Shown in pieces: positions 1-64,000 of a stretch of 64,000 nucleotides of DNA; position 1 is the stretch's first letter; each line of letters begins with the position of its first letter. Both the position numbers and the translations under genes were made by a program. The notes under the pieces were generated by a model. That model did no database searches, had not been told where the DNA came from, and saw only the letters and a program-made list of their open reading frames with translations. Source of the stretch: Acidobacteriota bacterium (GTDB taxonomy: Bacteria > Acidobacteriota > UBA6911 > RPQK01 > JAJDTT01); the NCBI GenBank assembly GCA_965263035.1, contig OZ253580.1, positions 4,000,001 to 4,064,000 of the forward strand, in the 5' to 3' direction.

Positions 1-558
1 GCTCAACGCCTTTATCAGAGGAAGATTCCCGTCAAGCGCGGGCGCTTCAAGCTCCAGTTCGTGGTGCGGGAGGTGAAGGCGGAAAAGACCGGAACCTTGG
101 AGACCGTGGTCGTGGTGCCGGGTCCGTCGGAAAAGCTCCGGGGCACCATGGTGCTGGCGGACCGGGCAGCCCCGGTCCGGCCCGGAGAGTCCCTGGTGGA
201 CCCCTTCGTAGTCACCGAGGACCTGAAGGTGTATCCCAGCATCGATGGACAGTTCGCTCCCTCGGACCGGCTGGGCGTCTATCTGGAGGTTCACAATCTG
301 TCCCAGGACATGGCCACCCAAACGGCGGACGTGAAGTTCCGTTACAGCGTGGTCTCCAAGGATGGAACGCTCGTCGCCGATCTGGCCAAGGAGCTGGAGC
401 CGAGGCGGGTCGAGAACAACTCGGTCGTCAACGCATTCTTCGCCTTCCCCCTCCAGACCTTGGCGGCCGGAGAGTACTCGTTCCAGATGGAGGTGACGGA
501 CCTGATCTCGGAAAACCGTCTGCTGCTCAAGGACAACTTCCGCGTCGAAGCCAACTGA
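1..558 (+). CDS. C-terminal part of a probable GWxTD-domain/Ig-like envelope protein (5' truncated by window)
   Basis: Frame open from base 1 (AQRLYQRKIPVKRGRFKLQFVVRE...). DPFVV..LKVYPS...LGVYLEVHN and L..GEYSFQMEVTDLIS resemble the C-terminal beta-sandwich of acidobacterial GWxTD proteins. Confidence 0.6.
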   Translation, partial: AQRLYQRKIPVKRGRFKLQFVVREVKAEKTGTLETVVVVPGPSEKLRGTMVLADRAAPVRPGESLVDPFVVTEDLKVYPSIDGQFAPSDRLGVYLEVHNLSQDMATQTADVKFRYSVVSKDGTLVADLAKELEPRRVENNSVVNAFFAFPLQTLAAGEYSFQMEVTDLISENRLLLKDNFRVEAN

Positions 559-588
559 CCGGGTGGTTGACTGGCCCCTGGCTCGAGC

Positions 589-2484
589 ATGCGCCCGTTC
601 ATCGACAATCTGCCGGAGCGGATCTCCCGAGCCCTGGCGTGGGCGGTGGCGCTGCTGCTCGCAGGCGTGGCCTCCCTGACGGCTGCGGAGCCGCTGTCCA
701 CACCGTCGACCGGTCAGGGTCGTCCTTCCGCCCCTTCGGGAATCATCCTGATCACAGTGGACACGCTTCGGGCTGACCGGCTCGAAACCTACGGCTACAC
801 GCGGACACCGACTCCAGCGGTCAACGCCCTGGCTGCCGACGGCGTCCGGTTTTTGCAGGTCATCGCCCAGTCGCCGCTGACACTCCCTTCCCACTGCTCC
901 ATTCTGACCGGATCATTTCCCTACCACACAGGAGTCCGGGACCAGGCCGGGTTCAGCTTGAAGCCGGAGCATCTGACGCTGGCCGAGCGGCTCCGGTCCG
1001 AGGGGTATCGGACGGCGGCCTTCATCGGCTCCTCCGTCCTCAACGCCGGTACCGGGCTGGATCAGGGGTTCGACCTCTACTGGGATCTTCCTGAGCAGGG
1101 TCCTCCCGAACGGCGGGGCGGGGAAGTGATGGGCCGGGCGCTGGAGTGGATGTCTACCCAAGGTGACGGCCGGTTCTTTGCCTGGATCCACCTCTTCGAT
1201 CCCCATGCCCCCTATGCCGCTCCCGAGCCCTTCAAGAGCCGTTACCGGACTCGCCCCTACGATGGCGAGGTGGCCTACGTCGACTCGCTGACCGGCGACC
1301 TGGTCCGGCATCTGAAACAGCTTCGGCTCTACGATCGGACGCTCCTCGTCTTCACCAGCGATCACGGCGAGAGTCTGGGAGAGCACGGCGAATCGAGTCA
1401 CGGCATGTTCCTCTATGACGCCACCGTGCGGATTCCGCTCATCATCAAAGCTGCCGGCTCGACCTGGAAGGGCAAGGTGATCCGGGAACAGGTGAGGGGC
1501 GTGGATATCGCCCCGACCATCCTTCAACTGGCCGGTCTGCGGGTGGATGACCAGATTCAGGGTAGGGGTCTCCTCTCCCTGATCCGCGGGCGTTGGAACC
1601 AGCCGGGGCTGACCGCCTACAGCGAGACCTACTATCCGTACTACCACTTCCAGTGGAGTCCGCTCTTTTCCATGCGGGCTCGCGGCTTCAAGTACATCGA
1701 CGCGCCCCAGCCGGAGCTCTACGACTTGGCAAGGGACGCCGGAGAGCGGCGCAACATCATCGGGGAACGGCCCTCCATGGCGGCGTATCTGCAGGAGACG
1801 TTGGAAGGGGAGTACCAGAAGTTCTCCGCCGGCCGGGAAGAGCCTCCACAGCCGGAGCAGGTGGACCGCGCCACCACCGAGCGCCTCAAAAGCCTGGGCT
1901 ACCTGGGTTTTGCCGCGGGTACGGTGAAGCTCCCGTCCACCGAGGGACTGGCGGACCCCAAGGACCGGATCGGGCTCTACGAACTGCTCCAGCAGGCGTT
2001 CCAGGATTCGAAGGAAGGCCGTCTCATCGAATCCAACAGCAAGTTGAGGAAGGTAGTGGCCCTAGAGGAGGGTCTTATCGACGCCCACCTCTACCTGGGT
2101 CTGAACTCGGTGCAGATGGGGCAATTCAGCGATGCCGTCGAGGCCTTCAAGACTGTGCTCCGCCGCGATCCCAGCAACCTGATGGCTCTTTACAACCTCT
2201 CCCTCTCCTATCTCAATCAAGGCCGCCCCGAGGCAGCCGTGCCGGGCCTGGAACGGACCCTGCAGTTGGACCCGGAAGACGTGGCGGCCCGGGTCGCCTT
2301 GGGAAAGGCGTACCAGTTGGTCGGCAGGCTCGATGACGCCGTCGATGCGCTGGAGACGGCGGCCGCCGCCCGTCCCGATTTTGCCGATGCCCTGGACTTT
2401 CTGAGCCAGGCCTATGCCCAAAAAGGATGGACGTCCAAAGCCGAAACGGCGCGCCGGCGCGCCGACGCCGCGCGAAAACGCTGA
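589..2484 (+). CDS. Sulfatase-like alkaline-phosphatase-superfamily hydrolase with C-terminal TPR repeats
   Basis: Signal peptide, ILITVDTLRAD, TLPSHCSILTG, WIHLFDPHAPY, TSDHGE, LKSLGY; TPR-like helices in the last ~170 aa. Confidence 0.9.
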   Translation: MRPFIDNLPERISRALAWAVALLLAGVASLTAAEPLSTPSTGQGRPSAPSGIILITVDTLRADRLETYGYTRTPTPAVNALAADGVRFLQVIAQSPLTLPSHCSILTGSFPYHTGVRDQAGFSLKPEHLTLAERLRSEGYRTAAFIGSSVLNAGTGLDQGFDLYWDLPEQGPPERRGGEVMGRALEWMSTQGDGRFFAWIHLFDPHAPYAAPEPFKSRYRTRPYDGEVAYVDSLTGDLVRHLKQLRLYDRTLLVFTSDHGESLGEHGESSHGMFLYDATVRIPLIIKAAGSTWKGKVIREQVRGVDIAPTILQLAGLRVDDQIQGRGLLSLIRGRWNQPGLTAYSETYYPYYHFQWSPLFSMRARGFKYIDAPQPELYDLARDAGERRNIIGERPSMAAYLQETLEGEYQKFSAGREEPPQPEQVDRATTERLKSLGYLGFAAGTVKLPSTEGLADPKDRIGLYELLQQAFQDSKEGRLIESNSKLRKVVALEEGLIDAHLYLGLNSVQMGQFSDAVEAFKTVLRRDPSNLMALYNLSLSYLNQGRPEAAVPGLERTLQLDPEDVAARVALGKAYQLVGRLDDAVDALETAAAARPDFADALDFLSQAYAQKGWTSKAETARRRADAARKR

Positions 2485-2642
2485 TCCACTCGACCCGTAA
2501 TTTTCCGAACCAAATTTCTCTCAATCCTCATCTGGTGTTCTTGACCGGCAACCCTCCGGCGGCTACTCTTTGCGCGTTGAAACCGGGGCCGCGGTCGATC
2601 CGTCCGCGAGCTTTCACCCGTTCATAAGGAGGCAGGAATCGA

Positions 2643-3656
2643 ATGTATCTGACCAACGAGAAAGTCGTCGTTCTGGGCGCCGCCGGCGCCATTGGTTCCA
2701 ACCTGGTGCAGTCGCTGCTTCAGACCGGGACCGCCAATCGGATCTCCATGTACGACCCGATGGAGGGTCCGCTCAAGGGGTCGGCCGAAGAGATCTACCA
2801 CTGTGGATTCCCGGGAGCCCAGGTGACCTGGACCGTGGATGAAGCGGAAGCCCTCGCGGACGCTGCCTACATCATCACGGCAGGAGGCGCTCCCCGCCGG
2901 CAGGGGATGACCCGGGAGGACCTGCGCAAGGACAACTGCAAGATCGCCAGGAACCTGGGCCAACAGATCAAGCGGCATTGTCCGGCCTGTAAGCTGGCCG
3001 TCGTCATCTTCAATCCCGCCGACATCACGGGTCTCACCACACTGGTCCACTCGGGCCTGCCGGGGTCGGCGGTCGCCACCCTGGCCGCGTTGGACAGCAC
3101 CCGGCTCCAGAGTGCCCTGGCCCAACATTTCTCGGTCGCCCAGGACCAGGTGACCGGTTGCGCCACCTACGGGGGGCACGGCGAACAGATGGCCGTCTTC
3201 AAGGGCAGCATCGCCGTTGCAGGGACGCCCCTTGGCGAGATTCTCGATGGCGCCACCGTCGAGGGGCAGGGTCTGACGCCAAGCCAATGGACCGATCTAA
3301 AGCAGCAGGTCCGGGGGGGCGGCTCGGCTATCATCAAGCTGCGAGGGCGCTCTTCCTTCCAGTCCCCGGCCCACCTGAGCACTTCCATGCTCCGGGGACG
3401 TATCGGCGCCGACGAGTTCCCCTGGCCCTGCGGCACCTACGTCAATCGGGGCGAGTTCCGCCACATCATGATGGCCATGGACACGCGCTTCGGACCCGAC
3501 GGCCTCGAGTACTCGAGGCCCGAAGGAGACGCTGAGGACATGGCCGCACTCCGGAACTCCTACCAGCACCTGACGAACCTCCGGGACCAGACCATCGCCG
3601 ACGGACTTCTGCCACCGTTGGACGAGTGGAAGGACGTGAATCCGAACTTGGTGTGA
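2643..3656 (+). CDS. mdh: Malate dehydrogenase
   Basis: KVVVLGAAGAIGS Rossmann motif, GAPRRQGMTREDL, IFNPAD, LDSTRL, GGHGEQM; RBS AAGGAGG upstream. Confidence 0.9.
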   Translation: MYLTNEKVVVLGAAGAIGSNLVQSLLQTGTANRISMYDPMEGPLKGSAEEIYHCGFPGAQVTWTVDEAEALADAAYIITAGGAPRRQGMTREDLRKDNCKIARNLGQQIKRHCPACKLAVVIFNPADITGLTTLVHSGLPGSAVATLAALDSTRLQSALAQHFSVAQDQVTGCATYGGHGEQMAVFKGSIAVAGTPLGEILDGATVEGQGLTPSQWTDLKQQVRGGGSAIIKLRGRSSFQSPAHLSTSMLRGRIGADEFPWPCGTYVNRGEFRHIMMAMDTRFGPDGLEYSRPEGDAEDMAALRNSYQHLTNLRDQTIADGLLPPLDEWKDVNPNLV

Positions 3657-3657
3657 A
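3617..3657 (+). repeat. 41-bp direct repeat copy 1 (3' end of mdh)
   Basis: gttggacgagtggaaggacgtgaatccgaacttggtgtgaa; recurs at 4427-4467 with 3 mismatches. Confidence 0.95.
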
Positions 3658-3752
3658 GTGTTACGGTCGCTCGATACCGGGCGATCTTGGCACCGATTCC
3701 CCGTCTTTTCCGCTGCTCTGAGTTGGCGGGGGCGCAGCAGACAGAGCATCGT

Positions 3753-4094
3753 TCATACGGCCCCCAGCTCCTGTAGGAGCTTTCCCGTGACCAGTCTGAC
3801 CTGACCCGCCACCACCCGCCCCAGCTTGGAGGCAGCAGACGCGTCGATCGTCGCTATCTTGGCACTGCGGATGAGGGATGGGACGGGCAGGCCCGCCATC
3901 TTCAGGTCAGCAACCGAAACATCGTCGGGCCAGCCTCGGTTCTCGGCGCTGGTAATCATAACGATCCACAACAGGCCGTGTAGATCCTGAAGTCGAGCCG
4001 TCGATACCACCAAGGCTGGTCGCCACTGACGCGTCGCGCTGTCCGTGTACGGGAACGGAACCTTGACAACGTCACCTCGCTCAAAGGTTTGCAT
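3753..4094 (-). CDS. PemK/MazF-family toxin
   Basis: RGDVVKVPFPYTD...RPALVVS...MITS...GLPVPS.IR; overlaps upstream antitoxin. Confidence 0.9.
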   Translation of the reverse strand: MQTFERGDVVKVPFPYTDSATRQWRPALVVSTARLQDLHGLLWIVMITSAENRGWPDDVSVADLKMAGLPVPSLIRSAKIATIDASAASKLGRVVAGQVRLVTGKLLQELGAV

Positions 4095-4299
4095 AGGCCT
4101 TGGTGTCCGCTTCCGATCGCCATTCCTCGAAGGTGCGGAACGGGTCGTCCGTCGTGGCGCCTCGCCTCGCTTTGGTGAGGATTACTTGTCCATCAATGAT
4201 CTCGTACAACAGCTCGTCCCCGGGCTGCAACCCGAGCGCAGTGCGGATCGGAAGCGGGATGGTTGTCTGGGCCTTGGAAGTTAGCTTGCTGATGATCAT
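4081..4299 (-). CDS. AbrB/MazE-family antitoxin
   Basis: SKLTSKAQTTIP..IR.ALGLQPGDEL.Y swapped-hairpin pattern; acidic C-terminal tail. Confidence 0.9.
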   Translation of the reverse strand: MIISKLTSKAQTTIPLPIRTALGLQPGDELLYEIIDGQVILTKARRGATTDDPFRTFEEWRSEADTKAYANL

Positions 4300-4337
4300 G
4301 GCCCCCCCCTCCGTCTGTTCTGTCGGACTCCCCTATT

Positions 4338-4354
4338 GTAAGGAACTTCCTTAC
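4338..4354. promoter_or_regulatory. Palindromic operator of the MazEF-like operon
   Basis: Perfect inverted repeat GTAAGGAA-C-TTCCTTAC ~40 bp upstream of the antitoxin start. Confidence 0.7.
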
Positions 4355-4426
4355 TTGCTGTCACCTCTCCATGACATCACCTCTCGGAAGAGAGGAGAAG
4401 GGGACAGTCACTTTCTCTTGAATCCG

Positions 4427-4467
4427 GTTGGACGAGTGGAAGGATGTGAATCCGAATCTGGTGTGAA
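4427..4467 (+). repeat. 41-bp direct repeat copy 2 (orphan mdh 3' end)
   Basis: gttggacgagtggaaggatgtgaatccgaatctggtgtgaa encodes the same LDEWKDVNPNLV* as mdh. Confidence 0.95.
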
Positions 4468-4523
4468 CTGAGTGTTCCCGGGACCAGGCTGCTGCCAATC
4501 CCGCGAAGTGAATAGAGCTTGGC

Positions 4524-4891
4524 TCAGTGGACTCTGCCGGGTGAGAAGGCTTTCTCCTCCTCGTACCCATGGGTCAGGACGAAGAAGTACGACGGGCTCG
4601 GGCCCGCATCCGACTCGTGACCAGCTCGTAGAGGTTCTCGTTGTCGGTCTCTCCGGCCACCGCCTGGACGTAGCGAATCTCCTCGGATTTGACGAAAAGC
4701 TCGCCCAGCAGGAGCTTGCCCCGGAGAACCTGAACCAGCAACGTGCCGTCGGGCTCGCTGGCGAAATGCCAGTGGAGGTCCTCGTCGTCGTAGAGGACGG
4801 CGTTCATGGTCCCCGCCCTCAAGATGCAGTTGGGATGGGCGTTGAGCCATCTCCAGAATGCGTCGAACGTCATCGTAAAAGGAGCTTCCAT
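4524..4891 (-). pseudogene. Conserved hypothetical protein with a probable 1-nt frameshift near 4620
   Basis: Frame 1 gives MTFDAFWRWLNAHPNCILRAG...NLYELV. A protein-like tail ESDAGPSPSYFFVLTHGYEEEKAFSPGRVH* continues in the adjacent frame. Confidence 0.6.
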
Positions 4892-4949
4892 GGGGTTGAT
4901 GTTAACAGCCCGTCGTAAGCGTCGTCACGGCATGCGACCGGGTCTCCGG

Positions 4950-6194
4950 TTATCGCCGGAGCGCCGCGTCGACGCCCAGATATCCTGCCAGCAGGAAAAA
5001 AAGGAGGATGGAGGCCAGCACTACCGAGGTCCAGGGCCGGTTCCTGTAGCGGTGGCCGATCCATCCAGCCTTGCCGTTCATGCGCAGCAACGCGGCCGCC
5101 AGCATGGGGACGAAGAGCACCCCCACGATGGCATAGGTCTTCTGCATCCGGGCGAACCCGACCCACAGACCCAGCATCGGAATCGTGGCCATGGCGTACA
5201 TGTAACCCCGGTAGAATCTGGAGTCGCAGTCCACTCGACGGCGCTTGCCCGACCCCTTGACCCCCATCAGCGAGGTCAGATCCGTAAACAGGTACGGAAT
5301 GCTCTGCCACGCTCCCAGCAGGCTGCTGAAGATGGCTCCCCAGGCTCCCAACAGGAACGCCCATCCCCCCAAAGGACCCAGGGAGTCCGTCAGACGTTCC
5401 GCCAGGCGAATCAGCAAGGTGGCGCCGCCGCCCCCAACCTCGATCTGGCTGCCGATGATCACCATGGCCAGCCCGAACAGGGCCGTCACGACGTAGGCGG
5501 CGGCCAGATCGAGACGGCAGACTCTGAGCGCCTTCGTGCCGGTGCGCCCTTCCTCCTGGATCCAGTAGCCGTAGCAAAGAATGGTGACCGTTCCGCCCAC
5601 GCCCCCCATGAGGGCCAGCGTCCAACCCAGTCCCTGTCCGCTCGGCTGGGGAATGGCGGGCCACACCAGACCGGCGGCGACGTCCCCCCAATCGGGAGCC
5701 AGGAGAAAGGCGGAGATCACGACCGTGCAGAACATCAGGCCGATGCAGACTTTCATGACCCTTTCGAAGAGCCGGTAGCCCCCCAGGCGGACCATCAAGA
5801 CTCCGATCAGGCTCCACACGACCCCGTGGACGATCTTGCCGGTGGCCGGGTCGGAGTGGAGAGGCAGGAGGGCGTGGGAAGCCACCCCGCAGGCGCTCAT
5901 CAGCGCCGCCGCCACCAGGAAGCTCCAGACCACCAGGTATCCCAGGAAGAGGTATTGGACGGGGCGGCCCAGGCGATCCACGGCTCCTTCCACCAAGGTC
6001 TGGCCCGTAGCCAGTTGCCAGCGGGTGATCCCCTCGCTGAGGACGAACTTGAAGAAACTCCCGGCCAGCACGGCCCAGAGGATGGCGACCCCCAGCTTCG
6101 ATCCGGCGAAACCGGCGGTGGCCAGGTCGCCGGCGCCCACGCCGGTGGCCGCCACCAGAATTCCGGGTCCCAATATGGAGAGCGGATTTCTCAT
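4950..6194 (-). CDS. Nramp-family divalent metal transporter-like membrane protein
   Basis: LGPGILVAATGVGAGDL start; ~11 hydrophobic segments. Confidence 0.85.
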   Translation of the reverse strand: MRNPLSILGPGILVAATGVGAGDLATAGFAGSKLGVAILWAVLAGSFFKFVLSEGITRWQLATGQTLVEGAVDRLGRPVQYLFLGYLVVWSFLVAAALMSACGVASHALLPLHSDPATGKIVHGVVWSLIGVLMVRLGGYRLFERVMKVCIGLMFCTVVISAFLLAPDWGDVAAGLVWPAIPQPSGQGLGWTLALMGGVGGTVTILCYGYWIQEEGRTGTKALRVCRLDLAAAYVVTALFGLAMVIIGSQIEVGGGGATLLIRLAERLTDSLGPLGGWAFLLGAWGAIFSSLLGAWQSIPYLFTDLTSLMGVKGSGKRRRVDCDSRFYRGYMYAMATIPMLGLWVGFARMQKTYAIVGVLFVPMLAAALLRMNGKAGWIGHRYRNRPWTSVVLASILLFFLLAGYLGVDAALRR

Positions 6195-6268
6195 CTTGTG
6201 CCTCGCGCCAGTCTGCTACAGTGAGCGGCTGTTCATCGGATTTCCAGCCAATTTTTAAGGGGTTGAAT

Positions 6269-7810
6269 GTGAACCTGTCACCGGCCCGAGCTTTTCTGCT
6301 TGTTCCGATCCTCTGCGCTGCGGCGGCAACATCGGCCCCGGCGCAGGATTCCTACACTTATACGATAAGACCGGGCGTGCGCGAGCTGTTCCTGGACGAC
6401 TTCCATCTGGGAGCCGTCTACAACCTGGAGCGCCAGGTTCACGCCGTCGAGAAGCACCCCGGCGGGCCCGTAGTGCGGGCCGACCGTCCCTGGGAGAAGA
6501 CCCCCGCAGGCGAGAACACCTTCAGCGAGCTGGTGGAGTACTACGGTGCTCCCGGTTGGGACCCGGACGAAGGGGTCTGGAAGATGTGGTACGTCGTCGG
6601 CGACGGGCAACGGGCGGGGTTTGCCCGGTCACGGGACGGAATCCGCTGGGAGAAGCCGAATCTGGGCAAGGTGCAATACGAGGGATCCGGCGAGAACAAC
6701 CTGGTCATGGTCGAGGGAGATCCCAGGGCCCTGATCGTCCACGTGCTCATGGATCCGAACGCCCTGGCGGACCGCCGCTACGTCGGCTTGTGCTGGGTGG
6801 GGCGACGAGGCAGGGAGGCCATCGTGTCCTCCGACGGCTACGTATTCCGAAAGCTGGGGTACCCACCGATCCCGGGACAGGACACGTCCCATCTGAACTA
6901 TGACGAAAAAGGGGGACGTTACCTGCTGACCGTCAAGCATCCCGGCCCCTTCGGCCGCTCCGTCTATCTTTCGTTGAGCCGCGATCTGCGGGAGTGGACT
7001 CCCCACGAGCTCATCTTGCATGCCGACCTGCGGGATCAGGAGTTGGGACGGGAGCGGATCCGCACGCATTTGTCCGACCCCGGGCTCCACACTCCCACCT
7101 ACCATCGTCCCCAGGAGTACCGGACCGAGATCTACAACATGCCCGTCTTTCCCTACGAGAGCCTCTACATCGGGCTGCCCACCCTCTTCGAGGCCAGTGG
7201 CAACATCCCCCTGCCGCGGGGCAATCAGGACGGGTTCAACTCGGTCAAGCTGGCCAGCAGCCGGGATCTCAAACACTGGAACAAAGTGGGCCGGCGCGAG
7301 TCCTTCATTCCCGTCTCCCGGTTGTCGGAAGGACGGCTGGACACGGTGCAGGTCCTGGCCGCCTCCCGTCCGGTGGTGAAGGAAAAGGAGCTCTGGTTCT
7401 ACTATTCGGGCATCCAGGAACGGTTCACCCCCGACGGTGCCTATCACGGAGCCATCTTTCTGGCCAAGCTTCGGCGCGACGGTTTTGTCTCCTTCCGGGC
7501 CGGTGCCGAGGGAGGCTTCGTGGAGACTCGTCCGCTCCGGTTTCACGGAGACCGCCTGTTCTGCAACGTGGACGCCCGCGGCGGTGAACTGACGGTGGAG
7601 GTGGTGCCGCCGTCCAGAAGGAGAACCGAGTTGCAAGAGTGGGCCGGAAAGCGGTCTCGGCCCATCCGGGGGGACCGGCTGGAGGCGGAAGTGACGTGGG
7701 ATGGAAGAGACGACCTCCGGGAACTGAACGGCAAGGTCCTCCGTCTGCGTTTTCACCTCACGGACGCCGATTTCTACTCCTTCTGGTCGGAATCGGGTAG
7801 GAAGCCATAG
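6269..7810 (+). CDS. Secreted five-bladed beta-propeller glycoside-hydrolase-like protein
   Basis: Signal peptide, RELFLDD, WKMWY, ARSRDGIRWEKPNLG, LRRDGFVS; start (GTG) uncertain. Confidence 0.7.
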   Translation: MNLSPARAFLLVPILCAAAATSAPAQDSYTYTIRPGVRELFLDDFHLGAVYNLERQVHAVEKHPGGPVVRADRPWEKTPAGENTFSELVEYYGAPGWDPDEGVWKMWYVVGDGQRAGFARSRDGIRWEKPNLGKVQYEGSGENNLVMVEGDPRALIVHVLMDPNALADRRYVGLCWVGRRGREAIVSSDGYVFRKLGYPPIPGQDTSHLNYDEKGGRYLLTVKHPGPFGRSVYLSLSRDLREWTPHELILHADLRDQELGRERIRTHLSDPGLHTPTYHRPQEYRTEIYNMPVFPYESLYIGLPTLFEASGNIPLPRGNQDGFNSVKLASSRDLKHWNKVGRRESFIPVSRLSEGRLDTVQVLAASRPVVKEKELWFYYSGIQERFTPDGAYHGAIFLAKLRRDGFVSFRAGAEGGFVETRPLRFHGDRLFCNVDARGGELTVEVVPPSRRRTELQEWAGKRSRPIRGDRLEAEVTWDGRDDLRELNGKVLRLRFHLTDADFYSFWSESGRKP

Positions 7811-7949
7811 TCTCCGGAGGCGCTTCAGTTGGCGCCCCAAGCTGCTCCGGGATGAGGTTCGCTCGGCGCAAAGATGTCCTGCGCCGATGAGTGTGGGAAG
7901 AGACTGCGAATATTGAATCGTGGTCCGGATGGGAAGTCCGGCCCCTGGA

Positions 7950-9182
7950 TCAGCGCCGGCCCAGGAGTTGGGACAACTGGGACATGGCCGGATGAGCAGT
8001 CGATACGGCAGACGGCATGCTTTCATACCGATCCAGCAGTTCCGACTCAGCAAATAGTTGTGGCCAGTCCAGGTTGGCGGCGATTCGTCCTCCATCCAAC
8101 ATGACGGCGGATAGTTCCAACAGGCCGAACAGATCTCTCGCCATTGCGCGATCGGGATGCTTGAGACCCAGGTAAAGCGCTCGTCCCCGATTCACCAGGT
8201 CGCGCGGTTCTGTTGGGCCGGTGTCCAGCAGGATCTCCAGGATCTCCAGCTGGCGCTGGGCCAGAACTCGACGGCGAGGACTGCGTAGTTTCCCAAACAA
8301 CAATCTGGCGAATTCCCGGAACAGCACTCGCCGATGGTTGGTGGCGATGGCCTCGGCGACCACGTTGCATCTCTCGGCCACCGCCGGCAGCGCAAACTTC
8401 AGGAACGGCGTCAGATCGTGTCCGTTCTTCCGGGTTTCGTACAGAGCGGTCAGGTATTCGTCTTTGTGTTCGTAGTAGTAGTTGGACAGGCTGACCATGA
8501 TCACGTCGTTGATGCCGGCCCGCCGCAGCATGAACGCTTCCAGGGCACGGGCGGTGCGGCCGTTTCCGTCGCCGAAGGGGTGCATCGCGCCGATGTGGTA
8601 GTGAGCGGCGATGGCCTGAATGAGGCGGTCGTGGGGCCGAAACTCTCCGGCGATGGCGGCAGCGACGCCGTCGAAGGCGGCGCGGCATTCATGGCCGCCC
8701 TCAGCACCCCGGCGGCGTGGCGTCCCGAAGGTGACGTTGCACCCGTCTGGACGTGTCCTGCCCGGTTCGCAATGATCATCGTCGCATCCGGTCACGATGC
8801 GCCGGTGGATTTCCCGGATGAACTCGGCGCTTACCGGCTGTTCGGCGGGTCGCGAGCGCAGCCAGCGGTAGGTGGCGTCGGCGGCCCGCAGCTGACGTTG
8901 GGAATGGGTCAATCTAGTCGTCGCAGTCAAGGTGGGAGCGAGGGCTTCGTCCTGTTCGTGCTGCGTGAACTGGGCGCCTTCGATGCGCGAGGTGCCGGCC
9001 GCTTCCAATCGCAACTGCTCCTCGTGCACCTGCTCGATCCACTGGGGAAGATACGGCATCTGATTCAGAATGCCGCCGGCGGTTCTGGCCTCGATCAGCA
9101 GCTGGAAAACGGCAGAGGGGTCGTAGTGCACCCATCGCCGGGGGACCCTATAGCGACTGACGTTTTCAGCGGTCATTTCCAT
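7950..9182 (-). CDS. Fic-family protein (AMPylase)
   Basis: Canonical HPFGDGNGRTAR motif; N-terminal inhibitory motif TSRIEG; C-terminal wHTH-like region. Confidence 0.9.
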   Translation of the reverse strand: MEMTAENVSRYRVPRRWVHYDPSAVFQLLIEARTAGGILNQMPYLPQWIEQVHEEQLRLEAAGTSRIEGAQFTQHEQDEALAPTLTATTRLTHSQRQLRAADATYRWLRSRPAEQPVSAEFIREIHRRIVTGCDDDHCEPGRTRPDGCNVTFGTPRRRGAEGGHECRAAFDGVAAAIAGEFRPHDRLIQAIAAHYHIGAMHPFGDGNGRTARALEAFMLRRAGINDVIMVSLSNYYYEHKDEYLTALYETRKNGHDLTPFLKFALPAVAERCNVVAEAIATNHRRVLFREFARLLFGKLRSPRRRVLAQRQLEILEILLDTGPTEPRDLVNRGRALYLGLKHPDRAMARDLFGLLELSAVMLDGGRIAANLDWPQLFAESELLDRYESMPSAVSTAHPAMSQLSQLLGRR

Positions 9183-9481
9183 ATTATTTCTAGTTCATTT
9201 CAGGTTCATTTTTTTGGAACCCAACTATTTTAAGCTATTTAAACCAGTAATTGGTACATTCATCTCGGTCTCATTTCCAGTTCGTTTCGCTCTTGTTTCT
9301 GCCGTCTTCCAGGAATCGAGTCCGTGTTCCGAGAAATACCTTTCCTGGTGACCGTACTGTGACAGTCGGGACGTCGCGGGGAGACTCAGCGTTTGATAGG
9401 GTCCGATTCAACCGGAGGGCCGCCGCCCGGCCCGGCCATGAATTGCCGGAAGTTTGCTTGGACCTTCGTAGGGAGTTTCCG

Positions 9482-9583
9482 TTACGAGTCTCCGAGTTCG
9501 AAGAGCCGGAACTTCACGCGGTGCCCCGTCGGTCGTGCCAGTTTGGAGTCGCAAGTGACGATCGAAGCGTCGATTACCAGCAT
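9482..9583 (-). pseudogene. VapC/PIN toxin remnant with a large internal in-frame deletion
   Basis: MLVIDAS (PIN N-terminus) joined directly to IVTCDSKLARPTGHRVKFRLF (PIN C-terminus); lies downstream of an RHH antitoxin. Confidence 0.7.
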
Positions 9584-9608
9584 CCAAGTCGACCCTTGCA
9601 GGAGCTAG

Positions 9609-9717
9609 GAGGCTGTCCGAGAACTCGAAAAATCATAGTTTTTTAAAACTTAACCCTTTATAAATCAATAGTTTACAAACAAGACTTTTTGAAAATAGTC
9701 TATTCTCGGACAGCCTC
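9609..9717. mobile_element. 109-bp MITE with 15-bp TIRs and flanking CTAG duplication
   Basis: GAGGCTGTCCGAGAA (9609-9623) and TTCTCGGACAGCCTC (9703-9717); CTAG at 9605-9608 and 9718-9721; very AT-rich core. Confidence 0.9.
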
Positions 9718-9945
9718 CTAGCCACGCTCGCGCAACTCACGGATGACCCGGGCGGCGTTCGGTTCCAGTTGGACCGGCTCCCTCAGGAGCAAGCGTTGGC
9801 GAAGCTCCCGGCGGGTCGGACGCTTGGCGAATTTTTCCAACTCTGCGAGCAGGAAAGCCGACAGCGACGTGCCCTCGAGGGCCGCCTTCGCTTTGAGGGT
9901 CCGATACAGTTCGGTGGGAACGTTGGGCACCTGAAGATTGGGCAC
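9718..9945 (-). CDS. FitA-like ribbon-helix-helix antitoxin
   Basis: (M)PNLQVPNVPTELYRTLKAKAALEGTSLSAFLLAELE...AARVIRELRE. Confidence 0.8.
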   Translation of the reverse strand: MPNLQVPNVPTELYRTLKAKAALEGTSLSAFLLAELEKFAKRPTRRELRQRLLLREPVQLEPNAARVIRELRERG

Positions 9946-10048
9946 GCATCCATCAAACTTGCATGAAATCTGCATGTTGACTGCTGAGATGGGAACCCCT
10001 CGACGTTTCCCCTTTCGACCAGTAACCTGACCTGCTAGGAGGTGCGCA

Positions 10049-11584
10049 GTGACTTTCCAGTGTTCGTGGAGAATTGTTGGCATTGCGGTGTCGTTGTTCC
10101 TGGCATTGTCGGGACCGGCTCTCGCCGAGGTCCGGTTGCCGGCCGCGATCTCGGAACACATGCTGCTGCAGCATGGGGTTCCGGTGCGGATCTGGGGTTG
10201 GGCCGGCGCCGGCGAGACCGTCCAGGTGAGTTTCCGAGGCCGCAGTTACACGGCGACCGCGCCGTTGCCCGGGGATTCGGGTGACTGGGAGGTGCATCTG
10301 GCCCCCTCGGAAGCGGGTGGCCCCTTTCGTCTGGAGGTCCGGGGGACCAACACCATCACCCTGAAAGACGTTCTGGTGGGCGACGTCTGGGTGGCTTCGG
10401 GTCAGTCCAACATGGACTGGTCGGTCCGGCGCTCGAAAAATCCGGATGAGGAGATCGCCCAGGCCAACTTTCCCAGGATCCGGCTCTTCAAGGTCACCCG
10501 CAAGGTGGCCGACTCGCCGCTGGAGGACGTGGAAGGGGCATGGCAGCCCTGTTCTCCCGAGTCGGTGGGCGAATTCTCGGCCGTCGGCTACTACTTCGCC
10601 CGCCATCTGCACCGGAAGCTGGGTCACCCCGTCGGGGTGATCCAGACGGCGTGGGGAGGAACCCCGGCGGAGGCCTGGGTGAGCCGGCCCCGCTTGGAGT
10701 CCGACCCCCGCCTGACCTCGACACTGGAGGCCTGGAAGCAGGTGCTGGCCGAATATCCGGAACGGCAGAAGGAGCACTTGGCGGAGGTGGCTCGCTGGGA
10801 ACGGGAGGCCGCGGCCGCCAGGAAAAAGGGCGAGCCGGAGCCTCGCCGTCCCCGCCGCCCTCTGGGGCCGGGGCACCCGTGGACGCCTGGCGGGCTCTAC
10901 AACGCCATGATCGCTCCCCTCGTGCCTTACGCCGTCCGCGGCGCCATCTGGTACCAGGGTGAGAACAACGCGCACCGGGCGGAGGCCCAACTCTACCGTT
11001 CGCTGTTCCCGGCTCTGATCCAGGATTGGAGAGCGCATTGGAGAGTGGGTCCGTTCCCCTTCCTGTTCGTCCAGTTGGCCAATTTCGACAATACCCCCGA
11101 GGGCAGCGAATGGCCCGAGCTCCGGGAGGCCCAGCTCATGACGCTGAGCGTCCGGAACACGGGCATGGCGGTCATCATCGATATCGGCGATCCGGAAGAC
11201 ATCCATCCCAAGAACAAACAGGACGTGGGCAAGCGTCTGGCTCTGGCGGCCCGCTCCCTGGCCCACGGCGAGGACCTGGTCTATTCGGGACCCATCTTCC
11301 GCCGGGTCACGGCCGAAGGAACCGGACTGCGGATTTGGTTCGACCATGTGGGAGGTGGACTCGAGAGCCGGGGGGGAGAGTTGAAAGGCTTTGAGGTCGC
11401 CGGAGCCGACCGCCGCTTCGTGCCGGCGGCCGCCCGTATCGAGTCCGGTACGGTGGTGGTCTCCAGTCCTGAGGTGGAGCGAGTCGTGGCCGCCCGTTAC
11501 GGCTGGAGCGACAGTCCCGTCTGCAACCTGTACAACGCCGAGGGGCTTCCCGCCTCGCCCTTCCGCAGCGACGACTGGGAATAG
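10049..11584 (+). CDS. Sialate O-acetylesterase family protein
   Basis: GDVWVASGQSNM, GGTPAEAW, GAIWYQGENN, DIHPKNKQDVG, GLPASPFRSD. Confidence 0.9.
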   Translation: MTFQCSWRIVGIAVSLFLALSGPALAEVRLPAAISEHMLLQHGVPVRIWGWAGAGETVQVSFRGRSYTATAPLPGDSGDWEVHLAPSEAGGPFRLEVRGTNTITLKDVLVGDVWVASGQSNMDWSVRRSKNPDEEIAQANFPRIRLFKVTRKVADSPLEDVEGAWQPCSPESVGEFSAVGYYFARHLHRKLGHPVGVIQTAWGGTPAEAWVSRPRLESDPRLTSTLEAWKQVLAEYPERQKEHLAEVARWEREAAAARKKGEPEPRRPRRPLGPGHPWTPGGLYNAMIAPLVPYAVRGAIWYQGENNAHRAEAQLYRSLFPALIQDWRAHWRVGPFPFLFVQLANFDNTPEGSEWPELREAQLMTLSVRNTGMAVIIDIGDPEDIHPKNKQDVGKRLALAARSLAHGEDLVYSGPIFRRVTAEGTGLRIWFDHVGGGLESRGGELKGFEVAGADRRFVPAAARIESGTVVVSSPEVERVVAARYGWSDSPVCNLYNAEGLPASPFRSDDWE

Positions 11585-11605
11585 CGGGTCCGGGCCGGCG
11601 CCGGG

Positions 11606-12592
11606 TCAGCCGCCGGCGAAGGCGGGCATGACCCGGCCGGCGAAAAGTTCCATGGACTCCAGCATCTCCCGTTGGGAGACGCCCTGGTGCTGGCAGTGGT
11701 AGACGAGGGTGTCGGCGCCCATGTCGCGATAGACGGCCACCTGCTCGATGCACTCCTCGGGCGTCCCCAGGATGAGGCGGTCCTGGAAGTCGTCCAGCCG
11801 CCCGTACCTGTACCGCGTCCCCTCCGGAGTTTCCTTCATCCAGCCGGAATAGCGCCGGTATTGGGTGAGCAGCGGCTTTTCCACCAGCGCTCGGGCCCGG
11901 GCCCGGCTCTTGGCCACGAAGCCCAAGCGGGGCACCACCAGGGTCCCCTGCTTGCCGAACTCGTCCAGGGCGTTCCGATAGACCCGGATCTTCTCCCGGA
12001 GCTCACGCCGGCCGAGGCTGGCGCTGGGAATCCAGCCGTCCGCCAGCCGGGCCGAACGGCGAACGACCCGATCGGCGGTGCCGCCGATCCAGATGGGAGG
12101 GCGGGGTTTCCGGACCGGCAGGGGGCCGATGCGGACGTTTTGGCACTGGAAGAACTTCCCCGAGAAGGTAACCGACTCGCCGGCCCAGAGCCGGGAGATG
12201 ACCTCCAGGTTCTCCAGGAACCGGCCCCGCCGTTGCCGTAACTGGACGGCCGAGATGGCCAGCTCCTGCTCCCGGTACCCCAGAACCAGCCCGAAGATGA
12301 GCCGCCCGCCCGAGATCACGTCCACATGCGCCGCCTGCTCGGCAAGCAGGATCGGGTTGTAGATGGGCAGGATGAATCCGCTGGAGCAGAGCTGGATCCG
12401 GCTGGTGACCGGAGCCAGGGCGGCCAGGGTGGTGAGCATCTCGTGGAAGCCCGAGGGCCAGAGGTGCCGGTCGCCCAGGCAGACCAGGTCGAAGCCCAAC
12501 TCCTCCGCCACCTGGACCCTCTCCCGGAGCTGGTCGAAGCTGGCTTGTCCGGAGTCGGTGAAGGTCTGCCCGAGTATGATTCCAAAGTTCAT
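11606..12592 (-). CDS. LLM-class flavin-dependent oxidoreductase
   Basis: AEELGFD...DRH, LAEQAAHVDVISGGRL, PPIWIGG, ILGTPEECIE. Confidence 0.9.
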   Translation of the reverse strand: MNFGIILGQTFTDSGQASFDQLRERVQVAEELGFDLVCLGDRHLWPSGFHEMLTTLAALAPVTSRIQLCSSGFILPIYNPILLAEQAAHVDVISGGRLIFGLVLGYREQELAISAVQLRQRRGRFLENLEVISRLWAGESVTFSGKFFQCQNVRIGPLPVRKPRPPIWIGGTADRVVRRSARLADGWIPSASLGRRELREKIRVYRNALDEFGKQGTLVVPRLGFVAKSRARARALVEKPLLTQYRRYSGWMKETPEGTRYRYGRLDDFQDRLILGTPEECIEQVAVYRDMGADTLVYHCQHQGVSQREMLESMELFAGRVMPAFAGG

Positions 12593-12784
12593 GCCTGTAC
12601 TTTTCGCTGCTGTCTGGACCCTGGTCAATCTCACCACGGATATCCGGGATGCCCAGGGGGTTACGGGCCGATATTCTACTGAAGGGGGGGCCAGGAAGGT
12701 ATCCTGTCGGTCGGAACCTCCGGTCATTCGGTTCTACCGTAAGCTGTGCAGCGGGATCGCGACCGGCGGGTGGCGAGGCGGAAC

Positions 12785-14620
12785 GTGACGGCAATACTGG
12801 GAATTTCGGCCTTTTACCACGACTCGGCGGCGGCTCTGGTCCGGGACGGCGAGATCGTGGCGGCCGCCCAGGAGGAGCGATTCAGCCGCAAGAAGCATGA
12901 CGCCTCCTTTCCCGCCCAGGCCATCGAATACTGCCTGAGGGAAGCCGGTCTCACTCCGGGCGATCTGGACTACGTGGGTTTCTACGACAAGCCCCTGATG
13001 AAGTTCGAGAGACTCCTGGAGACCTACCTGGCCTTCGCCCCCAGGGGGTTCTCCTCGTTCGTGAAGGCGATGCCGGTCTGGCTCCGGGAAAAGCTTCATC
13101 TTCCCGGACAGATGACCCGGGGGCTCGACCGGGCCTACCGCAGGCGGTTCATCTTCACCGAGCATCACGAGTCCCACGCGGCCAGCGCCTTCTTCCCCTC
13201 ACCGTTTCGGGAAGCGGCCATTCTGACCGTGGACGGGGTGGGGGAATGGGCCACCGCCGCGTACGGTGCCGGAAAGGACAACCGGATCCGGCTGACCCAC
13301 GAGCTTCGCTTTCCCCATTCGCCCGGGCTGCTCTATTCCGCCTTCACCTATTTCTGCGGATTCCGCGTGAACTCGGGGGAGTACAAGCTCATGGGGCTGG
13401 CGCCCTACGGCGAACCCCGATACGTGGACCTGATCCTCCGGCGCCTGATCGACCTGAAGCAGGACGGCTCCTTTCGCATGGACATGTCCTGCTTCAACTA
13501 CTGCCAGGGCCTGACCATGACCTCCCGCAAGTTCGAGCGTCTCTTCGGCGGACCCCCCAGGAAGCCCGAGTCGCCGCTGACGCAGCGGGAGATGGACCTG
13601 GCAGCCTCCATCCAGCGGGTCATGGAGGAGATCCTGCTCCGGATGGCTCGGCACGTCCACTCCCGGACCGGGCAGTCGAACCTCTGCCTGGCCGGCGGCG
13701 TCGCCCTCAACTGCGTGGCGAACGGACGGATTCTCAGGGAAGGTCCCTTCGGGGAGATCTGGGTTCAGCCCGCGGCCGGTGACGCCGGCGGCGCCCTGGG
13801 AACGGCCCTCTTCATCTGGCACCAGCTCCTGGGAAACTCGCGCCGTCCCCGGACGCCGGACGGACAGTCGGGTTCTCTTCTCGGTCCCTCCTATGCGGAG
13901 CCGGAGATCCGATCCTTTCTCGACCGGGTGGGGGCTGACTACCAACGGATCGACGATCCCGAGGCGCTGGTGCGGCGTGTGGCCCAGGTCATGGCCGACC
14001 AGAAGGTAGTGGGGTGGATGCAGGGGCGCATGGAGTTCGGACCCCGGGCCCTGGGAAGCCGGAGCATCCTGGGAGACGCCAGAAGCGGCCGCATGCAGTC
14101 GGTGATGAACCTCAAGATCAAGTTTCGGGAGTCCTTCCGGCCCTTCGCTCCGTCGGTCATGAGGGAGCATGTGGACGAGTATTTCGAGATGCGGCCCGAA
14201 GAAGACAGTCCATACATGCTGCTGGTGGCTCCGGTGAAGGCTTCCAAGCGGATAGCTTCGGACGGGGAGACGGGTCTAACTGGTCTGGACAAGCTCAACG
14301 TCGCTCGCTCCGTGGTCCCGGCCATCACCCACGTGGACCACTCGGCCCGGGTGCAGACCGTCGACTCGGAGAGGCATGGGGACTACTATCGGCTGCTGCG
14401 GGAGTTCGAGCGCATGACCGGGTGTCCCGTGGTCATCAACACCAGCTTCAACGTCCGGGGCGAGCCCATCGTCTGTTCTCCCGAGCAGGCCTACCGCTGC
14501 TTCATGTCCACCAACATGGACGTCCTGGTCATGGAGAGCTTCATCCTGTTCAAGGACCGGCAGCCTCAGGCCCGCCAGTACGAAGTCGGCGCCTACCTGG
14601 CACAGTTCGAACTGGACTAA
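12785..14620 (+). CDS. O-carbamoyltransferase (NodU/CmcH/SxtI family)
   Basis: ILGISAFYHDSAA, EHHESHAASAF, GEYKLMGLAPYG, LAGGVALNC, GRMEFGPRALGSRS, NTSFNVRGEPIV. Confidence 0.95.
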   Translation: MTAILGISAFYHDSAAALVRDGEIVAAAQEERFSRKKHDASFPAQAIEYCLREAGLTPGDLDYVGFYDKPLMKFERLLETYLAFAPRGFSSFVKAMPVWLREKLHLPGQMTRGLDRAYRRRFIFTEHHESHAASAFFPSPFREAAILTVDGVGEWATAAYGAGKDNRIRLTHELRFPHSPGLLYSAFTYFCGFRVNSGEYKLMGLAPYGEPRYVDLILRRLIDLKQDGSFRMDMSCFNYCQGLTMTSRKFERLFGGPPRKPESPLTQREMDLAASIQRVMEEILLRMARHVHSRTGQSNLCLAGGVALNCVANGRILREGPFGEIWVQPAAGDAGGALGTALFIWHQLLGNSRRPRTPDGQSGSLLGPSYAEPEIRSFLDRVGADYQRIDDPEALVRRVAQVMADQKVVGWMQGRMEFGPRALGSRSILGDARSGRMQSVMNLKIKFRESFRPFAPSVMREHVDEYFEMRPEEDSPYMLLVAPVKASKRIASDGETGLTGLDKLNVARSVVPAITHVDHSARVQTVDSERHGDYYRLLREFERMTGCPVVINTSFNVRGEPIVCSPEQAYRCFMSTNMDVLVMESFILFKDRQPQARQYEVGAYLAQFELD

Positions 14621-14888
14621 GTGACCTTGGTGCGAGCACCGCGTCGCATCGTGATCTGTGGAGCGGGACGGACAAACGGTGACCGTGTGGAGGCGAACCT
14701 TGTCGTCGCCCGTCCCCTACCGACAGCCGGCATGCAGCGCCAGCATGCAGTTTGGCGACTCTCTTGTTCAATGCGTCCGAAATTGTCCGAAAAACGACTG
14801 GGACATCAGTGTGGACACGGTGTGTTCTCGCCGTGTGGTCGGGCGTTGCGATGAATCGTATCTTCGCCTTGAATCCCAATCAGGGACC

Positions 14889-15357
14889 CTATCGGCTCTG
14901 ATCGACATAGGCGAATCTGATCCAAACACGATTCAGGTGATCGAAGTCTTTGTCGGTCGACAGGAGTGTCGCCCTGGTTTCATGAGCGGTCGCTGCAATC
15001 CAGAGATCATTTTGTGTCATTGGGATAGCCGGTCTTGGAGGAGGGGTCTGCGCGGGAGCGGCCACAGGTTTCCCGTGGGTCCAGGCATCAATCAGAGCAT
15101 ACGCACTCAAAACGCCCCTCTTGTTTAATGTCAACCGTAGGAAAATCCTCCAGCACGTGCTCGAGCCGAAGCCGTTTGTTCCTACCCCAGCCATTCTTTT
15201 CAGCAAGCGCAAGAAGCTCGCCCCGGCAGATGATGGAAGTAAAGACCATCGTCTCCCTGTCTCCCCGATTGAACATCTTCCGAGCCCGAATTGCCCATGG
15301 CGCCTCCCGAACGAAACCGAGCAACGTGCCCGTGTCCAGCAGATACCGACGTTTCAT
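14889..15357 (-). pseudogene. PIN-domain toxin split by a +1 frameshift near 15125
   Basis: YLLDTG...GEL in one frame, then YALIDAW...NDLWIAATA...LLSTDKDFDHL in the next; one extra A in 'attaaac'. Confidence 0.85.
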
Positions 15358-15365
15358 TGAATGGA

Positions 15366-16310
15366 TCAATCGAGCTGAGCCAGGAGTTCATCGATGGGCT
15401 CGTTGCCTGGCCACGCTCCCGCGAGAAGAATGGGATCGCTGGATAGAACCCGGCGTCTTCGCTGAGCCCGAACAGGGTCCAGCGCTTCCTCACCTTCTGC
15501 CGATGGGATCTGTTCGAACACGCTGTCCCCTTCAGCACTTCCACTCATCCGACGCGCCTCGATCCATCGCGCCTGTCCGTTAGCTTTGAAGTGAACCAGT
15601 CCCTCTACGGTAGTCGGATTTCCCCAAAGCGGGCGTAGGACCTCGGTGTCCAGCAAGTCCGGGTGCAGCTTTCCTAGGAGTTGATCGTTCCGGCCAAGCA
15701 AAAGGCGAAAGCGGCCACCACCATATTTAATTTGGTCTAGTCTGCCGCTCACAATGAACGACCTGGGTGGCGGGATGCTCCTCAACCGCTCGGATACCTG
15801 CGTACAGACGTGCTCATCCAGCACAAACCCCGAGCCTGTCGAACCCTGTGGAATCAACTCGTAGCGAATACCGGGAGTCCCCGCGGCTGTCTTGAATCTG
15901 AGAATTGCATTCAGAACGTCGGCGTCGAAATGGTCGCCCGGGGATTCGGTAGACGTGGCTTCTTCAATCGCACGTGCCGCAATATCGAGCGATGTATCAT
16001 CGAGATTCGGCTTGTCCTGCCAAAGCTCCTGTTGCGCAAGCTCCCTATAAGCCGTCTCACGAAAAAGAGGCGCCTCAATGTCGAGAATCGTCGAGCCGGA
16101 GTTCAATCCAGTGACCGTGAAGTTGACGCTTGCTTGAAGCCATTTGGGCTTCCGGCCCCTCCCGCTGCTCTGCCCGGTGACGATCAAACGGGTGGCTCGT
16201 TCCCCCATCTGTAGTAGAGCGTCCAGAATACGGCATAGGCTGGCAACCTTAATCTGCCCTGTGGGTTCTGGGAGGCCGCTGATTCGCAATTGATACCGTT
16301 GCGTGTTCAC
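15366..16310 (-). CDS. Hypothetical ~314-aa protein coupled to the PIN toxin gene (putative large antitoxin)
   Basis: GTG start behind AAAGGAG; ends a few bp before the PIN gene; tail WPGNEPIDELLAQLD. Confidence 0.75.
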   Translation of the reverse strand: MNTQRYQLRISGLPEPTGQIKVASLCRILDALLQMGERATRLIVTGQSSGRGRKPKWLQASVNFTVTGLNSGSTILDIEAPLFRETAYRELAQQELWQDKPNLDDTSLDIAARAIEEATSTESPGDHFDADVLNAILRFKTAAGTPGIRYELIPQGSTGSGFVLDEHVCTQVSERLRSIPPPRSFIVSGRLDQIKYGGGRFRLLLGRNDQLLGKLHPDLLDTEVLRPLWGNPTTVEGLVHFKANGQARWIEARRMSGSAEGDSVFEQIPSAEGEEALDPVRAQRRRRVLSSDPILLAGAWPGNEPIDELLAQLD

Positions 16311-16359
16311 TGCAAGCTCTCCTTTCCCCGGCGCGCTAGGTTTTTGGGCCAGTATAACC

Positions 16360-16433
16360 CTCACGTGGCGCTGCTGCCGGCGGTCAAGGAGGGAGACCAA
16401 AGTTCCGGCATCCGGCAGCAATTCACACGCGAT
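16360..16433 (-). pseudogene. 5' remnant of a VapC/PIN toxin
   Basis: (ATC instead of ATG) ACELLPDAGTLVSLLDRRQQRH resembles the PIN N-terminus LLLDTGALVSLLD; overlaps the antitoxin stop. Confidence 0.6.
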
Positions 16434-16674
16434 GCCGAAGAGATTTCAAGATGTATTCTCGATGTCGCGTCGCCAGTTCGGGAATCCCGGAATCGAGAGA
16501 ACCCAGGAGTTCGACTACCCGTTGGGCCGGGCGCTGCCGGCTGGCACCGATGCCGAGGAACTGGCGTAGGGTCAACCGCACTATTTGTGAAGGCGTTAGT
16601 TGCAGCTTCCGAGAAGCGAGGGCCACTCCTTCGCTCAGGTCGTCGGGGATACGCACGGTCAATTGTCGTGACAT
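16423..16674 (-). CDS. CopG/RHH-family antitoxin
   Basis: MSRQLTVRIPDDL...SQIVR..LRQFL; LLGSLDSGIPELA..HREY tail; palindrome TTACATTGTAA just upstream. Confidence 0.8.
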   Translation of the reverse strand: MSRQLTVRIPDDLSEGVALASRKLQLTPSQIVRLTLRQFLGIGASRQRPAQRVVELLGSLDSGIPELATRHREYILKSLRHRV

Positions 16675-16821
16675 GCATTACATTGTAAGGCACAACGTGG
16701 GGGGGGCACTCAACGCCGAATGACGCCGTCGCCGGGTACTCTCGCCAAGGACTCCCATACGGAGGCTTCATTCGGGAGTGGATCCGACCCTGGAGAGGTC
16801 TTATTATCAGGAGGGAAATTC

Positions 16822-17934
16822 ATGAAAGTCAACAGAAGGAATTTTGTCCGAGCGGCTGCGGCCGCCGGGGTGCTGCGGGAAGCGGGATTCGGCCGAACCG
16901 CCTCGGGCGGTTCCGAGGGTCGGAGAATGCGGGTCACCGCCTTCCCGCGTGCGGTTGGACGGGATCCGTCGCCGTTGTCCAAGGCGGCCCTGCGCCACGT
17001 GCGGCAGATGGGGGTCCGGGACATCCGGATCGTCTCGGCATGGGTGCCGGGTTACGACCGGGACGGCGAGATGGATCTGGACGAGTTGATGCGAGTCAAG
17101 AGGCGCGCCGAAAGTGTCGGACTCAAGATCGGCGCCGTCTATCTGCGAAAGGTGGACACCGCCAACCTGCTTCTGGACCGGCCCGGCTGGAACCGGGAGC
17201 TGGAGAAGATCTCCCGAACCATCGTGAGCATGGGGAAGGCGGGAATTCCGGTCCTGGAACACAGCCTGCTCCTCTCCCGAGTCACCCGGGACGTCTTCGA
17301 GCTTCCGCTGCCCGGCTACCGGCACGTTCTCGAGGGCAGGGGCGGATCCCGCATGTACAGGTTCGACGGGAAGGGAACCGAGGAGCACGGCCGGCCCGCC
17401 GGCTCCGTCTCCGCAGATCAGTTGTGGGAGCGGATCACCCGCTTTCAGGAACACTGCATCCCGGTGGCGTCCGAAGCCCGAGTCCACGTAGCCTGTCATC
17501 CCGATGATCCGCCGTCGGCCCGCTACTGGGGAGTCACCCAGGCCCTCAACAGCAAGGAGGGCCTGGACCGGCTCATCAACATCGTTCCCAGCAAGTACAA
17601 CGGCATCCTCCTCTGCCTGGGGACGATGCAGGAGTCGGGGGCCGACGTCATCGACCTGATCCGCTATTTCGGCGGCAAGAAAAAGATTTTCGACATCGAT
17701 TTCCGGGCCGTCCGCGGGACCGTTCCCAACTACGACGAGGTGTTTCTGGACGAAGGCGATCTGGACATGTGGAAGGTGGTCCAGGTGCTCCGTGAGGTGG
17801 ACTACCAGTGGACTCTGGAGCCGGACCACGTCCCCGGCATCACCGCCGAAGAGAAGGGCGACCTGATCTCCTATGCCTGGGCCATCGCCTACATCATGGC
17901 TCTGATCGACGCCGCCTACGGCGAACGGATATGA
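16822..17934 (+). CDS. Mannonate dehydratase (UxuA)-family protein with Tat-like leader
   Basis: NRRNFV leader; GRGG, LWERI, ACHPDDPP, LCLGT, FRAVRG, DEGDLDM, PDHVP. Confidence 0.8.
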   Translation: MKVNRRNFVRAAAAAGVLREAGFGRTASGGSEGRRMRVTAFPRAVGRDPSPLSKAALRHVRQMGVRDIRIVSAWVPGYDRDGEMDLDELMRVKRRAESVGLKIGAVYLRKVDTANLLLDRPGWNRELEKISRTIVSMGKAGIPVLEHSLLLSRVTRDVFELPLPGYRHVLEGRGGSRMYRFDGKGTEEHGRPAGSVSADQLWERITRFQEHCIPVASEARVHVACHPDDPPSARYWGVTQALNSKEGLDRLINIVPSKYNGILLCLGTMQESGADVIDLIRYFGGKKKIFDIDFRAVRGTVPNYDEVFLDEGDLDMWKVVQVLREVDYQWTLEPDHVPGITAEEKGDLISYAWAIAYIMALIDAAYGERI

Positions 17935-17977
17935 GAACCGGACCCGTCAGTTGCTTCTCTGGACGAGGTGCGGGAGG

Positions 17978-19045
17978 TCAATCCCTTTCCACCACCCAGA
18001 TGTTGCGATAGCGCACCGGGTTGCCGTGGTCCTGCAAGTAGATGGGCCCGGGTTCGCCTTCCTTGAACTTGAGCTCGTCCACTTCGGGTGGAAGCCGCGG
18101 CAGCACGACTCGGTCGTGGATCAGGACTCCGTTGTGCCGGACCGTCATCGTCGCCGGGGAGATCTTCTTCCCCGCCGAGTCGAACCTGGCCAGGGTGAAG
18201 TCGATGTCGTAGGTCTGCCAGGACAGCGGCGGAAACGACATGTTGATCCGGGGCCCCACCATTTCGTGGATGCCCCCGGCCCGGCCGAATTTGGACAGCC
18301 GCTCGAACTTGCGGTTCTCGTGGTGCCAACCGAAGGAATCGACGATCTGCACCTCCCATTCCCGCCTGACGTAGACGCCGCTGTTGCCCCGCTTCATGCC
18401 CCGCGCCGTCGGCATGAAGGGGCAGCGGAACTCCAGGTGGATCCGGACACTGCCGAACTCCCGTTTGGTAGTCGTTCCCGCGTCCAGCAGCCGGTCCTCG
18501 ACCAGACGGCCGTCTTGCCACTCCTCGACGCCCGTACCGTCGAACAGCAAGATGGCTCCGGCGGGCGGCTCGGCGCCCAGCGTCGGCGATCGGCGCAGCA
18601 CCTTCTTCAGAAGGAATTCAACGCCGTCGGCCCGCCCGTGGAAGGTGTGGGCGTCGCCGGTGAAGACACCGTCCCGGATGGAGCCCCGGAAGTTGGAACT
18701 GGCGAATTTGAGCCGTTCGCCGTGAATGCCGTGGAAGGCGGCCCGTCCGTCCTCCTGCGTCTTGCCCCCAATGTGGGAGACGGTGCGCTCGTCCCAGCCG
18801 GCCCCCGGAAGGCCCCCCGAAAAGACCACCCCTTGGAATTCGTGGTTCCCCAGGGCAATCACCTGAATACCGATGGGGAAGCCGAAGCCCACATTGCCGG
18901 CGTACTCCCCCTGAACCTGGAAGTCGCGTCCCGCGTCGGCCGGATTCGTGAACAAGGGGAGTTCGGACGCCAAGCTGATGGAGCCCGGAGTCTCGAGAGT
19001 CGTCCAAACGGTCACGAGAATCAGGGCGAGCAGGAGGCGGCGCAT
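17978..19045 (-). CDS. DUF1080 (3-keto-disaccharide hydrolase-like) secreted protein
   Basis: LFDGT, HLEFR, RGNSGVY, WQTYDIDF, LQDHGNPVRYRNIWV. Confidence 0.85.
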   Translation of the reverse strand: MRRLLLALILVTVWTTLETPGSISLASELPLFTNPADAGRDFQVQGEYAGNVGFGFPIGIQVIALGNHEFQGVVFSGGLPGAGWDERTVSHIGGKTQEDGRAAFHGIHGERLKFASSNFRGSIRDGVFTGDAHTFHGRADGVEFLLKKVLRRSPTLGAEPPAGAILLFDGTGVEEWQDGRLVEDRLLDAGTTTKREFGSVRIHLEFRCPFMPTARGMKRGNSGVYVRREWEVQIVDSFGWHHENRKFERLSKFGRAGGIHEMVGPRINMSFPPLSWQTYDIDFTLARFDSAGKKISPATMTVRHNGVLIHDRVVLPRLPPEVDELKFKEGEPGPIYLQDHGNPVRYRNIWVVERD

Positions 19046-19071
19046 GGTCGGCAGAAATCTGGTTACAGTAG

Positions 19072-19506
19072 TCAGTGCATGAACTCCTTGGCCCGCTCGG
19101 CCAGCTCCTCCGGAGTCAGATCCTCCTGGTGGGTGGCGATGCACCAGGTGTTGCCGGCCGGGTCCTGGACGAAGGCGTTGCGGTCCCCGTAGAACATGTC
19201 GGTCGGCTCCTGCATGGATGTCGCCCCGGCCTCCAGCGCCTGCGCGTAGGTGGCGTCAGTGTCCGGCACGTAGAGGTAGAGCATGCAGGGGAGTTCAGGG
19301 AAGCCTTTCTGCGCCCGACCCATCATCACGTACGAATCGCCGATGAGGGCCTCCGCGTGCCCCGTCCGCCCGTCCTGGCTGGGGACACGCTCCTTCTCCG
19401 TAGCGGCGAAAGCCACCTTGAGAAAATCGAGGAACTGGTCGATGTCGGCAACGACGATGTACGGTGTCACCGTGTGGAAGCCATCGGGGATCGGATTCAC
19501 GGCCAT
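19072..19506 (-). CDS. VOC/glyoxalase (PhnB-like) protein
   Basis: PIPDGFHTVTPY, HAEALIGDS, DMFYGDR, DPAGNTWCIATH. Confidence 0.9.
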   Translation of the reverse strand: MAVNPIPDGFHTVTPYIVVADIDQFLDFLKVAFAATEKERVPSQDGRTGHAEALIGDSYVMMGRAQKGFPELPCMLYLYVPDTDATYAQALEAGATSMQEPTDMFYGDRNAFVQDPAGNTWCIATHQEDLTPEELAERAKEFMH

Positions 19507-19683
19507 GGAATCGTTCTCCTGTTCACGGCTGTTGTAGTTCGGCGTCGACAGGGCACTGAGGTTATCCAACCTTCTGCATCCCAGCAAGGGCGCGTCCAAC
19601 CGCGCCGGCAACCGCGGCAATTCAATTGAATACCGCTAACTGACTAACGGTCAGGTCGCATTCGTCATATACTCAGCGACTCT

Positions 19684-22600
19684 GTGCGAAATTCCAGCTT
19701 AGTTATCCTGCTCCTTATCAGTGTTTTGTGGACGGCTGATTCGGGCATAGCTCAGAGTCAGGTTGCGGTGTTGGAGGGGACGGTCCGGGAACTGGACGGC
19801 GGTCCTCTGACCCGCGTCGAGATCCGGGCCCGGCGGACGGAGACCAACGAACTCTTGGTCCTCGAAACCGACGCCTCCGGCCTCTACGGCTGGGACGGTC
19901 TGCCGGTGGGAGACTACGAAGTCCTGGCCTCCAAGGATGGCTTCGATTCGCAGCGAAGGATGCCGGTCCGGCTCCAGGTCGGACAGCGGGTCCGCCTCGA
20001 TTTTCGCCTCCGCACCAGCCCGCCGGGGGAGGCTTCCAAGATCGAGGGGGACCTGTCCCGGCTCACCGTCGAGCGGGACGACGTGGGCCAGCTCATCGAT
20101 CGCAAGCAGCTGCGAAACATGCCCTCCAAGGAACGCAACTTCACGGACCTGGTCACCCTGGCTCCGGGGGCTGTCTCGAGGGGGACGCGGCGCATTCAGG
20201 TCCTGGGGATGAGCTGGCGGGACAACCTGACCTATTTCGATGGGACCCTCATCACCGGCGGCGACGGGTCTACCAACATGACTCCCTCGTCGGAAGCCAT
20301 CCGGGAATTCGATGTCAAGACCGGCCTCTATTCGGCGCAGTACGGCATTCGCTCAGGAGGTCAGGTACTGTTGGTGAGCCGGCACGGCGGCAACCGTTTC
20401 CATGGCGGCCTCTTCTGGTTTCACCGCAACGACAATCTGGATGCGCGAAACTACTTCGAACAGCGGAAGGCGGAATTCAAACGGAATCAGATGGGGGGCA
20501 CTCTGGGGGGTCCCCTGATCCTGCCCGGTCTGAACCGGAATCGGGACAGCGCCTGGTTTTTCATCTCCTATCTGCATTACACGATTCGGGAGACGCTTCC
20601 CCTGACGGCCGTGGTGCCCACTCCGGAACAACGTGAGGGCCGGTTCGCCGGCGCCATCCTGGATCCGGTGACTGGGAACCCGTTTCCCGACAATCGAATT
20701 CCGGCCCATCGAATCGACCCGGTGACCCTGCAACTGCTCAGCTTCTACCCTCTTCCCAACACTGCGGGACCCCTCAACTTCACGAGTCCCGATTCCAAGC
20801 GGCCGCACGACAATCGGCAGGTCATCGCCCGCGTCGACCTGAGGACCTCTTCGTCCAGCAGTTGGGCATTCCGTTTCGCCGGTGATCGACGGCCCACGAC
20901 CCGGTCCAGAGTTTTCAGCGTCTTCACAACCCGGATGCCGCTCGGGAGCTACAGCCAAGCCATCACCAACACCCGGAGGCTCTCGGCAGGATCGGTCAAC
21001 TATTTCGGTCTGCACTGGTTCCGGAGACCCTACACGGCCGCGGTGGCCCGGCCCAAGACCGAGGCCGTGAGGCGGTTGGGAATCCCCCAACTGTTGGAGA
21101 CGGAGATCGACCGCGACGGCATTCCCCTGGTGTCGATCCAGGGATATACGGGCTTCGGGGATCTCCAGCGGATCGGACCGGTCATCGTAGGGAACTGGCA
21201 GGTGAAAGACGATCTGGCACTTCAACGCGGGCCCCACTCGTTCCAGATGGGCGTGGAGTTCCGGCAGAATTACAATTTCTTCGGCCTGCAAGGGCGGTCC
21301 CGCTTCGATTTCTTCGATCGTTACACCGGGAACGCGCTTGCCGACTTCCTCTTGGGTTACCCGTCCAGGACCCTGTTGGGAGGCGAGGAACGCCGGGGCA
21401 GTTATCACCAGAACAGCATCTACAGCTACCTGCAGGACCGTTGGCGCATCACGCCGGCGTTGGCTCTGACCCTGGGCCTCCGGTACGAATGGAGAAACCC
21501 GTGGCGGGACAAACGGGGATTCATGGGCAACTTCGATCCCGTCTCCGGAGAACTCTTTCCTCTTCTCCTGGACCTGGAACTGGCCCCGGGAGAAACGGGC
21601 CGCTTCCGTCCCAATTTTCCGCTGGTGGAGTGGCGGCCCTGGGAGGGACTGCTGCCCCGGCTGGGAATGGCTCTTCGGCTCGGCCAATCCTCGGTGCTCA
21701 ATCTGGGACTCGGGCTCTATTCCAATGAGACGGATCTCTCGATGATTCAAGGACTGGGGAAGAATCCCCGGCCCGGATCCCGGCTTCTGACCTTCAACGG
21801 CCCGCTGGAGAGTCCCGGGTTGACCCTCTCCGATCCCTTTCCTGCCGCGCTGGCCAGTTCAGCCGTTCCCACCTTGACGGGACACGTGACACCCACGCCG
21901 CTGCCCCGGACCCGTACCTGGGGACTGTCGCTGCAGCACCGCTGGACCCCCGACCTGATACTGGACATGGGCTACCAGAACTCGCGGACCGGCGGACGGT
22001 TGGAGACGGTCTCCTTCAACGACGCCGTACCCGGCAGCGGTGACCGGCAATCCCGGCGCCCCTTTCCGGAACTGCAATCGGTCCTGTTCACGGCGGCCTT
22101 TGCCGATGCCTGGTATCACAGCTCCTTCCTCCAGTTGGAAAAGAGGCCGGGTCCCGACGGGCTCCGCTTGCAGGGGTCCTTTTCCTGGGCGAGCCTGATC
22201 GATACGGGGGGCGGAGACCAGGGGAACCAGAGCGACTTGCTGCTTCGGTCCATCAACGTGTCGCCGGAGCTGAATCGAGGCGTATCGGACTCCCAGATCA
22301 AGAAGCGTTTACTCTTGTCCGGCAGCTACGACCTTCCCTTCGGTTCCAGAAGGCGATTCGTGCGGACCGGATGGGCGGGACGAATTCTGGGCGGCTGGTC
22401 GCTCCAGGGCATTTCCACCTTCCAGGACGGAGCCTGGTTCACCGTCTATTTGCCCGGTGACCCGCTCGACACCGGGTCCCATTATTCTCAGTGGCCCGAT
22501 CGCCTCCGTGAAGCCAATCTGCAGCCGTCGGAGCGGCATCCCCAGCGCTGGTTCGACACCGCCGCCTTCGCCCGGCCGGAGGGCTTTCGCTACGGAAACG

Positions 22601-22845
22601 GAGGGCGCAACACCATCGAGGGTCCCGGGGTCATCAACCTCGATGTCTCCCTCCGCCGGGTCTTGCAGGTGCGGGACGAGGAGACTCTCGAGGTGAGGCT
22701 GGAGGCGTTCAACAGCCTCAACCGCGCCAACTTCAACCCCAGGGTGCGGGACGGGATCACCCAGTTTGGAACCCCCGAATTCGGAGTCGTGGGCCGGGCC
22801 CTCGCCGGCCGCCAACTCCAGCTGGCGCTCAAGTACTCGTTCTAG
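19684..22845 (+). CDS. TonB-dependent receptor-like outer-membrane protein with carboxypeptidase-regulatory-like N-domain
   Basis: RNDNLDARNYF, KRNQMGGTLGGP, YLQDRWR..PALALTLGLRYE, RQLQLALKYSF C-terminus. Confidence 0.9.
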   Translation: MRNSSLVILLLISVLWTADSGIAQSQVAVLEGTVRELDGGPLTRVEIRARRTETNELLVLETDASGLYGWDGLPVGDYEVLASKDGFDSQRRMPVRLQVGQRVRLDFRLRTSPPGEASKIEGDLSRLTVERDDVGQLIDRKQLRNMPSKERNFTDLVTLAPGAVSRGTRRIQVLGMSWRDNLTYFDGTLITGGDGSTNMTPSSEAIREFDVKTGLYSAQYGIRSGGQVLLVSRHGGNRFHGGLFWFHRNDNLDARNYFEQRKAEFKRNQMGGTLGGPLILPGLNRNRDSAWFFISYLHYTIRETLPLTAVVPTPEQREGRFAGAILDPVTGNPFPDNRIPAHRIDPVTLQLLSFYPLPNTAGPLNFTSPDSKRPHDNRQVIARVDLRTSSSSSWAFRFAGDRRPTTRSRVFSVFTTRMPLGSYSQAITNTRRLSAGSVNYFGLHWFRRPYTAAVARPKTEAVRRLGIPQLLETEIDRDGIPLVSIQGYTGFGDLQRIGPVIVGNWQVKDDLALQRGPHSFQMGVEFRQNYNFFGLQGRSRFDFFDRYTGNALADFLLGYPSRTLLGGEERRGSYHQNSIYSYLQDRWRITPALALTLGLRYEWRNPWRDKRGFMGNFDPVSGELFPLLLDLELAPGETGRFRPNFPLVEWRPWEGLLPRLGMALRLGQSSVLNLGLGLYSNETDLSMIQGLGKNPRPGSRLLTFNGPLESPGLTLSDPFPAALASSAVPTLTGHVTPTPLPRTRTWGLSLQHRWTPDLILDMGYQNSRTGGRLETVSFNDAVPGSGDRQSRRPFPELQSVLFTAAFADAWYHSSFLQLEKRPGPDGLRLQGSFSWASLIDTGGGDQGNQSDLLLRSINVSPELNRGVSDSQIKKRLLLSGSYDLPFGSRRRFVRTGWAGRILGGWSLQGISTFQDGAWFTVYLPGDPLDTGSHYSQWPDRLREANLQPSERHPQRWFDTAAFARPEGFRYGNGGRNTIEGPGVINLDVSLRRVLQVRDEETLEVRLEAFNSLNRANFNPRVRDGITQFGTPEFGVVGRALAGRQLQLALKYSF

Positions 22846-22902
22846 GAGGGGACATTCTTGTCCCCCACAGTGGCAAGAATCGGGGGTTGAAAACCCCCGC
22901 TC
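22843..22902. repeat. REP/BIME-like palindrome pair, right arm interrupted by the intron
   Basis: GGGGACAttctTGTCCCC plus CGGGGGTTgaaAACCCCCGctc|cca; the same composite occurs inverted at 38122-38194. Confidence 0.7.
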
Positions 22903-23532
22903 GTGCGCCCGACATGGGCTGTATCTAAGGGATGAAAGATCCCAAGGGAGGTGATGGGACCAACCCTAGCCGAACCGCAAGGCGTAGCCGCGAGGTGAAG
23001 CTGAAGGAAGCGGAAGGCAAACCCACGACCGCAGGAACACGAACCGGCAGCGAGGCCGGGTGCGGGCGGTGAGCTGGCGAGCAACAGCGAAACCCGAACC
23101 CCATCCAGACGTACCAGGTAGAGCCGGGCGGCCCGGGGGGAAAGATGCAGCACCTTACTCGGGGAGATCTCAAGGGTGAGAGCCTTTGAGAAGTCAGCAG
23201 AGGTCATAGTAGCGAAGAAGCCGGATAATGCCGGTGGAGCGAAGGACCGAAGGAGTCGGACGGGCCCTATGGTGGACTCGTCAGCGGGATCGCAACTACC
23301 TCCGGAAACGGGGCGGGGGGAGGCCCCTCGGACCCGGCACGGAAGGCCCAAGGGTGGAACCCGTCAAGCCGGAAGGGCGGAGATCAAGTCCCAGCGGCGG
23401 CGAAAACCGGAAAGAAAGGCCCTTTACGAGGCTCGAAAGAGCCTCGAGTGACTCCAACCGCCGGATACTGAAAACGGTACGTCCGGTGGTGTGGGAGGGT
23501 GCAGGGGCGCAATCCCCTGCACTCGACCCGAT
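22903..23532 (+). mobile_element. ORF-less group IIC intron (630 nt)
   Basis: 5' GTGCG; CTTACTCGGGGAGATCT..GAGAAGTCAGCAGAGGTCATAGTAG..GAAGGACCGAA (DII/DIII); DV AACCGCCGGATAC..GTACGTCCGGTGGTGTGGGAGG; DVI hairpin ending CCCGAT; sits just after a stem-loop; no RT motifs. Confidence 0.9.
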
Positions 23533-23625
23533 CCATCCTTTTTCTTCCGGGATTTCGGCGGACCCCGGCCGGCGGGAAAGCCTTTCAGAGACAAGAGGGA
23601 GTTCGTGTGCAGCTACCTCACCGGG

Positions 23626-23904
23626 CTAAACCAATTCGATATGCACACGTCGTCCGACGATCGCCGCGGCCCGCTGGAGGCTGGAGAGTGTAATGTCGTC
23701 GTTCGGATCGAGCAGACGGTCCACCTGGGAACGGCTGGTTTTGAGCAGCTTGGCCATCTTGCTCTTAGAGAGATTCCTGCTCTTCATGGCGGCGGCTAGT
23801 TGCCACGCGACAACCTCTTTAATCGACTGCGTTTGAGCTTCATCGAAGGTGCCTTCTTCCCTGAGAAAATCATCAAGGCTCGATCCCATGTGTTGCTCGC
23901 TCAT
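23626..23904 (-). CDS. XRE/HTH antitoxin (HigA-like)
   Basis: GSSLDDFLREEG, SKSKMAKLLKTSRSQVDRLLDP, ITLSSLQRAA. Confidence 0.85.
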   Translation of the reverse strand: MSEQHMGSSLDDFLREEGTFDEAQTQSIKEVVAWQLAAAMKSRNLSKSKMAKLLKTSRSQVDRLLDPNDDITLSSLQRAAAIVGRRVHIELV

Positions 23905-24251
23905 CGTTCCAACTCCTTCCGGCGCTTGCGCGCGGTGGCCAGATCGGCTTTCGGCGTGGCTCGCGTTTTCTTGATGAACCCGTGCAACGCCACAAGGTGT
24001 TCACGGAAAAAACAGAGCAGCACTCGCGCCGTCCGGTTCGTTGGCAGGTCTGTCCGGACTTCCCAGAGACCTTCGCCCAACGGGCGACTCAGGGGCATAC
24101 CCACCGGCCAACGCCATTGCGCCCGCATCAGATCGTTCCCTATCGCTCGCCGCTCTTTCTCATCCAACCCTTTCAGCCCTTCCCTGACGGGTTCGCGGCC
24201 CGCACCAGTGCGGTAGAACACCAACGGGGTTTTCTGCGGCCTCTCTACCAT
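23901..24251 (-). CDS. RelE/ParE-superfamily toxin (HigB/Gp49-like)
   Basis: FYRTGAGREPVRE, WPVGMP, GLWEVR, LHGFIKKT; ATGA overlap with antitoxin. Confidence 0.85.
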   Translation of the reverse strand: MVERPQKTPLVFYRTGAGREPVREGLKGLDEKERRAIGNDLMRAQWRWPVGMPLSRPLGEGLWEVRTDLPTNRTARVLLCFFREHLVALHGFIKKTRATPKADLATARKRRKELER

Positions 24252-24629
24252 GCCGTCTTTTCAGTGCCAATTCACCGCGAAGTGTACCATAAATAATGCA
24301 CTATATGCGGTCTGACCGGAGTGGGTTCCCGCCACCTCACAGTCGTGTAAGAGCCGCATCTGGCAAGGTGTCGCGCTCGCGGGCGACCCACTCCGTACAG
24401 CAACTCGAGGACAAAGGAAGAGAGTGTTGAGGTGGTCCCGCCGAATGCTCAGCTGCGCTTCCGGTTTCCCGAGGATTGCGCTATGCTCTCTCTTCGCCTG
24501 AATTGCCCCCGTTCGAGTCGTTTTCGAAGACCTTTCGAGCGACTCTGGAAACGCCTGCCAAGGCTGGGATTTCGCGGGTCGCAGGCGGTGTGATCCAACT
24601 TCATCGGCGGTTTCGGAGACCAGCGGAAC

Positions 24630-25049
24630 GTGGCCGTCATCGAGATCAACAGGCATCCTTCTAACCGTGAGCTCCGCCAGTTCGGTGCCATCGGGTGGCC
24701 CATCTTCTGCGGTGTGCTGGGAGCTTGGCGGGCCTACTATTCCGGTGATTGGACCCTGGCGGGGATCGTCTGGTCGCTGGGTGTCCTGGGAGCCGTCATC
24801 GGATGGCTGAGGCCGGCCTGGGTGCGGCCCGTCTACGTGGGTTGGATGTATGCGGTGTTTCCCATTGGCTGGACCGTCTCTCATCTGGTCCTGGCCGTCA
24901 TCTATTTCCTCATCCTCACTCCCATCGGACTCGTGGTACGCTGGTTCCGGCCCGACCCGCTGGGGATGAAATTGGACCGGAAACGAGACACCTACTGGGT
25001 TCCTCATGAGCCCGGCCGCGATCCGGAACGCTACTTCCGACAGTTCTGA
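24630..25049 (+). CDS. SxtJ-family membrane protein
   Basis: ELRQFG, RPVYVGWM, YFLILTPIGL, DPLG, YFRQF end. Confidence 0.85.
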   Translation: MAVIEINRHPSNRELRQFGAIGWPIFCGVLGAWRAYYSGDWTLAGIVWSLGVLGAVIGWLRPAWVRPVYVGWMYAVFPIGWTVSHLVLAVIYFLILTPIGLVVRWFRPDPLGMKLDRKRDTYWVPHEPGRDPERYFRQF

Positions 25050-25071
25050 GGAAGATTTCCGGAGCGATTCC

Positions 25072-25278
25072 ATGGCGAACGACAGCTCATCCGAAGCTTC
25101 CCGGTTCCGCCAGGGCGCCGAACGGCCCCAGACCGGAATCGTTCGTGAGTTTTGGGACTTCCTGCGCCACAACAAGAAGTGGTGGCTGACCCCCATCATC
25201 ATCGTGTTGCTGTTGCTGGGGATTCTGATCGTGCTGTCGGGGTCGGCGGCGGCGCCCTTCATCTACACTCTTTTCTAA
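25072..25278 (+). CDS. DUF5989/SxtK-family small membrane protein
   Basis: EFWDFLRHNKKWWLTPII...AAPFIYTLF. Confidence 0.9.
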   Translation: MANDSSSEASRFRQGAERPQTGIVREFWDFLRHNKKWWLTPIIIVLLLLGILIVLSGSAAAPFIYTLF

Positions 25279-25291
25279 CGGGGCGGAGACC

Positions 25292-26335
25292 ATGAACAAC
25301 TATCCGAAGCTTCACAACGCCGGCTGGCCGGGGGTCGTGGGGAAGGGGCCGGACGCCGAGGAGCCTTTCATCGATCTGGACACCATGCTGGACTGGACGG
25401 CGGCGGCCGAGGTGGACGGCGTCCGGTTCGACGGAGTCGACCTCTTCCTGAGCGCTCCCCACGTGGACATCGACTCCTCCGACGACGACCTGAAGAGGCT
25501 GGCCGAGAAGGTGCAGTCGCGGGACCTGGTCATCGGAAGCGTGGTGGCCCCGGTGTGGCTGCCCACCGGCGGCGGATCGGCCATGGGAGACGTGGCCGAA
25601 CGGGGACGGTTCCTGAGCATGGTCGAGAAGGCCTGTGCCATTGCCCGGCGGCTCGGAGAACTGGGCGTGCGTCCCTATGGCGTGGTCCGCATCGATTCCT
25701 CGGTGGATCCGGGGACCTGGGCGGCTGACCCGGAAGGGAACACCGGACGCATCGCCGAGACCTTTAGAGCCGCGTGCGAACGGGCCGGGGACCAGGGCGA
25801 GCTCCTGGCGGCCGAGGGAGAGGTCTGCTGGGGCGGGATGCACAGTTGGAAGGAGATGCTGAAGCTCCTGGAACTGGTCGACCGGCCGGAGATTCTGGGC
25901 TTTCAGGCCGACATGGCTCACACGCTGCTCTATCTGCTGGGCGTCAACGCGGAGAGCGACGCGATCCTTCCGGCGAACTTCGACTGGCAGGACCAGGAGG
26001 CTTTCCAGCAGGCCTACCGGACCCTGACCGGCAGCCTCCGACGCTGGACCATCGATTTCCACGTGGCCCAGAACGACGCCACGGTCAAGGGTTCCGGCTC
26101 CCACGACAAGACGGGCCGTCACTGCCTGCCCTCCGACCCGGGGGGCAAGTTGGATGTGGTCTGGGCCGCCGGACACTGGCTCCGTGACTCGGAGGGTCAG
26201 GTCACCCGAACCTGCAGGCACATCTGCTGGGACGGCTGCATGTTTCCCAATGCGGTCATGGCGGATCCGGGAACCTGGAATCAGATCCTCTCCTGCATGA
26301 TCCAGGTCCGCGATGCCCATGGTTGGGAGGAGTGA
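25292..26335 (+). CDS. Sugar phosphate isomerase/epimerase (xylose-isomerase-like TIM barrel)
   Basis: AAEGEVCWGGMHSW, DMAH, DFHVAQND, WDGC metal-ligand pattern. Confidence 0.8.
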   Translation: MNNYPKLHNAGWPGVVGKGPDAEEPFIDLDTMLDWTAAAEVDGVRFDGVDLFLSAPHVDIDSSDDDLKRLAEKVQSRDLVIGSVVAPVWLPTGGGSAMGDVAERGRFLSMVEKACAIARRLGELGVRPYGVVRIDSSVDPGTWAADPEGNTGRIAETFRAACERAGDQGELLAAEGEVCWGGMHSWKEMLKLLELVDRPEILGFQADMAHTLLYLLGVNAESDAILPANFDWQDQEAFQQAYRTLTGSLRRWTIDFHVAQNDATVKGSGSHDKTGRHCLPSDPGGKLDVVWAAGHWLRDSEGQVTRTCRHICWDGCMFPNAVMADPGTWNQILSCMIQVRDAHGWEE

Positions 26336-26353
26336 GTCGGCCTCGGGAGTGAA

Positions 26354-27322
26354 ATGGCTCGAAACGAGTCCCTCCTGCCCTCCGCCGTAGAGGCCATCGG
26401 TGAGACCCCCCTGGTCGAGCTCTCGCGGATCACGAGCGGCGGTCAGGGACGGATCCTGGCCAAGCTGGACCACCTCAATCCGGGTTTTTCCAAGAAGGAT
26501 CGGATCGCGCGGCAGATCATCGAGGATGCCGAAGCCGGCGGCGAGATCCGCCCGGGTCAGACGGTGATCGAGCTCACCAGCGGGAACACCGGAACCGGTC
26601 TCGCCATCGTCTGCGGCCTCAAGGGCTATCCCTTCGTGGCAGTCATGTCCAAGGGCAACTCGGGGGAGCGGGCGCGCATGATGAGGTCTCTGGGCGCGGA
26701 AGTGGTCCTGGTGGACCAACTTCCGAATTCGGTTCCGGGCCAGGTGTCGGGGGGAGACTTGGAACTGGTGGAGCAGGCTACGCGGGAACTGGTGCGGGAG
26801 CGCCGGGCGTTTCGCGCCGATCAGTTCCTGCACCGGGGGAACTTCCGGGCCCATTACCTGCACACGGGCCCAGAGTTCCTGCGGCAGTCGGGCCACTCGA
26901 TCCAGGCTTTCTGCGACTTCGTGGGGAGCGGGGGCACGTTTGCCGGCTGTGCGGCGGCGTTCAAGGAATACGACCCGGGGATCCGGTGCTATGTGGTGGA
27001 GCCGGAGGGGGCCGCGGTCCTGGCCGGCCAGGAGGCCGGACGGCCGGGCCACCGGATCCAGGGAGGGGGCTACTCGATGGCCGATCTGGCCTGCATCGAT
27101 CGGGCCCACGTGGACGGGTATCTGCAGGTCTCCGACGACGAGGCGATCCGGATGGCCCGCCGCCTGGCCCGGGAGGAAGGCATCTTCGCCGGTTTCTCCA
27201 GCGGCGCCAACCTGGCCGGAGCCCTGCAACTGCTGGCCGGACCTTGCGCCGGGAAGACGGTCGCCATCATGATCTGTGATTCGGGATTGAAATACCTGAG
27301 CACGGACCTATGGCAGGATTAG
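26354..27322 (+). CDS. PLP-dependent cysteine synthase family protein
   Basis: IGETPLV, NPGFSKKDR, TSGNTG, GSGGT, GFSSGAN, CDSGLKYLS. Confidence 0.9.
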   Translation: MARNESLLPSAVEAIGETPLVELSRITSGGQGRILAKLDHLNPGFSKKDRIARQIIEDAEAGGEIRPGQTVIELTSGNTGTGLAIVCGLKGYPFVAVMSKGNSGERARMMRSLGAEVVLVDQLPNSVPGQVSGGDLELVEQATRELVRERRAFRADQFLHRGNFRAHYLHTGPEFLRQSGHSIQAFCDFVGSGGTFAGCAAAFKEYDPGIRCYVVEPEGAAVLAGQEAGRPGHRIQGGGYSMADLACIDRAHVDGYLQVSDDEAIRMARRLAREEGIFAGFSSGANLAGALQLLAGPCAGKTVAIMICDSGLKYLSTDLWQD

Positions 27323-27398
27323 TCCCACGCCCTCAAGATTTGGTGCAATTGGACGAAGAATTTTTCGTATACATTTTTCTCAGAATTGAGGTGTAGTG

Positions 27399-28238
27399 AT
27401 GAGAGCGACGAGACGCGGACTTTTCAGGCTGGGGGTGGCGGCGGCGTCAGCGGGGATCTTTGCAGGCCGGACTCGGGTGGCGCGCGCGAAAAAGCGGTCC
27501 TTGAAGTTGGGGGTGGCCAGTTACTCGCTGCGCAACATCCCCCGTCCCGGGGCCATCGAAATGGTACGGGAGTTGGGGACGCCTTACGTCAACATCAAGT
27601 CCTTTCACATTCCCTATGAGACTTCAAAGGACGAGCGGGCCCGAGCTCGGGCAGAGATCGAAAAGTCCGGTCTCCGGATCGTCGGAGGGGGGACCATCGG
27701 CATCAAGGAAGACACGGACGACGCCGTCGAGTTCTACTTCGAATATGCGAAACAGTGTGGCATGCCCCTCATGGTCATCGCTCCCACGGCCCAGGTCATG
27801 CCCCGGGTGGAGAAATACGTCAAGCGCTACGGTATCGCGGTGGCCGTCCACAACCACGGTCCCGAGGACGAGCAATTTCCGGCGCCCTCCGACGGGCTCA
27901 AGGTGATCAAGGGAATGGACCCGCGCGTGGGGCTGTGCGTCGACGCGGGTCACACGGCCCGCACGGGAGTCGACGTGGTGGAAGCGATCCGGCAGGCCGG
28001 CGACCGGGTGCTGGACATGCACATGAAGGACCTCCGCGATTTCACCGACCGGGAGAGCCAGTGCATCGTCGGTCAGGGCAAGATGCCGGTGGCCGGCATC
28101 TTCCGGGAGTTGATCCGGATGGGTTATTCGGGCCACGTCAACCTGGAATACGAGATCGAACCGGACACTCCCCTCCCGGGCATGAAACAGTCCTTCGCCT
28201 ATATGCGGGGAGTTCTGGACGGTCTGGCGCGGTCCTGA
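27399..28238 (+). CDS. Tat-exported sugar phosphate isomerase/epimerase
   Basis: TRRGLF leader; ASYSLR, HNHGPED, DAGH, HMKD, LEYE. Confidence 0.85.
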   Translation: MRATRRGLFRLGVAAASAGIFAGRTRVARAKKRSLKLGVASYSLRNIPRPGAIEMVRELGTPYVNIKSFHIPYETSKDERARARAEIEKSGLRIVGGGTIGIKEDTDDAVEFYFEYAKQCGMPLMVIAPTAQVMPRVEKYVKRYGIAVAVHNHGPEDEQFPAPSDGLKVIKGMDPRVGLCVDAGHTARTGVDVVEAIRQAGDRVLDMHMKDLRDFTDRESQCIVGQGKMPVAGIFRELIRMGYSGHVNLEYEIEPDTPLPGMKQSFAYMRGVLDGLARS

Positions 28239-28265
28239 CGCGCTATTGCGCCGGAGCGGCGACGA

Positions 28266-29381
28266 TCATTCGATCCGGTCGAAAATCCCGACGAAGGTGG
28301 GCTTCTCACTCGTGGGAACCGGGTCTCCGATCCGGGTCAGGCGGCCGTCCGAGCCGATCCGGAAGATGAGGATGGAATCGGCGTCCTGATTCGCCACCAG
28401 CAACAGCCGGCCGCTGGAATCGATGGCGAAGTTCCGGGGAATCCGGATCAATCCGTCCGCCCGCTCCCACCCGACCCGCTCCAGCCGTCCGGTCTCGGAA
28501 TCCACACGGAAAATGACGATGCTGTCGTGTCCCCGGTTGGAGGCGTAGACGAAACCTCCCGACGGGGAGACCAGAATGTGAGCGCCGGTGTTGCGGCTCC
28601 GGTCGAACCCGGCAGGCAGGGAGTCCACGGTCTCCCGAGCGGAGAGCCGGCCGGTGGCTGTGTCGTAGCGCCAGGAGTGGACCGTGCTGTTGGTCTCGTT
28701 GACGGCGTAGGCGAAGCGGCCGTTGGGATGAAACGCCAGGTGCCGGGGACCGGCTCCCTGGTCGGTGGGGGCCACCGCCGGTTCGTTCGGTTCCAGCCGG
28801 CCCGATTCGGCGTCGAAGCGGAACTGGGCAATGAAGTCGGAGTTGGTGCAAGGCACGAAGTAGTGGTTTCCGCCGGGACCGATCTGGACCATGTGGGTCT
28901 TCTTCCCCACTTTCCTCGTCTGCACGGGATCTCCCGCGGCGCCGTCGGTACCCAGGGGCAGCACCGAGACGTAACCGGCGCCGGGGTGGTAGTGAACCAC
29001 CAGCAACCAGCGTCCTGAGGGGTGCACGTGGAGGTGAGGAGGCGATCCCGGACCGACGGGAGTCCGTGAAATCCGCCGCAGGCTGCGGTCCCCGTCCTCG
29101 ATGGCCAGCGAGACCACGTGAGGCGGTTCCAAACGGTCCAGGGCATACAGGAATTTCCGGTTGGGGTGCCGTGCCACGTAGGGAAAGCTGCCCGAGTCGT
29201 CGGTGGGCCGCAGGGACCCGGCGCCCCGCTTCTCCAGGGTTCCCCGATTCAGGTCCAGGGTATGGATGTCGATCCGGCTGCTCCCGCCGGCCATGTACAC
29301 GACCGGGTCCGCCTTCCGAGCCATTCCCGTATGAGTCAGCGAGAGGATCATGAGGCAGTATCCAAGGTGTCTGAGAGTCAT
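28266..29381 (-). CDS. Lactonase family (6-phosphogluconolactonase-like) beta-propeller
   Basis: GAGPRHLAFHPNGRFAY, YASNRGHDSI, PRNFAID, VANQD. Confidence 0.9.
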   Translation of the reverse strand: MTLRHLGYCLMILSLTHTGMARKADPVVYMAGGSSRIDIHTLDLNRGTLEKRGAGSLRPTDDSGSFPYVARHPNRKFLYALDRLEPPHVVSLAIEDGDRSLRRISRTPVGPGSPPHLHVHPSGRWLLVVHYHPGAGYVSVLPLGTDGAAGDPVQTRKVGKKTHMVQIGPGGNHYFVPCTNSDFIAQFRFDAESGRLEPNEPAVAPTDQGAGPRHLAFHPNGRFAYAVNETNSTVHSWRYDTATGRLSARETVDSLPAGFDRSRNTGAHILVSPSGGFVYASNRGHDSIVIFRVDSETGRLERVGWERADGLIRIPRNFAIDSSGRLLLVANQDADSILIFRIGSDGRLTRIGDPVPTSEKPTFVGIFDRIE

Positions 29382-29453
29382 CTGTGTGCCTGCGGCGGCC
29401 CATGATAGCATGCCCTCCCCGAGATCTCGGGGAGCCAACCAGAGGAGGTTTCC

Positions 29454-30968
29454 ATGTCTCAACCGATCGATCGGCGCCAGTTCCAGAAACGGCTTTCGGC
29501 CGCTCTTGCCACCACCGCGTTGCTTCCGTTGGGATGTGCCACACAGGGTCCGGGGGGTTCAGAGACTCCGGCTTCGTCCGGAAAGGAAATTCCGGCGGGC
29601 GGCAGCGGGATCCTGAAGGTGACCCGGGGGGCTCCCGTCCTGACGGTGCCGGAGGTCATGCCGGAAGGCGCGCGCTGGCGCTACGGTCTGATTCTCCCCT
29701 TCCAGGCCGGGCCCACCACCGGCGGCGCCTTCGTCAACGTGCGCATCCGCAACGGCGTCATGGGCCACAAGATCGGGCACGGCGACTACGAGGCGGGCAA
29801 CGACGTGGTGCTCTTCGATTCCGTCGAGGGGGTTCTTCCCGGCTCGACCCTGACTCTCCACCGCAATCACGACGAGCCGAATCCCCATTCCGATCCGCCG
29901 GGGCAGACCTCCATCATGGTCAAGTACCCGATGCGGGGAGGCTTCGTTCCCTTGGGGGCGAAAAACGCTTCCGGAGCGGACCACCCGGGCGCGGGCACCG
30001 GGTTCGGCATCAGTCTGGCGCTGGCGCGGCGCAAGAAGGCATCGGACCATCCGGACGGAGCCGGCTTCAGCCTGGAGGAGAACTACCAATACTTCGAGGT
30101 GTTCCAGTTGGCCTTCGACGGCGAACGGATGCGGCAGGCCGAGGTAGAGAGGTTCCGGTCGGAAACCATGGTCAAGGGCTGGTGGATCTACAACGGCGGG
30201 CTCGCCAATGCTATTCCCTCAGGCGACGACCTCCTGCTGTGCGTGTCTGCGGCGGCGCCTGGGGGCGGGGGCAGCTATGACCCCCGCGTGCCGGGCGGCT
30301 CCGGCGTCCTGCGGTGGAGCCGGCAGGGAGGCCGGTGGCAACCCGACTCGTTCGTCATGGTGACGGGCACGGACTCCTCCAGTGAGGCCAGTCTGATCCG
30401 GGATCTGGACGGATCGCTCCTCCTCGCGGCCCGGCCCGGCCCGCAGGATTTCCACTCGGTTCGGGCCTGGCGGTCACGGGACGAGGGGGAGTCGTGGGAG
30501 CAGATCATCGATGTCCGCGGGATCATCTCCATCGCGCCCATCACTCTGAATCGGGCTCTGGACGGCACTCCATACATCGCGTCCAACATCTATCTGGTTC
30601 CCACCCACCCCATCGACCAGCGCTTCCGCCCCTTTCAAGACCGGCAAGGCCGCGTGATGGGGGGTGGCTGGACCCGGCAGAAGCTCTACCTCTGGCCGCT
30701 GAACCAGGAACGTAACGGGCTGGAGACGCCCATCCTGGCCCGGGACTGCCGGGCGGAGTTCGGTCCGCCGCCGGGAGAGTCCATGTGGCGGGTAGACCAC
30801 CCCTTTGCCGCCAATCTCCGGTTGGCGGACGAGAAATGGCACAACGTCATGGGCTACCGGATTCACGAGGATGTGGAGGACCACGACACCGTCTCGCCTC
30901 CCCAGACCGGCGCCTACCTGGAAGAGGTCATTTCGGCCGGCCAGCCGATACCTGATTGGATCTTTTGA
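29454..30968 (+). CDS. Tat lipoprotein with an Asp-box (sialidase-like propeller), function unknown
   Basis: DRRQF leader, LPLGC lipobox, WRSRDEGESW. Confidence 0.65.
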   Translation: MSQPIDRRQFQKRLSAALATTALLPLGCATQGPGGSETPASSGKEIPAGGSGILKVTRGAPVLTVPEVMPEGARWRYGLILPFQAGPTTGGAFVNVRIRNGVMGHKIGHGDYEAGNDVVLFDSVEGVLPGSTLTLHRNHDEPNPHSDPPGQTSIMVKYPMRGGFVPLGAKNASGADHPGAGTGFGISLALARRKKASDHPDGAGFSLEENYQYFEVFQLAFDGERMRQAEVERFRSETMVKGWWIYNGGLANAIPSGDDLLLCVSAAAPGGGGSYDPRVPGGSGVLRWSRQGGRWQPDSFVMVTGTDSSSEASLIRDLDGSLLLAARPGPQDFHSVRAWRSRDEGESWEQIIDVRGIISIAPITLNRALDGTPYIASNIYLVPTHPIDQRFRPFQDRQGRVMGGGWTRQKLYLWPLNQERNGLETPILARDCRAEFGPPPGESMWRVDHPFAANLRLADEKWHNVMGYRIHEDVEDHDTVSPPQTGAYLEEVISAGQPIPDWIF

Positions 30969-31212
30969 GAAGCAGGACTTATGTCAACTGGAAGACAGGA
31001 TCGTCCCCGCTGGGAGGGGAGGGGATCCCTCCCGCGACGCGGCTGAAGTTCTGGCAGTACCACTCCCGCGAGTGGACCGACTTCTGGCGCACCGACACCG
31101 GCGAGCACGTCGGCGAGCGCCTCCTGGAGTTCGGCTCCCACGATCCTGGGCGGTAACGCCGCCCGGCTGTTCGGTCTGGAGCGTTCGGCGCTGGCAGGCT
31201 GAAGCCGCCGGG

Positions 31213-31614
31213 TCACGCCCGCTGGTAGACCAGGGCGGCAGCGAGTCCGCAGGCGACGACCTGGATCGTCCCATAGACGAACCAAGCCATGGCCATCGAG
31301 AGAGTGATGGGCTGCACGGCATAGGTGGCGAACGCCATCGGGACGGAGATCAGGAGTCCGACCAGCAGTCCGTACCGAATCCCTTCCATGGGACCCTTCC
31401 CTTCGTAACCCTTGGTGAAGATATAGGTGAAAAGCAGGGACCAGATCGCGGCGACCAGGTAGATCAGGCCCAGGTTGATCTCCTCCGGCATGCGCCACAA
31501 TGAGTAGGTCTCCTGGTAGAAGGGTGTCATGAGCACCTGATGGATGATGAATCCCAATACCTCATGCACGACGAAAACCGCCGCGACGGCCAAGAAAAAC
31601 CTCTTGTTATTCAT
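31213..31614 (-). CDS. Four-TM membrane protein (DUF1761-like), paralog A
   Basis: MNNKRFFLAV...YQRA; RBS AAGGAAGGA; highly similar to 31734-32147. Confidence 0.8.
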   Translation of the reverse strand: MNNKRFFLAVAAVFVVHEVLGFIIHQVLMTPFYQETYSLWRMPEEINLGLIYLVAAIWSLLFTYIFTKGYEGKGPMEGIRYGLLVGLLISVPMAFATYAVQPITLSMAMAWFVYGTIQVVACGLAAALVYQRA

Positions 31615-31733
31615 TTTCGTTCCTTCCTTGAATTGAATCCGGTGCCCTATTGCATGGGGGTGACCCGAGAGTATCGACCCGTCTCGACTATTGCAGCACC
31701 GCCTCGTCGCATTCCTGATGGGGAAGCGCCGAT

Positions 31734-32147
31734 CTACGCCCGCTGGTAGACCAGGGCAGCGGCGAATCCGCAAGCTATGGTCTGGACCAGTCCGTACCCG
31801 TACCAGTGCACGGCCATCGAGAGAGTGATGGGCATCACGGCATAGTTGACGAACAGTGCGGGGAAGAAGATGAGATTGCCGATCAGCAGTCCGTACCGGC
31901 CCCCTTCCATGAGACCTTTCCCCTCGTAGCCTTGCGTGAAGACAGCCATGAAGAACAGGGAAAAGATCAGGCCGCCCAGAAAGACCAGGCCCGAGTTGAT
32001 GTCCCCAGGCATACGCCACATGGAATAGGTCTCCTGGTAGAAGGGTGTCATGAGCACCTGATGAATGGTGTAGCCCAGGACCTCATGCACGACCAGAACC
32101 GCTACGAGGGCCAAGAAGAATTTCTTGCTGTTCACGTTAGTGCTCAT
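31734..32147 (-). CDS. Four-TM membrane protein (DUF1761-like), paralog B
   Basis: Shares HEVLG..IHQVLMTPFYQETYS.WRMP, GYEGKG.MEG.RYGLL and PITLSMA with paralog A. Confidence 0.8.
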   Translation of the reverse strand: MSTNVNSKKFFLALVAVLVVHEVLGYTIHQVLMTPFYQETYSMWRMPGDINSGLVFLGGLIFSLFFMAVFTQGYEGKGLMEGGRYGLLIGNLIFFPALFVNYAVMPITLSMAVHWYGYGLVQTIACGFAAALVYQRA

Positions 32148-32489
32148 TCGCTTTCCTCCCACGAAATGAATCCTGTGTCGTACCGCACGGCAAGACGCGA
32201 ACGCCTCGTGCCGGCTCCAATATGCCACCGCCGTCACCCGCCATTCCGGTGAAGAGCCGGGGGTCGAGCTTGGAGAGGTCGTCCACACAGGCCCGAAAGT
32301 CGGTCACAGTGCGATGGAGCTTCGCACGGATTGGCTCGGGACCGATCTGCAACCGCATCGACAAGGACTCGATTCTTGTTCGCGGTGCCGGCTGAATCAA
32401 TGGTGCAACCTCGCAATCATGGACTTGACCTCCAGGAATACAAGGTTTTTCAAGGGGACAAGATAATTGGCCCCATTTCCTGCTTGTCG

Positions 32490-32520
32490 ATAGGTGTACT
32501 GTGTGATATAGTACACCTAT
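32490..32520. promoter_or_regulatory. YtrA/GntR operator overlapping promoter and start codon
   Basis: Perfect 11-bp inverted repeat ATAGGTGTACT-N9-AGTACACCTAT; TTGTCG and TATAGT promoter-like hexamers. Confidence 0.8.
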
Positions 32521-32932
32521 GCTTCCCTTTACGGTCCGGTTGCGCACCGGGGTCTCGGTCTACCGCCAACTGGTCTATGCGGTTCAGAAGGCGGTGGTCT
32601 CGGGACAGTTGCTTCCCGGCGACCGGTTTCCTTCCGTACGCAACCTGAGCCAGGAACTCCGGATCAATCCCAACACGGCTCAGAAGGTGGTGAGGCGGCT
32701 GGTGGATCAGGGGCTCCTCGAAGTCCAGCCGGGCATCGGCACCATCGTCGGCCAGCTTCCTGAGGCAACGCCACGAGAACGCTCGGCGCTGCTGGAGGAC
32801 GAGGTCGAGCAGGTGGTGGTGGAGGCGAGAAGGTTGTCCCTCACCCGGGATCAACTGGTTCGAGCCGTCGAGGACCAGTGGGACCGCCTCTCGCAAGCCC
32901 GGAACCCGCGGAAGCAGGAGAAGGAGGACTGA
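32519..32932 (+). CDS. GntR-family (YtrA subfamily) regulator
   Basis: PSVRNLSQELRINPNTAQK; short C-domain; precedes an ABC ATPase. Confidence 0.9.
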   Translation: MLPFTVRLRTGVSVYRQLVYAVQKAVVSGQLLPGDRFPSVRNLSQELRINPNTAQKVVRRLVDQGLLEVQPGIGTIVGQLPEATPRERSALLEDEVEQVVVEARRLSLTRDQLVRAVEDQWDRLSQARNPRKQEKED

Positions 32933-32933
32933 G

Positions 32934-33851
32934 ATGAACGCCGTAATCGAAGCCCGAGGACTGACCCGTCGATTTTGGAAGACCGTCGCCGTCAGGGATC
33001 TCTCTCTGGAGGTCCCGGCCGGCAGCATCTTCGCCCTGCTCGGGCCCAACGGCGCCGGTAAGACCACGCTCATCAAGATGGTCATGAACATGATCCGGCC
33101 CTCAGGCGGCAGGGCCGTGATTCTGGGGACCGATTCGCTCCGGTTGGGACCGCTCCAGTTGGAACGGATCGGTTACGTCTCCGAGAATCAGGAGCTTCCG
33201 GAATGGATGACTGTCCAGGAGCTGATCGATTACTGCCGGTCCTTTTACCCGGCTTGGGACGACGACTTGTGCCGCCGGCTGATCCACCAGTTCAACCTCC
33301 CCCTGGCGCGGAAGCTGAAGACTTTTTCCCGAGGGATGAAGGTCAAGGCGGCGCTGTTGTCGTCCCTTTCCTACCGGCCGGAACTGATGATTCTGGACGA
33401 GCCCTTCACCGGCCTGGACGCCCTGGTCCGGGATGAACTGATTCGGGGTCTGCTGGAAGTGACGGAACAGGAGAAGCGGACCATTTTCATCGCGTCCCAC
33501 GATATCGACGAAGTGGAGCGTCTGGCCGATTGGGTGGGAGTGATCCACAAGGGCGAGATGCAGTTGTCCGAGCCCGCCGCGTCGCTGCGGGCCCGTTTCC
33601 GTCAATGCGAGGCGACATTGGAGCCAGGCCAGGAGCTACCGGAGACGTTGCCGGAAACATGGCTGCTGGCAGAGCGGGCCGGACAGGTCCTCCGTTTCGT
33701 GGACAGCGGATTCCAAAACCAGACTGGCGCGGAAGACATTCGGGAGGTCCTTCCGGAGATCAAGGCCCTGGACGTGAGTCCCATGGCGCTGAAGGAGATC
33801 TTTCTGGCTCTGGCCCGGACCTACCGGCTCTACGATGAGGAGGAGGCATGA
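32934..33851 (+). CDS. ABC transporter ATP-binding protein (YtrB-like)
   Basis: GPNGAGKTT, FSRGM, ILDEP, SHD. Confidence 0.95.
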   Translation: MNAVIEARGLTRRFWKTVAVRDLSLEVPAGSIFALLGPNGAGKTTLIKMVMNMIRPSGGRAVILGTDSLRLGPLQLERIGYVSENQELPEWMTVQELIDYCRSFYPAWDDDLCRRLIHQFNLPLARKLKTFSRGMKVKAALLSSLSYRPELMILDEPFTGLDALVRDELIRGLLEVTEQEKRTIFIASHDIDEVERLADWVGVIHKGEMQLSEPAASLRARFRQCEATLEPGQELPETLPETWLLAERAGQVLRFVDSGFQNQTGAEDIREVLPEIKALDVSPMALKEIFLALARTYRLYDEEEA

Positions 33852-35500
33852 AGCTGGTCTGGCACATCGTTCGCAAGGACTTTCGGCGCCTGCGTCTCTA
33901 CTTGGCCGGGTGGTTGGGATTGTTGATCGTCGCGCCCATTGTCGTCGCGCTCGATTGGGGCCTACATTTCCCCTCGATCATTCTTGTTGGAGTGCTGAAG
34001 ATTGTCTCCCTGGCGTTGATTGTTTCGATGTCGGTTCAGGGCGACTCTCTCGTGGGCAGCACGTCATTCTGGCTGAGCAGGCCCGTTTCCGCTCGGCAGC
34101 TACTGGCGGGCAAGTCGGTCTTTTTGGCGGGCGCACTGATTTTCCCGACTCTTTTGGTGGAAGTCCTATTTCTCCTTTTTAATAGAGTGACCGCGTGGGA
34201 CATCCTTCGTTCCGTTCCTCAGACCCTGTTCTACTCTATCTTGGCAGTTGCAATCCTCATGGTGCTAGCGGCTGTGACTCGTAACCTTCTCCAGATGCTG
34301 GCTTTTGGACTTGTCTCTGTGGTCGTTATGACTCTGTTATTTATTGTAACAGCGGAGATCTTGCCTTCTAGCCATCGCTTCGCTATCGATCCTATGGCCA
34401 GGATGACTCTGCAAAGTTCGAAATGGATAGGTTTTTTTCTGTGCCTTACGGTAACGGCCGTGATCATGGTCTGCATTCAGTATCTGACCCGACGGACCAA
34501 GCTAAATGCAATCCTGACATTGTCGGCACTTCTCCCCTGCATTCTGCTAGCGCAATTGTGGAAATGGGACATCGTGGCTGCGGTACGGAGACCGGAGCGT
34601 ACTATCGTAGATCCGGGGAGGTTTGCGGCACGGATCGACCAGCAGAGTCTCAGGTTTTACCAAAAGGCCTCTACGTCGTTGCGAGACAGACGGATGGTTC
34701 TCCACGGGACCATCGTAGTTGAGAATCATCTTCCCGATCTGATTGTCGTGCCAATTCAGGTCCGTTCCAACGTGTCATTTGGATCCGGATTATTTGGATC
34801 CGGAGATTTCGGCTATAGCGAGCGCGACGTGAACGAGTATGAAGACAGGCAACTTAGAGCCGGAGGCTTTGATTTTGGTGACTTGGATCTGGATGACGGG
34901 CGAGTCGAGGTTTTAGAAGAGGCTCTTGGGGGTGTGCGACTTATAGCCAACAAGTACAGACTTGAACCTGGGTATGTTCCCAGTTTCTTGGAGATTCCCG
35001 TAGAGGACTATGAAAGAAGGGCGGCAACCGGTGGCAAGCTCTCGGCGAAGGTAGATTTCTTGATTCAAAAGCTTGAGATCACGCCGCTGGCCATGGAAGA
35101 GGGCGCTAGATATCGCCGTGGCTCAGATCGCGCCGAAGTCCACGAAGTGACCATTAATGTAAGACATATGGTATGGATCAGCCTGAAGGAGTCAAGCCAT
35201 AGGCTGTTGTCGGATCAGCTGGAACGCAGGTGGTACGTTATGCGTAATCGCTCTCGGGGGGAGGCACTATTGGGGGACGAACTTAGCTCCAACTATTTCG
35301 GGGGAGTTCGTTTCATTCTCCCTACAGTGAGTTCCAATTATTTGCGGCTAGATTTCTCCCTGCCCTCGAATGATCCCTCTTACGGTTCTGAATGGTTCGA
35401 AGGATCTGAACTCTTCAGAATCGACGTCACGTATCTGGGTTCTTTCTCCAAAACGATCCGAATGGAGAACCTCGTCCTGAAGGACATCCCCGGTCCCTGA
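33848..35500 (+). CDS. ABC permease-like membrane protein with large C-terminal soluble domain
   Basis: HIVRKDFRRL, FWLSRPVS..LLAGK, ~7 TM segments; ATGA overlap with the ATPase. Confidence 0.8.
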   Translation: MKLVWHIVRKDFRRLRLYLAGWLGLLIVAPIVVALDWGLHFPSIILVGVLKIVSLALIVSMSVQGDSLVGSTSFWLSRPVSARQLLAGKSVFLAGALIFPTLLVEVLFLLFNRVTAWDILRSVPQTLFYSILAVAILMVLAAVTRNLLQMLAFGLVSVVVMTLLFIVTAEILPSSHRFAIDPMARMTLQSSKWIGFFLCLTVTAVIMVCIQYLTRRTKLNAILTLSALLPCILLAQLWKWDIVAAVRRPERTIVDPGRFAARIDQQSLRFYQKASTSLRDRRMVLHGTIVVENHLPDLIVVPIQVRSNVSFGSGLFGSGDFGYSERDVNEYEDRQLRAGGFDFGDLDLDDGRVEVLEEALGGVRLIANKYRLEPGYVPSFLEIPVEDYERRAATGGKLSAKVDFLIQKLEITPLAMEEGARYRRGSDRAEVHEVTINVRHMVWISLKESSHRLLSDQLERRWYVMRNRSRGEALLGDELSSNYFGGVRFILPTVSSNYLRLDFSLPSNDPSYGSEWFEGSELFRIDVTYLGSFSKTIRMENLVLKDIPGP

Positions 35501-35562
35501 CCGGCTCGATTGTTGATTCCGGGGTATCCGGCTGCTATCAATCTCGCAAGGAGGAAGCGCCA

Positions 35563-37119
35563 ATGAAGCCCGGACCACGCCAAACGAATCGTAACGATCA
35601 ACTGGACCGACGCCGATTCATCCAGGGGAGCGCCGTCACCGCCCTGACCGCGGCCGCTTCCTGCGCCGGACCGGGAAGCGATTCCGGCGGCCCCGCAACG
35701 GCCATCGAACTGGAGAACCGCAAGCCGGGCACCCGGGACTGGCAGCTGACCCGGGTCTGGGTCGACCGCGGAAGCTACCGCAGCGCCCACGTCGAGGGGT
35801 ACTGCTCCCACCAGTCCATCGAGGCGGGCGACACTCTCTCCATCTTCGTCAGCGCCGAACCCGCCCGCCCCTTCCGGGTGGACATCTACCGGATGGGCTA
35901 CTACGGCGGCCACGGCGGACGCCTGATGAAGACGGTGGGGCCGTTGGAGGGCAAGCCCCAACCCTTGCCGGAGGTCGGGCTCAATCGGCTGCGCGAGTGC
36001 CGCTGGGAACCGAGCCTCGAATTCAAGATCCCCGAGGACTGGACCAGCGGAGTCTATCTGGGCAAGCTCACCACGCTCCCGGCGGGGAACCAGCCCTACT
36101 GGCAGAGCTACGTGATCTTCATCGTCCGGGACCGGCGGCCGGCGCACCTGCTCTTCCAGTGCTCGGACAACACCTGGCAGGCCTACAACCGCTGGCCCGA
36201 CAACTATTCCCTCTACACCCATCCCGAGGGGGCCCATCATCCCGGTGTGGCGGCCAGCTTCGACCGGCCCTACGCCAAGTTCCCCATGTTCGCCGATTTC
36301 CCCCTTTCGGTGGGGACGGGGGAGTTCCTGCTCTGGGAGTATCCCCTCTGCTACTGGATGGAACGGGAAGGGCTGGACGTCACCTATTGCAGCAACAGCG
36401 ACGTGCTCGAACCGTCGTTCGTGACCCGCTGCCGGGCCTTCGTCAGCGTCGGACACGACGAGTACTGGGATCTGGCCCAGTACCGGGCCATCGAGACCGC
36501 CATAGGTGAAGGAGTCAACGTCCTCTGGCTCAGCGCCAACGACGTCTACATGGTCAGTCCCTTCACCGCGTCCGCGACCGGCGCCCCCAACCGGATCATC
36601 ACCCGGCTCCACAGCTACGGCCCCTTGCGTCCCGAAGAGATCGAGAGATATTCGGAGATTCTGGGTCCCTTCGAGGGGGCCGGCCCCGACGAGCGGAACA
36701 TCATCGGTGCCCGCACCGTGGTCCCCTTCAATGGATCCGGCGACTGGATCTGCACGGCTCCGGATCACTGGATCTTCGAGGGGACCGGCATGGCGAAGGG
36801 GGACTTCATTTCGGGTCTGGTGGGCTGGGAGTTTCACGGCGACCCGGACCTGGAGCGGGAGGGCCTCGAGGTCGTGGCCCAAGGGACCGTCTGGACCCAC
36901 GGAGTGACTCCGGGCGAGTGGGCCGCCACCATCTTCCCCGGTCCCAAGGGGAACTTCGTCTTCAATGCTTCCACCATCTTCTGGGCGCAGGGTCTGGACT
37001 CTCCGCCGGGGCACACGGTGCCTTGGACTCACTTCACCCGGCCCCTCGGCCCCGACCCGAGGGTGCAGCGCATCACCCGGAACCTCATCGACCGGGCCGC
37101 CGCGCCGAACCCCCTCTGA
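35563..37119 (+). CDS. N,N-dimethylformamidase beta-subunit family protein (Tat lipoprotein)
   Basis: DRRRF leader, AASC lipobox, IYRMGYYGG, TWQAYN, SFDRPY, SVGHDEYW. Confidence 0.8.
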   Translation: MKPGPRQTNRNDQLDRRRFIQGSAVTALTAAASCAGPGSDSGGPATAIELENRKPGTRDWQLTRVWVDRGSYRSAHVEGYCSHQSIEAGDTLSIFVSAEPARPFRVDIYRMGYYGGHGGRLMKTVGPLEGKPQPLPEVGLNRLRECRWEPSLEFKIPEDWTSGVYLGKLTTLPAGNQPYWQSYVIFIVRDRRPAHLLFQCSDNTWQAYNRWPDNYSLYTHPEGAHHPGVAASFDRPYAKFPMFADFPLSVGTGEFLLWEYPLCYWMEREGLDVTYCSNSDVLEPSFVTRCRAFVSVGHDEYWDLAQYRAIETAIGEGVNVLWLSANDVYMVSPFTASATGAPNRIITRLHSYGPLRPEEIERYSEILGPFEGAGPDERNIIGARTVVPFNGSGDWICTAPDHWIFEGTGMAKGDFISGLVGWEFHGDPDLEREGLEVVAQGTVWTHGVTPGEWAATIFPGPKGNFVFNASTIFWAQGLDSPPGHTVPWTHFTRPLGPDPRVQRITRNLIDRAAAPNPL

Positions 37120-37136
37120 GGGAACGCCCCATCGCC

Positions 37137-38042
37137 ATGAGCCTGACGTTGTTGGTGCTGGCCGCCGGAATGGGCAGCCGCTACGGAGGCCTCAAGCAGA
37201 TCGACCCGGTGGGACCCGGCGGGGAGACGCTGCTGGACTACTCCGTCTACGACGCCGTCCGCGCCGGTTTCGGCCGCGTGGTCTTCGTCGTGCGCGCGGA
37301 CATGGAGTCGGATTTCCGGAATGCGGTGGGGAGGAGGATCGAGCGGCAGGTGGCGGTGGAATACTGCCGCCAGGAGCTGGATAGGGTTCCCGGGTGGTTC
37401 TCAATTCCGCCTGAGCGCCGCAAGCCCTGGGGGACGGGACATGCCGTGCTGGCGGCCCGGGACGCCATCGGCGGGAACTTCGCCGCAATCAACGCCGACG
37501 ATTTCTACGGCGCCGGCTCCTACCGGAAGCTGGCTGGCCACCTCGAGCAGGCGGCAGGCGGCCGCGGGGGCGACTACGGCATGGTGGGATTCCGTTTGCG
37601 CGATACGCTCTCGGATCACGGCACCGTGGCCCGGGGGGTCTGCCGCAGCCGACAGGGTCTCCTGGATCAGGTGGCGGAGATGACGCGAATCGAGAAGACC
37701 GGCCGGGGAGCTCGCTACACCGGCCCGGCGGGGCGGGTCCACGCCCTCTCCGGGGACGAGCTGGTATCCATGAACATGTGGGGGTTCACCCCCACCATCT
37801 TCGAACACCTGGGACGGGCGTTCCACCGGTTCCTGGAAGAACGGGGCGGGGAAGAGGGGGCCGAGTTCATGATTCCCACCCTGGTCAACGACCTCGCCGC
37901 CGCCGGCCAAGTGAGGGTCCGGGTGCTCAGTGCCGTCGATGCCTGGTTCGGGGTCACCTACCGGGAGGACCGCGACCGGGTCACGAGTCAGCTTCGGGAG
38001 CTGGTGCGCCGCGGATCCTATCCCACCCCCCTTTGGGGATAA
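37137..38042 (+). CDS. Sugar-phosphate nucleotidyltransferase family protein
   Basis: VLAAGMGSRYGGLKQ, KPWGTGHAVL, INADDFYG, WFGVTY. Confidence 0.9.
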   Translation: MSLTLLVLAAGMGSRYGGLKQIDPVGPGGETLLDYSVYDAVRAGFGRVVFVVRADMESDFRNAVGRRIERQVAVEYCRQELDRVPGWFSIPPERRKPWGTGHAVLAARDAIGGNFAAINADDFYGAGSYRKLAGHLEQAAGGRGGDYGMVGFRLRDTLSDHGTVARGVCRSRQGLLDQVAEMTRIEKTGRGARYTGPAGRVHALSGDELVSMNMWGFTPTIFEHLGRAFHRFLEERGGEEGAEFMIPTLVNDLAAAGQVRVRVLSAVDAWFGVTYREDRDRVTSQLRELVRRGSYPTPLWG

Positions 38043-38121
38043 TCGGGAATTGGGAACTGATCCCTCATAGAAGCTGGTCCACCGGCCGCGGGTTCGTGCA
38101 ATCCGGGCAGGAAAAAGGGGC

Positions 38122-38194
38122 GTGGGAGCGGAGGCTTTTCAGCCGGCGGTTCCGGGTCGGCGTTGAAGAGGGGGACAAGACTGTCCTCCCTCCC
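38122..38194. repeat. REP/BIME-like palindrome pair
   Basis: GTGGGAGCGGAGGCTTTTCAGCC...GGGGACAagacTGTCCTCCCTCCC, an inverted homolog of 22843-22902. Confidence 0.6.
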
Positions 38195-38240
38195 GGATCG
38201 CCTCTGCGTGGCAGGCGTCTTCGGATAATTTGGCGATTAT

Positions 38241-38292
38241 TTTGCTATAAATAGTAAATTGTGAGTCAGTTTTTACTATTGATAGTAAAAAC
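38241..38292. promoter_or_regulatory. Tandem palindromic operator TTTRCTAT-NN-ATAGTAAA (two copies)
   Basis: tttgctataaatagtaaa (38241-38258) and gtttttactattgatagtaaaaac (38269-38292) in an AT-rich patch. Confidence 0.7.
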
Positions 38293-38411
38293 ACCTCCCA
38301 TTAGGGAAAACCAGTGGGTGACGATGCCACGGCAAGACCGGAACGGCGCTTGACACGGTGTCGGCTCCAAAGGTACCTTCCGATTCATATATCTACCCCG
38401 GTGGTGATCCC

Positions 38412-39887
38412 ATGAACTTACCTGAATGTCTCCAGTTTCCGGGACCCAATTCCATTTCCCGGCGGCAACTTCTGGCCCGGTCCGGACTCGGTTTCGGCAG
38501 CATCGCGCTGGCCAGCCTCCTGGATTCCGAAAACCTCCTGGGGACTCCGGCGTTCGACAAGTCCCGGCCCTACATGGACCTCAAGCCGCGGAAAGGCCAC
38601 TTTCCGGGTCCGGCCAAGGCGGTGATCCAGTTGGTCCAGAACGGCGGACCCAGCCAGATGGATCTGTTCGACCCCAAGCCCGAGCTCACCAAGAGAGCCG
38701 GCCAGCCCCATCCCGACGGCGTGGAGATCCATCAGCCCAACAACCTGAACATCCTCATGCCCTGCCCCTACGAGTTCAAGCAGCACGGCGAGTCGGGCAT
38801 GGAGATCGCGGAGGTCTTGCCCCACCTGAGCGGCATGGCGGACGAACTCTGCATGGTCCGGTCCATGTACTCGGTGCACAACAACCATCCCGAGGGGCTC
38901 AACAATCTCCTCACCTCCCAGATCTTTCCGGGCCGGCCGGTGATGGGCTCCTGGATCAGCTACGCCCTGGGCACCGAGAATCAGAACCTTCCCGCCTACG
39001 TGGTGCTGCGGGCTCCGGAGGGGTACAGCGTCAGCGGTAAGATCCTCTGGTCCAGCGGCTGGCTCCCGGCCCTCTACCAGGGGGTCGAGTTCAGTTCCGT
39101 CGGATCACCCGTGCATCATCTCCAGCAGGAGGTCCCCCTGCCTCCGGGCGTGCAACGGCAGAGCCTGGACCTGTTGGCTCGTCTCAACCAACGTCATCTC
39201 GTCGACCACCCGCAGACGTCGGAGTTGGAAGCACGAATCCAGAACTACGAACTGGCGGCGAGGATGCAGTTGGCTGCGGCCGACATCCTGGATCTTTCCC
39301 AGGAATCGGAAGCCACCCGGAAGATGTACGGCCTGGACAACCCCATGACGGCCCCGTATGCGACCCGCTGTCTCATGGCTCGGCGCCTGGTGGAGTCGGG
39401 AGTCCGGTTCGTGCAGGTCTTCTCCGGCAAGGGACAGCCCTGGGACAGCCACAGCAAGCTCAAGACCGGCCTGGCCAAGATCTGCGCCAACACGGACCAG
39501 CCGACGGCCGCCCTGATCAAGGACCTGAAGAGCCGGGGCCTGCTCGAGAGCACCATCATCATGTGGGCCGGCGAGTTCGGGCGGCTCCCCACCACCCAGA
39601 ACTCGGACGGGCGGGACCACAACCGCAACGCCTTCACCATCCTCTTCGCGGGAGGAGGCTTCAAGCCGGGGCTGACTTACGGCGCCACCGACGAGTTCGG
39701 TTACAAGGCGGTGGAGAACCGGGTCAGCTGCCCCGACATGCAGGCCACGTTGTATCGCCTGCTGGGGATCGACCATTCCCGGCTGACCTACCGCCACGGC
39801 GGCCGGGAGGAGACGCCCACCAACCTGGCCATCACCGGCGCCAAGGTGGTGAACGATCTTATCGAGCACCCCCTTCCCGGAGCCTGA
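38412..39887 (+). CDS. DUF1501 domain protein (Tat leader)
   Basis: SRRQLL, GGPSQMDLFDPKP, ARRLVESGVRFVQ, GEFGR.P, GRDH. Confidence 0.9.
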   Translation: MNLPECLQFPGPNSISRRQLLARSGLGFGSIALASLLDSENLLGTPAFDKSRPYMDLKPRKGHFPGPAKAVIQLVQNGGPSQMDLFDPKPELTKRAGQPHPDGVEIHQPNNLNILMPCPYEFKQHGESGMEIAEVLPHLSGMADELCMVRSMYSVHNNHPEGLNNLLTSQIFPGRPVMGSWISYALGTENQNLPAYVVLRAPEGYSVSGKILWSSGWLPALYQGVEFSSVGSPVHHLQQEVPLPPGVQRQSLDLLARLNQRHLVDHPQTSELEARIQNYELAARMQLAAADILDLSQESEATRKMYGLDNPMTAPYATRCLMARRLVESGVRFVQVFSGKGQPWDSHSKLKTGLAKICANTDQPTAALIKDLKSRGLLESTIIMWAGEFGRLPTTQNSDGRDHNRNAFTILFAGGGFKPGLTYGATDEFGYKAVENRVSCPDMQATLYRLLGIDHSRLTYRHGGREETPTNLAITGAKVVNDLIEHPLPGA

Positions 39888-39892
39888 CGTCC

Positions 39893-42814
39893 ATGAGATC
39901 CAGACCGGTCTTGCTGGGGGCGTTGCCGCTGCTCTTGTCCACCGTTCTGGCCGCCGCCCCGGGTCCCAGCTTCGAAAAGGACGTGCTTCCCATCTTCACG
40001 GCCCATTGCTTCGCCTGCCACGGGGGCACGTCCATGATCGGCTTGGATCTGCGCACGGTCCAGTCGATTTTCAAGGGATCTCACAACGGTCCGGTGTTGG
40101 TGGAGGGCGACCCCGCCGAGAGCCTGCTCTACCAGAAGGTCTCGGCGCGGCAGATGCCCCCCAAGGCGTTCAACCTGGACCTGTCCCAGGAGCAGATCGA
40201 CACCATAAAAAGCTGGATCGAGGCGGGTGCGCCTCACGAGAAGGTCCAGCCCCTGCTCTCGGCGGAACAGGTGGAGCGGTTCAACCACCAGGCGCTACCC
40301 GTCTTCGAAGCCAAGTGCCTCGCCTGCCACGGCCAGGAACCCCCTCCGGGAGGCCTGGATCTGAGGACGCTGCAGGGAACCCTGAAAGGGAGCGAGAACG
40401 GGCCCGTCGTGGTGGAGGGGGCTTCCGAGTTGAGCATCCTGATCCGCATGGTCTCCAAGGGGAGCATGCCGCCGCCGGGAGTCGGGTCACCCCTCACCGA
40501 CCAGGAAATCGACAGCCTTCGGGCCTGGATCGATTCCTCCCGCTTCGGACCCGATCTCATCAGTGAGGAGCGGGAGACCTTCAGCCTTGCAGAAGCGCCG
40601 CCCATCACCGAGGAGGATCGGAGTTTCTGGGCTTTCCGCCAACCGGTGGCCGCTCCGGTGCCTCGGGTCCGGGACCAGGGGCGGGTGCGGACTCCCATCG
40701 ACGCCTTCGTCCTGGCCCGGCTGGAAGCCAAGGGGCTGGGCCTCTCCCCCGAGGAGTCGCGGCCGACACTGATGCGCCGCGCCTACTTCGATCTCACGGG
40801 TCTGCCTCCTACCCCGGAGGAGATGGAGAAGTTTCTGTCGGACCCCCGGCCGGACGCCTACGAGCGGCTGGTGAACCGGTTGCTGGAGTCTCCCCACTAT
40901 GGAGAGCGCTGGGGCCGCCACTGGCTGGACTTGATGGGCTACACCGACATCACCGGATTCGACAACGATCTTCCCATCACAAGCATCTTCGAGGGGATGT
41001 GGCGATACCGGGACTGGGTGGTCGAGGCCCTCAATCGAGACCAGCCCTTCGATCGTTTCCTGACCGAGCAGCTGGCGGGCGACGAGCTGGTCGACTGGCG
41101 TTCGGCCCAGGAGTACACGCCGGACGCGGTTCGGCTGCTGACCGCCACGGGTTTCATGCGCAGCAGCATGGACCGGACCGACTCGGATATCGTCAACCTG
41201 CCCGGAGAGAGATATTCCGTCCTGTTCGATCTGGTGGAGCGAGTCTCCACCGGAGTGCTGGGTCTCACCGTCGGCTGCGCCCGCTGCCACTCCCACAAGT
41301 TCGATCCCATTCCCCAGCGCGACTACTACCGGCTGATGGCCGTCTTCACCCCCGCCTACAATCCCATGCGCTGGAAGCAGCCCAAGGACCGCTTCCTGCC
41401 CGACGTCTCCCGTGCCGACCAGGAAGCCATCGAGCGCCACAACGCCGAGATCGACGCGCCCCAGGAGAAGCTGAAGGAAAAACTGGCCGCACTGCGCCGG
41501 CCTTATGAGGAGATGCTGCTGGACCGGAAGCTCGAGCAGGTCTCTGACGAGATCCGCTCCGACGTGAAGAAGGCGTGGCAGACGCCCGAGGAGGAGCGCG
41601 GCGAGATTCAGAAGTACCTGGCGGAGAAGTTCGCGACTCTGCTGGAGGTGAAGCCCGAGGAGGTGGACAAGGCCCTGACCGGGGAGCACAAAGCGGAAGG
41701 GGCAGGTTTCCAGAAAAAGATCGATACCCTCGAGGGATACCGCCGCAGCTTCAACAAGATCCAGGCCCTGGTCGACGTGGGGTCTCCCCCCGTGACCCGT
41801 TTGCTGCAGCGGGGAGACATCGAGTCTCCGGGACCCCGGGTCACGCCGGGCGGCCTGGCGGTCCTGAGCCCGCCCGGTCAGGACTCGATCCGGAAACCCG
41901 AGGAGACCCAGGGGGCAACGAGCGGTTATCGCTTGGGTTTGGCCAAGTGGTTGGCCAGCCGCGACCATCCGTTGACGGCCCGGGTCATGGTCAATCGGGT
42001 TTGGTACTACCTGTTGGGACGGGGGATCGTCGCCACTCCCGGAAACTTCGGCCGGAACGGATCCCCGCCCACTCATCCCCAGCTGCTGGACTGGCTGGCG
42101 GTGGATTTCATGGAGAACGGCTGGTCTCTGAAGCGGTTGATGCGAATGATCGTGACCTCCAACGTCTATCGGCAGGCCTTGCGCCAGCCGGACGGAGCGC
42201 CCGGAGAGACGGTGGATCCGGAGAACCTCCTCCTTTGGCGCATGAACCTGAAGCGTCTGGAGGCGGAGACGATCCGCGACGCCATCCTGGCGGCCAGCGG
42301 AAGATTGGACCGGACTCTGGGTGGGACGCCGGCGTTGCTTCAGTTCGACGCTTCGGGCCTGCAGACCGTTGTGGGCGAGGAACCGCACGCCCGGAACCCA
42401 TTTCGCCGCAGCCTCTACATCCTGGCGCGGAGAAATTACCCGCTCAACTTCCTGGAGGCCTTCGACTACCCCAAGATCACGGTCAACTGCACACACAGGG
42501 TCAACTCGGTGACGCCCATCCAGTCGCTGACCCTCATGAACGATCCGTTTCTGGTGGAGGAGTCCGGCCACCTGGCCGAGAGGGTCCGGGATCTGGCCGG
42601 CGAGAGTCCCGAAGAGAGAGTCCGGATGGCGTACCTTCTGACCCTGTCCCGGCAACCCAGACCGGAGGAGATTCAGATCGGTCAGGATCATCTCTGGAAG
42701 CAGGAGCGCAACTATCGTTTCTCCAACACCTCCCCGGAGAAGGCATCCGAAGCGGCGTTGTCCAACCTCTGCCAGACCCTTTTTGCCACCAACGAGTTTC
42801 TGTATCTGGAATAA
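39893..42814 (+). CDS. PSD1/DUF1549/DUF1553 protein with planctomycete cytochrome c domains
   Basis: CFACH, CLACH, CARCH; YGERWGRHWLD, HPLTARVMVNRVW, HPQLLDWLA, NEFLY. Confidence 0.9.
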   Translation: MRSRPVLLGALPLLLSTVLAAAPGPSFEKDVLPIFTAHCFACHGGTSMIGLDLRTVQSIFKGSHNGPVLVEGDPAESLLYQKVSARQMPPKAFNLDLSQEQIDTIKSWIEAGAPHEKVQPLLSAEQVERFNHQALPVFEAKCLACHGQEPPPGGLDLRTLQGTLKGSENGPVVVEGASELSILIRMVSKGSMPPPGVGSPLTDQEIDSLRAWIDSSRFGPDLISEERETFSLAEAPPITEEDRSFWAFRQPVAAPVPRVRDQGRVRTPIDAFVLARLEAKGLGLSPEESRPTLMRRAYFDLTGLPPTPEEMEKFLSDPRPDAYERLVNRLLESPHYGERWGRHWLDLMGYTDITGFDNDLPITSIFEGMWRYRDWVVEALNRDQPFDRFLTEQLAGDELVDWRSAQEYTPDAVRLLTATGFMRSSMDRTDSDIVNLPGERYSVLFDLVERVSTGVLGLTVGCARCHSHKFDPIPQRDYYRLMAVFTPAYNPMRWKQPKDRFLPDVSRADQEAIERHNAEIDAPQEKLKEKLAALRRPYEEMLLDRKLEQVSDEIRSDVKKAWQTPEEERGEIQKYLAEKFATLLEVKPEEVDKALTGEHKAEGAGFQKKIDTLEGYRRSFNKIQALVDVGSPPVTRLLQRGDIESPGPRVTPGGLAVLSPPGQDSIRKPEETQGATSGYRLGLAKWLASRDHPLTARVMVNRVWYYLLGRGIVATPGNFGRNGSPPTHPQLLDWLAVDFMENGWSLKRLMRMIVTSNVYRQALRQPDGAPGETVDPENLLLWRMNLKRLEAETIRDAILAASGRLDRTLGGTPALLQFDASGLQTVVGEEPHARNPFRRSLYILARRNYPLNFLEAFDYPKITVNCTHRVNSVTPIQSLTLMNDPFLVEESGHLAERVRDLAGESPEERVRMAYLLTLSRQPRPEEIQIGQDHLWKQERNYRFSNTSPEKASEAALSNLCQTLFATNEFLYLE

Positions 42815-42895
42815 CGGGTGACCGTGCTGCCCGGCTGACCTCCACCGCCCCCTTACGAGCAGATCGGAGAATCGCCCCGGCCGAGTCGACAAGTC

Positions 42896-44179
42896 ATGTC
42901 CCTGGAACTGCGAAACCGGATCTTTCAGCAACTGGATTCGATGTGGCTCATCGACCCGCACACCCACATCGACCCGCACCGGCCCGCTGCCGAGACGCTG
43001 GCCGACATCCTGGGGTATCACTACTACACGGAGCTGGCCCATTCCGCCGGCATGCCCAGAGAGCAGATCGAGGACCCCGATATCGGACCCAGAGAAAAGG
43101 CGGCGCGGCTGATCGCCCATCTGGGGCCGGTGGAGAACACGGTGCAGTACAGTTGGCTGGTGGAGATGGCCCAGGCGCTGTTCGGCTTCGACGGGGACCG
43201 GATCACGCCGGACAACTGGGAGGCGGTCTACGAGTCGTCTGAGAGCCTCATGTCCTCGGAGACCTGGGAACAGGACGTGCTCCGGAGGAGCCGGCTCCGG
43301 CGGGTGTTTCTGACCAGCGACTTCGACGACCCCTTGGAGGGGTTCGACACGCAGCTCTACGTCCCCTGCCTCAGGACCGACGATCTGGTTTTCGGCCTTG
43401 CCGATCCGGCGGTGCGCCGGCGCCTGGAAGGAGCGGCTGGGGTCTCCCTCCACAACCCCACGGACTTGTGCAGCGCCATGGGCGCCCTGTTCGAACACTT
43501 CACCTCCCGCAACGCCCGGGCCGTAGCCATCTCGCTGCCGCCCGGCTTCACGCCGGAGAGGATCTCGGCAGGAGAGGCGGCCAGGGCGCTGGAAGGCATT
43601 CTGAGGGGGCGGGACGGCGGCGACGGCGACTCGCGGCGGGTGTGGTCCTTATTCGTCTTCTGGACCATCGCCGAATTCTGCTCCGAGTTCGGTCTGCCTT
43701 TCGACCTGATGATCGGAGTCAACCGGGGCGTCTACGAAGCGGGAGTCTTCCAGGGCCAGGACCTGTACGACAGCCGTGTCTCCCTGATCCAGTACCGCGA
43801 ATTGTTCAATGCCTTTCCCCGGGTGACCTTCCCCATCTCGGTGCTGGCCAGCGTCACCAATCAGGAGCTGACCAGCTACGCCTGGATCTTTCCCAACGTC
43901 GTGACCCACGGGCACTGGTGGTACTCCAACGCCCCGGCCTTTCTGGAAGGGGATCTGGCGGCCCGGCTCGAGACCGTGCCCGCCACCAAGCAGATCGGTT
44001 ACTACAGCGACATGTACAAGTTGGAGTTCGCGCTGCCCAAGTTCGCCATGTACAAGAGGACGCTGGCCAAGGTGCTGGCCGAGCGGTTCGTCATCGATCG
44101 GGGATGGTCCGAGCTCAGGGCCGTAAGGTTGGGACGGCAGGTGCTGCGGAGCAACGTCGACGCCATCTTCGGCTTCTGA
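42896..44179 (+). CDS. Amidohydrolase-fold protein, glucuronate isomerase (UxaC)-like
   Basis: IDPHTHI, YHYYTEL, GHWWY, YSD.YKLE. Confidence 0.7.
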   Translation: MSLELRNRIFQQLDSMWLIDPHTHIDPHRPAAETLADILGYHYYTELAHSAGMPREQIEDPDIGPREKAARLIAHLGPVENTVQYSWLVEMAQALFGFDGDRITPDNWEAVYESSESLMSSETWEQDVLRRSRLRRVFLTSDFDDPLEGFDTQLYVPCLRTDDLVFGLADPAVRRRLEGAAGVSLHNPTDLCSAMGALFEHFTSRNARAVAISLPPGFTPERISAGEAARALEGILRGRDGGDGDSRRVWSLFVFWTIAEFCSEFGLPFDLMIGVNRGVYEAGVFQGQDLYDSRVSLIQYRELFNAFPRVTFPISVLASVTNQELTSYAWIFPNVVTHGHWWYSNAPAFLEGDLAARLETVPATKQIGYYSDMYKLEFALPKFAMYKRTLAKVLAERFVIDRGWSELRAVRLGRQVLRSNVDAIFGF

Positions 44180-44240
44180 GAAAAAGCAGGAGCGACCTGG
44201 GAGGGGCGACCTTCCTGTCCCCCTGCTAGAACGCAGACTC

Positions 44241-45290
44241 CTAGTAGCCCACAGCGTCCACCGGTTCAGGTTGAGGGAGGTCCACCTTGGCCAGGTAGAT
44301 GCTGGTCTTCTCCTCGTGCGAGGAGTAGTAGCTGAGCCAGAGCAGTCCCTCGTGCCACACCATCCCGGGGTAGCTGGTGTCCCCTCCGGAGGGTAGGCGG
44401 ATCAGTTCGGAGACGGTCCCGGCCTCAGGGTCCAGAGACCAGAGGAGGGTTCTTCTCTCCCCGTCGGGAAGGTAGAGCCGCCCGGAAGCCACCATTCTCC
44501 CGTCCGGGAGGGAGATCAGGTTGGGGCCGCCGATGCGCACACCCAACTCCTTCCAGTTCCACAGCGTGTAGGGCGGCTCCGAGACGCCCACCTGGGCCGA
44601 GTTGTCGGTCTTTCCGTCCCGCCGCAGGAGGCAGACCGCCGTTCCGTCCTCACGGAAGACGATGGCCGACTCGTTGGGATAGCCGCGGCTGAAGAAGACG
44701 TTCACGTGGGTTTCGAACTGGACCCCGTCTGCGCTCTTGTAGAGCCGGGCGAACTCCTCCTGACTGTTGCGATGGCTGGACGATCTTCTTGTCGCGTAGC
44801 CGACCCCGTAGCCCGTTCCCTCATGCCAGGTTACCCTCCAGAGCCAGAAATCTTGTTCGCCCACCGGCTCCCGGGGAGTCCACTCCTTTCCGTCCTTGGA
44901 AAAGGAAACCCACGGATTGAATTCGATGAGATCGTCGCCCAACGATCTCGTCTCCGCGCCCAGAAGCATGAGCCGTCCGTCGGGAGTGACCACGATCTTG
45001 GGATCTCTCAGGTCGTTTCCCGGTTCGGGCTGCATATGGACGGCGGAAGACCAGTCCTCTCCATCGGCGGAAGTGATCACGCGGATGGAACCGTCAGAGG
45101 AGACGTGGCCGTCTCCCTCCCGGAAGGTGCAGTACCACCGGTCCTGGAAACGGACCAGGTCGGTGAAGGCGCTGTGGGGAGCCTGGTCCCAGATCTTCTG
45201 GACCGAGACCAGCTTGGCGCCGGACGGTCCGCAACCCGCCGCAGTGGCCAGCACCAGCAGCAATCGACAGCAACGGCTCCAACCTGACAT
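44241..45290 (-). CDS. Exo-alpha-sialidase-like lipoprotein
   Basis: AAGC lipobox, AFTDL, SADGEDW, LRDPK, SGGDTSYPG, YYSSHE. Confidence 0.75.
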   Translation of the reverse strand: MSGWSRCCRLLLVLATAAGCGPSGAKLVSVQKIWDQAPHSAFTDLVRFQDRWYCTFREGDGHVSSDGSIRVITSADGEDWSSAVHMQPEPGNDLRDPKIVVTPDGRLMLLGAETRSLGDDLIEFNPWVSFSKDGKEWTPREPVGEQDFWLWRVTWHEGTGYGVGYATRRSSSHRNSQEEFARLYKSADGVQFETHVNVFFSRGYPNESAIVFREDGTAVCLLRRDGKTDNSAQVGVSEPPYTLWNWKELGVRIGGPNLISLPDGRMVASGRLYLPDGERRTLLWSLDPEAGTVSELIRLPSGGDTSYPGMVWHEGLLWLSYYSSHEEKTSIYLAKVDLPQPEPVDAVGY

Positions 45291-45357
45291 GTCGTCTCCC
45301 GTATCTCGATCCGAATTGATCCAAGATCTCGCGGCCGTAGTCGCCCGACAAGAATAA

Positions 45358-45432
45358 TGGAGCCGGCGAAGGGAATTGAACCCCCAACCTACGCATTACG
45401 AATGCGCCGCTCTACCGTTGAGCTACGCCGGC
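45358..45432 (-). tRNA. tRNA-Thr(CGT)
   Basis: GCCGGCGTAGCTCAACGGTAGAGCGGCGCATT-CGT-AATGCGTAGGTTGGGGGTTCAATTCCCTTCGCCGGCTCCA cloverleaf with CCA. Confidence 0.95.
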
Positions 45433-45541
45433 TCCCAATGGAGGAAAGGACACATTATAGGAACAAGTCCCCAGAACTGCCAACGAGCGTGAGCCGATTT
45501 CCGGTCGGAAATCGCATTCCTCCGTGAAAGGAGGTATCGCG

Positions 45542-46054
45542 ATGTTGAGTTTGAGGATGGAATCTTATCGGACCCAAGGAGTTGTATTGGCACTGGTGGG
45601 ACTGATCTCCCTACCGTTGCGTGCGGGAGTGATTTCCGGACGTTGGGAGAAGGTTTCCCAACTGGAGGCCGGAGCGCCCCTCACTCTGGAAATGAAGAAC
45701 GGGGATCGAATCAAGGGGCATTTCATGGGGCTATCCGAGTCAATCTTCGAACTCCTGATCCACCCCTCTCGAGCCGCGATTCCGAGAGATGACATCCAGA
45801 GGATTACGCATCATCCGAGGGATGGCGTGGGCGACGGAGCCGGGCGTGGAGCGTTGGTCGGTGCAGGGATTGGAGGAGGGTTTGGAGCCTTACTCGGGAC
45901 TAATGACGGTGGTGGCGCAGAGGGCATGATGGCTATAGGGGCTATTGGCGCTGGGATTGGTGTCTTGATCGGGGTCGGACTCGGTTTGGTCGCCGATGCC
46001 GCCACTAAGAGCCCAACCGCGGTCGTCTACGAAGCCCCGCGAATCTCCCGATAA
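45542..46054 (+). CDS. Exported LSm-like/glycine-zipper protein, array copy 1
   Basis: Signal peptide, VISGRWEKV...LEMKNGDRIKG...IPRDDIQRI, Gly-rich hydrophobic hairpin, VVYEAP. Confidence 0.8.
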   Translation: MLSLRMESYRTQGVVLALVGLISLPLRAGVISGRWEKVSQLEAGAPLTLEMKNGDRIKGHFMGLSESIFELLIHPSRAAIPRDDIQRITHHPRDGVGDGAGRGALVGAGIGGGFGALLGTNDGGGAEGMMAIGAIGAGIGVLIGVGLGLVADAATKSPTAVVYEAPRISR

Positions 46055-46280
46055 ATGGCCTTCCGTCAAGTTTTCTTCCGTGGCTGTCCTGGCCAGCAGT
46101 GAACCCTGATCGATTCAATCGAAACTCTGTTCGTTTGTGGCCGCTGTGACCGCGTCGATGCCTGAGCGGCGGGTCGACGTCTGTTCATCGTGGCTGGGAA
46201 CAAATTCCCCGGAATTGCCACCGGGGGTGAGCCAATTTCAGAAGAAAAATCGCATTCCTCGGTGAAAAGGAGGTGTCGCG

Positions 46281-46763
46281 ATGATGAAGTCGTACCGAAA
46301 ACAAGTCGTCTCATTGATCCTTGTGTGCCTGATCTCACTGCCGTTGCAGGCGCAGGTGATTCCAGGACGCTGGGAGAAGGTCTCGGCCCTGCAGGTGGCG
46401 TCACCCATCACGGTGGAACTGAAGGATGGGGATCGAATCAAGGGTCACTACGAAGACCTTTCCGCCACCGACGTCATGCTGGTGACCCACTTCTCCCGGG
46501 CGGTGATTCCCAAAGAGGACATCGAGACGATCACGATTCAACCGGAGGACGGCCTGGCCAACGGAACGCTGATCGGAGGCGCGGTTGGAGCAGGGATCAT
46601 GGGTATATGGACCACCGCTGCGTATGCCAAGTCGTATTCGAGTGTGAATCCGCTGGGTGTATTGATGGTGGCCGGCATTGGATTCGGAATCGGGGCCGGG
46701 CTTGGCGCCGCGGGCGATGCCATGAACAATCCCGTGCCCATCGTCCTCTACGAAGCTCCCTGA
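46281..46763 (+). CDS. Exported LSm-like/glycine-zipper protein, array copy 2
   Basis: VIPGRWEKV..ITVELKDGDRIKG..VIPKEDIETITI, Gly hairpin, IVLYEAP. Confidence 0.85.
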   Translation: MMKSYRKQVVSLILVCLISLPLQAQVIPGRWEKVSALQVASPITVELKDGDRIKGHYEDLSATDVMLVTHFSRAVIPKEDIETITIQPEDGLANGTLIGGAVGAGIMGIWTTAAYAKSYSSVNPLGVLMVAGIGFGIGAGLGAAGDAMNNPVPIVLYEAP

Positions 46764-46862
46764 CAACCTGGACTACGTCTTGGTGCGGCATCGGACCGCC
46801 TGCGTCGTTGAGCTAATTCCCGCCAAAAAATCACATCTCCCTGTGAAGAAGGAGGTGTTGTG

Positions 46863-47348
46863 ATGATGAATTCAAGGATGAAGTCGTGCCGGATCCAAGC
46901 GATCTCTTTGGCCCTGGCGGCATTGATCTCACTTCCATTGCGAGCGGACGTCATTCCGGGACGATGGGAAAAGGTCTTGGCCCTGCCGGTGTCATCTCCC
47001 ATTACCGTGGAACTGAAGGACGGGGATCGAATCAAGGGTCACTACGAAGGCCTTTCCGCGACCGACATTATGGTTGTGAGTCACTTCTCCCGCGCGGTGA
47101 TTCCGAAGGAAGACATCGAGACCATTACGATTCAACCGGAAGACGGTGTGGGGGACGGAGCCGGGATCGGATTCGGCGTTGGGACCGCAATTGTCTTGGG
47201 AGCAATGGCCAAGCACGGAGGTGGAGAGGGTGCAATTGCGGCGCTCTTGTTGTTCGCCGGCGTCGGGACAGGAGTCGGGGCCGGGCTCGGAGCAGCGGCA
47301 GATGCCGCGACGAGGCCCGTGGAGATCGTGCTCTACGAAGCTCCCTGA
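46863..47348 (+). CDS. Exported LSm-like/glycine-zipper protein, array copy 3
   Basis: Core nearly identical to copy 2 with a different hairpin; IVLYEAP. Confidence 0.85.
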   Translation: MMNSRMKSCRIQAISLALAALISLPLRADVIPGRWEKVLALPVSSPITVELKDGDRIKGHYEGLSATDIMVVSHFSRAVIPKEDIETITIQPEDGVGDGAGIGFGVGTAIVLGAMAKHGGGEGAIAALLLFAGVGTGVGAGLGAAADAATRPVEIVLYEAP

Positions 47349-47400
47349 CCACCGTCAACACGACGCGCGCGGCCTCTGCCGGGCCATAGGAGGTATTTCG

Positions 47401-47901
47401 ATGACACTCCCAATGATGAACTCCTTCCGGATCCTTGAAATCTCCGCTGCGCTGGCAGCAATGCTGTCACTATCGGCTAGTGCGGAGGTGATTCCAGGAC
47501 GTTGGGAGAAGGTCTCCAGTCTGGCCGTGGCGTGGCCAATCACCGTTGAATTGAAGAACGGCGATCGAATCAAAGGAAACATCAGCGACCTGTCCGATTC
47601 GAACCTCACACTGGCGACCCACGCTGCCCGGGCGGTCATTCCGAAAGCGGACATTCAAACCATCACCACTCGCCCTAGGGACGGAATGGCCAATGGTGCC
47701 AAGAATGGAGCTGCAGTCGGAGCTGGGTTCGTCTGCGCACTTGCTGCCGCGTTTGTGATTGCAGAACGGCGTGCGAAACCCATTTGGGTGTTGTCCCTTA
47801 CGCCCATCGGGGCGGCAGTGGGAGCCGGGATCGGTGTGGCTGTCGACGCCGCCATGAACGTGCGGCCCATCGTTCTATACGAAGCGCCCGAGAGTCGCTG
47901 A
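47401..47901 (+). CDS. Exported LSm-like/glycine-zipper protein, array copy 4
   Basis: AGGAGG RBS; VIPGRWEKV..ITVELKNGDRIKG..VIPKADIQTI; IVLYEAP. Confidence 0.85.
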   Translation: MTLPMMNSFRILEISAALAAMLSLSASAEVIPGRWEKVSSLAVAWPITVELKNGDRIKGNISDLSDSNLTLATHAARAVIPKADIQTITTRPRDGMANGAKNGAAVGAGFVCALAAAFVIAERRAKPIWVLSLTPIGAAVGAGIGVAVDAAMNVRPIVLYEAPESR

Positions 47902-47942
47902 GGCAGTTCCGGAAAGAGTTTCCCGTTCTTTATTCCGGTAGT

Positions 47943-48266
47943 TCAGGACTGGGCCTGCTTGAGGGCGGCGGCTTGGGCCTTGGCGCCCATGTCCTCCGCC
48001 TCCTGGATCCAGCCCTTCGCGTGGTAGAACATGGACAAACTGGTGTAGGCCAACGGGTTGTCCGGCTCCACGTCCCGGTAGCGGAGGCCGTACTTGAGCG
48101 CCCGGTCCAGATCCTTGTTGTGGTAGCAGCACATGGCTGCGGCGTGCAGGGCGTCGCCGTAATCGGCATCCTCTTCAAGCGCCCGGTCGAAGGCGGCGAC
48201 GGCTTCGTCCATGCGGTCATCGGCGAAAAGGTCCATTCCTTTGAAGTAGTAGTCTTCCTTGGGCAT
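47943..48266 (-). CDS. Small TPR protein
   Basis: YFKGMDLF...A.AAF.RAL..D..Y.DA; PDNPLAYTSLSMFY. Confidence 0.8.
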   Translation of the reverse strand: MPKEDYYFKGMDLFADDRMDEAVAAFDRALEEDADYGDALHAAAMCCYHNKDLDRALKYGLRYRDVEPDNPLAYTSLSMFYHAKGWIQEAEDMGAKAQAAALKQAQS

Positions 48267-48360
48267 CGGCTCCTCGAAAACATCGTCCCCCACGCCCGGC
48301 GTCCCGTCAAGGAACCGGACCGAGGGCGATTCGTTGGTGAATTCTCCGTGTTCTGATTTT

Positions 48361-49716
48361 CTAGTCCAGCCGGTTCCCGTCCGTGTCATAGACTGACACG
48401 GGTCCCAACCGGGCCAGGTCCTTCTCGACCTGGGAACGGTCGGCCACCACGGTGATGACGGTGCGGTCCGGATGCATGTAGGTTCGAGCCGTCTCTTGGA
48501 TCACGTCCGGAGTGACCTGCTGCAGCCGCTGGACGTAGTTCCGGTAATAGTTTTCCGGGAGGCCGTCCAAGCGCCGGCTCACTTCCAGGTCCGCCGCCGA
48601 ATCGGAAGTCTCCAGGAAACGGATGAAACGGCCTGCGAGTTCCGCCCGTCCCCGATTCAGCTCCCGTTTACCTGGCGGCTCCCGCCTCAGGCGCTCCATC
48701 TCCTTCAGGCTCTCCACCACCGACTCGGCCGCCACGTCACTGCGCACGTCGGCGCCGATGAGAATGACCCCGTCGCGCCGGTACGATTTCAAGGTGCTGT
48801 AGGCCCCATAGGTGTAGCCCTTGTCCTCCCGCAGGTTCAAAAATAGACGGGAGCTGGCGCTGCCCCCCAGGATCTGATTGGCCAGGAACAGAGGTGTCGA
48901 GTCCCGGTGTCCCCGAGGCAGGCCCCGACCGGCCACCACGATCCGGGCCTGGACGGAATGGGGCCGGTGAACCAGCAACACCCGCCGTGATTCCGGGACC
49001 GGCGGCAGCGGGGCGCGGTCGGGCTGGGGCACCTCTCCCCTCCAGCATCCCAGGTAACGCTTGGCCAGACGTGTCGCCCGATCCGGATTCACCGCTCCCG
49101 AGAAGGCAAGCAGAGCCCCCTTTGGCGCCAGCAGCCGCCGGCGCACTCCGCACAACGCGTCGCGGTCCGCAGCCTCCACGTGGGACACTGGAAACGAAAC
49201 CCGAGAATAGGGGTGGCCGCGGTAGAGAGCCGCGTGGGTCCGCTCCCGGGCCAGGAACGCCGGTTGGGATCGCTGGGACAGAAGGTGGCTTCTCCACCGG
49301 CTCCGAGCCTTCTCCAATTCCTCTTCGGGGAACGCCGGGTGCATCACCAGGTCCGCCAGCAACTCCAGGGCCGGCTCCAGGTAACGGGCCAACACCGTCA
49401 GGGTGAGTTGGCTCCGCTCCATCCGGACCTGAGTGCCGTAGTGGATCGCCAGTTGATCCAGAAGATCCGCGATCTGACGGGCGGCACGGGTCTCGGTTCC
49501 CTCTTCCAACAGCTCGAAGGCCAGACTCGTCAGGGCCAGGTTTCCGGTGGAATCGGAGGTGCGGCCCGTGGGCCAGGCCAGGCAGAGGGAGACCTTGGGA
49601 AGGGCGAAGTCCCCGGCCGTCAGAACCCGAAGCCCGTTCCCCAGGACGGCATCCGGAATCTCCGGATAGTCGGGTTTCGGCAACGGCGCTATCGGTGGAG
49701 GCTGATCCATTCTCAT
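48361..49716 (-). CDS. M16 (pitrilysin) peptidase, non-catalytic subunit
   Basis: LGNGLRV, P.FPEEELE, ILGG...SRLFLNLREDKGYTYG; lacks HxxEH; start uncertain. Confidence 0.85.
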   Translation of the reverse strand: MRMDQPPPIAPLPKPDYPEIPDAVLGNGLRVLTAGDFALPKVSLCLAWPTGRTSDSTGNLALTSLAFELLEEGTETRAARQIADLLDQLAIHYGTQVRMERSQLTLTVLARYLEPALELLADLVMHPAFPEEELEKARSRWRSHLLSQRSQPAFLARERTHAALYRGHPYSRVSFPVSHVEAADRDALCGVRRRLLAPKGALLAFSGAVNPDRATRLAKRYLGCWRGEVPQPDRAPLPPVPESRRVLLVHRPHSVQARIVVAGRGLPRGHRDSTPLFLANQILGGSASSRLFLNLREDKGYTYGAYSTLKSYRRDGVILIGADVRSDVAAESVVESLKEMERLRREPPGKRELNRGRAELAGRFIRFLETSDSAADLEVSRRLDGLPENYYRNYVQRLQQVTPDVIQETARTYMHPDRTVITVVADRSQVEKDLARLGPVSVYDTDGNRLD

Positions 49717-49765
49717 GGCTTTCGTGGTCCGTGTTTCGCCCGCCGGCAATGGTGCAAGCTCCAAT

Positions 49766-51061
49766 TCAACCCTGCTCCGGCTCCACCAGCAGCAGGGTGC
49801 GGTTCTCCGGACGGAAGGTCTCGGCGGCCACCCGGAGAATTTCCTGGGGAGTCGGCTTGGTGTACCGGGACCATTCCCGGTTGATTTCCCCCGCGTCTCC
49901 ATGGAACACCGCGTGGTGGGCCAGGATCTCGCCCACGTCCGACACCTTCTCCAACCGGCGGACGAAGCGAAACGCGAGCTGATTGCGGGCCTTTTCCAGC
50001 TCCTGAGGAGTCACCACCTCCCGGCACAGCCGACCCAGCTCGACCTCGACCAGGTCCAGGACCGGGTCGACCGGGACCCCGTCCTGAATCTGCAGGAAGA
50101 TGTCGAACATACCCGGGCCACGGTACTGGTTGGAACCGGCCGACAGTCCGGCGGCCCAGTTCCGTTCGTAGATCAGCCGGCGATAGAGGCGCGAGGAAGA
50201 GCCGTCCGTCAGCAGCAGGGCAAGGATGCTGAGGGCGTAGTACCCGGGACTGCCCACGGGCGGCATGTGGTAGCCCATGATGACCAGGGGGAGCACGGCC
50301 AGGGAGTCCCGGATCGTCTCTCGTTTCTCCTCCTGTTGAGACGGCTCCCCGAACGCCGGCCGTACGGATCGAGTCCGATCCGGAATCGGGCCGAAATAAC
50401 GGTGGATCGACTCCAGGGCGCCGGCCTCGTCCAGGTCTCCGGAAAGGACCAGCACGGCGTTTCCCGGTCCGTAGTGCATCCGGTGAAACTCCCTGGCGTC
50501 GGCCAGGGTCGCTCGTTTCAGATCTTCGACGGCGCCGATGATGGGGTGGGCGTACTCCCAGCTCTCGTAGGCCAATTCGTCCAGTCTCAGAAAAGCGCGC
50601 CCGTAGGGTCGATTGTCGTAACTCTGCTTCTTCTCTTCGATGACCGTCTGCCTCTGGTTCTCGAAATTCTCCGCGGTCACCTCCAGGGAATTCATGCGGT
50701 CCGCCTCCAGCCAAAGCCCCAGGTCCAGGCAATTGGACGGCAGCGTTTCGTGGTAGGCGGTGCGGTCCTTGCTGGTGGTGGCGTTCCAGCGTCCCCCCGC
50801 CTCGTCCACGTATCTGCCGTGTTCGTTCTTGGCCACGTTCCGGGACCCCTGGAACATCATGTGCTCGAAGAGGTGAGCGAAGCCGGAGAGTCCCGGAACT
50901 TCGTAGGAGGAGCCGACCCGGTAATGGAGGCTGATGTGCACCAGGGGGACGCGCTGGCTCGGCCTCAGAATGACCTGAAGGCCGTTGGACAAGGTTTCCT
51001 GGCGGAACCGGACGTGTGGGATCTTCAAGCTGTCCCCGGTGGGGTCCGCATCCGTCTTCAT
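49766..51061 (-). CDS. M16 (pitrilysin) peptidase, catalytic subunit
   Basis: GFAHLFEHMMFQGS, NATTSKDRT, LWLEADRM. Confidence 0.95.
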   Translation of the reverse strand: MKTDADPTGDSLKIPHVRFRQETLSNGLQVILRPSQRVPLVHISLHYRVGSSYEVPGLSGFAHLFEHMMFQGSRNVAKNEHGRYVDEAGGRWNATTSKDRTAYHETLPSNCLDLGLWLEADRMNSLEVTAENFENQRQTVIEEKKQSYDNRPYGRAFLRLDELAYESWEYAHPIIGAVEDLKRATLADAREFHRMHYGPGNAVLVLSGDLDEAGALESIHRYFGPIPDRTRSVRPAFGEPSQQEEKRETIRDSLAVLPLVIMGYHMPPVGSPGYYALSILALLLTDGSSSRLYRRLIYERNWAAGLSAGSNQYRGPGMFDIFLQIQDGVPVDPVLDLVEVELGRLCREVVTPQELEKARNQLAFRFVRRLEKVSDVGEILAHHAVFHGDAGEINREWSRYTKPTPQEILRVAAETFRPENRTLLLVEPEQG

Positions 51062-51098
51062 GGGAGAATTCTACCGTTTGGAGTTTGGAATCGGCGAA

Positions 51099-51731
51099 CT
51101 ACCGGACCTCGAACTCGAAGAAGACCAGGGGTTCCTTGGCCGAGAAGTTATAGATTTCCGGGAGATAGAAGCGGCTCTTCGAAAGGTCCCATCCGTCCCA
51201 AGGAATCTCATAGAAGACCACGCCGAAGTCTTTGGTGTACGGTGCGATGAGCTTTTCGCCGAAGTCCTTCTGCTCGAAGTCGGCGAGCATCTCCTTGCTG
51301 GCGAGCTTTCTGGTCCGGCTGCCGCGGCGCCCCGGACCCGGAGGTTCGATGGTTGAGATCGGGGGCCGCCGCTTGTTGTTCAGGTCCGCCAGCACGTCCA
51401 GGTAGTGCATCGGTCGATGCTGGGTCCCGTCGGAATCGACGAGGAAGATGGCCCGGCCGTCCAGGCTCACCACGAAATCGTTGTTGTTCTCCACCACGAT
51501 GAGCACCGGGAGAATTCTCTTCTTGCCGAACTTGTCGGTGTCGAACAACTGTCGGGCCTTGTGCCGGGTGTCGCAGGGGTAGGCGGCGATCACCAGATTC
51601 TGGAATTCTTGATAAGAAGCGTACTGTCTGGCTTCTTTCGCGCGGATCTCCACCGGCTTGTAGCCAAGAGCCACGGAGCCCGCCAGAAGTTGCCCCGCCA
51701 GAAGAACGTAAATCCCCGTCATCCGACCCAT
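51099..51731 (-). CDS. Secreted hypothetical protein
   Basis: Signal-peptide-like N-terminus; co-oriented with the operon; ILPVLIVVEN. Confidence 0.7.
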   Translation of the reverse strand: MGRMTGIYVLLAGQLLAGSVALGYKPVEIRAKEARQYASYQEFQNLVIAAYPCDTRHKARQLFDTDKFGKKRILPVLIVVENNNDFVVSLDGRAIFLVDSDGTQHRPMHYLDVLADLNNKRRPPISTIEPPGPGRRGSRTRKLASKEMLADFEQKDFGEKLIAPYTKDFGVVFYEIPWDGWDLSKSRFYLPEIYNFSAKEPLVFFEFEVR

Positions 51732-51843
51732 TGTAATCGGCGTGCGGCGGTTGGTGACAAGCCTCGCGGGATATTCCAGCCAGATTGCGTCCCGGTGAAC
51801 GGAAATGAATGGGCAGCTCCCGCCGAAACGCCGCCGTCCCCCG

Positions 51844-52401
51844 TCATACCTCGTTCGTTCGCGATACCCGGGCCAAGATCCGATCCAGACGTCGAAGGAT
51901 CTCGCCGTGCAAAACCGATCGGTTCTTCCGGGTCAGCTTGACCAGGCGCACATCCTCCCGATCCCGGATGCGCTTCAGGACTCCGGCGCCGTGCAGCGAG
52001 ATGGTCCCCAGGACCGGACAGGGTGAGTCCAGGAGCTCGAGTATCGCCTCCCGCAAGGGCTGGGAGAGGAGCTCCATCTTGGCGATCTCGTCCACCACCA
52101 TGAGATCCGGCCGCTTCCGCTTCCAGTCCAGATGAGGCAGGATCAGGTTGTCCAGCATCCGGGTGTGCACGCCGTAGTGTCCCAGACGATGCGGGGACCT
52201 GGCCTGGAAGTCCCTGTGTGCGAACACTCCCGAAGTCCCGTTGAGGGCCACCGCCCGGAAACCCACGCGCTGGCCCCGGGTGCGGATCTCCTCCGTGTAG
52301 AAGCCGCTCAGGGCCAGGTGCCCGAGCTGCTCGATGAGCCGTTTGACGAGGGTGGTCTTCCCGATTCCCGGATGTCCGGTGAGCAGCAGGTTCGTGGTCA
52401 T
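51844..52401 (-). CDS. Nucleoside triphosphatase (THEP1/NTPase_1)
   Basis: LLTGHPGIGKTT, GFYTEEIR..G.RVGF, VVDEIAKMEL. Confidence 0.9.
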   Translation of the reverse strand: MTTNLLLTGHPGIGKTTLVKRLIEQLGHLALSGFYTEEIRTRGQRVGFRAVALNGTSGVFAHRDFQARSPHRLGHYGVHTRMLDNLILPHLDWKRKRPDLMVVDEIAKMELLSQPLREAILELLDSPCPVLGTISLHGAGVLKRIRDREDVRLVKLTRKNRSVLHGEILRRLDRILARVSRTNEV

Positions 52402-53414
52402 TGGCGGCGCCCCAGATGGTGGTGCAGGTAGCGGCAGATGTGCCAGGCGTCGATGCAGATGAAGGGGAATCGGGCCGTCGTGTAGTGGCCGCAAGGCATC
52501 TCGACCCGATCAAACGGGATTCGATGTTGCCGGTATCTCAGAAAGACCTGTTGCGAGAGTTCCGGGATGAAGGTCAGATCGTAGCGGGCGGTGATCAGGA
52601 GATGGTGCCGCCGAGTGTTCCGGAGCCGGGGAATGAAGTACCAGGGACTGATGGGCGCCCAGCAGTGCTCCAGGTCGTCCCGGGCGATGTGGCCTTCCAG
52701 ACCCCAGCGAACGTATCGCGTTGCCAGTCCGGTCCAGACCACCTGGGCGAAGGAGGAGGAGACGTGGTTGAACACGCCGGTCTGGATAAGTGGGTCATGG
52801 ACGAAGGCCAGGAACGTGACGCAGGAACCGATGCTGGTTCCCACGACGCCCACGTGTTCGTAGCCCTCGTCCCGGAGCCAATGGGCGACCTGAAGCACTT
52901 CCAGCACGGCTTGGCGGGTGGCCTGAAGGGTCCTCCCGATATTGGGGCTGACCATGTGTTCGGCGCGGACTTCCCCCGGAGGCATCCGCCGTTCGTGGTA
53001 GGGCAGGGAGAGGCGCACGGCGGTGATCCCCAGGCGAGTCAACAGCCGGCAGAGTCCCACGTGGCTGGAGGCGTCGGCGTTCCACTGGGGAACCACGACG
53101 ACGGCCCGGCGCCGATCCGGACCCGGGAAGATCCGGGCGTGGACCGTATTGTTGACGGCGTAGGCGCTGGGAACCGGGGTCTCGAAAGTGAGCCGGTCAC
53201 CGGATCGCCGGAGATTCCGCGGGGGCGTCGCCGCGTAGAATCGATGGTCCGCCAGTGCCGACCGGGCGTACTTCTTCACCTGGGAGAGGGGGTCGTCGTT
53301 GCCCGCGCCGCCGAGACACTCCAGACCCCAGGCGAAGGGCAGGATCCGGCGGCTCCTGTCGCGCAGAGTCAGGATTCGTTCCCGGCGCTCGATCCAGCGG
53401 CCGTAGGTGTTCAT
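52398..53414 (-). CDS. Alpha/beta hydrolase family protein
   Basis: GTSIG nucleophile elbow, LPYH..R.P, PCGHY. Confidence 0.85.
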   Translation of the reverse strand: MNTYGRWIERRERILTLRDRSRRILPFAWGLECLGGAGNDDPLSQVKKYARSALADHRFYAATPPRNLRRSGDRLTFETPVPSAYAVNNTVHARIFPGPDRRRAVVVVPQWNADASSHVGLCRLLTRLGITAVRLSLPYHERRMPPGEVRAEHMVSPNIGRTLQATRQAVLEVLQVAHWLRDEGYEHVGVVGTSIGSCVTFLAFVHDPLIQTGVFNHVSSSFAQVVWTGLATRYVRWGLEGHIARDDLEHCWAPISPWYFIPRLRNTRRHHLLITARYDLTFIPELSQQVFLRYRQHRIPFDRVEMPCGHYTTARFPFICIDAWHICRYLHHHLGRRQ

Positions 53415-54505
53415 TCGGGCGGCCGCTCGGTAGCGCTCTGTCCGAACTCGATCTGGAAGAGTTCCAGGAACGACAATCCGAGAGCCACCAGGATGGGGCC
53501 GAAGATGAGGCCCGGCAATCCCAGGTAGGAAACTCCTCCCATCAGGGAGAAAAAGACCAGCAGGCTGTGCATCTTCACCCTGCCCTCGATGAAGAAGGGC
53601 CGAACCACGTTGTCGAGAAGCCCGACCAGAAGGAAGAGGCCGATGAACACGAAGCCGCTCGCGCCCGAAGCCGTGCTCAGAAGGTAGATTGCCCAGGGAA
53701 TCCAGACCAGCGCTGTCCCTACGATGGGAACCAGGGAGAAGAAGGCCGTGAGCGTGCCCCAGAAAATGGCATGGTCGATGCCCACGATCCAGAAGACCAG
53801 TCCTCCGGCAATTCCTTGAATAACCGCCGTGACCAGGCTCCCCACCACCGTGGCCGAGGCGACTTGGCGAAACGTCGTCATGATCTGATGCTGGTACTCG
53901 TCCGAGAGGGGTGAGAGGTGCCTGTAATCCCGGGTCAGGCGGGCACTGTCCCGAAAGAGGAAGAACATGGTGACCAGCATGATCATGAAACTGGTGACGA
54001 AACTGAGAATTCCGGTCACCAGTTCGGAACTGTGCTCCAGCAGGAACAGGCTGATTTTTTCCAGCAGCGTGGCCAACCCTTCCCCCAGGTTGAAATGGCC
54101 CAAGCCGACCTGGTCCAAGTCGACGTACCGTTCCACGAATTGCCGCAGTCGATCCGGAATCAGGTCGTCGCTCAGTTGCCAGAAGGGGCTCTCCCACTCC
54201 CTCTGGTCCAGAGCGGTCTGGAACTTGTCGTAGATCTCCTTTGCCTGGGTCGCCACCTGGGTCAGAATCAGTGCGAAAGGCAGGAGGATGAGAGCCGTCA
54301 TCCCCAGGCAGGTGACCAACGCCGCCAATCCGTTGCGGCCCTTCAGTCTCCCGCGGATCCAGTTGAAGGCGGGATAGCAAAGGCTCACCATTACGGCGGC
54401 CAGCGCAACCGGCAGTAGAAACGGCCGGAAAATCTGCACCACGTAGTAGAAGACGGGCAGGGAGAAGATCAACAGAAACAGACGCGCGTAGCGGCCCCGA
54501 TACAT
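53411..54505 (-). CDS. AI-2E family transporter
   Basis: FFLFRD, SLVPIVGTALVWIP, DNVVRP, GLIFGP. Confidence 0.9.
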   Translation of the reverse strand: MYRGRYARLFLLIFSLPVFYYVVQIFRPFLLPVALAAVMVSLCYPAFNWIRGRLKGRNGLAALVTCLGMTALILLPFALILTQVATQAKEIYDKFQTALDQREWESPFWQLSDDLIPDRLRQFVERYVDLDQVGLGHFNLGEGLATLLEKISLFLLEHSSELVTGILSFVTSFMIMLVTMFFLFRDSARLTRDYRHLSPLSDEYQHQIMTTFRQVASATVVGSLVTAVIQGIAGGLVFWIVGIDHAIFWGTLTAFFSLVPIVGTALVWIPWAIYLLSTASGASGFVFIGLFLLVGLLDNVVRPFFIEGRVKMHSLLVFFSLMGGVSYLGLPGLIFGPILVALGLSFLELFQIEFGQSATERPPE

Positions 54506-54623
54506 CAGTCCGAATGATACACTGAAAGCGGCTTCTTCAGTCCGTCGTGAAAATCTCGCGAACTATCGAAAGCGGTGATATCAAGGCAGGACGGCGTCTG
54601 GGTCCGGCATGGGGCGGTATGAC

Positions 54624-54650
54624 TTGGAGGGCGGTTTCCCAACCGCCGAT
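54624..54650. repeat. REP-like palindrome
   Basis: TTGGAG-GGCGGTTtcccAACCGCC-GAT, homologous to the intron target hairpin. Confidence 0.6.
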
Positions 54651-54770
54651 TCCCGGCTGGGCTCGGTTCGGGTGGGCGCGACGGTTTTTGCCCGCCGTCT
54701 TGACTGCGGGGCGAAAATACGGCGCCGGTCGAGTGATGTGACGGTTGTTGCGAAGGGCCGGCAATTCGCC

Positions 54771-55733
54771 ATGAACCCCTGTCCCATTTGTCGATCTCTC
54801 GAATGGGAGCATTTCTGCGCCGTTCCGGACCGGCTCCGAAAGATCGTGGACCAGAGCTGGGAAATCCTCCGTTGCCGTTCCTGCGGCTTGGGCCGAACCG
54901 AACCCGCACCGGGGGAGAAGGACCTCATGGCCTATTACCCTCCCGGGTACTGGGGGGATGTGGTCAAAACCCTGGAGCGGTTTCAATCCGGACAACTGGT
55001 GTCGGCCCGCTCCTGGCGTCAGGAGGCCGAGAAGGTCCGATTGCTGGAACGCTACCTGCGGGAAGGATCCCTGTTGGACGTGGGTTGCGGGGACGGCAAG
55101 TTCCTCTGGGGTCTTGATGCCGGCCGCTGGCAGCGGACCGGGCTCGAACCTTCACGGCGAGTCGTTCGACTCGTGCGGGAGCGGATTCCGGACATCGATT
55201 TCGTTATCGGGGACCTTTACTCGAGTCGGCTGCAACCGGGTTCCTTCGACGCGATCACGTTCTGGCACGTGCTGGAGCACCTTCCCGATCCGAGGCGGGT
55301 GTTGCGCCGGGTCCGCGATCTGTTGCGTCCGAAGGGGTGGCTCATCGTCTCGTTGCCCAACCTGAGCAGCTTGCAGGCCCGGATCTTTCGCCGCCACTGG
55401 TATGCGTTCGATGACGTGCCCCGCCACCTTTTCCACTATTCTCCCCGCTCGCTGGCCCTGCTGCTGGACCAGGAAGACTTCGAGGTTCGGGATCAGCTCG
55501 GTTTTTCCAGGATCATCGGATTTCATTGCCTGAAGCACAGCCTGGTCAACTGGTCGGAGAGCCTCTTCGGTTCCCGGGCTCCCTACTATTCGCTCAAGCC
55601 CATCCTGCCCCTGTGCGCTCTGCTGGAACGAGTGGCGGGACGCACCGGCATCATAACCCTGGTCGCTCGGAAGCGAACCCGGCCGAGGTCGGAGGTCGAC
55701 GTGAAACAGGGCCCCGAACGGTTCGTATTGTAG
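54771..55733 (+). CDS. Class I SAM-dependent methyltransferase with N-terminal Zn-ribbon
   Basis: CPIC..C.SCGL, LLDVGCGDG, WHVLEHL.DP, PRHLFHYS. Confidence 0.9.
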   Translation: MNPCPICRSLEWEHFCAVPDRLRKIVDQSWEILRCRSCGLGRTEPAPGEKDLMAYYPPGYWGDVVKTLERFQSGQLVSARSWRQEAEKVRLLERYLREGSLLDVGCGDGKFLWGLDAGRWQRTGLEPSRRVVRLVRERIPDIDFVIGDLYSSRLQPGSFDAITFWHVLEHLPDPRRVLRRVRDLLRPKGWLIVSLPNLSSLQARIFRRHWYAFDDVPRHLFHYSPRSLALLLDQEDFEVRDQLGFSRIIGFHCLKHSLVNWSESLFGSRAPYYSLKPILPLCALLERVAGRTGIITLVARKRTRPRSEVDVKQGPERFVL

Positions 55734-55741
55734 GTTGGAGG

Positions 55742-56338
55742 ATGGAGAAGACCGATGCCGAGTTGGTCATTGCGAGCCTTGAAGGTGCGCCGTATGCTTT
55801 CGAGCAGATCGTCCAGCGCTACCAGAGGCTGGTCTTCAGCATCATCTACCATCAGTTGGGACGGCGGCAGGAGGTGGAAGACGTGGCTCAGGAAGTCTTC
55901 ATCAAGGTCTTCAACTCCCTCGGCCGATTTGATCGGCGGCGCCCGCTGAAGGCCTGGATCGCCAAGATCACGGTCAACCAATGCCGCGATGTATTGAGAA
56001 AGCGACGGAGTTCCAGGGTGGAGGCATTCTCCAACTTCACCGAAGACGAGGAGCGGAGAATCCGGTCCCTTTACGACGTTTCCGCCGGCACCGCCGCCAT
56101 GACGGAGGCGGAATCCAGAGCATGCCTCAAGCTCTTGGAACAGCTCGTGCGCCGTCTGTCCCACAAGGATCGAACCGCGTTTCTGCTCAGGGAGGTGGAG
56201 GGATTCGGATATGATGAGGTGTCCAAGGCCCTGGGAACCAGCGAGGTGGCGGCCCGGATCCGGGTCAGCCGCACGCGCAAGCGGCTGCTTGCGGCTCTGT
56301 CTCAGGTCCTTTCCAGCGGAGAGATGTTGAAGACATGA
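55742..56338 (+). CDS. ECF sigma-70 factor
   Basis: EDVAQEVF, F...RPLKAWI, LREVEGFGYDEV, RVSRTRKRL. Confidence 0.9.
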   Translation: MEKTDAELVIASLEGAPYAFEQIVQRYQRLVFSIIYHQLGRRQEVEDVAQEVFIKVFNSLGRFDRRRPLKAWIAKITVNQCRDVLRKRRSSRVEAFSNFTEDEERRIRSLYDVSAGTAAMTEAESRACLKLLEQLVRRLSHKDRTAFLLREVEGFGYDEVSKALGTSEVAARIRVSRTRKRLLAALSQVLSSGEMLKT

Positions 56339-56757
56339 ATCGGAAACACATTCGGTTCGAAGACCTGGAGCCGACCGGGAACCTGGATGAGGAACATCTG
56401 AAGTCATGCGGCCGGTGCCGCCGGGAGTTGCGCGCCTTCCGCCTGTTTCGATTTCACCTGGAACACCTGCCCCGCCTGGAGCCTCCGGCCCATTTTGCCA
56501 GGACCGTGGCCCGGCTGGCTGAGGAAAGGCGGGTTGTGCCGTTTGCCTTGTTCCTGGAACGAGCCGCCCGGCAGTTGGCTCCCGGCTTGGTCGCCCTTAT
56601 GGGAGCCGTTTCCGTGCTGCTTTATCAGCTTTCCCAGCCGGTTGACCTGAACTTGACTCCTTTGGAAAGCCTGCCCGAGGAGGCCTCCCTGGAATACACC
56701 GTCGATTCCTTGAGGCTGTCGTCGGAAGGGGGTTGGATCATTGACGAATCGAACTAA
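56335..56757 (+). CDS. Zinc-finger anti-sigma factor
   Basis: HLKSCGRC (HxxxCxxC) plus a single TM segment; overlaps the sigma stop. Confidence 0.8.
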   Translation: MNRKHIRFEDLEPTGNLDEEHLKSCGRCRRELRAFRLFRFHLEHLPRLEPPAHFARTVARLAEERRVVPFALFLERAARQLAPGLVALMGAVSVLLYQLSQPVDLNLTPLESLPEEASLEYTVDSLRLSSEGGWIIDESN

Positions 56758-57181
56758 GGCCGTCTTCTGGATCATCTTCGTATTCCTCGCGGGCGGCTTC
56801 GTCGGGGGCGCCCTTAGCTATGTCCTGATCCGGCCGGCGCACTTCCATGCCGGAGGCGGGCCGGAGCAGCGGCCGCCGGCGAGAGAGCCGGGACAGCCCC
56901 GCCGCAATGGGTCGCGGTTCCTCCAACGTCTGGATCAGGCTCTGGATCTGGACCCGGACCAGGAAGTCCAGGTGCGCCAGATCGTGGAGACGGCTCGGAA
57001 AACATTCCGCGAAGCGGCCGACGAAGCCGCCAGGATGCACCGAGAGATTCGTAACCAGGCCCGAAATCAAATTCGGGCCCTCCTCAGGTCCGAACAGGTG
57101 GAGAAATACGACGAGATGATCCGGCGTAAGGATCGAAGATTCCGCGAAGGAAAACGTCGCAGACCCGGGTCTTCCCAATAA
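56741..57181 (+). CDS. Membrane-anchored Spy/CpxP-like helical protein
   Basis: N-terminal TM; LDLDPDQ...IRALL.SEQ repeats. Confidence 0.7.
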   Translation: MTNRTKAVFWIIFVFLAGGFVGGALSYVLIRPAHFHAGGGPEQRPPAREPGQPRRNGSRFLQRLDQALDLDPDQEVQVRQIVETARKTFREAADEAARMHREIRNQARNQIRALLRSEQVEKYDEMIRRKDRRFREGKRRRPGSSQ

Positions 57182-57243
57182 TCGGGTTTTCCAAAAATCC
57201 CGCCTCGTCTTTCGAGACGGCCCCTGCATCTTCCTGTTGTAGA

Positions 57244-58161
57244 ATGACGGCCTTCGAAGATCCGTGGCGAGAGCCGCCGCGGCATTCGGCCGGCGTTGCG
57301 TCCCGTCCGGGGTCGGGCAAATTCGTGGGAAAAACAGAATCTCCAGTCAGACTGACTCGAGCGGATTCGACAACATCGTTTTCCGTTCTCTTCCTCGCCG
57401 CACGAACACGACCACCAATTCCTCCTCTCTCTTTTCTCTTTCCGCTTTCCTCTTTTCTCAGTAAGTGGTGCCTCGCGGTGGTCTTCGCCGGCTGGATCGG
57501 CCAGCCGATCCTGGCTCAGGCTTCACCCGATTCCCATCCCAGGAAGTGGGAATTCTCGGTCCTGGCCGGGGCGGGGTTCCTGTCCGGCAGGACCTTCGGC
57601 CCTGCGGAAACGGGGAGTGGATCTTCCTTGGTATCGCTCGACTACAACGCGGGCTACTCACTCGGCATCGGGGTGATCGAAAACCTGGGGGAGAAGTTCG
57701 GCGCCGAAATGCGCTACGGCATCGGCAGTCTCCCGCTCGGTGCCGGCAACTTGACGGCGGAATCGCCGGCGCCGGAGCGGGCCCACTACGTCCATGGGAT
57801 TGTCTATAGCCTTCTGGTCTATCCTCAGGGCTGGAAGCGGGGCAGATTCGTTCCGTACGCGGTGGCCGGCATCGGAGCGTCGTTGTTCCAACCGTCGGAT
57901 GATCCCGAATCCCCGGCTCAGAGCGTGAGTCTCGAGAACCGCTGGAAGTTGGCCGGCGAGATGGGCGCTGGGGTCAAACTCCATCTGGATCGACCCTGGG
58001 GCCTCCGGTTCGAGGTTCGGGATCGGATCACGGGAGTTCCCGATTACGGTCTTCCCCGCACGGCCTCCCAGGGGGAAGGTGGCGGTTTGGCTCTGCCGGC
58101 AAGCGGCCGACTGCACCACTGGCAGTTCCACATCGGCCTCACCTACAATTTCGCCCCCTGA
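57244..58161 (+). CDS. Outer-membrane beta-barrel protein (true start probably downstream)
   Basis: FVPYAVAGIG, GAGVK, WGLRFEVRD, IGLTYNF end; signal-like KWCLAVVFAGW..ILAQA. Confidence 0.7.
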   Translation: MTAFEDPWREPPRHSAGVASRPGSGKFVGKTESPVRLTRADSTTSFSVLFLAARTRPPIPPLSFLFPLSSFLSKWCLAVVFAGWIGQPILAQASPDSHPRKWEFSVLAGAGFLSGRTFGPAETGSGSSLVSLDYNAGYSLGIGVIENLGEKFGAEMRYGIGSLPLGAGNLTAESPAPERAHYVHGIVYSLLVYPQGWKRGRFVPYAVAGIGASLFQPSDDPESPAQSVSLENRWKLAGEMGAGVKLHLDRPWGLRFEVRDRITGVPDYGLPRTASQGEGGGLALPASGRLHHWQFHIGLTYNFAP

Positions 58162-58247
58162 TCCTCTCCTCCCAATCGGAAACGGGACTTGGAGGGGCAA
58201 CTTGGAGGAGCGAGTTTCAGTCGCCCATTCCCCTTTTCTCACCGGCG

Positions 58248-59036
58248 TCAGTGAGTCATGGCGTAAACGATGTAGTTGATCCCCAGCTGGAAGGCCAGAT
58301 TGGCATATTTCCGGGGGTACTCCTCCACTTCGGCCCACTCCCAGGCATCTCCGAGATCCACGTTGTGGTTGATCATCACCATGAGGCGCCCCCGTTCATC
58401 CATGATCCCCATGTAACGCGCGTCGTATCCGCCCTTCTCCCAGGTTTTCCCGTAGAACAGGTACTGGATTCCCGGAATCTGGATCAACTCATCGATGTCG
58501 TAATAGCAGTGGAAGACCGGATGAGAGAGAGGGAGGTCCACCGGCTCGTATTCCGGGAATACCTTCTTGATCTGCTGGTAGAAATTGTTCCACTCCCAGG
58601 CGCCATGGAAATCGTCCACCACCAGAAATCCGCCCCGCAGAAGATACTCCCTCAGCTTCGACGCCTCCTGGTCGGAGAGATGCATCCTCCCGACTTCCAC
58701 CGCGTAGAGGAATGGGTAGTCGAACACCTCGGCATCCAGAATGGAGAGGGCCTTGTTGCCGGAAGAGACGAAGGTGAAGTCGCTCAGTTTCTCCAGGCCG
58801 TACAGGAACTGGAGATCGGCTTTCGGATAGTCGGTCTGCCAACTCCAGCTCCACCCTTGGCGCGCCCAGCCGGGACCCGAGTAGACCAGACGCAGAAAGG
58901 TGAACTCCGAGTCATGACTGTCTTCTGTTTTGGGACTATGGTGGTCGCCGCCGGCAGCCAGGGCCAACCAAGTCAGCGGCGCCGCCGCGGCCAGCAGCCA
59001 CATCTTTCCGAATGTCGGTTTCCTGAACACGACCAA
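58248..59036 (-). CDS. DUF4159 domain protein
   Basis: WQTDYPKAD, LREYLLRGGFLVVDDFHG, DLGDAWEW, GINYIVYAMTH. Confidence 0.85.
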   Translation of the reverse strand: MVVFRKPTFGKMWLLAAAAPLTWLALAAGGDHHSPKTEDSHDSEFTFLRLVYSGPGWARQGWSWSWQTDYPKADLQFLYGLEKLSDFTFVSSGNKALSILDAEVFDYPFLYAVEVGRMHLSDQEASKLREYLLRGGFLVVDDFHGAWEWNNFYQQIKKVFPEYEPVDLPLSHPVFHCYYDIDELIQIPGIQYLFYGKTWEKGGYDARYMGIMDERGRLMVMINHNVDLGDAWEWAEVEEYPRKYANLAFQLGINYIVYAMTH

Positions 59037-59330
59037 TGACCTCGTTTCAGAAAAACGCGAGGGTTCACATGAGATGCGGATTCACTGTAAGGGACCCGAG
59101 CTTCCCAGACAACTCGAGGGATAGGCGAGGAAGCGAGGGAGGCGGCACTCCACGGCTCCGTCCGACGGGTGAGAACGTGCTCCTCCAACCGTCGCTGCCG
59201 ACCCTCCCATCCCGCTGCCTCCTCGTCTTCGTTCTCACCCTCGTGTATACTTTTTCCCTAGTTTTCAATAGTCGGCCGGTTGTCTTTTTATTCTCTTCAA
59301 GTCTGGGGTGTAATTGGGCGAGGACAGGTG

Positions 59331-60638
59331 ATGCAGTGGATCACGCCGATCGGTCGTAGCGGTCGAGGGAATGACGGGGTGACGGTGGTCTTCGCCAAGG
59401 GCAAGCTGACGATTCTTCTGCTTTCGGCGCTGGTGGTCGGCTACGGGCTCGTGGGCGGATCCATGGACCGGGTTGCGGCCCGGGACGCGTCCTACCAGGA
59501 ACTCTCCCTCTTCACGGCGGTCGTCAGCCGGGTCCAGAATGACTATGTCGAAAAGCCGGAGATGAAGGACGCCCTGTTGGGGGCCGTCCACGGGATCGTG
59601 GAGGCGGTGGATCCCTATTCGAGCTACGTTCCCCAGGAAAGCTACCAGGCGTATCGGACCCGGACCGAAGCCTCACCCGGGATCTACATTTCCAAGCGTT
59701 ACGGCTACGCCTACGTAGTTGCGGTGGTGCGCGGCAGCCCTGCCGAGCGTGAAGGAATCCGAACCGGCGATTTGATCGAGGCGATCGATGCCCGGAAAAC
59801 GGCGCAGATGAGCCGCTGGGAGGCACAATACATGCTCCAGGGAGCAGCCGGCACCGAGGTGAATCTCAGGCTGATCCGGGGTGGGCGCCGACCGCCCACC
59901 GAGATCCGGTTGGTGCGGGAGGCTCCCGTCCCCGAGAAGGTCAAGGCGGAGATCGTGGAGACGGGGCTTGGATGGCTCCGGATCCCGAGTCTTCAGCTCG
60001 GCAGCGCCAAACGGGTGCAAAAGGGGTTGCGGATGCTGCGGTCCGCCGATGTGAAAGGAATCCTGTTGGATGTTCGGAGCGTGGCCGAGGGGGAGGTGGC
60101 GGAGGCCGTCGAGATCGCGGGGTTCCTGCTTCCCAAAGGGAGCAAGGTGCTCACCGTCAAGGATCGTCGGGATCGATCCGTGGTGCACACTACGACCGCC
60201 GAGCCCTTGCTGGCCGGCGTGCCGGCGGTGGTATTGGCCGACGGTGGAACCAGCGGGGCGGCCGAGATACTTATCGCAGCACTGAAGGACCATAAGGTGG
60301 CTACGGTAGTGGGTTTGAAGACCGACGGGAGAGGATCGGGACAGGAGCTTTTCCAGCTCGGAGACGGATCGGTGCTGTATCTCGCTACCAAGCTCTACTA
60401 TCGGCCCAGCGGCAGTGCGATCCAAGAGAAGAAGCTCAAGGACTCTGGAATCTCACCCGATGTTCGAGCTCCGGACGAGGATTTCGTCTCCCATTTTTTC
60501 CTGGAGAATGTCTCGGACGATCCCGATGCGGAACTGGGAGTGGATTTCTACAAGGACGTGGAAGAAGCTGTCCGCAAAAGGCAGTTCGAGCAGGGACTCG
60601 ACGAACTGCGAGGCCGGCTGGCCAAGAAAGCTGCATGA
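59331..60638 (+). CDS. S41 (CtpA/Prc-like) PDZ peptidase homolog with a degenerate active site
   Basis: DPYSSY, GSPAEREGI..GD (PDZ), ILLDVR, GISPD; TSGAAE and TDGRG replace SASASE and TFGKG; start uncertain. Confidence 0.8.
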   Translation: MQWITPIGRSGRGNDGVTVVFAKGKLTILLLSALVVGYGLVGGSMDRVAARDASYQELSLFTAVVSRVQNDYVEKPEMKDALLGAVHGIVEAVDPYSSYVPQESYQAYRTRTEASPGIYISKRYGYAYVVAVVRGSPAEREGIRTGDLIEAIDARKTAQMSRWEAQYMLQGAAGTEVNLRLIRGGRRPPTEIRLVREAPVPEKVKAEIVETGLGWLRIPSLQLGSAKRVQKGLRMLRSADVKGILLDVRSVAEGEVAEAVEIAGFLLPKGSKVLTVKDRRDRSVVHTTTAEPLLAGVPAVVLADGGTSGAAEILIAALKDHKVATVVGLKTDGRGSGQELFQLGDGSVLYLATKLYYRPSGSAIQEKKLKDSGISPDVRAPDEDFVSHFFLENVSDDPDAELGVDFYKDVEEAVRKRQFEQGLDELRGRLAKKAA

Positions 60639-60693
60639 GGGATTCGGGCGTGGAAGAATCATGTGATCGATCGGTAGGAAAGGAGAATCGGGA

Positions 60694-60966
60694 ATGAATA
60701 AGGCTGGGTTGATCGGCTCTATCGCCAGCAAGGCGAATCTCAGCAAGAGCGACGCCCGAGCAGCGGTGGAGGCTGTGGTGTCCACCATTCAGGCGGCCAT
60801 GAAGAGCGGTGACAAGGTTTCTCTGGTGGGGTTCGGCACCTTTTCGGCTCCCACCCGTCCTGCCCGTCCGGGGCGCAACCCTCAGACCGGAGAAGCGATT
60901 CGGATTCCCTCCAGAAAGATTCCCAAATTCACTCCCGGGAGGTCATTGAAGGACTCGATTCAGTAG
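60694..60966 (+). CDS. hup: HU-family DNA-binding protein
   Basis: MNKAGLI, GFGTF, GRNPQTGE, PKFTPG..LK. Confidence 0.95.
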   Translation: MNKAGLIGSIASKANLSKSDARAAVEAVVSTIQAAMKSGDKVSLVGFGTFSAPTRPARPGRNPQTGEAIRIPSRKIPKFTPGRSLKDSIQ

Positions 60967-61062
60967 GGGTCGAGTCCGCCTTTGAGTCCAGAGTAAAGGT
61001 CGACGCGCCATCGGGCACTGGCCCCGGTGCGACTCGGGATTCGTGTGTTATGATCCCGGTGT

Positions 61063-61137
61063 AGGTGCGTAGCTCAGGGGGAGAGCGCTTCCTTGACGCG
61101 GAAGGGGTCAGCGGTTCAAATCCGCTCGCACCTACCA
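61063..61137 (+). tRNA. tRNA-Val(GAC)
   Basis: AGGTGCGTAGCTCAGGGGGAGAGCGCTTCCTT-GAC-GCGGAAGGGGTCAGCGGTTCAAATCCGCTCGCACCTACCA. Confidence 0.95.
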
Positions 61138-61183
61138 TTTTTTTATCTGGTGGTTCGGGTTCGTAACCCGGGGTTCGATCCAA

Positions 61184-63007
61184 ATGGCCGGACAGAGAAT
61201 CATGAAGACCATCCACAGGGATGGAACCGTTCATGACGTATTCGATCCCGACGAGGCCTTGGAAACCCTGCGCCACTCGACGTCTCACTTGATGGCCCTG
61301 GCGGTCAGCCACATCTACCCGGGAGTCAGTCTGGGCATCGGTCCTCCCACTGGCGAAGGCTTCTACTACGATTTCCAGATGGCGCACCGACTGACGGACG
61401 ACGATCTGCCCCGAATCGAAGCCAAAATGGAAGAGCTCAAGGCACAGAATCTGGCTTTTGAGCCGTCCATTCTGGAGCTGTCCGAAGCGCTGGAAGTTTT
61501 TCGCAGTCACGGCGAGGAGTTGAAGACCGAGTTGATCGAAGAGCGGAAAGGAGAGGTTCTCTCTTCCTATCGCCTGGGAGACCTGGTGGATTTCTGCACC
61601 GGGCCGCACGTGCTTTCCACGGCTCGGCTCGGCTCGTTCCGGCTGCTTTCCATTGCCGGTTCCTATTGGCGGGGTGACGAACACCGAGAACAGTTGCAAC
61701 GGATTTACGGGACGGCTTTTTTCTCGTCCGGGGAACTGGATGACTACCTGAAGCGGCTGGAGGAAGCCAGAAAGCGCGACCATCGGAAATTGGGCAGGGA
61801 GTTGGACCTCTTCTCGGTTCCGGCGGGCGTGGCTCCAGGTCTCATTTTCTGGCATCCCAAGGGAGCCAAGGTCCGAGAGAAGATCGAGGAGTTCCTTCGC
61901 GAAGAGCATGAAGCGCGCGGTTACCAGTTCGTATACACGCCCCATATTGCCAAGTGCGACCTCTGGAAGACGTCCGGCCACTACGAGTTTTTCCGGGAGA
62001 ACATGTACACGTTGCCCGTTGACGACGAAGAGTACGTGCTCAAGCCCATGAACTGTCCCGGGCACATCCTCATTTACAAGTCGAGGAAACGCAGTTACCG
62101 CGAACTGCCCATCCGTCTCGCCGAGTTCGGTACCGTCTATCGGTACGAGAAGTCGGGAACGCTCCACGGGATGCTGCGGGTTCGAGGGTTCACTCAGGAC
62201 GACGCTCATATTTTCTGCCGTCCGGACCAGGTTTTTTCGGAAGTGGTTGCCACCTTGGACCTCGCCGAGCATCTTCTCAGCACGTTCGGCTTTCAAGGCC
62301 ACGAGATCATGTTGGCCGTTTGGGACTCGGAACACACCGAGCACTATGCCGGCAAGCGCGAAGATTGGGAGAGGGCCGAGTCGGTTCTGATCCGGGCGTT
62401 GGAGGAAAAGGGTTGGCCGTATAGCCGTAAGCCGGGCGAGGCTGCCTTCTATGGTCCCAAGATCGACATCAGTCTGATCGATGCTCTGGGGCGAACCTGG
62501 CAGGTCACCACGTTGCAGTTCGACTTCAACCTGCCGGCCCGTTTCAACATTACCTATGCCGATTCCGGTTCCCGCGAACAGCACGTCATCATGTTGCATC
62601 GAGCCTTGCTGGGTTCAATGGAGCGGTTCATGGGGATTCTGGTCGAACACTACGGAGGCGCGTTTCCGCCGTGGCTGTCGCCGGTGCAGGCGTCGGTGGT
62701 CCCGGTCAGCGAACGGCACCATGAATACGCGGTCGAGGTCCGCGACCGGCTCCGGGGGACAGGCTTGCGTGTCGAGGCGGACTTGAGAAACGAGAAGTTG
62801 GGTTACAAGATCAGAAGCGCCCAGATGAGCAAGGTGCCATACATGCTCGTCGTGGGTGATCGAGAGGTGCAGGGCCGTACCGTATCGGTACGGGATCGCC
62901 GGCGGGGCAATCAGGGGGCGTGCTCGTTGGACGATTTTTCCCGGATGCTTGGTCAACAGGTGTCTCAAAGAGCGCTGGACGTCCGACCATTGTTTGAGGC
63001 ATTGTGA
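61184..63007 (+). CDS. thrS: Threonine--tRNA ligase
   Basis: LRHSTSHL, DFCTGPH, RDHRKLG, KPMNCPGH, RGFTQDDAH, AFYGPKID. Confidence 0.97.
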   Translation: MAGQRIMKTIHRDGTVHDVFDPDEALETLRHSTSHLMALAVSHIYPGVSLGIGPPTGEGFYYDFQMAHRLTDDDLPRIEAKMEELKAQNLAFEPSILELSEALEVFRSHGEELKTELIEERKGEVLSSYRLGDLVDFCTGPHVLSTARLGSFRLLSIAGSYWRGDEHREQLQRIYGTAFFSSGELDDYLKRLEEARKRDHRKLGRELDLFSVPAGVAPGLIFWHPKGAKVREKIEEFLREEHEARGYQFVYTPHIAKCDLWKTSGHYEFFRENMYTLPVDDEEYVLKPMNCPGHILIYKSRKRSYRELPIRLAEFGTVYRYEKSGTLHGMLRVRGFTQDDAHIFCRPDQVFSEVVATLDLAEHLLSTFGFQGHEIMLAVWDSEHTEHYAGKREDWERAESVLIRALEEKGWPYSRKPGEAAFYGPKIDISLIDALGRTWQVTTLQFDFNLPARFNITYADSGSREQHVIMLHRALLGSMERFMGILVEHYGGAFPPWLSPVQASVVPVSERHHEYAVEVRDRLRGTGLRVEADLRNEKLGYKIRSAQMSKVPYMLVVGDREVQGRTVSVRDRRRGNQGACSLDDFSRMLGQQVSQRALDVRPLFEAL

Positions 63008-63047
63008 TCGTTCGTCCCCGTTGATTCGAAAAAGAGGAGTCGATTCT

Positions 63048-63560
63048 ATTCAGCGAGCACGAGTCAATCATCGGATAAGAGCCAGGGAAATTCGGGTCAT
63101 CGACGAGGATGGGAGCCAGTTGGGCATCATGGCTCCGCCCGAGGCACGGCGGCTGGCTCAGGAGAGGTCTCTCGACCTGGTCGAGGTCGCTCCCACCGCC
63201 AGGCCTCCGGTTTGCCGTATCATGGACTACGGGAAGTACCTGTACCAGCAACGAAAGAAGGCCCAGGAGGCGCGAAAACACCAGAAGGTCATTCAGGTCA
63301 AGGAAGTCAAGTTCCGGCCCAAGATCGACCAGCATGACTATGAGTTCAAGAAGAAACACATTCTCCGTTTCTTGAAGGACGAAAACAGGGTCAAGGCAAC
63401 CGTCATCTTCAGGGGACGGGAGATCACTCACTCCGAGCTGGGTGAGGAGATCTTGAACCAGCTCCGGGGTGAGTTGGTCGAGGTCGCGGAAATCGAGCGG
63501 ACGCCCCGGCTGGAAGGTCACACCATGACCATGATTCTGGTGCCCAGAAAACAGCCCTGA
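63048..63560 (+). CDS. infC: Translation initiation factor IF-3 (ATT start)
   Basis: GAGGAG RBS 8 nt before an in-frame ATT; LDLVEVAP.A.PPVCRIMDYGKY, KEVKFRPKI. Confidence 0.95.
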   Translation: MQRARVNHRIRAREIRVIDEDGSQLGIMAPPEARRLAQERSLDLVEVAPTARPPVCRIMDYGKYLYQQRKKAQEARKHQKVIQVKEVKFRPKIDQHDYEFKKKHILRFLKDENRVKATVIFRGREITHSELGEEILNQLRGELVEVAEIERTPRLEGHTMTMILVPRKQP

Positions 63561-63663
63561 ATCCACTCGGATTTCCGCGTCAGACCCGGCAACTTCAGCG
63601 GCCGGGTTCGTTTTCCGTCGGGTTGGGCGTGAGCAATCAGGGTAGAGAGCGAGGAAGACGGCG

Positions 63664-63864
63664 ATGCGGGCGATGCGATTGAAGACCAAACGCGCGGCAG
63701 CCAAGCGATTCAAGGTCACGGGATCCGGCAAGATCACCCGGCGGCACAGCCATCACAGCCACATCCTGACCAAGAAGAATCGCAAGCGGAAGCGGAATTT
63801 GAAGGACTGGGCCGACCTGTCCTCTGCGGACAGGAAGCGGGTGCGAAAGATGCTGCACATTTAG
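63664..63864 (+). CDS. rpmI: 50S ribosomal protein L35
   Basis: [23 protein letters not shown]. Confidence 0.95.
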
Positions 63865-63899
63865 CGCCCGCAGTTTCTACGGGTGCTGGAGGTTCCATC

Positions 63900-64000
63900 A
63901 TGTCGAGGGTAAAGAGAGGGGTTAAGCGCAACCGGAGACGCAAGAAGATTCTGCGCTTGGCCAAGGGCTACTGGGGCGCTAAGGGCCGGCTTCACCAGGC
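63900..64000 (+). CDS. rplT: 50S ribosomal protein L20 (3' truncated by window)
   Basis: MSRVKRGV...RRKKILRLAKGYWG. Confidence 0.95.
   Translation, partial: MSRVKRGVKRNRRRKKILRLAKGYWGAKGRLHQ

Follow-up and report, generated by a model that had tools for sequence, protein, structure and literature searches.

Introduction

Group IIC introns home to sites after intrinsic terminators or, in one subset, to attC sites. Bacterial group II introns lacking an ORF are described as rare in the accessible part of PMC4424553. In the literature on group II introns and REPs that we searched, with most subscription papers and all supplements outside coverage, no IIC lineage specific for REP feet was described, and the only link was a table row in PMC1525189 that lists two of nine copies of the Pseudomonas putida group II intron as associated with REPs. 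Here we describe an ORF-less intron inserted at the foot of a REP, within a 64,000-nt stretch of DNA (the window). By every feature that could be tested here, the intron is a member of class C, and it lies outside both the terminator and the attC target classes.

Structure and boundaries of the intron

The features of the intron are as follows.

22903..23532, + strand: ORF-less group IIC intron, family A, 630 nt (Rfam matches, genome copies and an exact empty allele)
23079..23082, + strand: EBS1 = GAGC, located in the subdomain Id3 loop; partner is exon -1 to -4 (covariation over 48 introns)
23121..23121, + strand: EBS3 = G; partner is the +1 C of the 3′ exon (covariation over 84 introns)
23269..23451, + strand: 60-codon remnant of the RT ORF in DIV, running from an upstream ATG to the RT stop, net 1,218 nt shorter than in the RT copies
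23456..23492, + strand: domain V, with the CGC triad at 23459-23461
23493..23532, + strand: domain VI and 3′ end, with a 3-bp basal helix and the bulged branch A at 23526

The original prediction, made from the sequence alone, was of a complete group II ribozyme of 630 nt with the ends GTGCG and CCCGAT and a CGC triad in domain V, and it was borne out by Rfam, by ends shared among 24 copies and by an empty allele. The Infernal search that it proposed gave 81.4 bits for group-II-D1D4-3 and 47.2 bits for group-II-D1D4-1 (domains I-IV), both above the gathering cut-off, and 39 bits (E 5e-6) for Intron_gpII (domains V and VI), 1 bit below the cut-off of 40. The fold of the whole intron had a z-score of -3.08 against 20 shuffles, and the hallmarks of group II introns were present: a GUGYG 5′ end, an AY 3′ end, domains I-VI, a catalytic domain V and a bulged A in domain VI.

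In the public run X12, whose library type is not on record, a contig crosses the site minus exactly 630 nt (GT..AT), and run X14 holds a near-exact empty allele. Because these contigs carry the intron-free site, the boundaries of the intron are fixed and the insertion is polymorphic; independent support for the boundaries comes from the 24 copies in the genome, which have both ends in common. Among the contigs of two RNA runs, none bridged the occupied site and no spliced junction was found; X15 carries another allele at this locus, one that lacks the intron. Contig depth in two RNA libraries of one study was about 1,080-1,450 over the intron and 4-18 over the flanking genes, and in X12 (type not on record) 787 and 34, respectively; since these depths are summed over every copy and organism, and RT-copy alleles are found in the dominant RNA contigs, we dropped the excess as evidence of splicing.

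The 60-codon stub without RT motifs that had been noted in DIV is indeed present. It matched no NCBIfam family, and two deletions, of 2 nt and 1 nt, have put its middle part, including GRGEAP, out of the RT frame; a functional protein was ruled out on these grounds, and the stub is a frame-shifted remnant of the RT. The ORF deletion junction (about 23429-23448) is closed by a hairpin of eight perfect base pairs and a GAAA tetraloop; the last codons of the RT make up its right arm.

Copies in the genome and their reverse transcriptase

The search for other copies and for an RT-encoding parent, also suggested by the original prediction, was carried out with BLAST on the 6.2-Mb single-contig genome and revealed 24 copies of family A, 22 of them ORF-less and two with a class C RT. 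Nineteen ORF-less copies are intact (630-632 nt, 95-100% identical), and five of these, including the window copy, are identical and occupy at least four different REP stem variants. The remaining three are broken by insertions (5180457-5185638, 3923178-3925592 and 3067627-3070027), which, judged by motifs, look like elements with IS3-like ORFs in two cases and, in the third, like an IS21-type element within which a large serine recombinase is nested. A lone degraded copy, the outcome named beforehand as unfavourable to the prediction, was ruled out by the 19 intact ORF-less copies, the five identical ones and the two RT-encoding relatives.

Both full-length copies, at 2574643 and 531335, are 1,848 nt long and encode an intact RT/maturase (YADD; TIGR04416 with 363 bits; RVT_1 and GIIM), in which a domain search found no endonuclease (En) domain. 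The best PDB match of the RT was the GsI-IIC RT (E 2.5e-134), compared with 4e-35 for LtrA. A single DIV deletion junction is common to all 22 ORF-less copies. In domain I, the window copy is the same as the RT copy at 2574643, and a second ORF-less group is the same as the RT copy at 531335 (0/250 differences in each case), whereas the DIV remnants of the ORF-less copies differ from the RT copies at 37-45 of about 172 positions (37/172 for the window copy). All four combinations of domain I and DIV occur, so the ORF-less lineage is old and yet swaps ribozyme sequence with the RT copies; the haplotype pattern shows that the two kinds of copy trade this sequence by recombination. In congeners, the deletion junctions of the ORF-less forms differ from those in the genome of the window, which means that ORF loss recurred. 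A search of plasmid DNA with domain I gave short, distant matches only.

Together, these results confirmed 22903-23532 as a real, recently active ORF-less IIC intron.

The insertion site is the foot of a REP

The surroundings of the intron in the window are listed below.

19684..22845, + strand: TonB-dependent-receptor-like outer membrane protein gene (Pfam CarboxypepD_reg, OMP_b-brl_4 and weak Plug)
22845..22865, + strand: unoccupied partner REP (GGAG-G subtype) in an inverted doublet; its first G coincides with the final base of the upstream gene's TAG stop
22881..22902, - strand: target REP; 8-bp hairpin at 22881-22899, IBS1 GCTC at 22899-22902 on the + strand
23533..23533, + strand: IBS3 = C, which on the - strand is the G that opens the REP foot; C in 23/24 copies
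23626-23904, - strand: HTH_37 gene, convergent with the intron (domain match)
23901-24251, - strand: Gp49/DUF891 gene, convergent with the intron (domain match)
45361-45432, - strand: tRNA gene (Rfam)
61063-61134, + strand: tRNA gene (Rfam)

The gene upstream lies 57 nt from the intron and shares its strand, and the convergent pair downstream (23626-24251) is presumably a type II toxin-antitoxin. Read on the minus strand, the target REP consists of a GGAG foot and a stem, with the first G of the foot beyond the intron at 23533. The intron had been thought to interrupt a REP palindrome with homologous, uninterrupted repeats at 38122 and 54624. The REP is the target, but the site is the foot of the palindrome and not a position within the stem, and the two repeats, although related, are on the opposite strand and degenerate (about 22 of 28 aligned bases by hand alignment); neither meets the REP signature.

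In all 24 copies the 5′ exon contains a hairpin ending in CGCTC, which lies directly 5′ of the insertion site in 24/24 copies by inspection and in 23/24 by a perfect-stem test, and the 3′ exon begins with C in 23/24. On the other strand the target reads GGAG-C-stem-loop-stem, cut after the first G (G/GAG, the slash marking the insertion site). A signature search gave 478 hairpin-bearing copies of this GGAG-footed REP family, compared with 9-33 for nine control feet. The family is short, high-copy and mostly extragenic (213/255 eligible members intergenic by our own rough gene model), and one exact pattern of it was found in 7/8 genomes of the genus and in 0/33 other genomes searched. The GGAG foot is unlike the canonical GT[AG]G, whereas the targets of relatives have canonical GTAG or GTGG; the string GGAG does not occur in the main text of PMC3733652.

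Twenty-three of the 24 copies lie within the GGAG REP family, 22 by signature and one in a degenerate REP that the signature missed. The introns occupied 22/270 GGAG-C REPs and 0/208 GGAG-G REPs, 0/64 U-tailed hairpins and 1/401 non-REP sites with a hairpin and CGCTC/C. For intergenic sites only, again by our own rough gene model, the counts were 20/213 for REPs and 0/663 for the rest. When stem energy was matched (dG <= -6.3), 19/180 REP and 0/59 non-REP sites were occupied (P 0.005), with about 20 of the 59 being degenerate REPs. Because energy matching shrinks the contrast and a third of the controls are degenerate REPs, specificity for REPs is poorly separable from specificity for a strong hairpin with five nucleotides. 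The sole copy outside a REP (436206-436835) is antisense within a predicted gene, behind a chance hairpin that carries the five bases too. Two further palindromic repeats headed by GGAG, weak in their stems and present in 116 and 86 exact-pattern copies, were free of the intron. A loop subtype bias (18/96 vs 4/133 occupied) is left unexplained by a five-base model. The recognition rule thus looks like a strong hairpin plus the five bases GCTC/C and not the REP stem sequence, so that of the predicted targeting of the REP family the location stands, for 23/24 copies, while what is read appears to be the hairpin and the five foot bases.

Such a rule is also what an ordinary hairpin-targeting IIC intron would follow, one accepting any strong hairpin with the five bases, found in REPs as the commonest such sites after insertions elsewhere had been purged, and without any specialisation. 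The insertion in a non-REP hairpin within a gene agrees with it, as do the disuse of the weak-stemmed GGAG repeats and the fact that at least 180 of the 239 stability-matched intergenic sites are members of the REP family. We nevertheless consider this explanation unlikely as a full account, on the grounds of the relatives described below.

Replication strand and upstream genes

GC skew and dnaA placed the replication origin at about 2.873 Mb. In 20/24 copies the intron sense strand has the leading-strand sequence, which is that of the lagging-strand template, and for REPs only this orientation was found in 18/22 occupied and 108/248 unoccupied members (P 6e-4). A lagging-template bias is reported for En-less class C introns in the accessible text of PMC8919778. 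Considering the shared deletion, the identical domain I, the independent targets and this bias, we infer that the 630-nt intron is probably mobilised in trans.

Among occupied intergenic REPs the upstream gene was on the same strand in 11 and on the opposite strand in nine cases, and among unoccupied ones in 95 and 98, respectively. The direction of the upstream gene is thus indifferent, so the hairpin is not picked as the terminator of that gene. This indifference and the 0/64 U-tailed hairpins used ruled out intrinsic terminators as the target; the placement of other copies behind U-tailed terminators, which the original prediction had set against a REP target, was not found.

Guide covariation and phylogeny of the relatives

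Five congeners were searched, and four of them yielded 18 intron 5′ ends, 17 of which lay within the GGAG REP family. In ten, EBS1 could be read: GAGG with IBS1 CCTC in eight, all in the GGAG-G REP subtype (8/8 readable), and GAGC with GCTC in two, both in GGAG-C (2/2). In one genome (G008) both REP subtypes are used and a single EBS1 was readable.

For the phylogeny we took the best 80 of at least 588 GTDB loci and the best 80 of at least 580 metagenome loci, together with two RTs of the genome itself and a congener (162 proteins, 161 used, one being too short), and built trees with FastTree and fast IQ-TREE. In the FastTree tree of these best 80 plus best 80 loci, a branch of 0.42 with support 1.0 had all 38 introns with GTAG, GTGG or GGAG feet on one side and all 37 U-tailed ones on the other; as the clade was defined as the common ancestor of the foot-type leaves, the 38-vs-37 count is circular in part, though the branch is a long one in its own right. 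The foot-type side of this best-match sample had 55 leaves (38 foot-type, 9 with other feet, 2 with mis-called 5′ ends and 6 unreadable), and the other side 106 (37 U-tailed, 10 other and 59 unreadable). Canonical-type feet (GTAG, GTGG or GGAG) were therefore present in 38/47 readable targets of the clade within the sample, and non-canonical ones in 9/47. In a 51-row subset that included two integron-cassette introns and one relative, the foot-type clade had an SH-aLRT of 97.5 and the attC-type RTs formed a separate clade; with two distant intron RTs added as outgroups the SH-aLRT of the clade fell to 25-35. The two integron-cassette introns, which come from plasmids, have RTs 40-41% identical to that of the window family. 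Membership in IIC-attC was ruled out by the separate position of the attC-type RTs and by the REP-foot targets. According to the RT trees, the relatives, from Acidobacteriota and Verrucomicrobiota, form one clade, and the sampled terminator-type and attC-type IIC introns are outside it.

Over 48 introns of the clade, positions 177-180 paired with exon positions -1 to -4 in 92, 98, 98 and 88% Watson-Crick combinations, with two to four pair types each, which identified EBS1. Over 84 introns, position 219 was the top-ranked column for +1 (76% Watson-Crick, 93% with G-U) and was assigned as EBS3. No column exceeded 73% for exon -5 or -6, i.e. no EBS2-like pairing was seen by covariation. The traits of class C were thus found: the CGC triad, EBS1-IBS1 of about 4 bp with EBS3-IBS3, an En-less class C RT and a 5′ hairpin. 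As the covariation shows, EBS1 has changed in step with the REP foot variants of different bacteria.

Within the same best 80 plus best 80 loci, +1 was C in 42/47 introns inside the clade and in 21/83 outside, and the target recurred in the local flank of 14/42 clade loci and 0/41 outside; such clade-wide counts are descriptions and not tests, because kin are not independent. It is on these figures, and on the fit of EBS1 plus EBS3 to a canonical REP foot in 38/47 readable members from at least two phyla with switching among GGAG, GTAG and GTGG, that the explanation by an ordinary hairpin-targeting intron is silent; it describes the biochemistry.

Among the matches listed, the named hosts belonged to Acidobacteriota (Bryobacterales among them) and Verrucomicrobiota, apart from a single Bradymonadales contig on which the 5′ end could not be read. 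Four genomes, three from Bryobacterales and one from Verrucomicrobiota, gave 42 matches, 30 of which were examined; 28 had GTAG/GTGG-type feet and ten were ORF-less forms of 705-714 nt. One GTAG target had 285 and 171 copies in two of these genomes. For the GTGG targets of G041-G043, a search for a high-copy family with a degenerate GTGG-REP pattern gave 0 matches in five genomes. At seven loci (L244, L247, L255, L256, L253, L233 and L262) EBS1 and target had shifted together to GCTT, GCCT, GTAC or GTAA feet. Clade members with non-canonical feet possibly mark undescribed repeat families.

A second intron family at the same REP

The genome holds an unrelated ORF-less group II intron, family B (642-643 nt, AGC triad, seven copies), which we label IIB-type from its EBS1 plus EBS2 and its triad.

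L009:737-1379 (genome 2482159-2482801), - strand of L009: family B copy, with six more copies elsewhere

It sits on the foot strand within the loop of the REP that family A targets, with six copies in GGAG REPs and one in a GTAG variant, and all seven are oriented to the lagging template. EBS2 is GCTCC with GGAG feet and CCTAC with GTAG feet, and EBS1 follows the stem arm. One copy lies 11 nt behind a RAYT-like gene. Family B matches were found in 8/8 genomes of the genus, with RT-bearing forms at loci in G002 and G004; none of the eight RT matches in the genome of the window was a cognate RT of family B.

At locus L005 (3066875-3070027), one REP cluster contains both intron families about 110 nt apart. 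A third group II family, with an RT of 438 aa and about 1,960 nt long, is unrelated to the REP and present in four copies after TCTCA (near 984000, 5054000, 5538000 and 5842000), one of them interrupted. A lone DV-DVI match was seen at 340877.

RAYT-like genes and the spread of the introns

L008:1144-1830: RAYT-like Y1 transposase gene with REP doublets on both sides

At L008, a REP doublet near-identical to that of the window flanks this REP-associated tyrosine transposase-like gene on both sides. A further REP lies within the 5′ portion of the gene, and its reading frame contains an internal TAG stop at 1426-1428. With NF047646 (cut-off 80), the L008 protein scored 75.6 bits and the L009 protein 73.9 bits, both below the cut-off. 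RAYT-like genes were present in 5/5 hosts checked; in these five, beyond the genome of the window, RAYT-flanking REPs closely matched an intron target at one locus only (L335).

Passive spread, with REP-plus-intron units copied by RAYT or by recombination between REP arrays, would fit the presence of RAYT-like genes, one of them flanked by the same doublet, and the composite repeat of about 60 nt upstream of several copies, but it is largely refuted and highly improbable given identical introns in different REP variants with unrelated 3′ flanks, the exact empty allele of the window REP, one copy outside any REP, and an insertion that splits the foot which RAYTs reportedly recognise (accessible text of PMC6006769).

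Proposed mechanism and implications

With good confidence, we regard the element as a non-autonomous retroelement of class C (IIC) whose lineage is tuned to REP feet. The RT/maturase of one of the two full-length copies would help to splice the 630-nt RNA, and the RNP would then reverse-splice into the single-stranded lagging-strand template at the replication fork, as the strand bias and the En-less RT suggest. The target is a stable GC-rich DNA hairpin followed by GCTC/C, of which, as covariation shows, EBS1 pairs with four bases and EBS3 with one; in reverse complement these five bases read as the GGAG foot and one further base. Most intergenic sites of this kind are REP hairpins, which is why nearly all copies lie in REPs, with the foot split after its first G. 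In related bacteria, EBS1 has been altered to fit GTAG, GTGG or other feet. In this way one selfish element serves as the landing site of another.

More broadly, we think it likely that, taken as a whole, the following holds: a third class of IIC targets exists beside terminators and attC sites, used by a monophyletic, multi-phylum 'IIC-REP' lineage that reads the REP foot with five bases, re-tunes among GTAG, GTGG and GGAG and repeatedly spawns ORF-less derivatives, and a IIB-type lineage unrelated to it has come by convergence to use this REP as well, reading the foot via EBS2 but entering the loop on the opposite strand. If so, group II introns would share in REPs a niche supplied by RAYT, and a REP that receives an intron would be lost to RAYT. 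For REP biology, REPs represent a renewable landing niche for two unrelated intron lineages in one genome. The fit of a 4+1-base guide to the REP foot is a natural re-programming, and its variants could be used to separate hairpin geometry from sequence reading by the IIC RNP. The intron itself would offer a compact 630-nt ribozyme, putatively trans-mobilised. ORF-less copies exceed RT copies by 22 to 2 and arose several times, although such introns are called rare in bacteria (PMC4424553, accessible part).

Comparison with known systems

The comparisons with published systems refer to the accessible portions of the papers cited. Terminator-homing IIC introns (B.h.I1, O.i.I1, GsI-IIC and the E.r. 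intron of PDB 7UIM) resemble the window family in the CGC triad, the small ribozyme, the 4-nt EBS1 with EBS3, the En-less RT (best PDB matches), the upstream hairpin and the lagging-template bias (PMC8919778, PMC4424553). The window family differs from them in that it has no U-tract, its site is 3 nt from the stem at the REP foot, and it is indifferent to the direction of the upstream gene; the RTs are only about 45-55% identical and on opposite sides of a long branch. With IIC-attC introns (S.ma.I2, Kl.pn.I1 type) it has in common that a monophyletic IIC subset uses the hairpin of another mobile-DNA system on one defined strand (PMC3001079), whereas the clade is separate (40-41% RT identity) and the target is the REP foot and not attC.

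TeI3 of Thermosynechococcus elongatus (IIB1/CL) likewise has one ORF deletion that left remnants of both the N and the C terminus, and more ORF-less than full copies; it is mobilised in trans, as the window family probably is, and is retargeted by EBS changes (PMC2882425). It is, however, a IIB1 intron with EBS1 and EBS2, and it inserts at the starts of ORFs, in an IS200-family element and at intergenic sites rather than at REP feet (PMC2882425). Finally, the REP-targeting insertion sequences ISPpu9, ISPpu10, ISPa11 and ISPsy8 similarly use REPs as many-copy neutral landing sites (PMC1525189), but they are DNA transposons, unlike the intron described here.
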